Shown here: piece after piece, positions 1 to 64,000 of the stretch
Layout of the letters: each line of letters opens with the position of its first letter
Position numbering within the stretch: position 1 is the first letter of the stretch
Assembly: GCA_028817225.1 (NCBI GenBank)
Contig: JAPPQC010000053.1
Coordinates: forward strand, 8,709-72,708
Source of the DNA: Gammaproteobacteria bacterium
GTDB lineage: Bacteria; Pseudomonadota; Gammaproteobacteria; Poriferisulfidales; Oxydemutatoraceae
Length of the DNA stretch: 64,000 nucleotides
Reading direction: 5' to 3'
Program-made: the position numbers and the translations under genes
The notes under the pieces: generated by a model
The model's database searches: none
Told to the model about the DNA's origin: nothing
The model's input: the letters and a program-made list of their open reading frames with translations, nothing else

Positions 1-5
1 GCGAC

Positions 6-206
6 TTACTCTTTCTTGTCGGAGGCTTGTTCCCCGGTGACTTTCTGCTGCTTGTCGGCGGCGGGTTCTTCCTCGTCGCCCATGGATTTCTTGAAACCTT
101 TGATGGCGTTGCCCAGATCGGAGCCCAGTCCCCTGAGCTTCTTGGTGCCGAACAAAAGCAGGACTATCACCAGAATCAGCAATATCTGCAAGGGTCCCCA
201 ACTCAT
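6..206 (-). CDS. tatA: Twin-arginine translocase subunit TatA/E
   Basis: 66-aa ORF with the canonical TatA layout: N-terminal TM helix ([15 protein letters not shown]), amphipathic helix ([22 protein letters not shown]) and acidic tail. Confidence 0.9.
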
Positions 207-358
207 ACTTCACTCCCTGTTTGGTTGCGCGCGTGCGGTTGCGTATATGGTAGCACTTTTTTGCAGTCTGTGGGCGGCGGGAGGCGGGGTGAGGGGCGGG
301 GCGAAAGGCGGGGCGGTGATGCCATCCTGTCATCACCGCCCGCAGTGCGGCGGGCTTT

Positions 359-448
359 TCAGTCCCGGCTGTACTTGTAATGGAGAAAAATCGCGATAGC
401 AAGCACCACCAGGCCAATGATGGTTCCTGCTTTTTCGTAGAAATTCAT
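359..448 (-). CDS. 29-aa single-TM micropeptide (MNFYEKAGTIIGLVVLAIAIFLHYKYSRD)
   Basis: ATG..TGA ORF below the ORF-track cutoff. It has paralogs at 459-545 and 2517-2606 with a conserved MxFYxK...HxKYxR frame around a hydrophobic helix. AAGGGA-type SD upstream. Confidence 0.45.
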   Translation of the reverse strand: MNFYEKAGTIIGLVVLAIAIFLHYKYSRD

Positions 449-458
449 TTCTTTCCCT

Positions 459-545
459 TTACCTGTTGTACTTGAAATGAATAAAAACCGCGATAGCAAA
501 CACCACCGCACTGATGATGAGCGCCGATTTTACATAGAAATTCAT
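459..545 (-). CDS. 28-aa single-TM micropeptide (MNFYVKSALIISAVVFAIAVFIHFKYNR)
   Basis: Its ATG overlaps the TGA of the upstream 67-aa ORF (ATGA at 542-545). GAAGGAGA lies just upstream. Paralogous to 359-448 and 2517-2606. Confidence 0.5.
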   Translation of the reverse strand: MNFYVKSALIISAVVFAIAVFIHFKYNR

Positions 546-745
546 TTTTTTCTCCTTCTCGTTTTTCTGCTTATTAACGCCATGCCAATGGCATAGAAGC
601 TAATTAACCACGCTATACTTGCCACGAGGCTGGACAACTTTTCTGTCAACCAGAAGGATTGGAAAAAGAGCAATCCCGCCCCGAGGTTCCCGAGGGCTAT
701 AAAACCCTTGCCCGCTTCTTCCAGCGGTTTTGTATATTTTGCCAT
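542..745 (-). CDS. 67-aa two-TM small membrane protein with a basic C-terminus (RKTRRRKK)
   Basis: ORF preceded by AAGGAGG SD 8 nt upstream. The paralog at 2603-2806 shares a nearly identical N-terminal 32 aa (MAKYTKPLEEAGKG.IALGNLGAGLLF.QSFW). Confidence 0.6.
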   Translation of the reverse strand: MAKYTKPLEEAGKGFIALGNLGAGLLFFQSFWLTEKLSSLVASIAWLISFYAIGMALISRKTRRRKK

Positions 746-954
746 GTGAGGCCACCTCCTTTGGCAGCCTTTTTGGCATTTGGCAGTGTAAAAAAGTGTA
801 AGTGTTGGAATGAGCGGTATTAAATACCCGACGAACGGTAGCTAATTTTTTCGGATTCGCTGTCATTTTGCCGGGGAACGCCGGTTGGGGGAGGGCGATG
901 TAAGGTGGAGTTTTCACACCTGAAACATTGGCGGGCCTGTAAAATATTTCGGTC

Positions 955-2442
955 ATGAAGAAAATCAACATCTCAAAATCTTCTTTTATGCGGGGCCGCC
1001 AATGTCACAAGGCATTGTGGTTGCACAAACACCGCCCTGAATTGGCGCCGCAGGAATCCGTGTCGCGTGATGCGAGGAAGTATGAAGGCACCGCTATTGG
1101 GAAACTCGCCTGTGGTTTGTTTCCCGGCGGCTATGAAGTTCCGACAGATGATTGGGACAATACGGACTTCAACGAACTGCTGGACCTGACCGACAAGTAT
1201 ATTGAGGCCGGTGATGCCCCTATCTACGAAGCCACGATATCCGCCGCCGGTGTTTTTGTGATGGTGGATATTCTTGTGCCGACGGAAAAGGGGTGGGAAA
1301 TATACGAGGTGAAAGGCTCCACCGAAGTGAAATCTCATCACTGCCATGATGCGGCAATTCAATACTATGCGCTCAAAAAGGCCGGTCTGGAAATTTCCGG
1401 CGTGTTCATTGTGCACATAAACAACGAATATGTGCGCCAGGGCGAGCTGGATATCCGGCAGTTGTTCACCATGGCGGACGTTTCAGATGAGATGATGAAT
1501 CTGCAAACAGAAATTCCCGGCGAACTGGAAGAGATGCAGAAAACCTTGCAAGATGGAGAGCCGGATATCGCCATCGGTTTGCATTGTGAGAAACCTTACA
1601 AGTGCGACTTCCGCGAATATTGCTGGAAGCATGTTCCGGAGAATTCTGTTCTTGATATTACCGGGCGCGGCAAAGAGGAAAGATTTGGTTTGTGCGAAAA
1701 AAGAGTCGTGGCTATTGCCGATTTGCCCGATGATCTTTCATTGACCAGGGAACAGCAAATTCAGGTTGAAGGGGTAAAAACCGGCAAAAGAGTTGTGAAC
1801 AAGGATGCCCTGTCCCGTTTTCTGAACACACTGCGGTATCCGCTTTGCTTTCTGGATTTTGAAACCTGGGGGCCTGCCGTTCCTCCTTTCGACAACGCCA
1901 AACCATACGGGCTGATTCCCACTCAATATTCCCTGCATGTTCTGAATAGTGAGGAAGGCAAATTGCGTCATTATGAATATCTGGCCGATGGACGGGACGA
2001 TCCGAGAGCGCAACTCACAAGGCGGCTGGTTGGGCAGATACCGGATGACTCTTGTATTCTGGTCTATAACAAAAACTTTGAAATCAGGGTGCTGAACGCG
2101 CTGGAACAGGCATGCCCTGATTATGCAGATGCTGTCGCAACCATCCGCGACAACATACGAGATTTGATGAGGCCCTTTTGTGACAAGGATTACTACACAC
2201 CTCCCATGAAAGGCAGGTATTCCATCAAGTATGTGTTGCCTGCTCTGGTGCCGGGCATGCAATACGAGGGGGAAGTCGCCGACGGCAACGCCGCGATGTA
2301 TGCTTTTGCCGTGTTGCGGGAAACCGGCGACCCAATCGAGCGCGAGAAACTCCGCCGTGCCCTGCTGGAATACTGCAAACAGGACACTCTGGCGATGGTC
2401 AGAATACTGGAGAAGGTACGCGAGGCGGCAGCTTCAGATTAG
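955..2442 (+). CDS. DUF2779-type protein: N-terminal PD-(D/E)XK Cas4/RecB-like nuclease with a Cys cluster, plus a C-terminal DEDD-like 3'-5' exonuclease fold
   Basis: 495-aa ORF. It has an N-terminal SKSSFMRGRQCHKALWL, a VDIL...EIYEVK (D...ExK) motif and a Cys triad HCEKPYKCDFREYCW that could make four Fe-S ligands together with C17. The C-terminal half has FLDFET, YNKNFE and YCKQDT (DEDDy-like) motifs. Confidence 0.8.
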   Translation: MKKINISKSSFMRGRQCHKALWLHKHRPELAPQESVSRDARKYEGTAIGKLACGLFPGGYEVPTDDWDNTDFNELLDLTDKYIEAGDAPIYEATISAAGVFVMVDILVPTEKGWEIYEVKGSTEVKSHHCHDAAIQYYALKKAGLEISGVFIVHINNEYVRQGELDIRQLFTMADVSDEMMNLQTEIPGELEEMQKTLQDGEPDIAIGLHCEKPYKCDFREYCWKHVPENSVLDITGRGKEERFGLCEKRVVAIADLPDDLSLTREQQIQVEGVKTGKRVVNKDALSRFLNTLRYPLCFLDFETWGPAVPPFDNAKPYGLIPTQYSLHVLNSEEGKLRHYEYLADGRDDPRAQLTRRLVGQIPDDSCILVYNKNFEIRVLNALEQACPDYADAVATIRDNIRDLMRPFCDKDYYTPPMKGRYSIKYVLPALVPGMQYEGEVADGNAAMYAFAVLRETGDPIEREKLRRALLEYCKQDTLAMVRILEKVREAAASD

Positions 2443-2516
2443 GCTGAAGCAATATACGCTTCAGGGCGGGGCGGTGATGTCATCCTGCAATCACCGCCCG
2501 CAGTGCGACGGGCTTT

Positions 2517-2606
2517 TCAGTCCCGTCCGTATTTGTAATGGAGAAAAATCCCCAGCGCAAGCATTACCAAACCAATAATGGCTCCCGCTTTTTCGTAGAA
2601 ACTCAT
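2517..2606 (-). CDS. 29-aa single-TM micropeptide (MSFYEKAGAIIGLVMLALGIFLHYKYGRD)
   Basis: Its ATG overlaps the TGA of the 2603-2806 ORF (ATGA). Paralog of 359-448. Confidence 0.5.
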   Translation of the reverse strand: MSFYEKAGAIIGLVMLALGIFLHYKYGRD

Positions 2607-2806
2607 TTTGTTCTCCTTTTGTAGCTCATGCTCATTAACGCCGTGCCGACGATGTAAAAGCCAATCAGCCAGATTATACTCACAACAAGACCAGACAACT
2701 TGTTCATTTCCCAAAACGATTGAACAAAAAGCAATCCCGCCCCGAGGTTCCCGAGGGCTATCAAACCCTTGCCCGCTTCTTCCAGCGGTTTTGTATATTT
2801 TGCCAT
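2603..2806 (-). CDS. 67-aa two-TM small membrane protein (paralog of 542-745)
   Basis: MAKYTKPLEEAGKGLIALGNLGAGLLFVQSFW..., with the same SD and 5' region as copy 1. Confidence 0.6.
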   Translation of the reverse strand: MAKYTKPLEEAGKGLIALGNLGAGLLFVQSFWEMNKLSGLVVSIIWLIGFYIVGTALMSMSYKRRTK

Positions 2807-2979
2807 GTGAGGCCACCTCCTTTGGCAGCCTTTTTGGCATTTGGCAGTGTAAAAAAGTGTAAGTGTTGGAATGAGCGGTATTAAATACCCGACGAACGGT
2901 ACATTTTTTTGTTTTCTGCATCAAATTGAAGTCCGGCCACGCTGCGCCGCCCGCCCCGCCGACCGCATCATTCGCCGTT

Positions 2980-3354
2980 TCACCCTCCACGGCGCCGCTT
3001 TTCCTCATGGCCGGAAGTGCCGAAGCGTCGTTCCAGTTCCGCCAGCAGTTCTTCTACTGTGATGTTCTTGTGTGCGAGCAGCACCTGGCAGTGAAACCAC
3101 AGGTCGGCCATTTCGTGGAGGATGCGTTGTCGCTGCTCCTCGCGCGCCGCCTCGTCCGTTGTCCTTGCCGCCGCATCGCCCGCTGTTCCAGCCGCCTCGC
3201 CCGCCGCCTCAATCAACTCCCCCGCTTCCTCGGCGATTTTCTCAAGAATGGCGTCGTCGCCCTTGCGGTAGAGAGAGGCGCTGTACGATTCCCCGGCGCC
3301 GGCGCTCTTGCGCTGCTCCAGCACATCGGCAATGCGCTTGATGATGTCCGCCAT
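2980..3354 (-). CDS. hisE: Phosphoribosyl-ATP pyrophosphatase (monofunctional HisE)
   Basis: MADIIKRIADVLEQRK...SYSASLYRKGDDAILEKIAEEAGELIEA...LHEMADLWFHCQVLLA. Start moved to the ATG at 3354 within ORF 2980-3414. Confidence 0.85.
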   Translation of the reverse strand: MADIIKRIADVLEQRKSAGAGESYSASLYRKGDDAILEKIAEEAGELIEAAGEAAGTAGDAAARTTDEAAREEQRQRILHEMADLWFHCQVLLAHKNITVEELLAELERRFGTSGHEEKRRRGG

Positions 3355-3435
3355 TCTGCTTCTCCCCGCCTTTGGCCTAAACGCTTTCCGGCACGCCGGC
3401 AACGCGCCCGACAACCCCCGCCCCGTCCAAACAAT

Positions 3436-4194
3436 TCAAAGCCGCACCTCCACCCCACGCCCCCGCATATACTCCTTTGCCTCGCGTATCGTATGCTCAC
3501 GATAATGAAAAATACTCGCCGCCAGCACCGCATCGGCCAGCCCCTCGGTAACGCCCTCCACCAGATGCTCCAGACAACCCACACCGCCGGAGGCGATGAC
3601 CGGTATGTTCACGCTCTCGCTGATGCGCCGCGTCAGCGCCAGGTCAAAGCCCTCGCGCGTGCCGTCGCGGTCCATGCTGGTCAGCAGGATTTCGCCGCAG
3701 CCGCAGGACTCCATCCGCCGCGCCCACTGCACGGCGTCTATGCCCGTCGGCGTGCGCCCGCCGTGCGTGTGGATTTCCCAGTGGCCGTTGTTTTTCTTCG
3801 CGTCAATCGCGACGACGATGCACTGCGTCCCCACCTTTGCAACGGCGCGGCGCACCAGATCCGGGTCGTGCACGGCGGCGGTGTTGATTGCAATCTTGTC
3901 GGCGCCGGCGCGGTGCAGCCGCCGGATGTCCTCAACATCGCGGACGCCGCCGCCGACGGTCAGCGGCATGAAGACCTCGCCCGCAACGCGCTCGACAATG
4001 CCGAGCATGATGTCGCGCCCGTCGGAACTGGCGGTGATGTCGAGAAAGGTGATTTCATCGGCGCCTTCGTCGTTGTAGCGCCTGGCGATTTCCACCGGGT
4101 CGCCGGCGTCGGTGATGTTGACAAAGTTCACGCCCTTGACAACGCGGCCCCGGTTGACATCAAGACAGGGAATGACACGCCTCGCCAGCGGCAT
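3436..4194 (-). CDS. hisF: Imidazole glycerol phosphate synthase, cyclase subunit
   Basis: [13 protein letters not shown]...[13 protein letters not shown]...IASGGVG. Start at the ATG at 4194. Confidence 0.95.
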
Positions 4195-4275
4195 CGTCAG
4201 CCCCTCAATGCCCCAGTGCCGTCCGCCGCGCCAGCCGGCGCACCAGGCGAATGACACGCCCCGCCAGCGGCACCC

Positions 4276-5028
4276 TCACCCCCGTTCCGGCGGCGGGCGC
4301 AGCCGGTTGACGAGTTCGCGGGTTTCGGCGAGGTCCAGCGTGCCCTCGTACAGCGCGCGCCCCAGCACCACGCCGTGTATGCCCTCCTCGTCGGTCGCGC
4401 ACAGCGCCTCGATGTTTTTCAGCGTCGTGAAACCGCCGGCGGCGATGACCGGAATGTGAATCGAGGCCGCAAGCGCCACCGTGCTCTCGATGTTCGGCCC
4501 GCTCATCATGCCGTCGCGGCTGACATCGGTGTGGATAATCGCGGCGACGCCGTCGCTCTCAAAGTGCTGCACCAGGTCAACCGGGTCGTGGTGCAGCAGT
4601 TTCGACCAGCCCGAAATGGCAATCTTGCCGTCCTTGATGTCAATGCCGACGATGATGTGCCCCGGAAACTCCAGGCACAGGTCGTTGATGAAGTGCGGCT
4701 GGCTCGCCGCGCGCGTGCCGAGAATCACATACTGCACGCCGATGTCCAGATAGGCCTGCACCGTTTCCTCGTCGCGGATGCCGCCGCCGACCTGCACCTC
4801 GCAGTCCGGCAGGTGTTTGGTGATGCGCTCAACCCACTGCATGTTTTCGGGCTTGCCGCTGGCGGCGCCGTCAAGGTCAATGATGTGCAGGCGCTCGGCG
4901 CCGGCCTCGGCCCAGCGCTCGGCGGTGGCGACCGGGTCGTCGGAAAACACGGTGGTCTCGTCGCGCCGGCCCTGGCGCAGGCGCACGCAGTTGCCGTCTT
5001 TCAGGTCAATGGCGGGAATCAGAAGCAT
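4276..5028 (-). CDS. hisA: ProFAR isomerase HisA
   Basis: [20 protein letters not shown]...IIDLDGA...VIAAGG. Start at the ATG at 5028. Confidence 0.95.
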
Positions 5029-5079
5029 AGCGGTTGCCGGTCGGGGCCTGTCAGTATAACGCACCCGCGCTCAAGGCGC

Positions 5080-5721
5080 TCAAGACGCGCCGTCCCAGCG
5101 CACAAAATTCTCCAGCAGGCGCAGGCCGTTGGCGGCGCTTTTCTCGGGGTGGAACTGCACCGCGAACACAAGGCCGGAGGCGACGGCGCAGGTGAATTCC
5201 GCGCCGTATTCGGTGCACCCGGCCACCAGCGCGCCGTCGGCGGGTTCCACATGGTAACTGTGCACAAAATAAAAATGCTCGTTGTCGGCGATGCCGTCCC
5301 ACAGCGGATGGCGCCGCGTCTGCCGCACCCGGTTCCAGCCCATGTGCGGTATCTTGCGGCCCGGCGCCGCGCCGGCGTGTTCGGCCAGGTGGCGGGCGCG
5401 GCCCGCGAACACGCCGAGGCAGTCGGTGCCGCCGTTTTCATCGCTGTGTTCAAGCAGCACTTGCAGCCCCATGCAGATTCCGAGAAACGGTTTTTCGGCG
5501 GCGGCGCGCGCCAGCGGCCCGGCAAGGCCGCGCGCGTGAATCGCGCCCATGCAGTCGCCGGCGGCGCCCTGGCCGGGAAAGACAACCTTGTCGGCGTCGT
5601 CAATCAGCCCGGCGTCGCCGCCGGTCACGATGCGCGTGCGTTCGGGGCTGACGCAGTGCAACGCCTTCTCGACCGAGCGCAGGTTGCCCATGCCGTAATC
5701 CACAATGGTGATGGTGGTCAT
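5080..5721 (-). CDS. hisH: Imidazole glycerol phosphate synthase, glutaminase subunit
   Basis: ITIVDYGMGNLRSVEKAL...GICMGLQVL...QFHPEKS. Confidence 0.95.
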   Translation of the reverse strand: MTTITIVDYGMGNLRSVEKALHCVSPERTRIVTGGDAGLIDDADKVVFPGQGAAGDCMGAIHARGLAGPLARAAAEKPFLGICMGLQVLLEHSDENGGTDCLGVFAGRARHLAEHAGAAPGRKIPHMGWNRVRQTRRHPLWDGIADNEHFYFVHSYHVEPADGALVAGCTEYGAEFTCAVASGLVFAVQFHPEKSAANGLRLLENFVRWDGAS

Positions 5722-5762
5722 TGTGCGGGCCGCGGCGGCGCCGCGGCGGGCGGTTCAAAGCG

Positions 5763-6356
5763 TCAAAGCACGCCCTTGGTAGAGGGCAGGCCGGCGGCCA
5801 TGCGCGAATCCGGCTCCACCGCCATGCGGCACGCCCTGGCGAACGCCTTGAACACGGTCTCGGCGATGTGGTGGCTGTTGTCGCCGCGCAGGTTGTCAAT
5901 GTGCAGCGTCGCCTGCGCGTGGTTGACAAAGCCCTGGAAAAACTCGTGAATCAAGTCCACATCAAACTCGCCGATGCGCGCGCGCGGGTAGCGCACATGA
6001 TAGTCCAGCCCCGGACGCCCGGAAAAATCAACCACCACGCGCGACAGCGCCTCGTCCAGCGGCACATAGGCGTGGCCGTAGCGGCGAATGCCTTTCTTGT
6101 CGCCGAGCGCCCTGGTAAAGGCCTGGCCGAGCGTGATGCCGGCGTCCTCGACGGTGTGGTGGTCGTCCACTTCAAGGTCGCCGGAGGCCCGCAGGTCCAG
6201 ATCAAAACAGCCGTGCTTGCGGAACTGGTCGAGCATGTGTTCAAGAAACGGAATGCCGATTTCAATGCGGCTCTTTCCGGAACCGTCCAGATTCAGTTCA
6301 ATGTCTATCTGTGTCTCGGCGGTGTGGCGCCGGACGCTGCTGGTGCGCGCGGTCAT
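5763..6356 (-). CDS. hisB: Imidazoleglycerol-phosphate dehydratase
   Basis: [18 protein letters not shown]...FLEHMLDQF...[17 protein letters not shown]. Start at the ATG at 6356. Confidence 0.95.
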
Positions 6357-6456
6357 GCTGCGGAACTTCCGTGTGGGGAGACGATTATAACCGATACAGC
6401 CGGAAAACGCCGCCCCCCGGCGCGGGCGGCGCGGGCGGCGCGCCGCCGCCTCGCAA

Positions 6457-7413
6457 TCACCGTCCGGCGAATTGCCGCGCCGCCGCGTCGGTGGCCTCGA
6501 CCAGGCGGTGGATGATGGCCGGCTCAAACGCCGAATGCCCGGCGCCGTCGGCGATTTGCAGTTGTGCCCGCGGCCAGTGCCGGTGCAGCAGCCACGCCTG
6601 CTCCAGCGGGCACACCGCGTCGTAGCGCCCGTGCACAATCACGCCCGGAATATCGGCGATTTTGGCGGCGTCGTCCAGCAGTTGCCCCTCGTCCAGGAAG
6701 ATGCGGTTGATAAAGTAATGGCATTCAATGCGCGCCAGGCTCAGCGCGACATGCGGGTTGCTGAAGAACTCGACAACGGCAGGCTTGGGCCGCAGCGTCG
6801 CGGTGCGGCCTTCCCACACCGACCACGCGATGGCAGCCTTCAGCCGCGCCTGTTCGTCGTCGCCGGTCAGGCGGCGGTAATAGGCGCCGATCATGTCGCC
6901 GCGCTCTTCGGGCGCGATGACCTCCTCGAACGAGCGCCACCAGTCCGGAAAAAGAAAGCGCGCGCCGTCCTGGTAAAACCACAGCAAATCGCGGCGGCGG
7001 CACAGAAACACGCCGCGCAGAATCAGCGACAGGCAGCGCTGCGGGTGCGCCGCGGCGTAGGCGAGCGCCAGCGTCGAACCCCACGAGCCGCCGAACACAA
7101 CCCAGCGTTCAATGCCGAGATGCGCGCGTATTTTTTCAATGTCGGCGATCAGGTGCTGCGTGGTGTTGTCTTTCAGTTCGGCGTGCGGCGTCGAGCGCCC
7201 GCTGCCGCGCTGGTCAAACAGCACGATGCGCCAGGCGCCGGGATTGAAGAAGCGGCGGTGGTTGTTCTCGCACCCGGCGCCCGGCCCGCCGTGCAGAAAC
7301 AGCGCCGGCAGCCCGTCGGGATTGCCGCACTCTTCCACATAGAGCGTGTGCAATTCGTCCACCGGCAGGAAAAACGAATGGTTTTCGCTGATTTCCGGGT
7401 AAAGCGCGCGCAT
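6457..7413 (-). CDS. pip: Prolyl aminopeptidase (proline iminopeptidase), alpha/beta hydrolase
   Basis: MRALYPEI...[10 protein letters not shown]...[15 protein letters not shown]...[13 protein letters not shown]. Start at the ATG at 7413. Confidence 0.9.
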
Positions 7414-7439
7414 GGGCGGCAAGTGTACACTACCCACTG

Positions 7440-8141
7440 ATGGACACGGTGATGGACACGCTGCTGCACACAACGCACGGCGCGGCGCTGCCGCTGCACT
7501 GCCGCGGGCGGCGCGACTACGCCGGCGAGTTCGCCGCGATGCGCCATTACACGCGCGCGCGCGGCGGCGATGACGAGGATCAACTGTGGCTGCTGGAACA
7601 CTGGCCGGTCTATACGCTGGGGCGTCGCGCCGCGCCGGTTGCCGGCGGCGCCATTCCGGTTGTGCACACCGACCGTGCGACAGCATCAGCACGCCGCCGC
7701 CAGGTCGCGGGCAACGCCATTCCGGTTGTGCACACCGACCGCGGCGGTCAGGCGACTTACCACGGCCCCGGCCAGGCCGTGCTGTACACATTGCTTGACC
7801 TCAAACGCCGCGGTCTTGGCGTGCGGTGTTATGTCGGCCTGCTGGAAGAGGCCGTCATCGCCTTTCTCGGCGGTTGCGGCGTTCGCGCGCGCCGTCTGCC
7901 GGGCGCCCCCGGCGTGTATGTGGAAGGGCGCAAGATTGCGTCGCTCGGCCTCAGCGTTTTCAACGGGCGCTGTTATCACGGCGTGGCGCTGAATGTGTGC
8001 ATGGACTTGTCGCCTTTCGCCGGCATCGTCGCGTGCGGCCAGCGCGGCGTCGAGGCGACGCAACTGGCGGACTGCGGTGTGGCGATGGATGTTGAAAGCG
8101 CCGGCGCGGGCGTCGCGCGCAACCTGGCGGTGCGGCTGTGA
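7440..8141 (+). CDS. lipB: Octanoyltransferase LipB (carries in-frame internal duplications)
   Basis: LWLLEHWPVYTLG...IPVVHTDRGGQATYHGPGQAVLY...KIASLG. The N-terminus reads MDTV-MDTL, and a 22-aa duplicated segment ends in AIPVVHTDR. Confidence 0.9.
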   Translation: MDTVMDTLLHTTHGAALPLHCRGRRDYAGEFAAMRHYTRARGGDDEDQLWLLEHWPVYTLGRRAAPVAGGAIPVVHTDRATASARRRQVAGNAIPVVHTDRGGQATYHGPGQAVLYTLLDLKRRGLGVRCYVGLLEEAVIAFLGGCGVRARRLPGAPGVYVEGRKIASLGLSVFNGRCYHGVALNVCMDLSPFAGIVACGQRGVEATQLADCGVAMDVESAGAGVARNLAVRL

Positions 8142-8244
8142 GCGGCGTTGAAGCCGGCGCGGCGCCGCGCGCAAACTTCGCAAGCCATCGGCGCGGCGCG
8201 GGCAAAGTCAGCGCGGCGTTGCGTGCAACCCTGATGGTGCGGCT

Positions 8245-9246
8245 GTGAGCGGCGTTGAGCACGGCGCGGCATCGCGCACAACCCCCGCAAGCCACCGGCG
8301 CGGCGCGGACAAACTGATACGCGCGAGAAGCGCCGCCGCCGTTGCCGCGCGCGATGAGCGCCTTGCCAAACCGCGCTGGCTGCGTATCAAGCCTGTTGCC
8401 AATCCGCGTGTGCGGGAATTGCGGCAGCGTCTGCGCGAAAGCCGCCTGCACACCGTCTGCGAAGAGGCGAAATGCCCGAACCTCAACGAGTGTTTCTCGC
8501 GCGGCACCGCGACCTTCATGATATTGGGCGACCGCTGCACGCGCCGCTGTGCGTTCTGCGATGTCGCGCACGGACGCCCGCCGCCGCCCGACCCGCTGGA
8601 GCCGCGCCGTCTGGCGCGTCTGATAGCGCGCCTGCAACTCGAATATGTCGTCATCACATCGGTGGACCGCGACGACCTTGCCGACGGCGGCGCCGCCCAT
8701 TTTGCCGCCTGCATCGGCGCGCTGCGCGAGATGTCACCGGCGACGCGCATTGAAATCCTGACGCCGGATTTCCGCAAACGAATGACACGCGCGCTGGACG
8801 CGCTGCAACACGCGCCGTGCGATGTGTTCGGCCACAACATTGAAACGGCGCCGTCGCTGTACCGCGAAGTCCGCGCCGGCGCCGATTACCGCGCGTCGCT
8901 GGAACTGCTGCTGGAACACAAGCGCCGTTTCCCGGCGATACCGACCAAATCGGGGCTGATGCTGGGGCTGGGCGAGACGCCGCAGGAGATTGAGGCGGTG
9001 ATGCACGACCTGCGCCGCCACCGCGTGGATTTGCTGACCATCGGCCAGTATCTGCGCCCGGCGCCGGGCTACTGGCCGGTGCGCCGCTACGCCAGCCCCG
9101 CCGAATTCAGGCGCCTCGCCGCAACGGGCCGCGCAATGGGCTTCGCACACATCGCCGCCGGGCCTTTGGTCAGGTCATCGTACCACGCCGATGTGCAGGC
9201 GGCGGCGGTTGTTACTTCCGCTCGTAATACTCCCGCGTCAGTCTGA
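8245..9246 (+). CDS. lipA: Lipoyl synthase (radical SAM)
   Basis: KPRWLRIK...[17 protein letters not shown]...[10 protein letters not shown]. The GTG start at 8245 overlaps an upstream TGA. Confidence 0.93.
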
Positions 9247-10570
9247 CAATCACCGGTGACAGCAGCACCAGCGCGACGAGGTTCGGCAGCGCCATCAGCG
9301 CGTTGAAGACATCCGACACCAGCCAGATCAGGTTGATGCCGGCTTCGGCGCCGCCTTTCCACAGCAGCGCCATCGGGCCGAGAAACACCGTGGCCAGGTA
9401 CAGCAGGCGGTAGGCGGTGATGGCGCGCAGGCCGAACAGGTGCTGCCAGCATTTCTCGCCGTAATAACTCCACCCGAGTATCGTCGTGAAGCCGAACACA
9501 ATCAGCCCGGCAATCAGGATGTATTCGCTGCCGGGCAGCGTCGCCGCGAAAGCCATCGTCGTCAGGTCGGCGCCGGTCTCGCCGCTGGTCCACACGCCGG
9601 TAACGACGATGGCAAGGCCGGTGATGGAGCAGACGATGAGCGTGTCAATAAAAGTTCCGAGCATCGCAATGTGGCCCTGGCGCACCGGGTTGTCGGTTTT
9701 GGCGGCGGCGTGCGCGATGGGCGCGCTGCCAAGCCCGGCCTCGTTCGAGAAGATGCCGCGCGCAACGCCGAAGCGAATCGCGAGCCACACCGCAGCGCCG
9801 GCAAAACCGCCGCTGGCCGCGGTGCCGGTGAAGGCGGTGGTGACGATGGTTGCGAAAGCCGCCGGAATTTCGGTGATGTGCGCCGCCAGCACCACCAGCC
9901 CGGCAACCACATACAGCACCGCCATTGTCGGCACCAGGCTGGTCGCCCATTTGGCGATGCGGGTGATGCCGCCGAGCAGCACGATGCCGGTCACCACCGT
10001 CAGCACGATGGCGCTGTAAAGCGGGCGCACGCCCTTGTCGTCGAGCGCGTCGGCGATGGCGTTGGACTGCACCATGTTGCCGATGCCGAAGGCGGTGATG
10101 GTGCCGAAAAACGCGAAGGCGACGGCCAGCCAGGTCCACTTCTTGCCCAGCCCGTTCCGGATGTAATACATCGGCCCGCCGATGTGCTTGCCCGAGGCGT
10201 CGGTCTCGCGGTAGTGCACGGCGAGCACCGCCTCGGCGTATTTGGTGGCCATGCCGACGAGCGCCGTCATCCACATCCAGAACAGCGCGCCCGGCCCGCC
10301 GAGCGCGATGGCGGTGGCGACGCCGACGATGTTGCCGGTGCCGATGGTCGCCGAAAGCGATGTCATCAGCGCGCTGAACGGGTTGATGTCGCCGGCGCCC
10401 TGCGGCTTCCTGCCCTTCCACAGCAGCGCGAAGCCGTAGGCGATTTTTCTGACCGGCATCCACGCCAGGCGAAACATCAGAAAAATGCCGACGCCGAGAA
10501 TGGCGACGACCATCGGCGGCCCCCAGACGATGGCGCTGATGGTTTCGACAAAATCGGTGATTGCCTGCAT
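9212..10570 (-). CDS. Alanine/glycine:cation symporter (AGCS) family transporter
   Basis: [39 protein letters not shown]. The track ORF extends to 10618 through a 16-codon tandem duplicate of the start region; either ATG (10570 or 10618) may be used. Confidence 0.88.
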
Positions 10571-10633
10571 CTGGACGATGCCGCTGATGGTGTTGACGAA
10601 ATCGGTGATTGCCTGCATGACGCCCTCCTGTGA

Positions 10634-11293
10634 TTAATCAATCCGTCCCGCAGGCGTCATTGTATCCTTGTCCGGCCACTTGCACAAATCGGCGATAACG
10701 CAGGCGCCGCATTCGGGCTTGCGCGCCTTGCAGGTGTAGCGCCCGTGCAGAATCAGCCAGTGGTGGGCGTGGCGCTTGAACGAGTCGGGCACGGCCCGCA
10801 GCAGCGCCTGTTCAACGGCGTCGGGCGTCTTGCCGGGCGCCAGGCCGGTGCGGTTGCTGACGCGGAAGATGTGCGTGTCCACGGCGATGGTCGGCTGGCC
10901 GAAGGCGTTGTTCAGGATGACATTGGCGGTCTTGCGGCCAACGCCGGGCAGGCGGGTGAGCGCGTCGCGGCTGTCCGGCACGCGCCCGCGGTGTTCGTCC
11001 AGCAGGATTTTGCAGGTGGCGAGAATGTTGTCGGCCTTGGCGTTGAACAGGCCGATGGTCTTGATGTGGCTTTTCAGTTTGCGCTTGCCGAGTTTCAGCA
11101 TCTTCGCGGGCGTGTTGGCCTCCTTGAACAGCGTTCGCGTCGCCTTGTTGACGCTGACATCGGTCGCCTGCGCCGACAGCATCACCGCCACCAGCAGTTC
11201 AAAGTGCGAGCGATAGACCAGTTCGCTGCGCGGCTCCGGGTTGCGCTTTTTCAGGCGCGCGAACAGTTTGCGGACCGACGCCTGCGGCAGCAT
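10634..11293 (-). CDS. nth: Endonuclease III
   Basis: FELLVAVMLSAQATDVSVNKAT...LPGVGRKTANVILN...C-X6-C-X2-C-X5-C cluster near the C-terminus. Confidence 0.95.
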   Translation of the reverse strand: MLPQASVRKLFARLKKRNPEPRSELVYRSHFELLVAVMLSAQATDVSVNKATRTLFKEANTPAKMLKLGKRKLKSHIKTIGLFNAKADNILATCKILLDEHRGRVPDSRDALTRLPGVGRKTANVILNNAFGQPTIAVDTHIFRVSNRTGLAPGKTPDAVEQALLRAVPDSFKRHAHHWLILHGRYTCKARKPECGACVIADLCKWPDKDTMTPAGRID

Positions 11294-11297
11294 TTGG

Positions 11298-11735
11298 TTA
11301 TTCCCCGGTTTGTTTCGCGCTGCTTCGCGTGCGCGCCGCGAGTTGTTTTTGGAATGTTTCCTTCGCCGCCAGTCTTGCGTTGTCGCGGCGTTCGGTCTCG
11401 CGCGCCAGCCGCGCCTTGCGCGCCTTGATTCGCAGTCCGGCCTCGCGTGCGCGGCGCTGTTCGTGTTGTTTGCGCTGTTGCGGCGTCTGCCGCGCCGCCG
11501 GCAGCGGTTTCATCGTGATGCAGTCCACCGGGCACACCGGCACGCACAGTTCGCAACCGATGCACAGTTCATCGAGAACGCCGTGCATCCATTGCGACGC
11601 GCCGACGATGGCGTCCACCGGGCACGCCGCCAGGCACAGCGCGCAGCCGATGCATTCGTCCTCGTCAATGCGGGCGACGGCGCGCGTGAATTTCAGCGCC
11701 GCGCCACCGGCGGTTTCCGTTGCGGCGCGGCTCAC
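11298..11735 (-). CDS. 4Fe-4S dicluster ferredoxin (RnfB C-terminal-domain-like) with a basic tail
   Basis: [16 protein letters not shown] and [16 protein letters not shown] motifs. The GTG start overlaps the metG stop (GTGA). It sits immediately upstream of nth, as rnf/rsx-linked ferredoxins do. Confidence 0.8.
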
Positions 11736-13891
11736 TTGACTTCCATGCCGGCCTCGGCGCCGTCGTCCGCCGCCACCAGAAACAGGTCACCGCCGCCGGG
11801 GCCGGCGGCCAGCACCATGCCTTCGGAAACGCCGAAGCGCATTTTCTTCGGCGCCAGGTTGGCGACGACGACCACAAGGCGCCCGCGCAGTTGTTCCGGT
11901 TTGTATGCCTGGCGGATGCCGGCGAGGATGCTGCGGGGGTTGGCCTCGCCGATGTCCACTTCAAGGCGCAGCAGTTTGTCGGCGCCGTCAACGGTCTCGG
12001 CGCCGATGATTTTGCCGACGCGAAGGTCAAGTTTCTGAAAGTCGGCGTATTCAATCTGCGTTGTTTTTTTCGCCGCGTCGGTTGCGCCGGTTTTGCCGCC
12101 GGTCTTCTGCGTTGCTTTCGCTGTTGCGCCGCTTGTGGCAGTCTTGCCGCCGGTTCTGTCGTCGGCCTCGCCGCTGGTTTTGCCGCCGGCTTTGCCTTTG
12201 GTTTTACTGCCGGCCTTGCTATCGGCCTGTCCCGGCGCCGCGACCAGTTGCCGGACGGCGGTGCGTTCAATGCGCGTCAGCAGCGGCTGGAAGCGGTTGA
12301 TCTTGTGGTGTTGTTCGCCGCGGCGCTGCTTGTCGGCGAACGGGTCGTCTTGCCAGCAGTCGAGCGCGCAGTTCAGAAACGCCGCGGCTTTTGCACAGGT
12401 GTCGGGCAGCACCGGGCGCAGATACAGCGCGAGGCGGCTGAACAGCAGCAGGCCGAGGCTGCAAACAATATGCAGTTCGGCGCTCGCGCCGTCGCGTTTG
12501 GCGATGTCCCACGGCTTGCGGCGGTCAATGTACTGGTTGGCCTTGTCGGCCAGCACCATGATGGAGCGCATCGCGGCGGCGTATTCAAGGTTTTCGTAAT
12601 CGTGCGCGATGCCGCCGCCGGCGTCGGTGAATTCGCGGTAGAGTTCGTGGCCGGCGGTGTCGTCGGTGCACAGCACGAGGTCGTCAAAGTGCTTGTGGAT
12701 GAAACTCGCGCAGCGGCTGGCGATGTTGACAATCTTGCCGACCAGGTCGCTGTTGACCCGCTGCACGAAGTCGTCAAGGTTCAGGTCGGCGTCGCCGATG
12801 TGGTTGCCGAGTTTCGTCGCGAAGTAATAGCGCAGGTATTCCGGCGGCAGGTGTCGCAAATAGGTTTTGGCGGTGATGAAGGTGCCGCGCGATTTCGACA
12901 TTTTCTGCCCGTTGATGGTCACAAATCCGTGGCAGTGCACCGCCGTCGGCTGGCGGAAACCGGCGCCCGCCAGCATCGCCGGCCAGAACAGCGTGTGGAA
13001 GTAGGCGATGTCCTTGCCGATGAAGTGGTGCAGTTCGGTGTCGCCGCCTTCCTGCCAGAAGCGGTTGAAGTCGGCGCCGCCGCGTTCGCAGTAGTTGCGG
13101 AAACTCGCCATGTAGCCGATGGGCGCGTCGAGCCACACATAGAAATACTTGCCCGGGTGGTCGGGTATCTCAAAGCCGAAGTAGGGCGCGTCGCGCGAGA
13201 TGTCCCAGTCTTGCAGCCCGGCCTCGAACCACTCGCTGAGTTTGTTGCTGATTTCGGGCTGCACATGGCGGCCCTGCGTCCACGCCTTCAGTTGCCCGGC
13301 AAAGTCGCCCAGCCGGAAGAAGTAGTGCTCCGATTCGCGCTCAACCGGCTTGTTGCGGCTCAGCACCGAAACCGGGTTCACCAGTTCCGACGCGGCGTAG
13401 GTCGAGCCGCACACCTCGCAGCAGTCGCCGTATTGCTCGGCGGCGCCGCAGCGCGGGCATTCGCCGCGGATGTAGCGGTCGGGCAGGAACATGCCGGCCT
13501 GCTCGTCAAACGCCTGGGTGATGCTGCGGCGCACGATGTGGCCGCCGTCGCGAAGGCGGCGGTACACCAGGTTCGACAGTTCGCGGTTTTCATCGGAGTG
13601 GGTTGTGTGGTAGTTGTCAAAGCGCACCAGAAACGCCTTGAAGTCTTCCAGGTGCTCCTTGTGCATGCGCGCAATCAGTTGCTCCGGGGCGACGCCCTCT
13701 TCCTGCGCCTTGATCATGATCGGCGTGCCGTGCGCGTCGTCGGCGCAGATGTAATGGCAGTCGTTGCCGCGCAGCCGCTGAAAGCGCACCCAGATGTCGG
13801 CCTGGATGTATTCCAGCAAATGCCCCAGATGAATCGGCCCGTTGGCGTAGGGCAGGGCGTTGGTAACCAGAATTTCGCGTTTTTCGGTCAT
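11732..13891 (-). CDS. metG: Methionyl-tRNA synthetase with a C-terminal tRNA-binding (Trbp111/EMAP-like) domain
   Basis: [19 protein letters not shown]...KMSKSRG...C-terminal [11 protein letters not shown]...[14 protein letters not shown]. Start at the ATG at 13891. Confidence 0.95.
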
Positions 13892-14054
13892 CTGCGGAGT
13901 CGGCGGGCGGCGGTGTCTGCGGCTTTTCGGTCGCCGACGGTCGTTGCCGTCGCGCCGGTCTGTCGTTTGCGTGCCTGCAATTATACATGCGCCGCCTTTG
14001 ATATAATGGCGGATATAATCGCGGAACAGCCGGTGTTTCAGCCGGCGCAAAACC

Positions 14055-15146
14055 ATGTCACAACTGAACAGCCAGGCGGTCGAACAGGCCCTGAAAGAGA
14101 CGATAGACCCCAACACCGGGAAAGACCTGGTCGCGTCCGGGGCGGTGGCCGACATTGCCGTCGAGGGCGCCACGGTGCGCGCCCGGCTGTGTCTCGGCTA
14201 TCCGGCGCGGAGTTTTGTCGCCGAACTGGCGGGCATGGTCGAGGACAAGGTCAAGGCGCTGGAGGGCGTTGAGCGCGTCGAGGTGGACGCCAGCTGGGAG
14301 ATTCAGTCGCATTCGGTGCAGAAAAGCCTGAAGCCGCTCGCCAACATCCGCAATGTCATCGCCGTGGCGTCCGGCAAGGGCGGTGTCGGCAAGTCCACGA
14401 CGGCGGTCAACCTGGCGCTGGCGCTGGCGGCGGAAGGCGCCGCCGTCGGCCTGCTCGACGCCGACATCTACGGCCCCAGCCAGCCGACGATGCTCGGCAT
14501 CCGCGGCCAGCCCGACACCAAGGACGGCGAGACGCTCGAGCCGCTCGACTCGTTCGGCGTGCAGGCGATGTCCATCGGTTTCCTGATTGACGAGGAAACG
14601 CCGATGATCTGGCGCGGGCCGATGGTGACGCAGGCGCTGGAACAACTGCTGAACAACACCAACTGGCGCGGCCTCGATTACCTGGTGGTGGACCTGCCGC
14701 CCGGAACCGGCGATGTGCAACTGACGCTGGCGCAGAAAATCCCGGTCAGCGGCGCGGTCATTGTGACGACGCCGCAGGACATCGCGCTGCTCGACGCGCG
14801 CAAGGGCATCAAGATGTTCGAGAAGGTGGATGTGCCCATCCTCGGCATCATCGAGAACATGAGCACCCACATTTGCAGCCAGTGCGGCCACGAAGAGCAC
14901 ATCTTCGGCGCCGGCGGCGGCGACCGGATTGCGCGCGACTACGGCGTTGAGGTGCTGGGGCGTTTGCCGCTCGACAAGGCCATCCGCGAGCAGACCGACG
15001 GCGGCAAACCGACGGTCGTCGCCGAGCCGCACGGGCGCCTCGCCGGCGTCTATCTTGAAACCGCGAGAAAAACGGCGGCGCGCCTTGCGGTGCGCGCCAA
15101 GGACTACTCGGCGAAGTTTCCGAAAATCGTCATTCAGAACGATTGA
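14055..15146 (+). CDS. apbC: Fe-S cluster carrier ATPase ApbC/Mrp
   Basis: [25 protein letters not shown]...[12 protein letters not shown]. Divergent from metG, as in enterics. Confidence 0.93.
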
Positions 15147-15151
15147 CCGCC

Positions 15152-15718
15152 ATGCCCATCAAGGCCGACACCTGGATCCGCGAGATGGCGCGCGAAAGGC
15201 GCATGATAGAGCCGTTCGCGCCGCGCCAGATTTCGCGCCTGGACGACGCCCGCGTCATCTCCTACGGCACCTCGAGTTACGGCTACGATGTCCGTTGCAG
15301 CAGCCATTTCAAGGTGTTCACGAACATCAATTCGGCGATTGTGGACCCGAAGGCGTTCGACGAGAACAGTTTCGTGGCGATGGACGCCGATGTCTGCATC
15401 ATCCCGCCCAACTCGTTCGCGCTGGCGAGCACGGTGGAGTATTTTCGCATCCCGCGCTCGGTGCTGACAATCTGCGTCGGCAAGTCCACCTACGCGCGCT
15501 GCGGCATCATCGTCAATGTAACGCCGCTGGAGCCGGAGTGGGAGGGGCACATCACGCTGGAATTCTCGAACACGACGCCGCTGCCGGCGAAAATCTACGC
15601 CAACGAGGGCGTCGCGCAACTGCTGTTTCTTGAATCCGACGACATCTGCGAGACTTCCTACAAGGACCGCAACGGCAAATACCAGAAGCAGACCGGGGTC
15701 ACCCTGCCGGTCGCCTGA
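15152..15718 (+). CDS. dcd: dCTP deaminase
   Basis: MIEPF...[12 protein letters not shown]...[10 protein letters not shown]...[17 protein letters not shown] at 15152; an alternative TTG lies at 15143. Confidence 0.93.
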
Positions 15719-15729
15719 GGGGGCGTGTC

Positions 15730-16068
15730 GTGAAACTGGTCGTGGCCATCATCAAGCCGTTCAAACTCGACGATGTGCGCGAGGCGCTGTCGCGGGTCAA
15801 TGTAACCGGCATGACCGTCACCGAGGTCAAGGGTTTCGGGCGCCAGAAGGGCCACACCGAACTCTACCGCGGCGCCGAGTATGTGGTTGACTTTCTGCCC
15901 AAGTTGAAACTGGAGACGGCGGTGACCGACGCCCAGGCCGACGCCGTCGTCAAGGCCATCGCCGCCACCGCCAACAGCGGCAAGATAGGCGACGGCAAGA
16001 TCTTCGTGCTCGACCTGGAGCAGGCGGTTCGCATCCGCACCGGCGAGTCCGGCGACACCGCCATCTGA
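15730..16068 (+). CDS. glnB: Nitrogen regulatory protein P-II
   Basis: [20 protein letters not shown]...[21 protein letters not shown] (T-loop)...GDGKIFV. GTG start. Confidence 0.93.
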   Translation: MKLVVAIIKPFKLDDVREALSRVNVTGMTVTEVKGFGRQKGHTELYRGAEYVVDFLPKLKLETAVTDAQADAVVKAIAATANSGKIGDGKIFVLDLEQAVRIRTGESGDTAI

Positions 16069-16100
16069 CAGTCGGCGCACCGCGCGCCGACCGGCCCGCA

Positions 16101-16153
16101 CCGTTCAGAAACCTTTGGCAGTCTTGCTTTTCACAGGTCCGGTGTGGTATATT
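16101..16153 (+). promoter_or_regulatory. Conserved upstream element plus putative sigma70-type promoter of NHLP-family gene 1
   Basis: The 27-mer CCGTTCAGAAACCTTTGGCAGTCTTGC (16101-16127) matches 23/27 with 20078-20104. TTGCTT (16124-16129), an 18-nt spacer, then TGgTATATT (extended -10, 16145-16153). Confidence 0.35.
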
Positions 16154-16241
16154 TTTGCCTCATCCGTGGCCTGAGATGTGCTCCATTCGCAGTGGTGCAG
16201 TCGTCTCGGCTGAACTGTAATTTTAGCAAGAGGATTGAACC

Positions 16242-16817
16242 ATGACAATCAAAAACGCAACCAAAAATGCAACGGTAGCAGCAGTGCGTGACAGAGGGCT
16301 GGGCGTCGGCGTGCACACCCATCCTCAGTTGCCGCCGTGCAACGAAATGATGGCGGTGCTGATAGGTTCCGGCCTGACCTCGCCTGAAGTGCCCGTTTCC
16401 AGCAAAAACTCATTGAAGGATTTTCTCGGCAGATACGAGGGCGTGGATATCGTCTATAAGCAGAACACTGCGGATGAAGTCAATATCGCTTTGCCCTGTT
16501 TCCCGGAGTTTGACAAATACCATGAAGAGTCGGCGCTAAGCGATGAAGAGCTGGCAATGGTTTCCGGCGGAGAGATTGTGGCTCTGCTGACGCTTTTCTT
16601 CATGACCATCGGAGCCATAGTCGCCGCAAAAATCGGGTTGGGCATGGTCGTCAAGTCGGTGGCGATTGGCATCGGTATTGGTGTGTCGGTCGCGGTGGCT
16701 GCGGGCGCCGCATTGGGCATTGCAGGCGTCACGGCGGCAGTCGGAGTCGGCATCGCCGCCGGTGCCGGCGCTTTCGACCCCGGCGCCGGCCCCGTCAATG
16801 TCGTCCTCGGCAGTTGA
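16242..16817 (+). CDS. NHLP-type (nitrile-hydratase-like) leader / Gly-Gly precursor with an 81-aa Gly-Ala-Val-Ile-rich core (family copy 1)
   Basis: Leader: ...GVDIVYKQNTADEVNIALPCFPEF...ALSDEELAMVSGG. Core from 16572: [89 protein letters not shown] upstream. Paralogs at 20168, 31630 and 63829. Confidence 0.8.
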   Translation: MTIKNATKNATVAAVRDRGLGVGVHTHPQLPPCNEMMAVLIGSGLTSPEVPVSSKNSLKDFLGRYEGVDIVYKQNTADEVNIALPCFPEFDKYHEESALSDEELAMVSGGEIVALLTLFFMTIGAIVAAKIGLGMVVKSVAIGIGIGVSVAVAAGAALGIAGVTAAVGVGIAAGAGAFDPGAGPVNVVLGS

Positions 16818-16837
16818 TTTTGCGGCATAAGCCGCAG

Positions 16838-16866
16838 CTGGCCGCCGCGCTGTCGCCGGCGGCCAG
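16838..16866 (+). terminator. Stem-loop downstream of NHLP gene 1 (between convergent genes)
   Basis: CTGGCCGCCG-N9-CGGCGGCCAG is a perfect 10-bp stem. A second small hairpin, TGCGGC-ATAA-GCCGCA, lies at 16821-16836. There is no clear U-tract. Confidence 0.4.
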
Positions 16867-16917
16867 CCCCCCCTGCATCAGCACATCATAAGCACACCCG
16901 ATAGGCGCACCGGCGCA

Positions 16918-17415
16918 TCACCACCGCGCCTTGTCCCACATCTGCGGATTGGCCCAGAAGCGGCTGTTGAGCCAGTCGGGCGCGTCCTTGTAGTCGAAGA
17001 TATCAAAGTAATAAAGGCGCCCGCCCGCGTCGCCGTCTTCACCGGCGTAGGCGCGCATCAGGCGCAGCCCGAGCGCGCGCAGAAAGTTGTCGTCCCGCGC
17101 CGCCGCCTCGCCGGGACGGTAGAGATAAACCCGTTCGCAGTCCTGGTCGCGCAGGCGTGAAATCAGGTGTTCAAACGGCGTGTTCGCCATGTCCGCCGCC
17201 GCGCAAACGACGATGCCGACGGCAAACCGGCGCCGCAAACGCGGCGTTTCGCAATAGTTGGCGACATCGCCGCTGAGCGTCTCGCGGCCCGGCGCGGCGC
17301 CTGCGGCGAGGTGTTCGGCCAGGTCGCCGCGCGGACTCAGCAGCAGCGCGCCGCCGTCGCCGCCGGGCGCACCGGCGAGGATTCTCCGCAAGTCTTCGCG
17401 CACGCGGCGTTGCAT
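16918..17415 (-). CDS. Hypothetical protein (165 aa) downstream of rnd
   Basis: ORF in an operon-like position after rnd, with a Trp-rich C-terminal motif YYFDIFDYKDAPDWLNSRFWANPQMWDKARW. Family not recognised. Confidence 0.6.
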   Translation of the reverse strand: MQRRVREDLRRILAGAPGGDGGALLLSPRGDLAEHLAAGAAPGRETLSGDVANYCETPRLRRRFAVGIVVCAAADMANTPFEHLISRLRDQDCERVYLYRPGEAAARDDNFLRALGLRLMRAYAGEDGDAGGRLYYFDIFDYKDAPDWLNSRFWANPQMWDKARW

Positions 17416-17475
17416 GGCTTGTCAGTCAGCGTCTCGATGCCCGGCCAGGATGGTGGCCGTTCTCCGGCGGGTGTT

Positions 17476-36774: not shown

Positions 36775-37665
36775 ATGCGGCGGTTTGTTGCGGCGGTCAT
36801 CTTGTTCGCGGTGCTTCCGGCGGCGGCGCAGCGCGACACCCCGGAAAACCAGTTGCTGATTGAGTTGCTCGACAAGGTCGAGCGCTTGCAGACCGAGTTG
36901 AACGAGTTGCGCGACCGCAACGACCGCCTGCAACACGAACTGGAGAAATTGAAGAGGGAATTCAACGGCGCCGCCGCGCCTGCGCCGGAAACCGGCGCGC
37001 CGGACGCGGCGCCATCGCCGGACGCCGCGCCGCTGGACACTGCGTCGCCGCAACGGGCTACGCCGCCGGGCGCTGTGTCGCCGGACACTGCCCCGCCGGG
37101 CATTGCGCCGCCGCCGGATGTCGCGCCGCCTGACACTGCATCGCCACCGGACGCCGCGCCATCACCGGATACCGCGCCGCCGCAACGCGCCGCGCCGCCG
37201 CCGGACACCACGCCATCGGACACCACGCCATCGGACGCCGCGCCGTCGCCGCCCGTGCGCCGGGATCAGCCGCCGGTGCACGGCGAGGAGGAGTACCGCA
37301 GGTATCGCGCCGCGTGGAGCGCGCTGAACGACAAGGATTATGTGCGCCTGCGCGAGGGCTTCGGTGAATTCCTGGAGCGCTATCCGCACGGCAAATACGC
37401 GGCCAGCGCGAAGTACTGGATCGGCGAATCGTGGTACGCGCAGCGCGATTTCGGCAAGGCCGAGACCGCTTTCAGGCGCGTCGTCGAAGAGCACGCCGAC
37501 CACCAGAAAAGCGAGGACGCCTCGGTCAAGATTGCGATCATCCGGATGGAGCGCGGCGAGCACGACGCCGCCCGCGAAATTCTCGACAGCCTCGCCGAAT
37601 CCGCGACGCAGAGGTCCGTCCGCGATTTGGCGCGCAAGAAACTCAAACTGCTGAAAAAGCGATGA
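36775..37665 (+). CDS. cpoB: Cell-division coordinator CpoB (YbgF) with an expanded Pro-rich linker
   Basis: Signal peptide, a coiled coil (LLDKVERLQTELNELRDRNDRLQHELEKLK), an approximately 105-aa PDxAP-type repeat linker, and a C-terminal TPR region (YPHGKYAASAKYWIGESWYAQRDFGKA). Confidence 0.88.
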   Translation: MRRFVAAVILFAVLPAAAQRDTPENQLLIELLDKVERLQTELNELRDRNDRLQHELEKLKREFNGAAAPAPETGAPDAAPSPDAAPLDTASPQRATPPGAVSPDTAPPGIAPPPDVAPPDTASPPDAAPSPDTAPPQRAAPPPDTTPSDTTPSDAAPSPPVRRDQPPVHGEEEYRRYRAAWSALNDKDYVRLREGFGEFLERYPHGKYAASAKYWIGESWYAQRDFGKAETAFRRVVEEHADHQKSEDASVKIAIIRMERGEHDAAREILDSLAESATQRSVRDLARKKLKLLKKR

Positions 37666-38459
37666 CGCCGACGCCGCCGGGCGGCTCCGCCGCAACCCCG
37701 GAGGCGGCCCCGAACGCGCCTTCAAACACGCCTCCGGACACGGCCTCAAATGCAGTCCCGGACACAACGCCGGACAAAGCCCCGAACAGGCCCCCGGACA
37801 CGCCGCCGGCGGACAGGCGCAACGCACTCAGAATCACCGAATTGTTTCACTCGCTGCAGGGTGAATCGCTGACGGCCGGCGTGCCGACCGTTTTTGTGCG
37901 CCTGACCGGCTGCCCGCTGCGCTGTCATTATTGCGACACGGCCTACGCCTTCAGCGGCGGCCACTGGATGGACATCGCCGACATCCTCGAACAGGTCGGG
38001 CGCCACGGCGCCGATTATGTGACGGTGACCGGCGGCGAGCCGCTCGCGCAGAAGCGCTGCCCGCGGTTGCTGGCCGCGCTGTGCGACGCCGGTTACCGGG
38101 TTTCGCTCGAGACCGCGGGCGCGCACGACATCGCCGTCGTGGACCCGCGCGTCGTCATTGTCATGGACATCAAGACGCCTGGTTCCGGCGAGGACGGGCG
38201 CAACCGCTACGGCAACATCGCGCGTCTGCGCGGCGGCGACCAGGTCAAGTTCGTCATCTGCGACCGCGCCGACTACGAATGGGCGAAGCGCAAACTGGAC
38301 GAGCACCGCCTGGACGAACGCTGCTGCGTGCTGTTTTCGCCGAGTTGCGGCGAGCAGGACGCCGCCGAACTGGCCGGCTGGATACTGCAAGACCGCCTGC
38401 GCGTGCGCCTGCAACTGCAACTCCACAAGATACTGTGGGGCGGGGAGCGCGGGCGTTGA
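37662..38459 (+). CDS. queE: 7-carboxy-7-deazaguanine synthase (radical SAM) with a Pro-rich N-terminal extension
   Basis: [38 protein letters not shown]...LQLHKILWG. The only canonical in-frame start upstream of the core is the ATG at 37662, which overlaps the cpoB TGA. Confidence 0.85.
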
Positions 38460-39157
38460 CCGGCGCCGCCGAACGCCGCGCGGTGGTGCTGCTGTCGGGC
38501 GGGCTGGATTCGGCGACGACGCTCGCCATCGCCGCGCGCGACGGCTGCCGCTGTTTCGCGCTGAGTTTCGCCTACGGCCAGCGCAACGCCGCCGAGATTG
38601 GCGCGGCGCGCCGCGTCGCCGCCGCCGTCGGCGCCGCCGAACACCGCTGCTTCACGCTCGACCTCGCCGCCATCGCCGACTCGGCGCTGACCGACCCGTC
38701 GGCGCCGCTGCCGGCAAACGGCGGCGGCGGCATTCCGCCGACCTATGTGCCGGCGCGCAACACGGTGTTTCTGGCGCTGGCGCTGGCGTGGGCGGAAACG
38801 CTGGGCGCGCGCAGCATTTATCTCGGCGTCAACGCGGTGGATTACCCGGGCTACCCCGATTGCAGGCCGCGCTTCATTGAATCCTTCGAGAAAACCGCCA
38901 ACCTGGCGACGCGCGCCGGCGTCGAGGGCGGCGGTTTTCGCATCGTAACGCCGCTGATTGCGCTGACCAAGGCCGGCATCATATCGCGCGGCGTTGCCCT
39001 CGGGCTGGATTACTCGCTGACGGTTTCGTGCTACCGCGCCGACGAACGGGGCCGCGCCTGCGGCGAATGCGACGCCTGCCGTTTCCGCCGCCGCGGCTTC
39101 GAGGAGGCCGGTGTGCCCGACCCGACCGCCTACCGCCCCGGCAGCGTTTATAATTGA
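38435..39157 (+). CDS. queC: 7-cyano-7-deazaguanine synthase
   Basis: [16 protein letters not shown]...[10 protein letters not shown]...C-terminal Zn Cys cluster [10 protein letters not shown]. The start is uncertain: GTG at 38435 or TTG at 38456. Confidence 0.9.
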
Positions 39158-39209
39158 CCGCGTACTTCCGGGTTTCCGGTTTTTCAGATTTCGCAAGGCG
39201 GGTGCAAAC

Positions 39210-40427
39210 ATGGAATTATTGCTTCTTCAACAAATTTTGCTGGCGGGCTTTGTCATCGCGCTGGTGCTGGGCGCGGTGACCTGCAAGACCAGTTTCTGCA
39301 CGATGGGTGCGGTGTCGGACATCGTCAACATCGGCGACAGCGGGCGCATGCGCGCGTGGCTGTGCGCGATGGCGACGGCGGTCATCGGCGTCGCGCTGAT
39401 TGACGGCTTTGCCGGCGCCGACCTGTCGCTCGCCGACGACGGCGCCACCGGCAAGCCGCCGTACGGCACGCCGGTGTTCGTCTGGCCGCGCTACATTCTC
39501 GGCGGCCTGCTGTTCGGCGTCGGCATGACGCTGGCCTCGGGCTGCGGCAACAAGACGCTGGTGCGAATCGGCGGCGGCAACCTGAAGTCGGTCGTCGTTT
39601 TTCTGGTGATGGGCGCCGGCGCCTACCTGATGATCTACACCAACTTCGGCTACCACCTGTTTTTGCGGTGGATGCCGTCGCTGGACTTCTCCGCCTGGGG
39701 CCTCGCCAGCCAGGGCGTGGATGAACTGGTCGGGCATCCGCTCGGCATCGCCGGCCCGGCGTGGAGCCGGATAACGGCGCTGATCATCGGCGCCGCGGTG
39801 CTGGCGTGGGTTTTCCGGTCGCGCGACTTCCGCGCCAGCCTTGACAATCAACTGGGCGGCTTTGTCGTCGGCGCGGCGGTGGTCGGCGCGTGGTACCTGA
39901 CGGCGGGGCCGGCGGGCCGCAGCCTGCTCGATGAAATCGCGTTTCTCGACGAAATTCCGTACGACGCCGGCGCCCAGTCTTTCACCTTCGTCAAGCCGAG
40001 CGCCCATCTGTATTACTACATTCAGGAGGGCTTTGCGTCCAACCTGCTGACCTTCGCGCTGGTCGCCGCGTTCGGCGTTGTCGCGGGTTCGTTTCTCTAC
40101 TCGGTGGTTTCCGGCAACTTCCGCATCGAGTGGTTCGCCGGCGGCGGCGACCTCGCGCGCCACCTGATTGGCGGCTTTCTGATGGGCGTCGGTGGCGTGC
40201 TGTCGCTCGGCTGCACCTTCGGCCAGGCGATTACCGGCGCCTCGACGCTGGCGCTCGGCTCCTTCATCACCTTCGCCGCGATTGTGCTGGGCGCGGCGCT
40301 GACGATGAAGGTGCAGTACTACAAGATGGTGTACGAGGACGACGCGACTTTTGCCGGCGCGCTGGTCGCGTCGCTGGCCGACTTGCGCCTGGCGCCCGCC
40401 GCCTGGCGCAAACTCGACCGCGTCTGA
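39210..40427 (+). CDS. YeeE/YedE family sulfur-compound transporter (duplicated-domain form)
   Basis: CKTSFCTMGAVSD and LASGCGNKTL in the first half, and GVLSLGCTFGQAITG in the second half. About 9-10 TM helices. Confidence 0.8.
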   Translation: MELLLLQQILLAGFVIALVLGAVTCKTSFCTMGAVSDIVNIGDSGRMRAWLCAMATAVIGVALIDGFAGADLSLADDGATGKPPYGTPVFVWPRYILGGLLFGVGMTLASGCGNKTLVRIGGGNLKSVVVFLVMGAGAYLMIYTNFGYHLFLRWMPSLDFSAWGLASQGVDELVGHPLGIAGPAWSRITALIIGAAVLAWVFRSRDFRASLDNQLGGFVVGAAVVGAWYLTAGPAGRSLLDEIAFLDEIPYDAGAQSFTFVKPSAHLYYYIQEGFASNLLTFALVAAFGVVAGSFLYSVVSGNFRIEWFAGGGDLARHLIGGFLMGVGGVLSLGCTFGQAITGASTLALGSFITFAAIVLGAALTMKVQYYKMVYEDDATFAGALVASLADLRLAPAAWRKLDRV

Positions 40428-40452
40428 GGCGCGCCGCGCCGCCCGCGCGCGG

Positions 40453-41322
40453 CTACTGCCCGAACAGGTATTTGACGGTGAACAGCGCCGACCAGTAGTC
40501 GATGCCGGCGAACTTCGTGCGGTTGGTCAGGTTCGGCTCGTCAGTGTGTTCGTCGTAGCGGTTGGTGTCCGAGAAGTCGTCGAGGTCGGTGTACGAGACC
40601 TTCAGGCCGACCAGAAACCTGCGGTTGACGCGGTAGTCCGCGCCGGCGTGCAACTGCCACGCGTACACCGTGTCTTCCATGTCCGTGTCCTGCACAACCC
40701 GGCGGCGGTTTGTCGGGCGGTGACTGTCAACAAAGACCGAGATGTAGCGCACATCCGTCACCTTGACATCGGCCCTGCCGATGCCGGCCCCGACATAGGG
40801 AATGAAGTCGCCGTAACCGGGGAAGTCGTAATAGACATTGGCGAACAGCGAGCGGGTTTCTATCCTGCCGACGCCGCTGGTCTCGGATTCCTGCGCCGAA
40901 CTGGGCAGCCGGCAGTCGGTGCCCAGAAAGCACGCCGGCGAACCGTCGCTCAGCGAAGAGCTCCTGAAACGGTGCGTGGCGTCGTTGCGGGCGTGGTTGG
41001 CGTTGATCTCCAGCCGGAATTGATTCCACATCCAGCCGGCGGACAGGCCGAATTGCAGCCCGGTGTCGGTGTCCACCTCGTATTCCCAGCGGTAGCCGGG
41101 TTCGCCGCCCGGGAAGCCCGTTTCGCAGCCGGTGAAATAACAACTCATTTCCTGGTTGCGCCCCTGCTGGCGGAAATCCGCCCGCCAGACGAGGCCGGCG
41201 TCGCCGCCGACATAAAATCCCGAACGCGCCGCCTGCCCGCTTGCGGGCGCCGCCGCGCAGGCCAGCAGCCCGGCAAGCAGCAGCGCCGCCGTGCCGCGAA
41301 ATGAAATGTTGCAATATGTCAT
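40453..41322 (-). CDS. Outer-membrane beta-barrel protein (OmpA-barrel/OmpW-like porin family)
   Basis: Signal peptide ...LLACAAAPASGQA, alternating aromatic/hydrophobic strands (GFYVGGDAGL, LFANVYYDF, YVGAGIG, LHAGADYRV) and a C-terminal FTVKYLF-type terminal strand. Confidence 0.75.
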   Translation of the reverse strand: MTYCNISFRGTAALLLAGLLACAAAPASGQAARSGFYVGGDAGLVWRADFRQQGRNQEMSCYFTGCETGFPGGEPGYRWEYEVDTDTGLQFGLSAGWMWNQFRLEINANHARNDATHRFRSSSLSDGSPACFLGTDCRLPSSAQESETSGVGRIETRSLFANVYYDFPGYGDFIPYVGAGIGRADVKVTDVRYISVFVDSHRPTNRRRVVQDTDMEDTVYAWQLHAGADYRVNRRFLVGLKVSYTDLDDFSDTNRYDEHTDEPNLTNRTKFAGIDYWSALFTVKYLFGQ

Positions 41323-41396
41323 GAAGGTTTCCTTTGTGTTGGGTCGGTTATAATTCGCATCAGGCGAATCGCCGCAGCCAATGATACTACGCGACC

Positions 41397-41692
41397 GTGA
41401 CTGAATCCATCTCTTTTCTCGAAAGCATTGAGCAGTTGGTGCTGTCGGCGGCGGTTTATCTGCTGATTGCGTTTTTTGCGCTGCTGCTGCTGGCCCTCGT
41501 CACCGTCGCCGTCCTCTACATCGTGGATGTGGTGCAGATGAAGAACGCGATTCACCGCAACTATCCGGTCATCGGCCACTTCAGGGAACTGTTCGAGCAC
41601 CTGGGGGAATTCTTCAGGCAGTATTTCTTCGCGATGGACCGCGAGGAACTGCCGTTCAACCGCGCCCCGCTGAAAGGGGCTGAAAGGGGCGC
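41397..41692 (+). pseudogene. 5' remnant of an FMN-binding glutamate synthase family (GltB domain-2-like) gene
   Basis: The first 92 or so codons (TM anchor, then QMKNAIHRNYPVIGHFRELFEHLGEFFRQYFFAMDREELPFNR) resemble the N-terminus of about 540-aa glutamate-synthase-related proteins. Similarity stops at a 10-bp tandem repeat (41671-41690), and the frame then runs antisense through rpsI. Confidence 0.6.
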
Positions 41693-42091
41693 TCAGCGCT
41701 TCGAGTACTGGATGTCTTTGCGCGCCTTGCGCAGGCCGACTTTCTTGCGCTCGACGATGCGCGCGTCGCGCGTCAGAAAACCGCCCTGGCGCAGCGGCGC
41801 GCGCAAATCCGCGTCGGACTGCAAAAGCGCGCGGGCGATGCCGAGGCGGATGGCGCCGGCCTGGCCGCTCGGGCCGCCGCCTTTGACGGTGATGTCGAAG
41901 TCGAATTTCTTCACCGCCGACACCGCCGCGAGCGGCTGCTCGACGAGCATGCACAGGGTTTCGCGCGGAAAGTATTCGCTGAACTTGCGCTGGTTGACGC
42001 GAATCTTGCCGGAGCCCGGGCGCATGAAGACGCGCGCCACCGAGCATTTGCGGCGCCCGGTTCCGTAATACTGCCGGCTGCCTTCGGCCAT
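41693..42091 (-). CDS. rpsI: 30S ribosomal protein S9
   Basis: [15 protein letters not shown]...[19 protein letters not shown]...[19 protein letters not shown]. Confidence 0.97.
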
Positions 42092-42525
42092 CAGTTCAGT
42101 ATCTCCAGCGTGGCCGGCTGCTGCGCCTCGTGGCCGTGCTGTTCGCCGGCATAGACGCGCAGTTTGCGGAGCATCGCGCGCCCCAGCCGGTTTCTCGGCA
42201 GCATGCCCTTGACGGCGTATTCAATGGCGCGTTCGGGGTGTTGTTCCAGCATTTCTTTCAGCGATGTTTTTTTCAGGTTGCCGATGTGGCCGCTGTGGCG
42301 GTGGTAGAACTTGGCGTTTTTCTTGTCGCCGGTGACGGCGACGCGCCCGGCGTTGATGACGACGATGTGGTCGCCGGTGTCTATATGCGGCGTGAACTGC
42401 GGCTTGTGCTTGCCGCGAAGCCGCTTTGCAATCTCGCTGGCGAGCCGGCCGAGCGGTTTGCCGGTGGCGTCAATCAGATACCACTTGCGCTCGACTTCGC
42501 CGGGTTTGGCGCTGTAAGTCTTCAT
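42091..42525 (-). CDS. rplM: 50S ribosomal protein L13
   Basis: [17 protein letters not shown]...GDHIVVINA...[13 protein letters not shown]. Confidence 0.97.
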
Positions 42526-42658
42526 AAAAGGTCAGCCCCCGCTGTTCAGGGGGCGCCCATGATAGCCGAACCGCCGCCAATCGGCAAGGGGCCGGCGGGC
42601 GGGCCGGATGGCGGGTTTTCCGGCAGGCCGGGGCCGTCTTCCCCTATACTACCGCCGT

Positions 42659-42751
42659 GGAGAGGTACCGAAGTGGTCATAACGGCGCTGACTCGAAATC
42701 AGATGGTCGGTTTTTGCCGGCACGTGGGTTCGAATCCCACCCTCTCCGCCA
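42659..42751 (+). tRNA. tRNA-Ser (anticodon CGA), CCA encoded
   Basis: GGAGAGG acceptor arm pairs with CCTCTCC-G-CCA. Anticodon loop is CT-CGA-AA. A long variable arm and a GGTTCGAATCC T-arm are present. Confidence 0.92.
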
Positions 42752-42800
42752 AATTTTCTGCGGCTGGTCGGGAAGCCGCCATTGAACGCCTGAGGAGGTC

Positions 42801-43142
42801 ATGATGAAAAACACGATGAAGAAACTGGCTGTGGCGCTTGCCGCTGTGGCAGCGGCGGGGTGCGGCTCATATGAGGATGAATTCTCCAAAAGCCGCTACG
42901 CGGCGGAGATGCAGGGCATGATGGATGTCTGCATGGCGATGCAGAAAAACGGCGAACTGCCCGGCATTGCCGGCGGTGAAAACCGCGCGCTGGAGTTTGC
43001 GACGGAGCAGATAGACTTCTCGGAAAAAGACGATGTCGGCTATCCGCTGCAAATCCAATGCATGATTTCCGGAGACGGGCAGGCGCAGACGTTCACCTTC
43101 AACCGGGAAACGGCGGACGCGGACTGGATGCTGATGCGGTAG
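42801..43142 (+). CDS. Hypothetical lipoprotein (113 aa)
   Basis: Signal peptide with lipobox LAAVAAAG-C. Lies in an AT-richer patch. No recognisable family. Confidence 0.6.
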   Translation: MMKNTMKKLAVALAAVAAAGCGSYEDEFSKSRYAAEMQGMMDVCMAMQKNGELPGIAGGENRALEFATEQIDFSEKDDVGYPLQIQCMISGDGQAQTFTFNRETADADWMLMR

Positions 43143-43166
43143 GCGCCTGCGGCGTTGCGGCGCGGC

Positions 43167-45359
43167 TCAGAACATCCACTTCAGGCCCGCGCCGCCTTTG
43201 TAGTCGGAGTCGTAGAGCGCGGTCAGCGACAGGTTTTTGTTGAGTTCCCACGACAGGCCGACGCGGTACTCGTCGTCGTCCTTGAGTTCGTAGTGCCATT
43301 CCAGCATCAGCCGCGATGTCAGTTGCAGCGCGGATTTCAGTTCAAGGCTGGCTTCGTTGCCGGAGTCGAGCCGCAGGTCGGCGTCTATCAGCAGCGGCAG
43401 CGTGTAGTGCAGGCCGATGACGGCGTGCTTTTCCGGGTCTTCGTGGCTGTCTTCGCGTTCAAGGGTGGCGCCGATGTAGCCGTCGAGGAAGCGGCTGAAG
43501 TTTCTCCGGTAGAGAAAGTCGGCGTCGTAGGCCTTGTCGTAATCGTAATCGTAGTGGACGACGAAGGCGTTGCGCAGGTTGGAGGCGCGCAGGCGCCCGG
43601 CCGCCATCTGGCCGAGCACGGCGGCGTGGCCGGCGAAATGCCAGGCGTTGTCGTGCGCGATTTTCTCCCTCGTGCCGTCGTTGAACGACGATGAACCCTC
43701 GTAACTGATGACGCGCGCCATGCCTGTGTGCATGTGGTAGAGGTTGTGGCAGTGGAAGAACCAGTCCTTGTCTTCCTTCGCCTCGAACTCAATGACGGTT
43801 GTGCCCATCGGCGGCACATTGACGGTGTGTTTCAGCGGGCTGTATTCGCCCTGTCCGTTCAGAACCCGGAAGAAATGCCCGTGCAGGTGCAGGGGGTGGT
43901 TCATCATCGTCTCGTTCTCAAGCACAAGGCGGGTGTTTTCGCCCTTGCGGATGCGGATGCTGTCGGATTCTGAAAGCGTCTTGTCGTTGAACGCCCACAC
44001 ATAGCGCTCCATGTTGCCGGTCAGTTGCAGGCGCACCTCTCTTTCGGGCGCGCCGGCGGGCAGCGTTGTCCGGTTTTTCGCGCGCAGCGCCGAGTAGTCG
44101 GTGAGGTGCGCGACGACCGCGCCGCCGCTGTCAGGCCGCCGGTGGTGCGCGTGCATGTCGTGTTCGTCGTGCTCGTCTTGCATTTTGTGCGTGTCCGGCA
44201 TGTCGTGTGCCTCGTGCATGTCGTGCGCTCCGTGCGCCTCTTGCATGTTTTGTGCTCCGTGCGTGTCATGCGCCTCGTGCGCGTCTTGCATGTCATGTGC
44301 GCCGTGCATGTCGTGCATATCGTGTGCGCCATGGTGCGCGTGGCTCATCCGGTACCAGTCGGGCATCGGGATATCCGGCGCCTGCACCCGTTCGCCGGCG
44401 CCGATGAAGGTGTTGCTGTAACCGGCGCCGTCCACCGAAGTCGCGCGCAGCGCGTAGGCGCGGCGCTGCGGTATTTCGACCACCACATCCCAGGTCTCGG
44501 CAATCGCGATGCGCAGGCGTTGCACCTTCCGCGGCTCGACATCAACGCCGTCGGCGGCGACGACGGTCATCGGCCCGCCGGCGAACTCGACATCAAAGTA
44601 ACTCGATGCGGCGGCGTTGATCAGCCGCAGCCGGACGCGCTCGCCGGCGTCCGCCGCCAGCGTCTGCTCACGCTTGCCGTTGGCGAGGAACAGGTCGTAG
44701 CCGACATCGGACGGGTCCATCGGCCCCATGCGTATCCACGCCCCGTGCAGGCGGTTTTTGACCGCCGGCCAGCCGCGCGCCGCGACCCCGGCCCATGACT
44801 GCACGGTGTTTTTCTTGCGCGCGTAATAGTCGCCGTCTTTTTTCAGGTTGCGAAGAACCCGCGCCGGCGCCTCGTCGGTCCAGTCCGACAGCACCACGGC
44901 GTAATCGCGTTCGGCGGCGACGGTTTCCTTCTCGGGGTGAAAAATCAGCGCGCCGTAAATGCCGCGTTGTTCCTGCAGGCCGCTGTGCGAGTGGTACCAG
45001 TAGGTGCCGGCGTGGGTCACTTTGTACTGGTAGGTGAACGACGCGCCGGGGGCGATCGGCTGCGTCGTCAGCCACGGCACGCCGTCCTGGTCGTTGGGCA
45101 GCAGAATGCCGTGCCAGTGCACCGAACTCTCCTCGTCCAGCCGGTTGCGGAAAGTGACGCGCAGCGTGTCGCCGACGGCGGCCTCGATGGTCGGCGCCGG
45201 AATTTGGCCGCCGATGGCGATTGCCTGCGCCGGTTTGCCGGTGAAATGCACGGTGATGGTGTCGATGTCAAAGGCATACTCGACCAGCGCCGCCCGTGCG
45301 CCGTTCGCCGACAGCGCCGCCAACAGCGCCGCCGCAGCCATCGTGCGGAATGTTTTCAT
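43167..45359 (-). CDS. Multicopper oxidase (CopA/PcoA-like) fused to a C-terminal CopB/PcoB-like outer-membrane domain
   Basis: Cu sites: HWHGILLPN, WYHSHSG, HPLHLHGH and HCHNLYHMHTGM. A His/Met/Asp-rich HDMH repeat insert is present. The last 175 or so aa (43167-43694) resemble the CopB family: ...IGLHYTLPLLIDADLRLDSGNEASLELKSALQLTSRLMLEW...GGAGLKWMF, ending in a terminal F. Start at the ATG at 45359. Confidence 0.8.
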   Translation of the reverse strand: MKTFRTMAAAALLAALSANGARAALVEYAFDIDTITVHFTGKPAQAIAIGGQIPAPTIEAAVGDTLRVTFRNRLDEESSVHWHGILLPNDQDGVPWLTTQPIAPGASFTYQYKVTHAGTYWYHSHSGLQEQRGIYGALIFHPEKETVAAERDYAVVLSDWTDEAPARVLRNLKKDGDYYARKKNTVQSWAGVAARGWPAVKNRLHGAWIRMGPMDPSDVGYDLFLANGKREQTLAADAGERVRLRLINAAASSYFDVEFAGGPMTVVAADGVDVEPRKVQRLRIAIAETWDVVVEIPQRRAYALRATSVDGAGYSNTFIGAGERVQAPDIPMPDWYRMSHAHHGAHDMHDMHGAHDMQDAHEAHDTHGAQNMQEAHGAHDMHEAHDMPDTHKMQDEHDEHDMHAHHRRPDSGGAVVAHLTDYSALRAKNRTTLPAGAPEREVRLQLTGNMERYVWAFNDKTLSESDSIRIRKGENTRLVLENETMMNHPLHLHGHFFRVLNGQGEYSPLKHTVNVPPMGTTVIEFEAKEDKDWFFHCHNLYHMHTGMARVISYEGSSSFNDGTREKIAHDNAWHFAGHAAVLGQMAAGRLRASNLRNAFVVHYDYDYDKAYDADFLYRRNFSRFLDGYIGATLEREDSHEDPEKHAVIGLHYTLPLLIDADLRLDSGNEASLELKSALQLTSRLMLEWHYELKDDDEYRVGLSWELNKNLSLTALYDSDYKGGAGLKWMF

Positions 45360-45436
45360 GGCCCCTGGATTATAACGCCGTTGCAGCGGCGATTGCGGGG
45401 CCGCGCCGCCCGTTTTCGGGCGGGGGGAGGTCAATG

Positions 45437-45470
45437 AAAACCCGCGCGCCGATCCCGGCGCGCGGGTTTT
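45437..45470. terminator. Bidirectional intrinsic terminator downstream of amtB
   Basis: AAAA-CCCGCGCGCCG-ATCC-CGGCGCGCGGG-TTTT: an 11-bp GC stem flanked by A and T tracts. Confidence 0.8.
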
Positions 45471-45480
45471 CGCGTTGGCG

Positions 45481-46761
45481 TCAGAGGTTGTAGCCCTTCT
45501 CGTCGTACTGGTTGATGTCGAGGCCCTCGGTCTCTTCGTCCTCGTCCACGCGCAGGCCCACCAGCATCTGCACGATCTTCAGCACAATCCAGGTGGCGAC
45601 CGCCGTCCACACGAGAACCGCGGCCACGCCCATGAACTGGACGCCGAGTTGGCCGCCCATCGTCATGCCTTCGGCGTAACCGGCGCCGCCCCAGCTTTCG
45701 GCGACGAACACGCCGCACAGTATCGTGCCGAGCGCGCCGCCGACGCCGTGCACCGGGAACACATCGAGCGAGTCGTCAATCTTGAAGGTGCGCTTGATCA
45801 TGTTGGTCGCGATGAAGCACAGCGTGCCGGCGCTGACGCCGATAATCAACGCGCCCAGCGGGCCGACAAAGCCCGACGCCGGGGTGATGGTGCCGAGGCC
45901 CGCGACCATGCCGGTCACGATGCCGAGCACGCTCGGCTTGCCGTGGCGCACCCACTCCAGCGCGGCCCAGGTCAGCGACGCCGCCGCGGCGCTGATGTGC
46001 GTGACCAGCATCGCCATGCCGGCGTCGCCGTTGGAGGCGACCGCGCTGCCGGCGTTGAAGCCGAACCAGCCGACCCACAGCATGCCGGCGCCCGCCACCG
46101 TCAGCGTCAGGTTGTGCGGCGGCATCGGCGTGCCGGGAAAGCCCTTTCTCTCCTTCAGCACCAGCGCCGCCACCAGCGCGGCGACGCCGGCGGTGATGTG
46201 AACGACGGTGCCGCCGGCAAAATCAAGCAGGCCGGCCTCGCCGAGCCAGCCGCCGCCCCACACCCAGTGGCACACCGGAAAATAAACCACCGTCAGCCAC
46301 AGCAGGCTGAACAGCAGCATCGAGGAATACTTGATGCGCTCGGCGAAGCCGCCGACAATCAGCGCCGGCGTGATGATCGCGAAAGTCAGTTGAAACATCA
46401 CAAACACCGTCTCCGGCAGCGTGCCGGAAAGGGCGTCGCGGCCAATGCCGGCGAGCCACGCCTTGTCCAGCCCGCCGATCCAGGCGTTGGCGCCGCCGCC
46501 GTCGGAAAACGACAGACTGTAGCCGTAAATCAGCCAGACAATCGAGGCCAGGCAGGTGATGGTGAAACACTGCATCAGCACCGACAGCACGTTCTTGGCC
46601 CGCACCAGGCCGGCGTAGAACAGCGACAGCCCGGGGATGGTCATGAACAGCACCAGCGCCGTCGAGGTCAGTATCCAGGCGGTGTCGCCGGTGTTCAGTT
46701 CCTGCGCCGAGGCCGCCGCCGGCAGCATCAGGCCCCACAAAATAACCGGTAATTTTTTCAT
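45481..46761 (-). CDS. amtB: Ammonium transporter
   Basis: Signal peptide, DTAWILTSTALVLFMTIPGLSLFYAGLVR...FAGGTVVHITAG...VHGVGGALGTIL. Confidence 0.95.
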   Translation of the reverse strand: MKKLPVILWGLMLPAAASAQELNTGDTAWILTSTALVLFMTIPGLSLFYAGLVRAKNVLSVLMQCFTITCLASIVWLIYGYSLSFSDGGGANAWIGGLDKAWLAGIGRDALSGTLPETVFVMFQLTFAIITPALIVGGFAERIKYSSMLLFSLLWLTVVYFPVCHWVWGGGWLGEAGLLDFAGGTVVHITAGVAALVAALVLKERKGFPGTPMPPHNLTLTVAGAGMLWVGWFGFNAGSAVASNGDAGMAMLVTHISAAAASLTWAALEWVRHGKPSVLGIVTGMVAGLGTITPASGFVGPLGALIIGVSAGTLCFIATNMIKRTFKIDDSLDVFPVHGVGGALGTILCGVFVAESWGGAGYAEGMTMGGQLGVQFMGVAAVLVWTAVATWIVLKIVQMLVGLRVDEDEETEGLDINQYDEKGYNL

Positions 46762-46779
46762 TTCTGTCAGCCTCCTGTG

Positions 46780-47121
<342 letters not shown>

Positions 47122-47303
47122 TCACTCCTTCGGGCGGCGTTGAGTCGCGCCCCTGCCATGTAATAATCAAGAATTGTGCCAGCGAGAAAAAGGCCGCCCC
47201 GCCGCGGTTTCCGGCGGCGCCACAACACACGACAGCCCCCCACATGCCCCGCCGGATGCCGGCGGTGCGCCCCGACGGGGCAGGCCGGGCGGCGGCGCGG
47301 CGC

Positions 47304-48248
47304 TTAGCGCCAGCGGCGCAAGCCCAGGCGGCCCAGGATGCGTCTCGCCACCGACCGGAGGTGGGATACGCTGAAATGGGCCAGGATGTATCCGGGCCAC
47401 AGCAGGGCCTTGTTCGGCAGCCCTTCGGCTTTGGCGATGTGCAGCCGCTGCATTCGCGGCGAGGTCATGCCGGTTCGATGGCGCGAAGTCCAGACGGGAA
47501 ATTGCGCGCCGTCTGTATGCCAGCGTCCCGGCTTGAAATTCCTTTCACCGCTGAGACAAAAATCCAGGCCGTGTTTGACAAGCAGCAGCGTCGCGACAGA
47601 CTGGTCGTGGCGGTGTTCGCGAAAATTCCCGTCGTTGGGTGCGACCGACTCCGAGTCATCCAGGTAGCGATAGTTGTTTTCGGTGCAGACGGCAAACCAT
47701 TCCCGCGCCAGTTTAACCGTGGCTGCGGTTTTTTTCAGCAGCATGACACCGCATTCATGTTGAGCCTGTTCCACCATTTGCAGTTCCGGGTCCAGCCGCA
47801 GTATCGTGTCCATCTTGGTCCAGTGTTTGACGGGGTATTCGGATTGCGCCGCCACATGGAAAGTCACAACCGAGTGCCCGGCGCACATCTCAACGTACTC
47901 GGCCAGCCGCTGCCTGCCGTGCGGATTGAGTTCGCAGCCGGCGTCCACATAGAGCAGGATATCGCCTTCGCGCATCGTTTGCAGATGACGCAGTATCAGA
48001 AACGGCTTCCACAGCCAGCAGCCGTAGCCGCGCCGTTTATTGGCTTTGATGAAGGCGCCGTGCTCCCGCCGGAAGTCGGGGAAATCACGCCGGAGGCTTT
48101 CGTCGGTGTGGCCGGTGATTCCATCGAACAGGCCGAACGCCCGCGCTTCGCGGCAAACCCGCCGGACTGCGCGGCGGTACTTTCCGGCGCCGCCGCCGAA
48201 TGTCATGAAGAAAATTTGTGGTTTCTGTTCCACCGGATTGCCCGCCAA
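47304..48248 (-). CDS. Hypothetical protein, possibly a nucleotide-sugar transferase-like enzyme
   Basis: 314-aa ORF in a slightly AT-richer patch. Its motifs FFMTFGGG, RRGYGCWLWKPFLI and ILLYVDAGCE (DxD-like) are suggestive only. The start could instead be the ATG at 48206. Confidence 0.55.
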   Translation of the reverse strand: MAGNPVEQKPQIFFMTFGGGAGKYRRAVRRVCREARAFGLFDGITGHTDESLRRDFPDFRREHGAFIKANKRRGYGCWLWKPFLILRHLQTMREGDILLYVDAGCELNPHGRQRLAEYVEMCAGHSVVTFHVAAQSEYPVKHWTKMDTILRLDPELQMVEQAQHECGVMLLKKTAATVKLAREWFAVCTENNYRYLDDSESVAPNDGNFREHRHDQSVATLLLVKHGLDFCLSGERNFKPGRWHTDGAQFPVWTSRHRTGMTSPRMQRLHIAKAEGLPNKALLWPGYILAHFSVSHLRSVARRILGRLGLRRWR

Positions 48249-48293
48249 TCGCCGCCATAATAATGCATAATGCCGCTTTCACGGAGTTCACGA

Positions 48294-49019
48294 GTGAGCA
48301 GCATACGACCCAGCGGCCGCGCCGCCGACGAATTGCGCCCCGTTCGTTTCGAGCGCGGCTGCGCCGGCCACGCGCACGGCTCGGCGATGGCCTGCTTCGG
48401 CGCCACCCGCGTGCTGTGCACGGCGACCGTCGAAGAGCGGGTGCCGGCGTTTTTGCGCGGCGCGCGCCGCGGCTGGCTGACCGCCGAGTACGGCATGCTG
48501 CCGTGCGCGACCGCCCCGCGCACGCCGCGCGAGGCGGCGCGCGGGCGCCAGGGCGGGCGCACGCTGGAAATACAGCGCCTGATAGGCCGCTCGCTGCGCG
48601 CCTGCCTCGATCTCGCGGCGCTCGGCGAGCGCACCATCACAATAGACTGCGATGTCATCGAGGCCGACGGCGGCACCCGCACGGCGGCGATCAACGGCGG
48701 CTACATCGCGCTGCGCGACGCCGTCAGCCGCCTGCTGCGCGGCAAGCGCATTGAGCGCGACCCGGTGCACGGGCTGGTGTCGGCGGTGTCGGTCGGCATC
48801 TACAAGGGAACGCCGGTGCTCGACCTCGACTACGCCGAGGACTGCGAGGCGGAAACCGACATGAACATCGTCGTCAACGACGCCGGCCATTTCATCGAGG
48901 TGCAGGGAACCGCCGAAGGCCACGCCTTCGTGCGCGGCGAACTCGACGCGATGCTTGAACTCGCGCACATCGGAACGCGCGCGGTCACCGCGATGCAGCG
49001 CGACACGCTGGCCTCGTGA
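48294..49019 (+). CDS. rph: Ribonuclease PH
   Basis: [14 protein letters not shown]...[11 protein letters not shown]...[15 protein letters not shown]...[17 protein letters not shown] at 48294 with GGAG 7 nt upstream; an alternative ATG lies at 48270. Confidence 0.93.
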
Positions 49020-49633
49020 CGGCGCCGCTGGTCGTCGTCGCCAGCGGCAACCGCGGCAAACTGCGCGAGTTGCGCGCGATTCTGCGCGGCCTGCCGTTCG
49101 CGCTGCGCCCGCAGTCCGATTTCGGCCTGGAAAGCCCCGAAGAAACCGGCTCCACTTTTGTTGAAAACGCCTTGCTGAAGGCGCGCCATGTCTGCCGCGA
49201 GACCGGCTTTGCGGCGATTGCCGACGACTCCGGCCTCGCGGTGGATGCGCTGGACGGCGCGCCGGGCATTCGCTCGGCGCGCTACGCCGGCGACGACGCC
49301 GACGACGCGCGCAATCTGCAAAAACTGCTGGCCGAACTGCGCGCCTTTCCCGACGACGCGCTGAGCGCGTGCTTTCATTGCGCCGCGGTCTGGTTGCGCG
49401 CGGCGGACGACCCGCAGCCGGTCGTGGCCGAGGCGCGCTGGTGCGGGCGCATCACGCGCGAGCCGCGCGGCGACCAGGGCTTCGGTTACGACCCGGTCTT
49501 CTACCTGCCGCAGCACCGCTGCACCGCGGCGCAACTGCCGCCGTCAATCAAGAACGAAATCAGCCACCGCGCACGCGCCTTCGGCGAATTGCGCGGGCAC
49601 ATGCAGGCGCCGGCCAATGTCGCGGCGCGCTGA
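49016..49633 (+). CDS. rdgB: dITP/XTP pyrophosphatase (RdgB/HAM1)
   Basis: [13 protein letters not shown]...[16 protein letters not shown]...[22 protein letters not shown]...GFGYDPVF. Confidence 0.93.
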
Positions 49634-50999
49634 AACATTGCCGCCGCTGTCGCTCTATGTGCACCTGCCGTGGTGCCTGTCGAAGTGCCCGTACTGCGAC
49701 TTCAACTCGCACGCGCTGACGGCGCCGCTTGACGAACGCGGCTACATCCGGGCGCTCATCGCCGACCTTGATGCCGACCTCGCCGCCGGCGCGGACTGCG
49801 TTCAGGGCCGCAGTTTGTGCAGCGTCTTCATCGGCGGCGGCACGCCCAACCTGTTCAGCGCGGCGTCCATCGCGGCGCTGCTGCGCGAGGTTCGCGCCCG
49901 CATTCCGTTCACGCCGTCGTGCGAGATTACGCTTGAAGCCAACCCCGGCGCCGGCCACGGCGACCTCCGCGGCTTTCGCGACGCCGGCGTCAACCGCCTG
50001 TCGCTCGGCGCCCAGAGTTTTGACGATGCGATGCTGGCCCGCCTCGGGCGCGCGCACAGCGCCGCCGACATCGTGCAAACGGTCGCCGCCGCGCGCCGCG
50101 CCGGTTTTGACAACCTGAACCTGGACCTGATGTTCGGGCTGCCGGGACAGACGCCGCAACAGGGGCTGGCCGATGTCCGCCGCGCGCTGGCGCTGGCGCC
50201 GGAGCACCTGTCGTGGTACCAACTGACGATCGAGCCAAACACGCTGTTCCACGCCCGCCCGCCGGCGCTGCCGGACGATGACAGCGTGTGGCGTTTGCAG
50301 CGCGCGGCAACGGCGCTGCTGCACGAGCGCGGTTACCGGCGCTACGAAGTGTCCGCATACACGATGAAAAAAAGATGCCGCCACAATCTGAATGTCTGGC
50401 GCTTCGGCGATTATCTCGGCATCGGCGCCGGCGCGCACGGAAAATGGACGCGCGCAGGCAAAGTGGTGCGAACCCGCAAGCACCGCAACCCGTCGCGTTA
50501 CATCGAGCGCGCACACGCCGGGCGCTGCTGCGTCGAGACGCGCGCCGTCGCCGTCGGCGACCTGCTGTTTGAGTTTCTGCTGAACGCGCTGCGCCTGACG
50601 CACGGTTTCCGGGCGTCATTGTTTCACAGGCGCACTGGCCTTGATGCCGGCCTGCTGGAACGGCGCCTCGCGCCGCTGACCCGGCGCGGCCTGATTGAGC
50701 GCCGCGGCGCCGCCGGGCGCCGGCGCTATGCGGCGACGCCGCTCGGCGCCCGCTTCCTGGACGATGTGCTCGTCGAGATTTTGCCGGAATCGCAACCCTT
50801 TGATTCAGCGACAACGAGCAGTTATGCACAAAGCGCCGGGGCCGCGCCGCGCGCGGTCGCGCTCGCACCGGTGAAACTTCCGGCGCCGCGGGAGACGACA
50901 AAAAATAATCGCCATATCAATAACTTGCACAAAAAGCCATTGGCGCGCGCCGTTTCGCCCATCCCTTTGAAAGACAAACAATTTGTGCCCGGCAAATAA
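49617..50999 (+). CDS. hemW: Radical SAM heme chaperone HemW (HemN-like), with a long C-terminal tail
   Basis: [21 protein letters not shown]...IGGGTPN...[12 protein letters not shown]. The last 70 or so codons look like read-through into AT-rich intergenic DNA. Confidence 0.88.
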
Positions 51000-51001
51000 A
51001 T

Positions 51002-51022
51002 TTGTCCACAAAGTTATCCACA
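51002..51022 (+). promoter_or_regulatory. Two tandem DnaA-box-like 9-mers upstream of the rpmE promoter
   Basis: TTGTCCACA (51002-51010, one mismatch) and TTATCCACA (51014-51022, a perfect match to TTWTNCACA). A putative promoter, TTGCCG-N17-TATCAT, lies at 51056-51084. Confidence 0.5.
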
Positions 51023-51108
51023 ACCGCAAGCCCCGCCCCCGGCCTGTTCCCGCAGTTGCCGCGCCGCGCCGTTTTCGGTATCATGGCCGCCCATTGCGGA
51101 GAAAAAGC

Positions 51109-51342
51109 ATGAAAGCAGACATTCACCCCGATTACCGCGAAGTCCAGGCGGTTTGCAGTTGCGGCAACCGTTTCACGGTTTATTCCACTTATTCCGGCGA
51201 GCAGTTGTCGCTGGAGGTGTGCGCCGCTTGCCACCCGTTCTACACCGGCAAGCAGAAAATCCTTGAAAGCGCCGGCCAGGTGGACAAATTCCGCCGCCGC
51301 TACGGCAAGAAAAAGCAAAGTTCGGACGCCGCGCCGTCCTGA
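51109..51342 (+). CDS. rpmE: 50S ribosomal protein L31 (Zn-ribbon type)
   Basis: MKADIHPDY...CSCGN...[19 protein letters not shown] upstream. Confidence 0.95.
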
Positions 51343-51384
51343 ACGCCGCCGCCGGACACGCAGGCCGGCAACCCCTGAATCGCG

Positions 51385-52479
51385 CTATTGCGGCGCGCCG
51401 AGTTGCAGCGCGCGGCGGCGCGAGTGTTCGCGTTCTTCGGCGTCGTCCGCGGCGAACGCCTCCCAGCCGCGCAGGTGGCGCAGCACCAGTTGCGCGAGAA
51501 AGTCGGCGTGTTCGGGCGCGTCGTTCAGCGCCTCGATGTAGCGCAGCCGCCCGCCGCCGGCGTGTTCAAACTGTTCGCGGTTTTGCATCGCAATCTCTTC
51601 CAGCGTCTCCAGGCAGTCCACCGCGAAGCCGGGGCAGAACACATCCACCGTGGCGGTTTTTTGCCGCGCCAGTTCGCGCAGCGTCTCGTCGGTGTACGGC
51701 CTGAGCCATTCGGCGCGCCCGAAGCGCGACTGAAACGCCACCAGCCACGCATCGTCCGGCAGTGACAGCGCGGCGGCGATCAGGCGCGCGGTCTTGCGGC
51801 ACTGGCAGTGGTAGGGATCGCCTTTCAGCAGGTTGCGTTTCGGCAGGCCGTGAAAAGAGAACAGCAGTTTGTCGCCGGCGCCGTGCTCGTCGCGGAAAGC
51901 GCGTATGCGCCGCGCGCAGGCGTCAATGTAGCCCTGCTCGCCGCAGTAGTCGTTGACAAAGCGCACCTCCGGCAGATGGCGGCGGCGGCGCAGCACGCGG
52001 CCCGTCTCGTCGAACACCGCCGCCGTCGTCGTCGCCGAGTATTGCGGAAACAGCGGCACAATCAGCAGGCGGCGCGTGTTCAGGCGGTGCAGCCGGTCGA
52101 GTTCGCCGGCGAGGCCGGGGTGTCCGTAGCGCATCGCCGCGCGGACTTCGGCCTGCGGCCAGCCCGCGCCGCGCACGCGCTCGCCGACGGCGCGCGCAAG
52201 CGCGGTCGTGTGCACCAGCAGCGGCGAACCCTGCGGCGACCAGATGGCGGCGTAGGCCGCGGCGCTGCGGCGCGGCCTCAGCGGCAGCACCAGCAGGCGC
52301 AGCATCAGCCACCACAGCGGGCGGGGAATCTCGACGACGCGCGGGTCGGACAGAAATTCTTTCAGATAGCGCCGGACGGCGTTGGGCGTCGGCGCGTCGG
52401 GCGTGCCGAGATTGACCAGCAGGACACCGGTGCGCGCCGCGCTGCCGTGGCGGTACGGCGCGTCATTGCGCTCGTTCAT
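51385..52479 (-). CDS. hemH: Ferrochelatase
   Basis: GVLLVNLGTPDAPT...VRRYLKEFLSDPRVVEIP...LFPQYSATTT...FSFHGLP. Confidence 0.94.
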   Translation of the reverse strand: MNERNDAPYRHGSAARTGVLLVNLGTPDAPTPNAVRRYLKEFLSDPRVVEIPRPLWWLMLRLLVLPLRPRRSAAAYAAIWSPQGSPLLVHTTALARAVGERVRGAGWPQAEVRAAMRYGHPGLAGELDRLHRLNTRRLLIVPLFPQYSATTTAAVFDETGRVLRRRRHLPEVRFVNDYCGEQGYIDACARRIRAFRDEHGAGDKLLFSFHGLPKRNLLKGDPYHCQCRKTARLIAAALSLPDDAWLVAFQSRFGRAEWLRPYTDETLRELARQKTATVDVFCPGFAVDCLETLEEIAMQNREQFEHAGGGRLRYIEALNDAPEHADFLAQLVLRHLRGWEAFAADDAEEREHSRRRALQLGAPQ

Positions 52480-53053
52480 CCGCCGTGCGCAGCCGGCTGC
52501 GGCGCGGGAAATGCGCCTTCAGAAACTCCATCTGGTCGGCCAGCACGGTGCGCGCTTGCAGATACACATATTCGGCGTGGGTCGGCACGAAAGGCACCGC
52601 GAGCAGTTTCATGCCCGCTTCCTCGGGCGTGCGCCCGGCCTTGTGGTTGTTGCAGCGTTTGCACGCGGCGACGACATTGCTCCACTTGTCCTTGCCGCCC
52701 TGGTTGAACGGCATGACATGGTCGCGCGACAGTTCGCGGCGTTTGAAATGCTCGCCGCAGTACATGCACAGAAAGGCGTCGCGCCGGAACAATGTCAGGT
52801 TGTTCAGCGGCGGCACATACTCAAGCCCGAGCCGCGGGTTTTTGCCGTAGGTGGCGATGATGGACTCCAGCCGGATGACGCTGCGTCGCCCGGACAAGGC
52901 GTTGACGCCGCCGCGTATCGTGAACAGCGGTTCGCCCGCGCTGTAGGCGACTTCGCCGAGATAGTAGAATCTCACGGCGTCGCGGTAGGTTATCCAGTCG
53001 AGCGGCATGCCGGAGACATCCACTCTCAGTATTTGCTGGTTGAGTCGGTCCAT
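52463..53053 (-). CDS. HNH endonuclease family protein (196 aa)
   Basis: CMYCGEHF...LSRDHVMPFNQGGKDKWSNVVAACKRCNNHKAGRTPEEA. This is the 3' part of the spurious 1009-aa track ORF. Start at the ATG at 53053. It overlaps the hemH start by 17 nt. Confidence 0.85.
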   Translation of the reverse strand: MDRLNQQILRVDVSGMPLDWITYRDAVRFYYLGEVAYSAGEPLFTIRGGVNALSGRRSVIRLESIIATYGKNPRLGLEYVPPLNNLTLFRRDAFLCMYCGEHFKRRELSRDHVMPFNQGGKDKWSNVVAACKRCNNHKAGRTPEEAGMKLLAVPFVPTHAEYVYLQARTVLADQMEFLKAHFPRRSRLRTADERAQ

Positions 53054-53248
53054 TGTCCTGTGGATTTGTCCTTCGGGAAAGCGTAGTATCCAGACTTTGC
53101 CGGCCGTGTCAAAGAGGCGCCCGGCGCGGCGGCCATGCCGTTTTTTGTAACTTGCTGATATAACGAATTTTCGGTTGCGCCCGGTTGCCATGTGTCCAAT
53201 GCAGAAGCGGAGCGGGGGCGGCGTGCTTGCAGAATGGTTGGCGACAGA

Positions 53249-53283
53249 CTGTCCACAATCTTTTCCACAGAAAATGTGGGTAA
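53249..53283. promoter_or_regulatory. Cluster of three DnaA-box-like 9-mers upstream of priA
   Basis: CTGTCCACA (53249-53257), TTTTCCACA (53261-53269, fits TTWTNCACA) and TGTGGGTAA (53275-53283, the reverse complement of TTACCCACA). Confidence 0.4.
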
Positions 53284-53329
53284 TCGCCGGCGCGCGCCGC
53301 TTTGCCAATCTTGTCTTGTTGATGTTCCG

Positions 53330-55522
53330 ATGACCGCCGAAACCATCCTGCGCGTCGCCATTCCGTCGGCTCTGCCGGAAAGCTTTGATTACCTCGCGCC
53401 GGCGGGCGTGTCCGCCGCCGCGTTGTCGCCGGGTATGCGGGTCGCCGTCCGGCTCGGCAGGCAGGCCCGCGTCGGCGTCATCGCCGAGGTCGCGGACGAG
53501 ACCGCGGTGGCGCGCGAGCGGTTGAAATCCGTCGAGCGCGTTCTGGACGAATCGCCCGTTGTCCCGGCGCCGTTGTTCGGGTTGTTGCAGTGGGTCGCGC
53601 GTTACTACCATCAGCCGCTGGGCGGCGTGCTGCGAACCGCGATGCCGCTGCTGGCGCGCCGCGGCGCGGCGCCGCAAATTCCGCAGACTGTTTTCTGGGA
53701 ATGTGTCGCGGGCGGTGAGCCGCCATCGCCGCGGGCCGTGAAGCAGCGGGCGCTGCTGGATTATCTGGAAGACGCCGGGCGCCTCGACGAGGCGGCGCTG
53801 GCGCGCCGGTTTCCGGATTGGCGCCCGGTGATGCGGCGCCTGCTTCATCGCCGCCTCGTCGCGCGCCATGAGGAGCCGGCGATGCCCGCGCCGGCGCCGC
53901 GCGCGCCGGGGCACCGTCTCAACCGCGAGCAGCAGGCGGCGGTGGACGCGGTGGCGGCGGGCTTCGGCGAATTTCACCGCCACCTGCTGGAGGGCGTCAC
54001 CGGCAGCGGCAAGACCGAGGTGTATCTGGCGCTGTGCGAGCAGGCGCTGGAACGCGGCGAGCAGGCGCTGGTGCTGGTGCCTGAAATCGCGCTGACGGCG
54101 CAGACGGTCGAGCGCTTCCGCGCGCAGTTGCCGGGGACGGTTTGCGTGTTTCATTCCGGGCTGACCGACCGCGAGCGCTTTCACTGCTGGAGCGCCGCGC
54201 TCAGCGGCGACGCCGGCGTCGTCATCGGCACGCGCTCGGCGGTGTTTCTGCCGTTCAAACGCCTCGGTCTCGCGGTCGTGGACGAGGAGCACGATGCGTC
54301 CTACAAGCAAAGCGAGTCGTCTTTCCGCTACCACGCGCGGGATGTCGCCATCAAGCGTGCGCAAACCGGTTCGCTGCCGGTCGTCCTCGGCAGCGCGACG
54401 CCGTCGCTGGAGTCGCTGCACAACGCGCTCGAAGGCCGCTACGCGCGCCGCCATCTGACGCGCCGCGCCGCCGGCGCCGCGCCGCCGCGCTGGCGGGTGA
54501 TTGACTTGCGCGGCAGCCGCCTTGAAGACGGCCTGTCGCCGCCGCTGCTGGCGGCGATGCGCGACCGCCTCGCCGCGCGCGAACAGGTGCTGCTGTTTCT
54601 GAACCGCCGCGGCTACGCGCCGGTGATGCTGTGCCGCGACTGCGGCGGCGCGCTGTCGTGCGCGCGCTGCGACGCCCGCCTGGTGTACCACCTGCGCGAC
54701 GGGCGGCTGCACTGCCATCATTGCGGCGTGTCGTCGCGCCCGCCCGGCGCCTGCTCCGGCTGCGGCGGCGACATGCGGCTGGTCGGACTCGGCACCGAGA
54801 AGGTCGAGCAACATCTGACGCGGCTGTTCCCCGAAACCGGCATTGTGCGCATTGACACCGACGCGGTGCGGCGCAAGAACGAACTCGAGCGCCGCCTCGA
54901 GCGGGTGCGCAGCGGCGACGCCGGCATCGTGCTGGGGACGCAGATGCTGACGAAGGGCCACCACTTTCCGGCGATGACGCTGGTCGGCATCGTCAACGCC
55001 GACCAGAGTTTGTTCGCCGCCGACTTCAGGGCCATCGAGCGCCTCGGCCAGTTGATTGTGCAGGTCGGCGGGCGCGCCGGGCGCGGCGGCGCCGCCGGCG
55101 AGGTGATGCTGCAAACCCACCACCCGCACCATCCGCAACTGCAAGTGCTGCTGAAAAGCGGCTACGGCGCGTTCGCGCTGCAACTGCTGCCGCAGCGCGA
55201 GGCGGCGCAACTGCCGCCGTACCGCCACCTCGCCGTCATCCGCGCGCGTTCCGCCGGCAGCGGCGAAGCCGCCGCCTTTCTCGACCTCGTGCACCGTTCC
55301 TCGGAGGAATTCGCGCGCCGGCATGCGACGCAGGTGTTTCCGCCGGCGCCGATGATGATGGAGAAAAAAGCCGGGCACTACCGCGCGCAACTGCTGCTGA
55401 GCGCCGCCGCCGCGCACTCGCTCAACGCCTGCCTGGCGGCGCTGCTGCCCGTCGCCGCGCGTCTCGCGCGCCGCCGCAAGGTGCGGTGGCATGTGGATGT
55501 GGACCCGTGCGAGGCCGTCTGA
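53330..55522 (+). CDS. priA: Primosomal replication restart helicase PriA
   Basis: FDYLAP...LLEGVTGSGKTEVYL...VVDEEHDASYKQ...Zn-finger CRDCGGALSCARCDARLVYH...CHHCG. Confidence 0.95.
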   Translation: MTAETILRVAIPSALPESFDYLAPAGVSAAALSPGMRVAVRLGRQARVGVIAEVADETAVARERLKSVERVLDESPVVPAPLFGLLQWVARYYHQPLGGVLRTAMPLLARRGAAPQIPQTVFWECVAGGEPPSPRAVKQRALLDYLEDAGRLDEAALARRFPDWRPVMRRLLHRRLVARHEEPAMPAPAPRAPGHRLNREQQAAVDAVAAGFGEFHRHLLEGVTGSGKTEVYLALCEQALERGEQALVLVPEIALTAQTVERFRAQLPGTVCVFHSGLTDRERFHCWSAALSGDAGVVIGTRSAVFLPFKRLGLAVVDEEHDASYKQSESSFRYHARDVAIKRAQTGSLPVVLGSATPSLESLHNALEGRYARRHLTRRAAGAAPPRWRVIDLRGSRLEDGLSPPLLAAMRDRLAAREQVLLFLNRRGYAPVMLCRDCGGALSCARCDARLVYHLRDGRLHCHHCGVSSRPPGACSGCGGDMRLVGLGTEKVEQHLTRLFPETGIVRIDTDAVRRKNELERRLERVRSGDAGIVLGTQMLTKGHHFPAMTLVGIVNADQSLFAADFRAIERLGQLIVQVGGRAGRGGAAGEVMLQTHHPHHPQLQVLLKSGYGAFALQLLPQREAAQLPPYRHLAVIRARSAGSGEAAAFLDLVHRSSEEFARRHATQVFPPAPMMMEKKAGHYRAQLLLSAAAAHSLNACLAALLPVAARLARRRKVRWHVDVDPCEAV

Positions 55523-55548
55523 CGCGGGCCATGCGATAGAATAGCGCG

Positions 55549-64000: not shown

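Follow-up and report, generated by a model that had tools for sequence, protein, structure and literature searches.

The closest described relatives of the predicted nuclease analysed here are proteins of the PF11074/DUF2779 family, such as MMSYN1_0389 of the minimal Mycoplasma JCVI-syn3.0 and the members encoded on Arcobacter plasmids, which exhibit the same full-length, collinear arrangement of Cas4-like and DEDD(y) domains and the same invariant catalytic residues at 38-50% identity (PMC3985635; PMC13621843). The gene is quasi-essential in JCVI-syn3.0, which points to a housekeeping role in DNA processing, and MMSYN1_0389 retains only two of the Fe-S cysteines, all four of which are kept in the present protein (PMC13621843). 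The literature that discusses the family describes no biochemically characterised member. CRISPR-associated and stand-alone Cas4 proteins (e.g. the Argonaute-associated ACE1, PMC12094033) share the D...E-x-K and QxxxY motifs and the four cysteines, and differ from the present protein by lacking the fusion to a DEDDy exonuclease. The TM0106/COG2251 RecB-like putative nucleases (TIGR03491, PF13482) likewise join a Cas4-like PD-(D/E)XK domain to an exonuclease-like domain of the RNase H fold (PMC3985635), but they constitute a different family, as only the C-terminal 60 residues of our protein match TIGR03491, with 19.7 bits against a cut-off of 97.45.

With respect to genomic setting, variable islets and defence hotspots resemble the locus in their fixed position, foreign composition, strain-specific cargo of the defence type and decayed remnants. 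The islet described here differs from them in having no integrase, tRNA or mobile-element backbone, and in that its constant part is an array of tandem operons for small membrane proteins whose 5' blocks have been homogenised, with solo leaders at the cassette junctions. The ldr/rdl, ibs/sib, zor/orz and aapA/isoA loci are tandem type I toxin-antitoxin loci, and these operons are similar to them in their hydrophobic peptides, a leader that occludes the ribosome-binding site, and tandem copies of variable number between core genes.

A predicted nuclease gene between hisE and tatA

In the window, i.e. the whole 64-kb stretch of DNA that was analysed, hisE and tatA are separated by 2773 bp (positions 207-2979), whereas among 80 other Gamma- and Betaproteobacterial genomes in which hisE and tatA were located, about 60 have a gap of 31-570 bp and one has a gap of 1102 bp; the first-pass annotation was right in regarding this interval as usually short. 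The islet is bounded by two core genes on the minus strand, namely tatA (6-206; Pfam TatA_B_E, E = 1.2e-12), whose product is 100% identical to that of the related strain L008, and hisE (2980-3354; a gene call of 124 aa, Pfam PRA-PH, 3.9e-15). Its GC content is 0.503 versus 0.658 for the window (0.44-0.52 over positions 300-2900 and 0.62-0.71 outside), it is the sole 1-kb stretch with GC below 0.60 in 64 kb, and its genes have a GC3 of 0.54-0.58, the his and tat genes one of 0.73-0.87, so that the lower-GC island seen at first pass is borne out by both composition and codon usage. No gene for an integrase, transposase or recombinase was found within 207-2979 or among the genes called in the 5 kb on either side, again as originally stated, and the same 5-kb flanks contain no cas gene, CRISPR-related gene or Argonaute.

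The DUF2779 gene (955-2442, plus strand) encodes a protein of 495 aa, which is predicted to be a dual nuclease composed of an N-terminal Cas4-type PD-(D/E)XK domain and a C-terminal DEDDy exonuclease domain of the RNase H fold. The PF11074/DUF2779 model is covered completely (1-126) with a score of 127 bits against the gathering cut-off of 23.3 (E = 6.9e-37), and Pfam RNase_H_2 is matched at 7.4e-7. The Cas4-type residues (C17, D105, E118-V-K120, C211, C217 and C223) and the DEDDy residues (D301 and E303 in FLDFET, E376 in YNKNFE, Y473 and D477 in YCKQDT), among them all motifs by which the gene was first recognised, are invariant in 30 homologs. An AF2 model (pLDDT 91) was matched by Foldseek to RNase T, MGME1 and Cas4 (Pcal_0546), while the scores of the Cas4 families remain below their cut-offs (Pfam PF01930, 18.5 vs 22.7 bits; TIGR00372, 10.7 vs 65 bits), and the PADLOC-DB v2 search with the islet proteins yielded only weak matches of DUF2779 to Cas4 adaptation-module models (best 8.1e-7).

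The gene is under purifying selection (dN/dS of 0.27-0.29 relative to L017 and L011). Its between-lineage dS of 0.21-0.36 is comparable to that of the his genes (0.18-0.95), and it therefore looks like an old resident of the clade rather than a recent arrival. On its 5' side, a DUF2779-specific spacer (870-954, plus strand) forms the cargo-side part of a divergent intergenic region and is partly conserved beside DUF2779 in L005, L011, L014 and L017. On the 3' side, a hairpin (2444-2464, plus strand) follows immediately after the stop codon and marks the cargo-side boundary; a 31-bp remnant of the 3' end survives in L017 (5334-5364).

Outside this lineage we found more than 100 homologs across phyla, with 98-100% query coverage and 38-50% identity. 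DUF2779 also occurs on 32 plasmids, and phages yielded two partial matches only. The family has no fixed partner and often has defence genes as neighbours: neighbouring genes are unrelated in 244 of 271 cases, many are of the defence type, and they include PDC-S26, GmrSD, McrBC and WYL proteins. A PD-(D/E)XK protein of the PDC-S26 type recurs as a partner on Arcobacter plasmids. The setting of the present member, a hisE-tatA islet between membrane-protein modules, was not seen in 80 other loci.

Small membrane-protein operons in the flanking repeats

The DUF2779 gene is flanked by direct repeats at 307-869 (left) and 2465-2910 (right), a match of a quality that was reached in none of 100 shuffles; the repeats reported at first pass are thus real and slightly longer than was thought, extending to 869 and 2910. 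Each repeat is an operon ("module") that comprises a 95-bp leader, a gene termed here A67, one or two overlapping genes for peptides of 28-29 aa, and a hairpin element. The A67 genes, in the tatA-proximal module M2 (542-745) and the hisE-proximal module M1 (2603-2806), both on the minus strand, encode proteins of 67 aa that are 73% identical to each other, have a basic C-terminus and are predicted to form two membrane helices; 30 columns are invariant in an alignment of the family. The b29 genes (minus strand; left 359-448, MNFYEKAGTIIGLVVLAIAIFLHYKYSRD; right 2517-2606, MSFYEKAGAIIGLVMLALGIFLHYKYGRD) encode single-helix membrane peptides of 29 aa with 79% identity between the copies and dN/dS below 1 against both paralogs and orthologs. 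The ATG of the right copy overlaps the A67 stop codon. In the left repeat this position is taken by an extra gene for a 28-aa peptide, b28 (459-545, minus strand), a tandem duplicate of b29 (61% identity) whose ATG overlaps the A67 stop codon as ATGA; this ORF is a detail that the first-pass annotation did not contain.

The module is closed by a two-hairpin element, T_hp. The left copy (305-358) contains an inverted repeat (311-341) and a terminator-like site with a T-run on the plus strand (338-355), and the right copy lies at 2465-2516. These are the only two occurrences in the window, and the element is present after every module in the relatives. At the other end lies E_up, a conserved non-coding stretch that comprises the leader and the presumed promoter (minus strand; 746-869 on the left, 2807-2910 on the right). 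Within the left copy 746-840 is common to the right one and 841-869 is common to the modules in the relatives, while the right copy is cut off where it meets the 3' flank of hisE. All copies of E_up are 85-100% identical, and the leader is more conserved than the neighbouring housekeeping genes. A leader hairpin (740-778 and 2801-2839, minus strand; MFE -19.6 kcal/mol, z = -2.6) is predicted to pair the Shine-Dalgarno sequence and AUG of A67, and it displays one compensatory pair (G-C to C-G, 5 versus 4 among the sequences). A scan of 1-3500 against Rfam at E<=1 gave no match, and a scan of both strands for sigma-70-like promoters found none. A sigma-54-like TGGCAG-N5-TTGG motif noticed by eye on the plus strand of E_up was rejected, because neither its spacing nor its -12 element is correct and because in the right copy the motif would be directed into hisE antisense. 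On the plus strand there is also a hairpin with a T-run at 712-727 and at 2773-2788, and upstream of it we found no promoter for an antisense RNA.

Comparison of A67, b28 and b29 with Pfam, NCBIfam, PHROGs, PADLOC and PDB sequences produced only noise, the A67 family had no match in phage and plasmid collections, and metagenome scans with the conserved E_up and A67 patterns returned zero matches, the collection evidently being without these samples. A class II holin or pinholin was considered for A67 on account of topology-like features seen by inspection and rejected, there being no PHROGs match, phage or plasmid homolog or nearby lysis gene. The A67-plus-b pair recurs with the same gene overlap in Campylobacterota and other bacteria; in Campylobacterota it is located within sugar-nucleotide and polysaccharide clusters, not in defence islands. 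Two distant A67 homologs are on contigs shorter than 700 bp. Judging from this recurrence and from the dN/dS values, A67 and the b peptides are real genes.

The repeats are mosaic. A near-identical block of 172 bp with one mismatch (669-840 on the left, 2730-2901 on the right) reaches from 95 bp upstream of A67 to the end of its codon 25, and outside it identity is 67-85%; of the initial description of an essentially identical block of about 190 bp with 32 codons, the near-identity holds, while the size has to be reduced. Over the first 75 nt of A67 the paralogs differ by a dS of 0 in the window and of 0.057 in L008; over the remainder of the gene the values are 1.8 and 0.56, respectively. Between lineages the 5' part shows a dS of 0.12-0.33. 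As synonymous sites are saturated outside the shared block, the two modules are, on the evidence of their sequences, old paralogs. The 3' parts of A67 tell orthologs from paralogs (M1 versus M1 81%, M2 versus M2 87%, M1 versus M2 67%); that of the window M1 is closest to L008 M1 and the L011 module M (81-82%), and the window M2 has its ortholog in L008 M2 (87%). The near-identical block fits gene conversion within the genome, which would account for the mosaic repeats, and of the two origins suggested at first pass it is duplication followed by partial gene conversion that agrees with the ortholog and paralog identities and with the step in dS from 0 to 1.8. Relative to L008, dS is 0-0.04 for tatA, tatB and tatC versus 0.18-0.32 for the modules, which we read as a probable trace of allelic replacement.

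The slot in related strains

Comparison of the tatA-hisE interval in relatives reveals a variable content. Most of these relatives are represented by short metagenome contigs that end at the repeats, so that some architectures are incomplete and chimeric assemblies are possible. In L006-L010 the two modules enclose a fragment of 323 bp from the C-terminal end of a DUF6979 gene, and DUF2779 is absent; because of this fragment we rejected the 323-bp spacer as a truly empty site. In L009 the modules are preceded by a core-like S41 peptidase gene instead of hisE. In L005, L011, L012 and L017 we found a putative restriction gene and a type II methyltransferase (PADLOC, 2.5e-133) followed by DUF2779, with an additional TIR-like protein (1.5e-9) in L011-L013, and in L014 and L015 DUF2779 has decayed to its last 92 codons. 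Thus DUF2779 is present, absent or decayed within one species-level cluster. Wherever DUF2779 occurs in the lineage (7 contigs, 3 lineages), it is divergently adjacent to an A67 module. In L011 the restriction-modification cassette lies between two E_up copies (315-447 and 1966-2068), and solo E_up copies are found at cassette junctions, one of them directly upstream of the restriction-modification pair.

The islet is therefore accessory, as first claimed, and compositionally foreign, and its presence and content differ between close strains. Since the slot is occupied in related strains by other genes, mostly of the defence type, the islet is an ordinary one of the familiar, swap-prone accessory kind and not a new kind of system. 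The restriction-modification pair and the TIR-like gene in the slot, together with the defence-type neighbours of DUF2779 elsewhere, provide a context suggestive of a defence or addiction function, and they make a defence role of DUF2779 directly testable.

Origin and role of the islet

In our opinion the locus is probably a strain-variable islet with gene-converted module repeats and cargo swapped by recombination, in which DUF2779 is a dual nuclease that probably degrades DNA ends. Its framework would be the anciently duplicated, tandem membrane-protein operons in the normally short hisE-tatA interval of a high-GC, uncultured gammaproteobacterium, each with the E_up hairpin leader, A67, one to three translationally coupled peptides of 28-29 aa and the hairpin element, and with the leader and the first 25 codons kept near-identical within the genome by gene conversion. 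The slot between and beside the modules would receive cargo that differs by strain, here DUF2779, oriented divergently from module 2. Cargo may be gained, lost and swapped by homologous recombination, with homology provided both by the module repeats and by the core flanks (the exchange is deduced from the observed patterns), and may also decay by deletion, with no site-specific integrase involved. DUF2779 itself would be an active enzyme that combines a Cas4-like Fe-S PD-(D/E)XK nuclease with a DEDDy 3'-5' exonuclease, probably serves to trim or degrade DNA ends, those of foreign DNA entering the cell being the most likely target, and is under purifying selection but dispensable.

A different role, which we regard as possible though rather unlikely, is that DUF2779 is a housekeeping enzyme that processes DNA ends in repair or recombination, and that the islet is old and neutral, with no part in conflicts with mobile elements. 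The wide distribution of the family at 38-50% identity, purifying selection, a divergence within the clade close to that of the his genes and the quasi-essentiality in JCVI-syn3.0 (PMC13621843) argue for this role, but it is difficult to reconcile with the presence, absence or decay of the gene within one species-level cluster, with the foreign composition, or with the mostly unrelated neighbours (244 of 271 cases), many of them of the defence type, and the occurrence on 32 plasmids.

It is improbable that the nuclease and the modules form one defence system, in which DUF2779 would sense or attack foreign DNA and A67/b29 would act as effector or partner in a manner similar to abortive infection. 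The invariable divergent adjacency of DUF2779 and A67, the defence-type genes that otherwise occupy the slot, and the tightly closed leader, which suggests a product that needs restrained expression, are consistent with such a unit. However, modules exist without DUF2779 (L006-L010) or beside its decayed remnant (L014, L015), they have no PADLOC or PHROGs match, and in Campylobacterota the pair belongs to polysaccharide clusters. In addition, 80 DUF2779 loci from other phyla were all devoid of an A67-like ORF within 8 kb, so that of the linkage envisaged at first pass the frequent proximity of DUF2779 to defence genes persists and that to the small ORFs does not; the idea of a single unit finds no support.

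We also give little credence to the interpretation of the modules as type I toxin-antitoxin-like addiction elements that stabilise the islet, with DUF2779 as hitch-hiking cargo. The small hydrophobic peptide and the translationally occluded mRNA by which type I loci are recognised are both predicted for the modules, i.e. hydrophobic peptides of 28-29 aa and a Shine-Dalgarno sequence and AUG sequestered by a conserved hairpin that displays one compensatory change, and the copies are tandem, variable in number, diverged and inserted between core genes. Against this, we detected no antisense promoter, sRNA or Rfam match, and A67 is a conserved 67-aa protein whose partner and synteny are conserved across phyla; the overlapping genes of the Campylobacterota pair inside biosynthetic operons are a misfit with a selfish toxin-antitoxin cassette.

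Another reading, which seems to us quite unlikely, takes the A67/b29 modules not merely as passive regions of homology but as an integrase-independent cassette platform and, at the same time, as conditionally expressed membrane effectors that work together with whichever cargo is adjacent. Defence cassettes would be captured and exchanged at E_up and T_hp, and E_up would serve as a tightly gated promoter and leader. Copies of both elements lie at cassette junctions and are parts of an expressed operon. The solo E_up copies at such junctions and the degree of conservation of the leader are compatible with this reading. If it is true, the A67/b29 pair would represent a novel effector family.

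Finally, the Campbell-type insertion offered as the other origin at first pass, i.e. a circle with DUF2779 and one module entering by a single crossover in the resident 172-bp block, would explain in one step the nuclease bracketed by direct repeats with a near-identical block and the L011 cassette bracketed by E_up copies, but is very doubtful and not favoured by the comparison, as a strain with near-identical tat genes (dS 0-0.04) has both orthologous modules with a different gene remnant and no DUF2779 between them, the copies are old outside the shared block (dS 1.8), and crossover alone does not render two blocks identical. Moreover, we found neither a circular form nor an integrase, and the module had no copy in the plasmid and phage collections.

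Our analysis thus adds a natural series of presence, absence and decay for DUF2779, a widespread nuclease family that is still uncharacterised, and the modules provide a textbook-clear case of partial gene conversion. In addition, it reveals a two-gene family of small membrane proteins that had escaped annotation, a two-helix protein of 60-70 aa with an overlapping peptide of 29-40 aa, which ranges from the polysaccharide loci of Campylobacterota to the present gammaproteobacterium. Neither the DUF2779 series nor the membrane-protein family alters current concepts.

Organization of the hisE-tatA interval

The interval between tatA (6-206, minus strand) and hisE (2980-3354, minus strand, followed by hisF, hisA, hisH and hisB) is occupied by an islet (207-2979) with a GC content of 0.50, compared to 0.66 for the whole window, and it accounts for all 1-kb bins with GC below 0.60 in the 64 kb. 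The third-position GC of its genes is 0.54-0.58 vs 0.73-0.87 for the his and tat genes. We surveyed 80 Gammaproteobacterial and Betaproteobacterial genomes whose hisF is 66-72% identical; in about 60 of them tatA comes next after hisE in the same orientation, with a gap of 31-570 bp (1102 bp in a single case). As the gap in the window is 2773 bp, the islet DNA is an insertion relative to this common state. On the other side of hisE, hisF is adjoined directly (3355-3435) with no hisI in between; a minority of the 80 genomes share this arrangement (e.g. L020, L022, L028 and L035), and in most of them hisF and hisE are separated by about 400 bp.

The direct repeats reported in the first-pass annotation are present as claimed, and correspond to two modules, M1 (hisE-proximal) and M2 (tatA-proximal), placed on either side of the DUF2779 gene (955-2442, plus strand). 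M2 comprises the conserved leader E_up (746-869), the A67 gene (542-745) for a 67-aa protein with two predicted membrane helices, its stop codon overlapping the next start (ATGA), genes for the 28-aa peptide b28 (459-545) and its paralog, the 29-aa single-helix peptide b29 (359-448), all on the minus strand, and the two-hairpin element T_hp (305-358). M1 consists of second copies of E_up (2807-2910), A67 (2603-2806) and b29 (2517-2606), likewise on the minus strand, and of T_hp (2465-2516). Neither integrase nor transposase genes were found inside the islet or nearby, as had been stated.

Variation of the islet among relatives and the age of its modules

Using exact or near-exact matches to the A67 and DUF2779 proteins we reached 17 related metagenome or MAG contigs, which were mapped with BLAST. 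Read from his to tat, the window has the order hisE, M1, DUF2779 (opposite strand), M2, tatA, while five contigs (L006-L010) have M1, 323 bp, M2, tatA. The latter do not represent an empty site: the 323-bp spacer carries, on the opposite strand, the end of a DUF6979 gene, encoding 73 C-terminal residues that match profile positions 54-126 of 127 (Pfam 2.1e-17), and is thus the wreck of another cargo. Three contigs (L005, L011 and L012) exhibit the order hisE, E_up with 40 nt of A67, a 186-aa ORF, a methyltransferase gene, a solo E_up, DUF2779 (opposite strand) and a module; here the 186-aa ORF overlaps the gene of a type II N6/N4 methyltransferase (PADLOC MTase_II, 2.5e-133). In L011-L013 the module is followed by a 333-aa protein that matches a TIR-like effector (1.5e-9) and, weakly, nucleoside 2-deoxyribosyltransferase, and then by a 253-aa protein of no assigned family. 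L017 has the same order as L005, L011 and L012, with a 185-aa gene added between two modules; its 186-aa putative restriction gene is frameshifted (L017 995-1551), while the neighboring methyltransferase remains intact and well conserved (dN 0.015, dS 0.23 vs L011); this pair seems to be degenerating into an orphan methylase. Finally, L014 and L015 possess the 185-aa gene, the last 92 codons of DUF2779 (L014 900-1190, L015 156-447) and a module with three peptide genes, the number of b genes per module ranging from one to three; the deletion reaches exactly the position of the DUF2779 start codon (window 2157 joined to 952). The accessory character of the islet, proposed earlier, is thus borne out by its GC content and by cargo that differs between strains.

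Two further contigs deviate in their surroundings. In L006 (1-1200) the M1 A67 gene is replaced by ORF-poor DNA with GC of 0.36-0.46, which has no match among the other fetched sequences. In L009 (1-2500), genes for an S41 peptidase and a Gcw_chp protein lie upstream of M1 where hisE is expected; this region has core-like GC (0.61-0.65), neither gene occurs in the 64-kb window, and the arrangement could reflect a rearrangement at the islet or another gene order in that strain. In several relatives the contigs break at modules, as repeats would cause. The GTDB representative RKSI01000193.1, which aligns collinearly (86-93% identity) to the his side of the window, stops within E_up, just past hisE. 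Assemblies seem to fragment at these repeats, and MAGs therefore probably under-represent the content of the islet. Contigs L007, L008, L010 and L194 end in or beside E_up, and two distant homologs (L101 and L102) are likewise located at contig ends.

Two histories had been offered for the repeats, a Campbell-type insertion or a duplication followed by partial gene conversion, and the divergence of the two copies agrees with the latter. A 172-bp block (669-840 and 2730-2901), spanning 95 bp of leader plus A67 codons 1-25, is identical but for one mismatch. In the remaining 126 nt of A67, M2 of the window is 87% identical to M2 of L008 and M1 is 81% identical to M1 of L008, vs 67% between M1 and M2 of the window; this grouping by position across strains indicates that the duplication is older than the strain split and independent of DUF2779. 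The window copies of A67 show a dS of 0 over their first 75 nt and of 1.8 (i.e. saturated) over the rest, the corresponding values for L008 being 0.057 and 0.56, while dS of the 5' block between lineages is 0.12-0.33. Paralogs within a genome are therefore closer than orthologs in the 5' block and the reverse holds downstream, the pattern left by gene conversion that is restricted, as far as these comparisons indicate, to E_up and the start of A67. A fresh Campbell insertion bringing DUF2779 together with one module is not favored; it is unneeded and does not fit the repeat ages or the conversion pattern.

The duplicated modules form an old frame, in which the cargo has turned over. Between the window and L008, dS is 0-0.04 for tatA, tatB and tatC vs 0.18 (M2) and 0.32 (M1) for A67, and the cargo differs; such near-identical flanks next to diverged modules argue that the whole islet was replaced by a divergent allele. 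The exchange would proceed by homologous recombination through the core flanks or the repeated modules, and cargo remnants would arise by deletion. The DUF2779 gene (window, L017 and L011) shows dS of 0.21-0.36 with dN/dS of 0.27-0.29, a divergence approximately equal to that of the his genes, and we infer that within this clade the gene has long been resident and under selection, with loss in some strains.

The DUF2779 nuclease and its neighborhoods

The protein matches Pfam DUF2779 (6.9e-37) and RNase_H_2 (7.4e-7), with Cas4 below the cut-off; PADLOC returned only weak matches to Cas4 models and NCBIfam none above the cut-off. Residues C17, D105, E118-V-K120, Q136, C211, C217 and C223, invariant in 30 homologs, correspond to the predicted RecB/Cas4 motif set with four Fe-S cysteines, and the equally invariant D301, E303, E376, Y473 and D477 to a predicted DEDDy exonuclease. 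AlphaFold gives a confident model (pLDDT 91.3, pTM 0.85), and in Foldseek its halves match RNase T, MGME1 and Cas4 Pcal_0546 with a probability of 0.97-1.0, although the whole-chain E-value is only ~1e-3. Earlier work had already predicted this two-domain architecture for the family (PMC3985635, PMC13621843), for which we found no characterized member in the literature; the two domains are predicted to process DNA ends of either polarity, by trimming or degradation.

Among 80 DUF2779 loci (38-46% identity) taken from Campylobacterota, Desulfobacterota, Bacteroidota and further phyla, no A67-like ORF lies within 8 kb of the gene (one marginal match, E = 4.6e-4), and nothing in our analysis shows the nuclease and the modules acting together. 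The 271 neighboring proteins fall into 244 clusters, i.e. DUF2779 has no fixed partner. The commonest families among 134 immediate neighbors are PDDEXK_4/PDC-S26 (4-5), GmrSD_N (3) and WYL (3), followed by McrBC, IetA, dGTPase, mad2 and phage integrase (2 each); these defense-type associations are only suggestive, as they are raw counts with no genome-wide background. Closer relatives adjoin a WYL protein and an AAA ATPase, HicA and an IS1595 fragment, or a methyltransferase. The gene is essentially absent from phages and occurs on 32 plasmids, mainly of Arcobacter, Aliarcobacter and Helicobacter. On two Arcobacter/Aliarcobacter plasmids (L192 5791-8476, L193 5905-8470) it directly follows a PD-(D/E)XK nuclease gene of the same PDDEXK_4 family (PADLOC candidate PDC-S26), with which it may form a two-gene unit, amid a type I restriction-modification M subunit, WYL, Fic and an ATP-dependent endonuclease. 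A family member reported as quasi-essential in JCVI-syn3.0 (PMC13621843) counts against a purely defensive role.

The leader and the A67/b29 pair

The 5' block is 85-100% identical among all copies, vs his-gene dS of 0.18-0.95 in the same lineages. Its predicted fold contains a hairpin in which the AUG and the Shine-Dalgarno sequence are both paired (-19.6 kcal/mol, z = -2.6); one base pair alternates between G-C and C-G (5 vs 4 sequences), probably through a single evolutionary event. On the plus strand, both copies carry a terminator-like antisense hairpin with a T-run inside the first A67 codons (712-727 and 2773-2788), upstream of which no promoter was found.

The close A67 family comprises only 10 clusters among 5.8 billion proteins, and a profile search extends it to ~86 proteins of 60-70 aa, chiefly from Campylobacterota; no copies were found in phage and plasmid collections, and the libraries searched with the module proteins assigned no function. 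In every readable locus an ORF for a 29-40-aa single-helix peptide overlaps or abuts the downstream end of the A67-type gene, hence the pair is conserved, and dN/dS of the module genes is below 1. In 5/5 Campylobacterota genomes (L184-L188) the distant homologs, each with an overlapping gene for a 33-40-aa peptide (e.g. L185 5001-5306), reside inside nucleotide-sugar/polysaccharide clusters (GDP-mannose/fucose, UDP-sugar or dTDP-rhamnose), between Gmd and Fcl-ManC, between WecB and Ugd, or after RmlD; three other loci present differing contexts. In our reading, A67 and b29 are putative components of a small hetero-oligomeric membrane complex, whose synthesis would be gated by the leader.

Altogether, the first-pass observation is confirmed, and its interpretation holds for an accessory, variable islet with old duplicates and partial gene conversion, but not for a fresh insertion. 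The islet is of a known kind, a variable segment between core genes with defense-type cargo, represented here by a member of a known but uncharacterized nuclease family. Three features stand out beyond this kind: the A67/b29 pair, its extremely conserved leader, and the solo leaders located at cassette junctions (the L005, L011 and L012 type).

Follow-up and report, generated by a model that had tools for sequence, protein, structure and literature searches.

What does a bacterial gene produce that joins a long leader of the nitrile hydratase type to a greasy, glycine-rich peptide, and how would such a product reach its place of action? A gene of this kind, paralog 1, lies on the plus strand of the window, i.e. 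of the whole 64-kb stretch of DNA analysed here, at positions 16242–16817. An earlier note on this DNA had described it as an NHLP-type leader followed by a double glycine and an 81-residue core of Gly, Ala, Val and Ile. Open reading frame and translation confirm this observation: the gene does fuse an NHLP-like leader to a glycine-rich hydrophobic peptide. The analysis points, with a probability of about one half, to co-regulated single-gene units whose products would be exported and cleaved in trans to become membrane-active, bacteriocin-like peptides.

Structure of the precursor gene

Paralog 1 starts with an ATG that is preceded by GAGGA 7 nt upstream and encodes 191 residues, as delimited by the open reading frame and its translation, alignments and the family HMM. 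The leader comprises residues 1–110 (nt 16242–16571) and ends in the double-glycine motif LSDEELAMVSGG (residues 99–110, with GG at 109–110). The core comprises residues 111–191 (nt 16572–16814), 81 residues rich in Gly, Ala, Val, Ile and Leu, and is followed by the stop codon at 16815–16817. Just 3′ of the stop codon two G+C-rich hairpins are found on the same strand (16821–16867), terminator-like and without a U tract, with a fold energy of -39.8 kcal/mol (z=-4.7 against shuffled sequences).

A divergent leader of the NHLP clan

Searched as a single sequence, paralog 1 has no significant match in Pfam, PHROGs or the PDB; the solved NHLP leader 8tb1_A ranks top among PDB entries, yet with E=0.52. 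A profile built from 69 family leaders retrieves the same chain from the PDB sequences with E=7.8e-10, followed by the alpha subunit of nitrile hydratase (1v29_A, E=1.4e-6) and a further NHLP leader chain (9cjx_A, E=5e-5). The family HMM of the leaders in turn matches paralog 1 with 89 bits (E=4.6e-26), and residues 34–110 contain the family-conserved leader motifs NE (34–35), QNTADEVNIALP (74–85) and D91. The NHLP model TIGR03793 has a curated cut-off of 50.9 bits, which neither paralog 2 (29.7 bits, E=4.4e-7) nor paralog 3 (14.0 bits) attains, and it gives no hit to paralog 1; at E<0.01 the model detects 44 of 79 family members, the best with 2.1e-12. The assignment to NHLP leaders is supported by profile homology (8tb1_A, 1v29_A), while none of the three window proteins reaches the TIGR03793 cut-off. 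Judged at the profile level, the leader is a divergent member of the NHLP/nitrile hydratase clan.

The double glycine that the earlier note placed at the end of the leader is borne out by the family: G110 does not vary among 79 diverse members, and the conservation of G109 is 90% or more. The full 12-residue logo at the leader end, L-S-x-x-E-L-x-x-[IV]-x-G-G, is conserved as well and agrees with the logo LSxxELxxIxGG that has been reported for leaders of the NHLP, Nif11 and class II bacteriocin types (PMC2887384). Against the bacteriocin-type signal model TIGR01847 (NCBIfam cut-off 15.7) paralog 2 reaches 17.0 bits, and against the class IIb bacteriocin family TIGR03949 (NCBIfam cut-off 21.5) 21.9 bits; for paralogs 1 and 3 no hit to TIGR01847 is reported, although the same motif is present. 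Moreover, leaders of this type are joined to unrelated polar cores at two other loci (L011 and L019), as one would expect of a transferable export tag.

Composition and periodicity of the core

The Gly/Ala/Val/Ile composition claimed for the core is as described: the predicted mature peptide consists of 21% Gly, 21% Ala, 17% Val and 10% Ile. Across the family the cores are 56–99 residues long. These cores are poor in modifiable residues (Cys 0.6%, Ser plus Thr 13%, Asn 1–2%). They were thought to be essentially free of cysteine, which is true for paralog 1 but not for the family, as Cys occurs in 25 of 79 cores. After the GG the predicted mature peptide usually begins with Glu or Ala-Phe-Glu, and at the C-terminus the core closes with a short polar tail of the form [VI]-[NS]-[VI]-G-[LH]-A-S; tails include NVNVGLAS, PVSVGHAS and, in paralog 1, PVNVVLGS. 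The length of the core had been called unusual; 81 residues are ordinary by the measure of class II microcins and Cdz proteins, and the core length here, about 80–97 residues, is similar to that of MccV and MccE492.

Which fold would such a core adopt? The strict period-2 runs pointed out earlier are real locally in paralog 1, but the family-wide periodicity is four (small-xxx-small): enrichment at lag 4 across the family cores reaches z=14.6 for Gly/Ala/Ser and z=6.9 for Gly, whereas Gly at lag 2 is weak (z=0.8–2.0). Because the periodicity is at lag 4 and not 2, a helical glycine zipper is favoured over the beta-helix of the proteusins, judged by periodicity only. AlphaFold2 yielded a mean pLDDT of 36 with an alignment of 8 sequences and of 46.6 with 28 sequences (leader 56–75, core below 35), and a Foldseek comparison of the model with the PDB returned nothing at E<0.001; modelling thus provides no usable core model and does not settle between beta-helix and helical zipper.

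Further copies in the window

Three additional paralogs had been proposed, at 20168, 31630 and 63829, and the first two are intact. Paralog 2 (20168–20695, plus strand) encodes 175 residues with a leader of residues 1–96 ending in MTDEQLQKISGG and a core of 79 residues. Paralog 3 (31630–32190, plus strand) encodes 186 residues counted from the ATG at 31630, with a core of 97 residues. The reading frame opens further upstream, with a GTG at 31612, but AGGAGG 8 nt before the ATG makes the latter the likely start. Paralogs 1, 2 and 3 are pairwise 33–48% identical, and precursors overall measure 175–192 residues, with leaders of 95–110 and predicted mature parts of 79–97 residues. An ortholog of paralog 3 at another locus (L013) is 80% identical and flanked by ruvA and ruvB with 95–96% identity.

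The copy at 63829–64000 is of a different kind. It lies on the minus strand, where the C-terminal 56 codons of a core (ending in GILTNVNICT and a stop codon) are cut by the end of the window. As a contig identical to the window over an overlap of 1342 bp shows this copy without any leader, it is probably a core-only stub, the remnant of a gene truncated at its 5′ end. A full-length relative, P0026, has 177 residues and comes from another source. The stub adjoins a gene for a giant Calx-beta/PKD protein, possibly an adhesin.

The copies are dispersed as orphans amid housekeeping genes, as had been claimed: their neighbours are glnB, a DUF6231 gene, rnd, an MFS gene, purN, ruvA and ruvB.

A shared element upstream of the intact copies

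New at these loci is a conserved element of about 19–25 nt, GTTCAGAAACCTTTGGCAG, that is found in either orientation upstream of every intact copy. For paralog 1 it lies at 16103–16127 on the plus strand (GTTCAGAAACCTTTGGCAGTCTTGC), where a -35-like TTGCTT (16124–16129) overlaps with its 3′ end and is followed by a -10-like TATATT (16148–16153). For paralog 2 it lies in direct orientation at 20080–20104 on the plus strand (GCTCAGAAACCTTTGGCACTGTTGA), with the hexamers TTGACG (20101–20106) and TAATCT (20125–20130) separated by 18 nt. Upstream of paralog 3 the element is inverted, 31401–31425 on the minus strand (GTTCAACGACTTGTGGCAGTGCCAT), about 205 nt before the ATG, and this inverted form is conserved at three other loci (L013, L009 and L021). 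The spacing of the hexamers beside the element suggests a sigma-70-like promoter. A sigma-54 promoter (TGGCA-N-TTGC) was considered and rejected, because GG and GC stand 3 nt too close together and several copies have GT in place of GG; ECF-sigma, Pho-box and lux-box readings gave no consistent fit by eye. The occurrence in both orientations argues for a putative factor-binding site rather than a core promoter.

The element also precedes family genes in Ca. Porisulfidus and in a related sponge MAG, and it precedes both types of cargo, the glycine-zipper genes and the NHLP-leader genes with polar cores. Since the element is shared, the scattered copies and the other NHLP-leader cargoes may form a single regulon.

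Family size, selection and turnover

An exhaustive profile search was needed to see the extent of the family; word-indexed homology searches with broad alignments returned 7–18 hits only, because low-complexity words swamp the candidates. The profile search found 207 protein clusters, defined at 50% identity, at E<=1e-3, and 19 at E<=1e-30. None of the sources gives a name for any member. The family is expanded in sponge symbionts. A genome scan found 5 loci and a metagenome scan with a distant subgroup one contig of 2.9 kb, and the genomic contexts of distant members are thus thinly sampled.

Substitution rates give dN/dS values of 0.2–0.8, i.e. below 1 in leader and core alike, and in two ortholog pairs the core evolves faster than the leader (0.76 versus 0.36 and 0.52 versus 0.34). 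By this sequence measure the precursor genes are under purifying selection, and a family of this kind is far beyond chance. A pseudogene or non-coding artefact is ruled out by dN/dS below 1, by strong ribosome-binding sites and by conservation across MAGs. Comparison of loci reveals copies gained, lost, truncated and tandemly amplified between housekeeping genes, and some that hold conserved syntenic positions (L008 and L009; the window and L013).

Partner genes near the precursors

Are the precursors accompanied by genes for export or modification? The earlier note had found neither exporter nor maturase in the 64 kb, and searches of the window agree: they detected no PCAT, HlyD or maturase, no cyclodehydratase or LanM, no cdzAB-like type I secretion genes next to the copies, and no ABC ATPase motifs in any open reading frame of at least 250 residues. 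The three radical SAM proteins of the window are LipA (397 bits), QueE (349 bits) and HemW (336 bits), all above their curated equivalog cut-offs, and none is a PoyD-like epimerase. Neither the window nor the 9 kb upstream and 10 kb downstream of it encode a PCAT, HlyD-like protein or immunity candidate, and none lies within about 10 kb of any other family locus examined; nor does an immunity gene adjoin any copy examined. The NHLM-type export cluster (TIGR03794, TIGR03796, TIGR03797) is likewise absent from the window and all flanks examined.

Proposed mode of action and its alternatives

In the reading that we prefer, each gene would be a self-contained transcription unit of upstream element, sigma-70-like promoter and a single gene, which for paralogs 1 and 3 would end in the G+C-rich hairpin after the stop codon. 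The leader would keep its very hydrophobic cargo soluble and would be recognised by a PCAT with C39 domain, acting together with a membrane-fusion protein and a TolC-like channel that would all be encoded elsewhere in the genome. Such service in trans would resemble that of prochlorosin-type and many NHLP and Nif11 precursors. Haft et al. (PMC2887384) found the strongest correlate of NHLP occurrence to be a three-gene PCAT/ABC/HlyD export cluster, with precursors that can be remote from their partner genes. Cleavage after the GG would free a peptide of 79–97 residues that may insert into membranes or self-associate on the cell surface and could serve as an unmodified class II microcin-like or Cdz-like antagonist in the dense sponge microbiome. 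A toxin gene without an adjacent immunity gene is atypical, which counts against this explanation.

The missing immunity genes would be less surprising if the peptides were exported and cleaved but were no toxins, forming instead a surface aggregate or amyloid-like matrix for adhesion or host interaction in the sponge mesohyl. The expansion in sponge symbionts and the giant, possibly adhesive Calx-beta/PKD protein beside the truncated copy would fit, and CdzC itself forms SDS-resistant surface aggregates, glycine zippers being known to drive amyloid-type assembly (PMC5380434). However, the closest characterised analogues by architecture (class II microcins, Cdz proteins, class IIb bacteriocins) are antagonistic, and immunity genes could lie with the exporter; we consider a non-toxin unlikely. 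Still less probable is an ordinary, uncleaved membrane protein with a cytoplasmic nitrile hydratase-like domain, two to four Gly/Ala-rich transmembrane helices and a GG of merely structural role. By their length the core segments could cross a membrane, both halves are under purifying selection, no exporter is near and the neighbours are housekeeping genes, with synteny at some positions (L008/L009; window/L013). Yet conservation extends beyond GG to the full 12-residue logo, the same leader is also fused to soluble polar cores, bacteriocin signal models match the family through paralog 2, and copies have been gained and lost, truncated or amplified in tandem.

Of the two readings offered in the earlier note the glycine-zipper toxin is the better supported, and the proteusin-like one, in which a radical SAM epimerase and perhaps methyltransferases would act in trans to create an alternating D/L beta-helical pore like polytheonamide, appears very improbable. 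With PoyA the precursors share a leader of the NHLP clan, an origin in sponge symbionts, where NHLP/proteusin clusters are common (PMC9426513), and a hydrophobic core thought to act on membranes, to which the local G-x-G-x runs of paralog 1 can be added. Against this stand a family periodicity of 4 and not 2, cores of 56–99 residues with 1–2% Asn and 13% Ser plus Thr, the core here being 1.7–2 times longer than that of PoyA, and the absence of any epimerase or methyltransferase from the window, with its LipA, QueE and HemW, and of a maturase near the other family loci examined. Beyond the preferred reading of trans-exported bacteriocin-like peptides, a more far-reaching version can tentatively be drawn, doubtful as it is: small mobile cassettes of operator, promoter and gene would constitute a genome-wide NHLP-cargo regulon with a single distant exporter in sponge-symbiont Gammaproteobacteria. 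The NHLP domain would then generally serve as chaperone and tag for secretion, both of large unmodified glycine-zipper pore-formers and of soluble cargoes, in a system of secretion and antagonism or host interaction whose locus organisation would be unlike that of described bacteriocins. A smaller share of this already low probability would fall to trans-acting epimerisation leading to giant proteusin-like beta-helices.

Relation to known systems and implications

Like NHLP precursors in general (TIGR03793, PMC2887384), the family has a leader of about 90–110 residues homologous to nitrile hydratase alpha, conservation that stops at Gly-Gly, several paralogs per genome and partner genes that are possibly far away. 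It differs by its cores of 56–99 instead of on average about 26 residues, which are hydrophobic glycine zippers poor in Cys, Ser and Thr and have a C-terminus that is conserved in the close subfamily and not hypervariable, by window scores below the cut-off, and by the absence of modification enzymes and an NHLM-type transporter near the genes. CdzC and CdzD of Caulobacter (PMC5380434) also have a leader ending in G[G/A/S], no modification enzymes, a mature part of about 75% Gly and small hydrophobics with extended GxxxG zippers, and a short polar or charged tail. Unlike the precursors of 175–192 residues with NHLP-type leader found here, Cdz proteins measure 84–86 residues with a short leader, and their genes adjoin type I secretion and immunity genes, whereas the window precursors have no adjacent partner. 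Three of the four features that define Cdz-like proteins (PMC5380434) are present in the architecture, namely the G[GAS] leader end, glycine zippers and the polar or charged tail; the fourth, a length of 60–151 residues, is exceeded because the leader is long, and the mature parts would fit.

Class II microcins (MccV, MccH47, MccE492; PMC12219008, PMC9746304) share the double-glycine signal, there cleaved by a PCAT in type I export, and are unmodified Gly/Ala-rich peptides under 10 kDa when mature, as predicted here. Their signals measure about 15–19 residues, the NHLP-type leader being five to six times longer, and their genes sit with PCAT, MFP and immunity genes, whereas those of the window are orphaned. 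Prochlorosins, with Nif11 leaders, show the same scatter of many leader-core paralogs, all presumably processed and exported by one distant system, but belong to another leader clan and have short cores rich in Cys, Ser and Thr that are modified by LanM, for which there is no indication here.

If the preferred reading is true, NHLP leaders, now markers of heavily modified RiPPs, would also tag large unmodified membrane-active peptides, and current annotation overlooks a family of about 200 clusters, as its members score below curated cut-offs. It would also provide a testable case of dispersed bacteriocin-like genes served in trans, in which the shared cis-regulatory element makes regulator, exporter and regulon findable by genome-wide scans, as well as a possible mechanism of competition or host interaction in uncultured sulfur-oxidising sponge symbionts and a reservoir of new antimicrobial candidates. 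Should the proteins instead remain uncleaved in the membrane, they are an unannotated membrane-protein family of lesser interest.

Genes adjoining copies at other loci

Two neighbours outside the window were considered as partners and rejected. An Opp/Yej-type ABC transporter beside the copies at L008 and L009 has the architecture of an importer and is found at this one syntenic position only; no peptidase domain is reported for its ABC subunit. The hexapeptide-repeat proteins interleaved with the paralogs at L001 are duplicated 3′ fragments of one neighbouring gene that arose by tandem segmental duplication.

The gene family

The window contains three intact genes for proteins composed of a leader ending in Gly-Gly (GG) and a hydrophobic core: paralog 1 (16242–16817, plus strand; 191 aa), which starts at an ATG and has GAGGA 7 nt in front of it; paralog 2 (20168–20695; 175 aa); and paralog 3 (31630–32190; 186 aa), whose reading frame opens at a GTG at 31612 and which has AGGAGG in front of the ATG at 31630. 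Paralogs 2 and 3 are 33% and 48% identical to paralog 1, and a leader HMM of the family retrieves exactly these three ORFs from the six-frame translation of the window (E=1e-23 to 1e-26). In paralog 1 residues 1–110 are polar, with the motifs NE (34–35), QNTADEVNIALP (74–85), D91 and LSDEELAMVSGG (99–110), and residues 111–191 form the core. Its G+C content is 58% (window 65.8%) and its GC3 0.67 as compared to about 0.8–0.9 in neighbouring genes. A 12-nt tandem repeat, GGGGCGTAGGCG, in about 3.5 copies (19919–19961) covers the 3' end of an MFS gene and the start of the intergenic region upstream of paralog 2.

When 1.84 billion cluster representatives were searched exhaustively with a family profile, 207 matched at E≤1e-3, of which 66 reached E≤1e-10 and 19 reached E≤1e-30; the order leader, GG, hydrophobic core and polar tail is shared by nearly all of them. 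The dN/dS ratios are 0.2–0.8 in leader and core alike, with the core diverging faster than the leader in both ortholog pairs compared (0.76 versus 0.36 for the window and locus L013 of 'Gammaproteobacteria bacterium PNGst_S_binSS2'; 0.52 versus 0.34 for loci L008 and L009). The paralog 3 ortholog in L013 is 80% identical, its flanking housekeeping genes 90–96%. This bin, with 90–96% amino-acid identity to the window in yebC, ruvC, ruvA, ruvB and tolQ, and 'uncultured Candidatus Porisulfidus sp.' (OY843752.1) are the closest named genomes carrying the family. We take Porisulfidus to be a sponge-associated sulfur oxidiser, in agreement with titles of papers mentioning the name. The window sequence itself is part of an 87-kb scaffold of metagenome assembly ERZ23499687 'SHAF22-1'; JGI 3300009900 and several further assemblies contain it too.

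A divergent NHLP-type leader

[quoted passage not shown] For single window proteins the evidence is weak, as all remain under the TIGR03793 cut-off of 50.9 bits (paralog 1 no match; paralog 2 29.7 bits, E=4.4e-7; paralog 3 14.0 bits), and a Pfam search found nothing. At the level of the family it holds: a profile of 69 leaders matches in the PDB the NHLP leaders 8tb1_A (E=7.8e-10) and 9cjx_A (E=5e-5) and nitrile hydratase alpha 1v29_A (E=1.4e-6), with an alignment that spans the beta-hairpin motif and reaches GG. Among 79 diverse members 44 match TIGR03793 at E<0.01 and four match nitrile hydratase alpha itself. The family is therefore a divergent branch of the NHLP clan missed by curated thresholds, and the finding that none of the sources searched names a member fits this reading.

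G110 never varies among the 79 members, and conservation of G109 is at least 90%. The preceding motif, L(-12) S/T(-11) D/E(-10 to -8) L(-7) I/V(-4) x G G, usually followed by E-[IVL]-[IVF], is the logo that Haft et al. showed for NHLP/Nif11 leaders and for TIGR01847 class II bacteriocin leaders (PMC2887384). Paralog 2 exceeds the NCBIfam cut-offs for TIGR01847 (17.0 versus 15.7 bits) and, marginally, for class IIb bacteriocin TIGR03949 (21.9 versus 21.5 bits). We infer, as the natural reading of the GG, that it is probably cleaved by a C39 peptidase domain.

Glycine-zipper periodicity of the core

The family cores (56–99 aa) contain 22% Ala, 21% Gly, 14% Val, 10% Ile and 13% Ser+Thr, with 1% Asn and 0.6% Cys. 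Relative to 500 within-sequence shuffles there is an excess of small residues (G/A/S) at lag 4 (z=14.6) and of Gly at lags 4, 6 and 8 (z=6.9, 5.9 and 4.2), with depletion of Gly at lags 1 and 3. The period-2 runs noted earlier are real locally but are not the signal of the family, Gly at lag 2 being close to expectation (z=0.8; 2.0 in the close subfamily). What recurs across the family is a small-xxx-small glycine zipper, a spacing typical of packed helices. The close subfamily ends in the block G[VI]G[IV]AAG.GAF, a polar linker and [VI][NS][VI]G[LH]AS; distant members have Lys-rich tails such as GNKK, DGSKK or KKKK. AlphaFold2 gave no usable model of the core and placed helices and a beta-hairpin in the leader (pLDDT 56–75); a Foldseek search with the predicted model returned nothing significant.

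Genomic neighbourhood and possible function

Locally the family genes are orphans, as had been stated for the 64 kb: none of the window's ORFs of 250 aa or more carries ABC ATPase motifs, and LipA, QueE and HemW, each scoring above its equivalog cut-off, are its only radical SAM proteins. The real ORFs of at least 600 aa are MetG, a CopA-like multicopper oxidase, PriA, PBP1A and AspS. The remaining genes include the his operon, lipB/lipA, nth, mrp, dcd, glnB, rnd, the MFS transporter gene, purN/purM, hda, glycosyltransferase genes, yebC, ruvCAB, tolQRAB-cpoB, queE/queC, a YeeE-type sulfur transporter gene, an OMP gene, rplM, amtB/glnK, rph, rdgB, hemW, hemH, rpsU, gltD, hemE and aroK/aroB. Partner genes are likewise absent from the 9 kb before and the 10 kb after the window, and none lies around the family loci of Porisulfidus, of the PNG bin and of three further metagenomic contigs. 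One of these contigs holds nine tandem paralogs from a distant branch (185–203 aa; L007 7440–13155 on ERZ25073868 ctg76991) between an aldehyde dehydrogenase gene and ychF/pth, with rplY, prs and hemA also in the flanks and no exporter within 10 kb. The gene for a DUF6231 protein (16918–17415, minus strand), which has no NCBIfam or PHROGs match, sits between paralog 1 and rnd in all four related contigs spanning the position. A rhomboid-family intramembrane protease gene (55549–56319, between priA and rpsU) was considered as an alternative processor of Gly/Ala-rich transmembrane segments; nothing ties it specifically to the family.

What could such proteins do? [quoted passage not shown] Confidence is lowered because an exporter was not seen in the loci examined and no immunity gene is evident. 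A peptide that is exported but non-toxic, serving as a matrix, adhesin or host-interaction factor, we regard as the most credible of the alternatives, at clearly lower odds than the model. An uncleaved membrane protein is improbable; the long hydrophobic core would suit it, and conservation of the entire 12-residue motif ending in GG speaks against it. Least probable is a modified, proteusin-like RiPP: the local period-2 runs recall it, and the lag-4 signal, 1% Asn and the three housekeeping radical SAM proteins stand on the other side. The proteusin possibility raised in the earlier note does not survive testing, nor does the contrast it drew in core length, roughly twice that of polytheonamide.

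Each component of the cleavage-and-export model is already known. NHLP leaders ending in GG are linked to PCAT export (Haft 2010); Gly-rich hydrophobic double-glycine bacteriocins are represented by microcins, Cdz and class IIb bacteriocins, and dispersed, trans-processed precursor families by prochlorosins. New is the combination of an NHLP-clan leader with long glycine-zipper cargo in a sizeable, wholly unannotated family; a literature search for this combination found no paper linking the two.

A shared upstream element

Within the window the block GTTCAGAAACCTTTGGCA is confined to two sites, an exact one at 16103 and one with a single mismatch at 20080 (chance expectation 0.05), 139 nt upstream of paralog 1 and 88 nt upstream of paralog 2. 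An inverted, more diverged version, GTTCAACGACTTGTGGCAG, lies on the minus strand at 31407–31425 upstream of paralog 3. A degenerate pattern for all three has no further match across the 64 kb (expected 0.01), a statistic that is partly circular, the pattern being derived from the same instances. The direct element also precedes all three tandem copies in Porisulfidus locus L001, the copies in L010, L014 and L012 (twice) and the extra L013 copy, and the inverted element precedes copies in L009, L013 and L021; this cross-genome occurrence is the independent evidence for the element. Where the element is direct, its 3' end is a -35-like TTG(A/C), and some 18 nt further on, in a fixed alignment column, there is a TAnAAT-like hexamer, a layout suggesting a putative factor-binding site centred near -48.

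The element is also found before two duplicated Porisulfidus genes (L011 1560–2018 and 2652–3143, OY843752.1) that encode a canonical NHLP leader (…HRNDEKCWHVTLP…GG) and a polar 58-aa core (ASMLSSEERLRYYTEVQAEGAEYITIADWKERERNQPARAIMGHIMNLIPSSFPFLKP). In L019 (205–1784, VSKX01044633.1) three tandem leaders of the family, each with GG, precede three unrelated, mostly polar cores, which shows that the leader is a cargo-independent module. Leader and element together thus behave like a portable tag and control unit serving varied cargo, and a conserved cis element common to other NHLP cargoes is new.

Gain and loss of copies

The fourth copy (63829–64000, minus strand), previously counted as a paralog, covers only the C-terminal 56 codons of a core of the family (...GILTNVNICT*). 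Contig ERZ27276931:k141_231216, identical to the window across 1342 shared bases, has no frame encoding a leader for it, and the frame upstream of 'LFISGLIAFALG' is unrelated sequence, which argues that this leaderless stub is a 5'-truncated remnant in this genome, broken almost exactly at the leader/core junction. A full-length relative is known from elsewhere (P0026, 177 aa). A fifth, intact copy (L021 690–1190; 166 aa, ...EELEQVVGG|EGALAIILLG...DVNISHAS) adjoins lgt on the same contig, about 8.4 kb before the window begins, with an inverted element about 120 nt before its start, which brings the tally within about 75 kb to no fewer than four intact copies plus one stub. Just past window position 64000, on L015/L018 (11171–11770 and 11522 onwards), a giant ORF (>3700–4700 aa, cut by contig ends) comes after the truncated copy. 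Its L018 version has faint or weak Pfam matches to Calx-beta, REJ and PKD-like domains, suggesting a possible large adhesin; no secretion genes for it were visible.

In the PNG bin a 783-bp insert between yebC and ruvC (L013 5283–6065), absent from the window (junction about 30174/30183), contains the element, a family gene and a terminator hairpin, with the 7-bp direct repeat GCGCGGC at its two ends. In Porisulfidus the family gene is tandemly triplicated (L001 6917–10594), each unit carrying the 3' 101 codons of a neighbouring hexapeptide-repeat (gamma-carbonic-anhydrase-like) gene; these fragments were considered as a partner gene and attributed to segmental duplication instead. The Porisulfidus copies are not syntenic with those of the window. 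Together with the truncated fourth copy these observations argue that the units are evolutionarily mobile, microhomology-mediated deletion being as plausible a route as transposition. Expansion as single-gene units among housekeeping genes of sponge-symbiont Gammaproteobacteria is new. Elsewhere in the window, a DUF2779/RNase-H-like gene (955–2442) is flanked by direct repeats of about 150–300 bp with 77–85% identity (307–767 and 2465–2828); the flanking stretches each carry small ORFs of 29 and 67 aa, and the arrangement resembles a small-gene locus that has either received an insertion or been duplicated.
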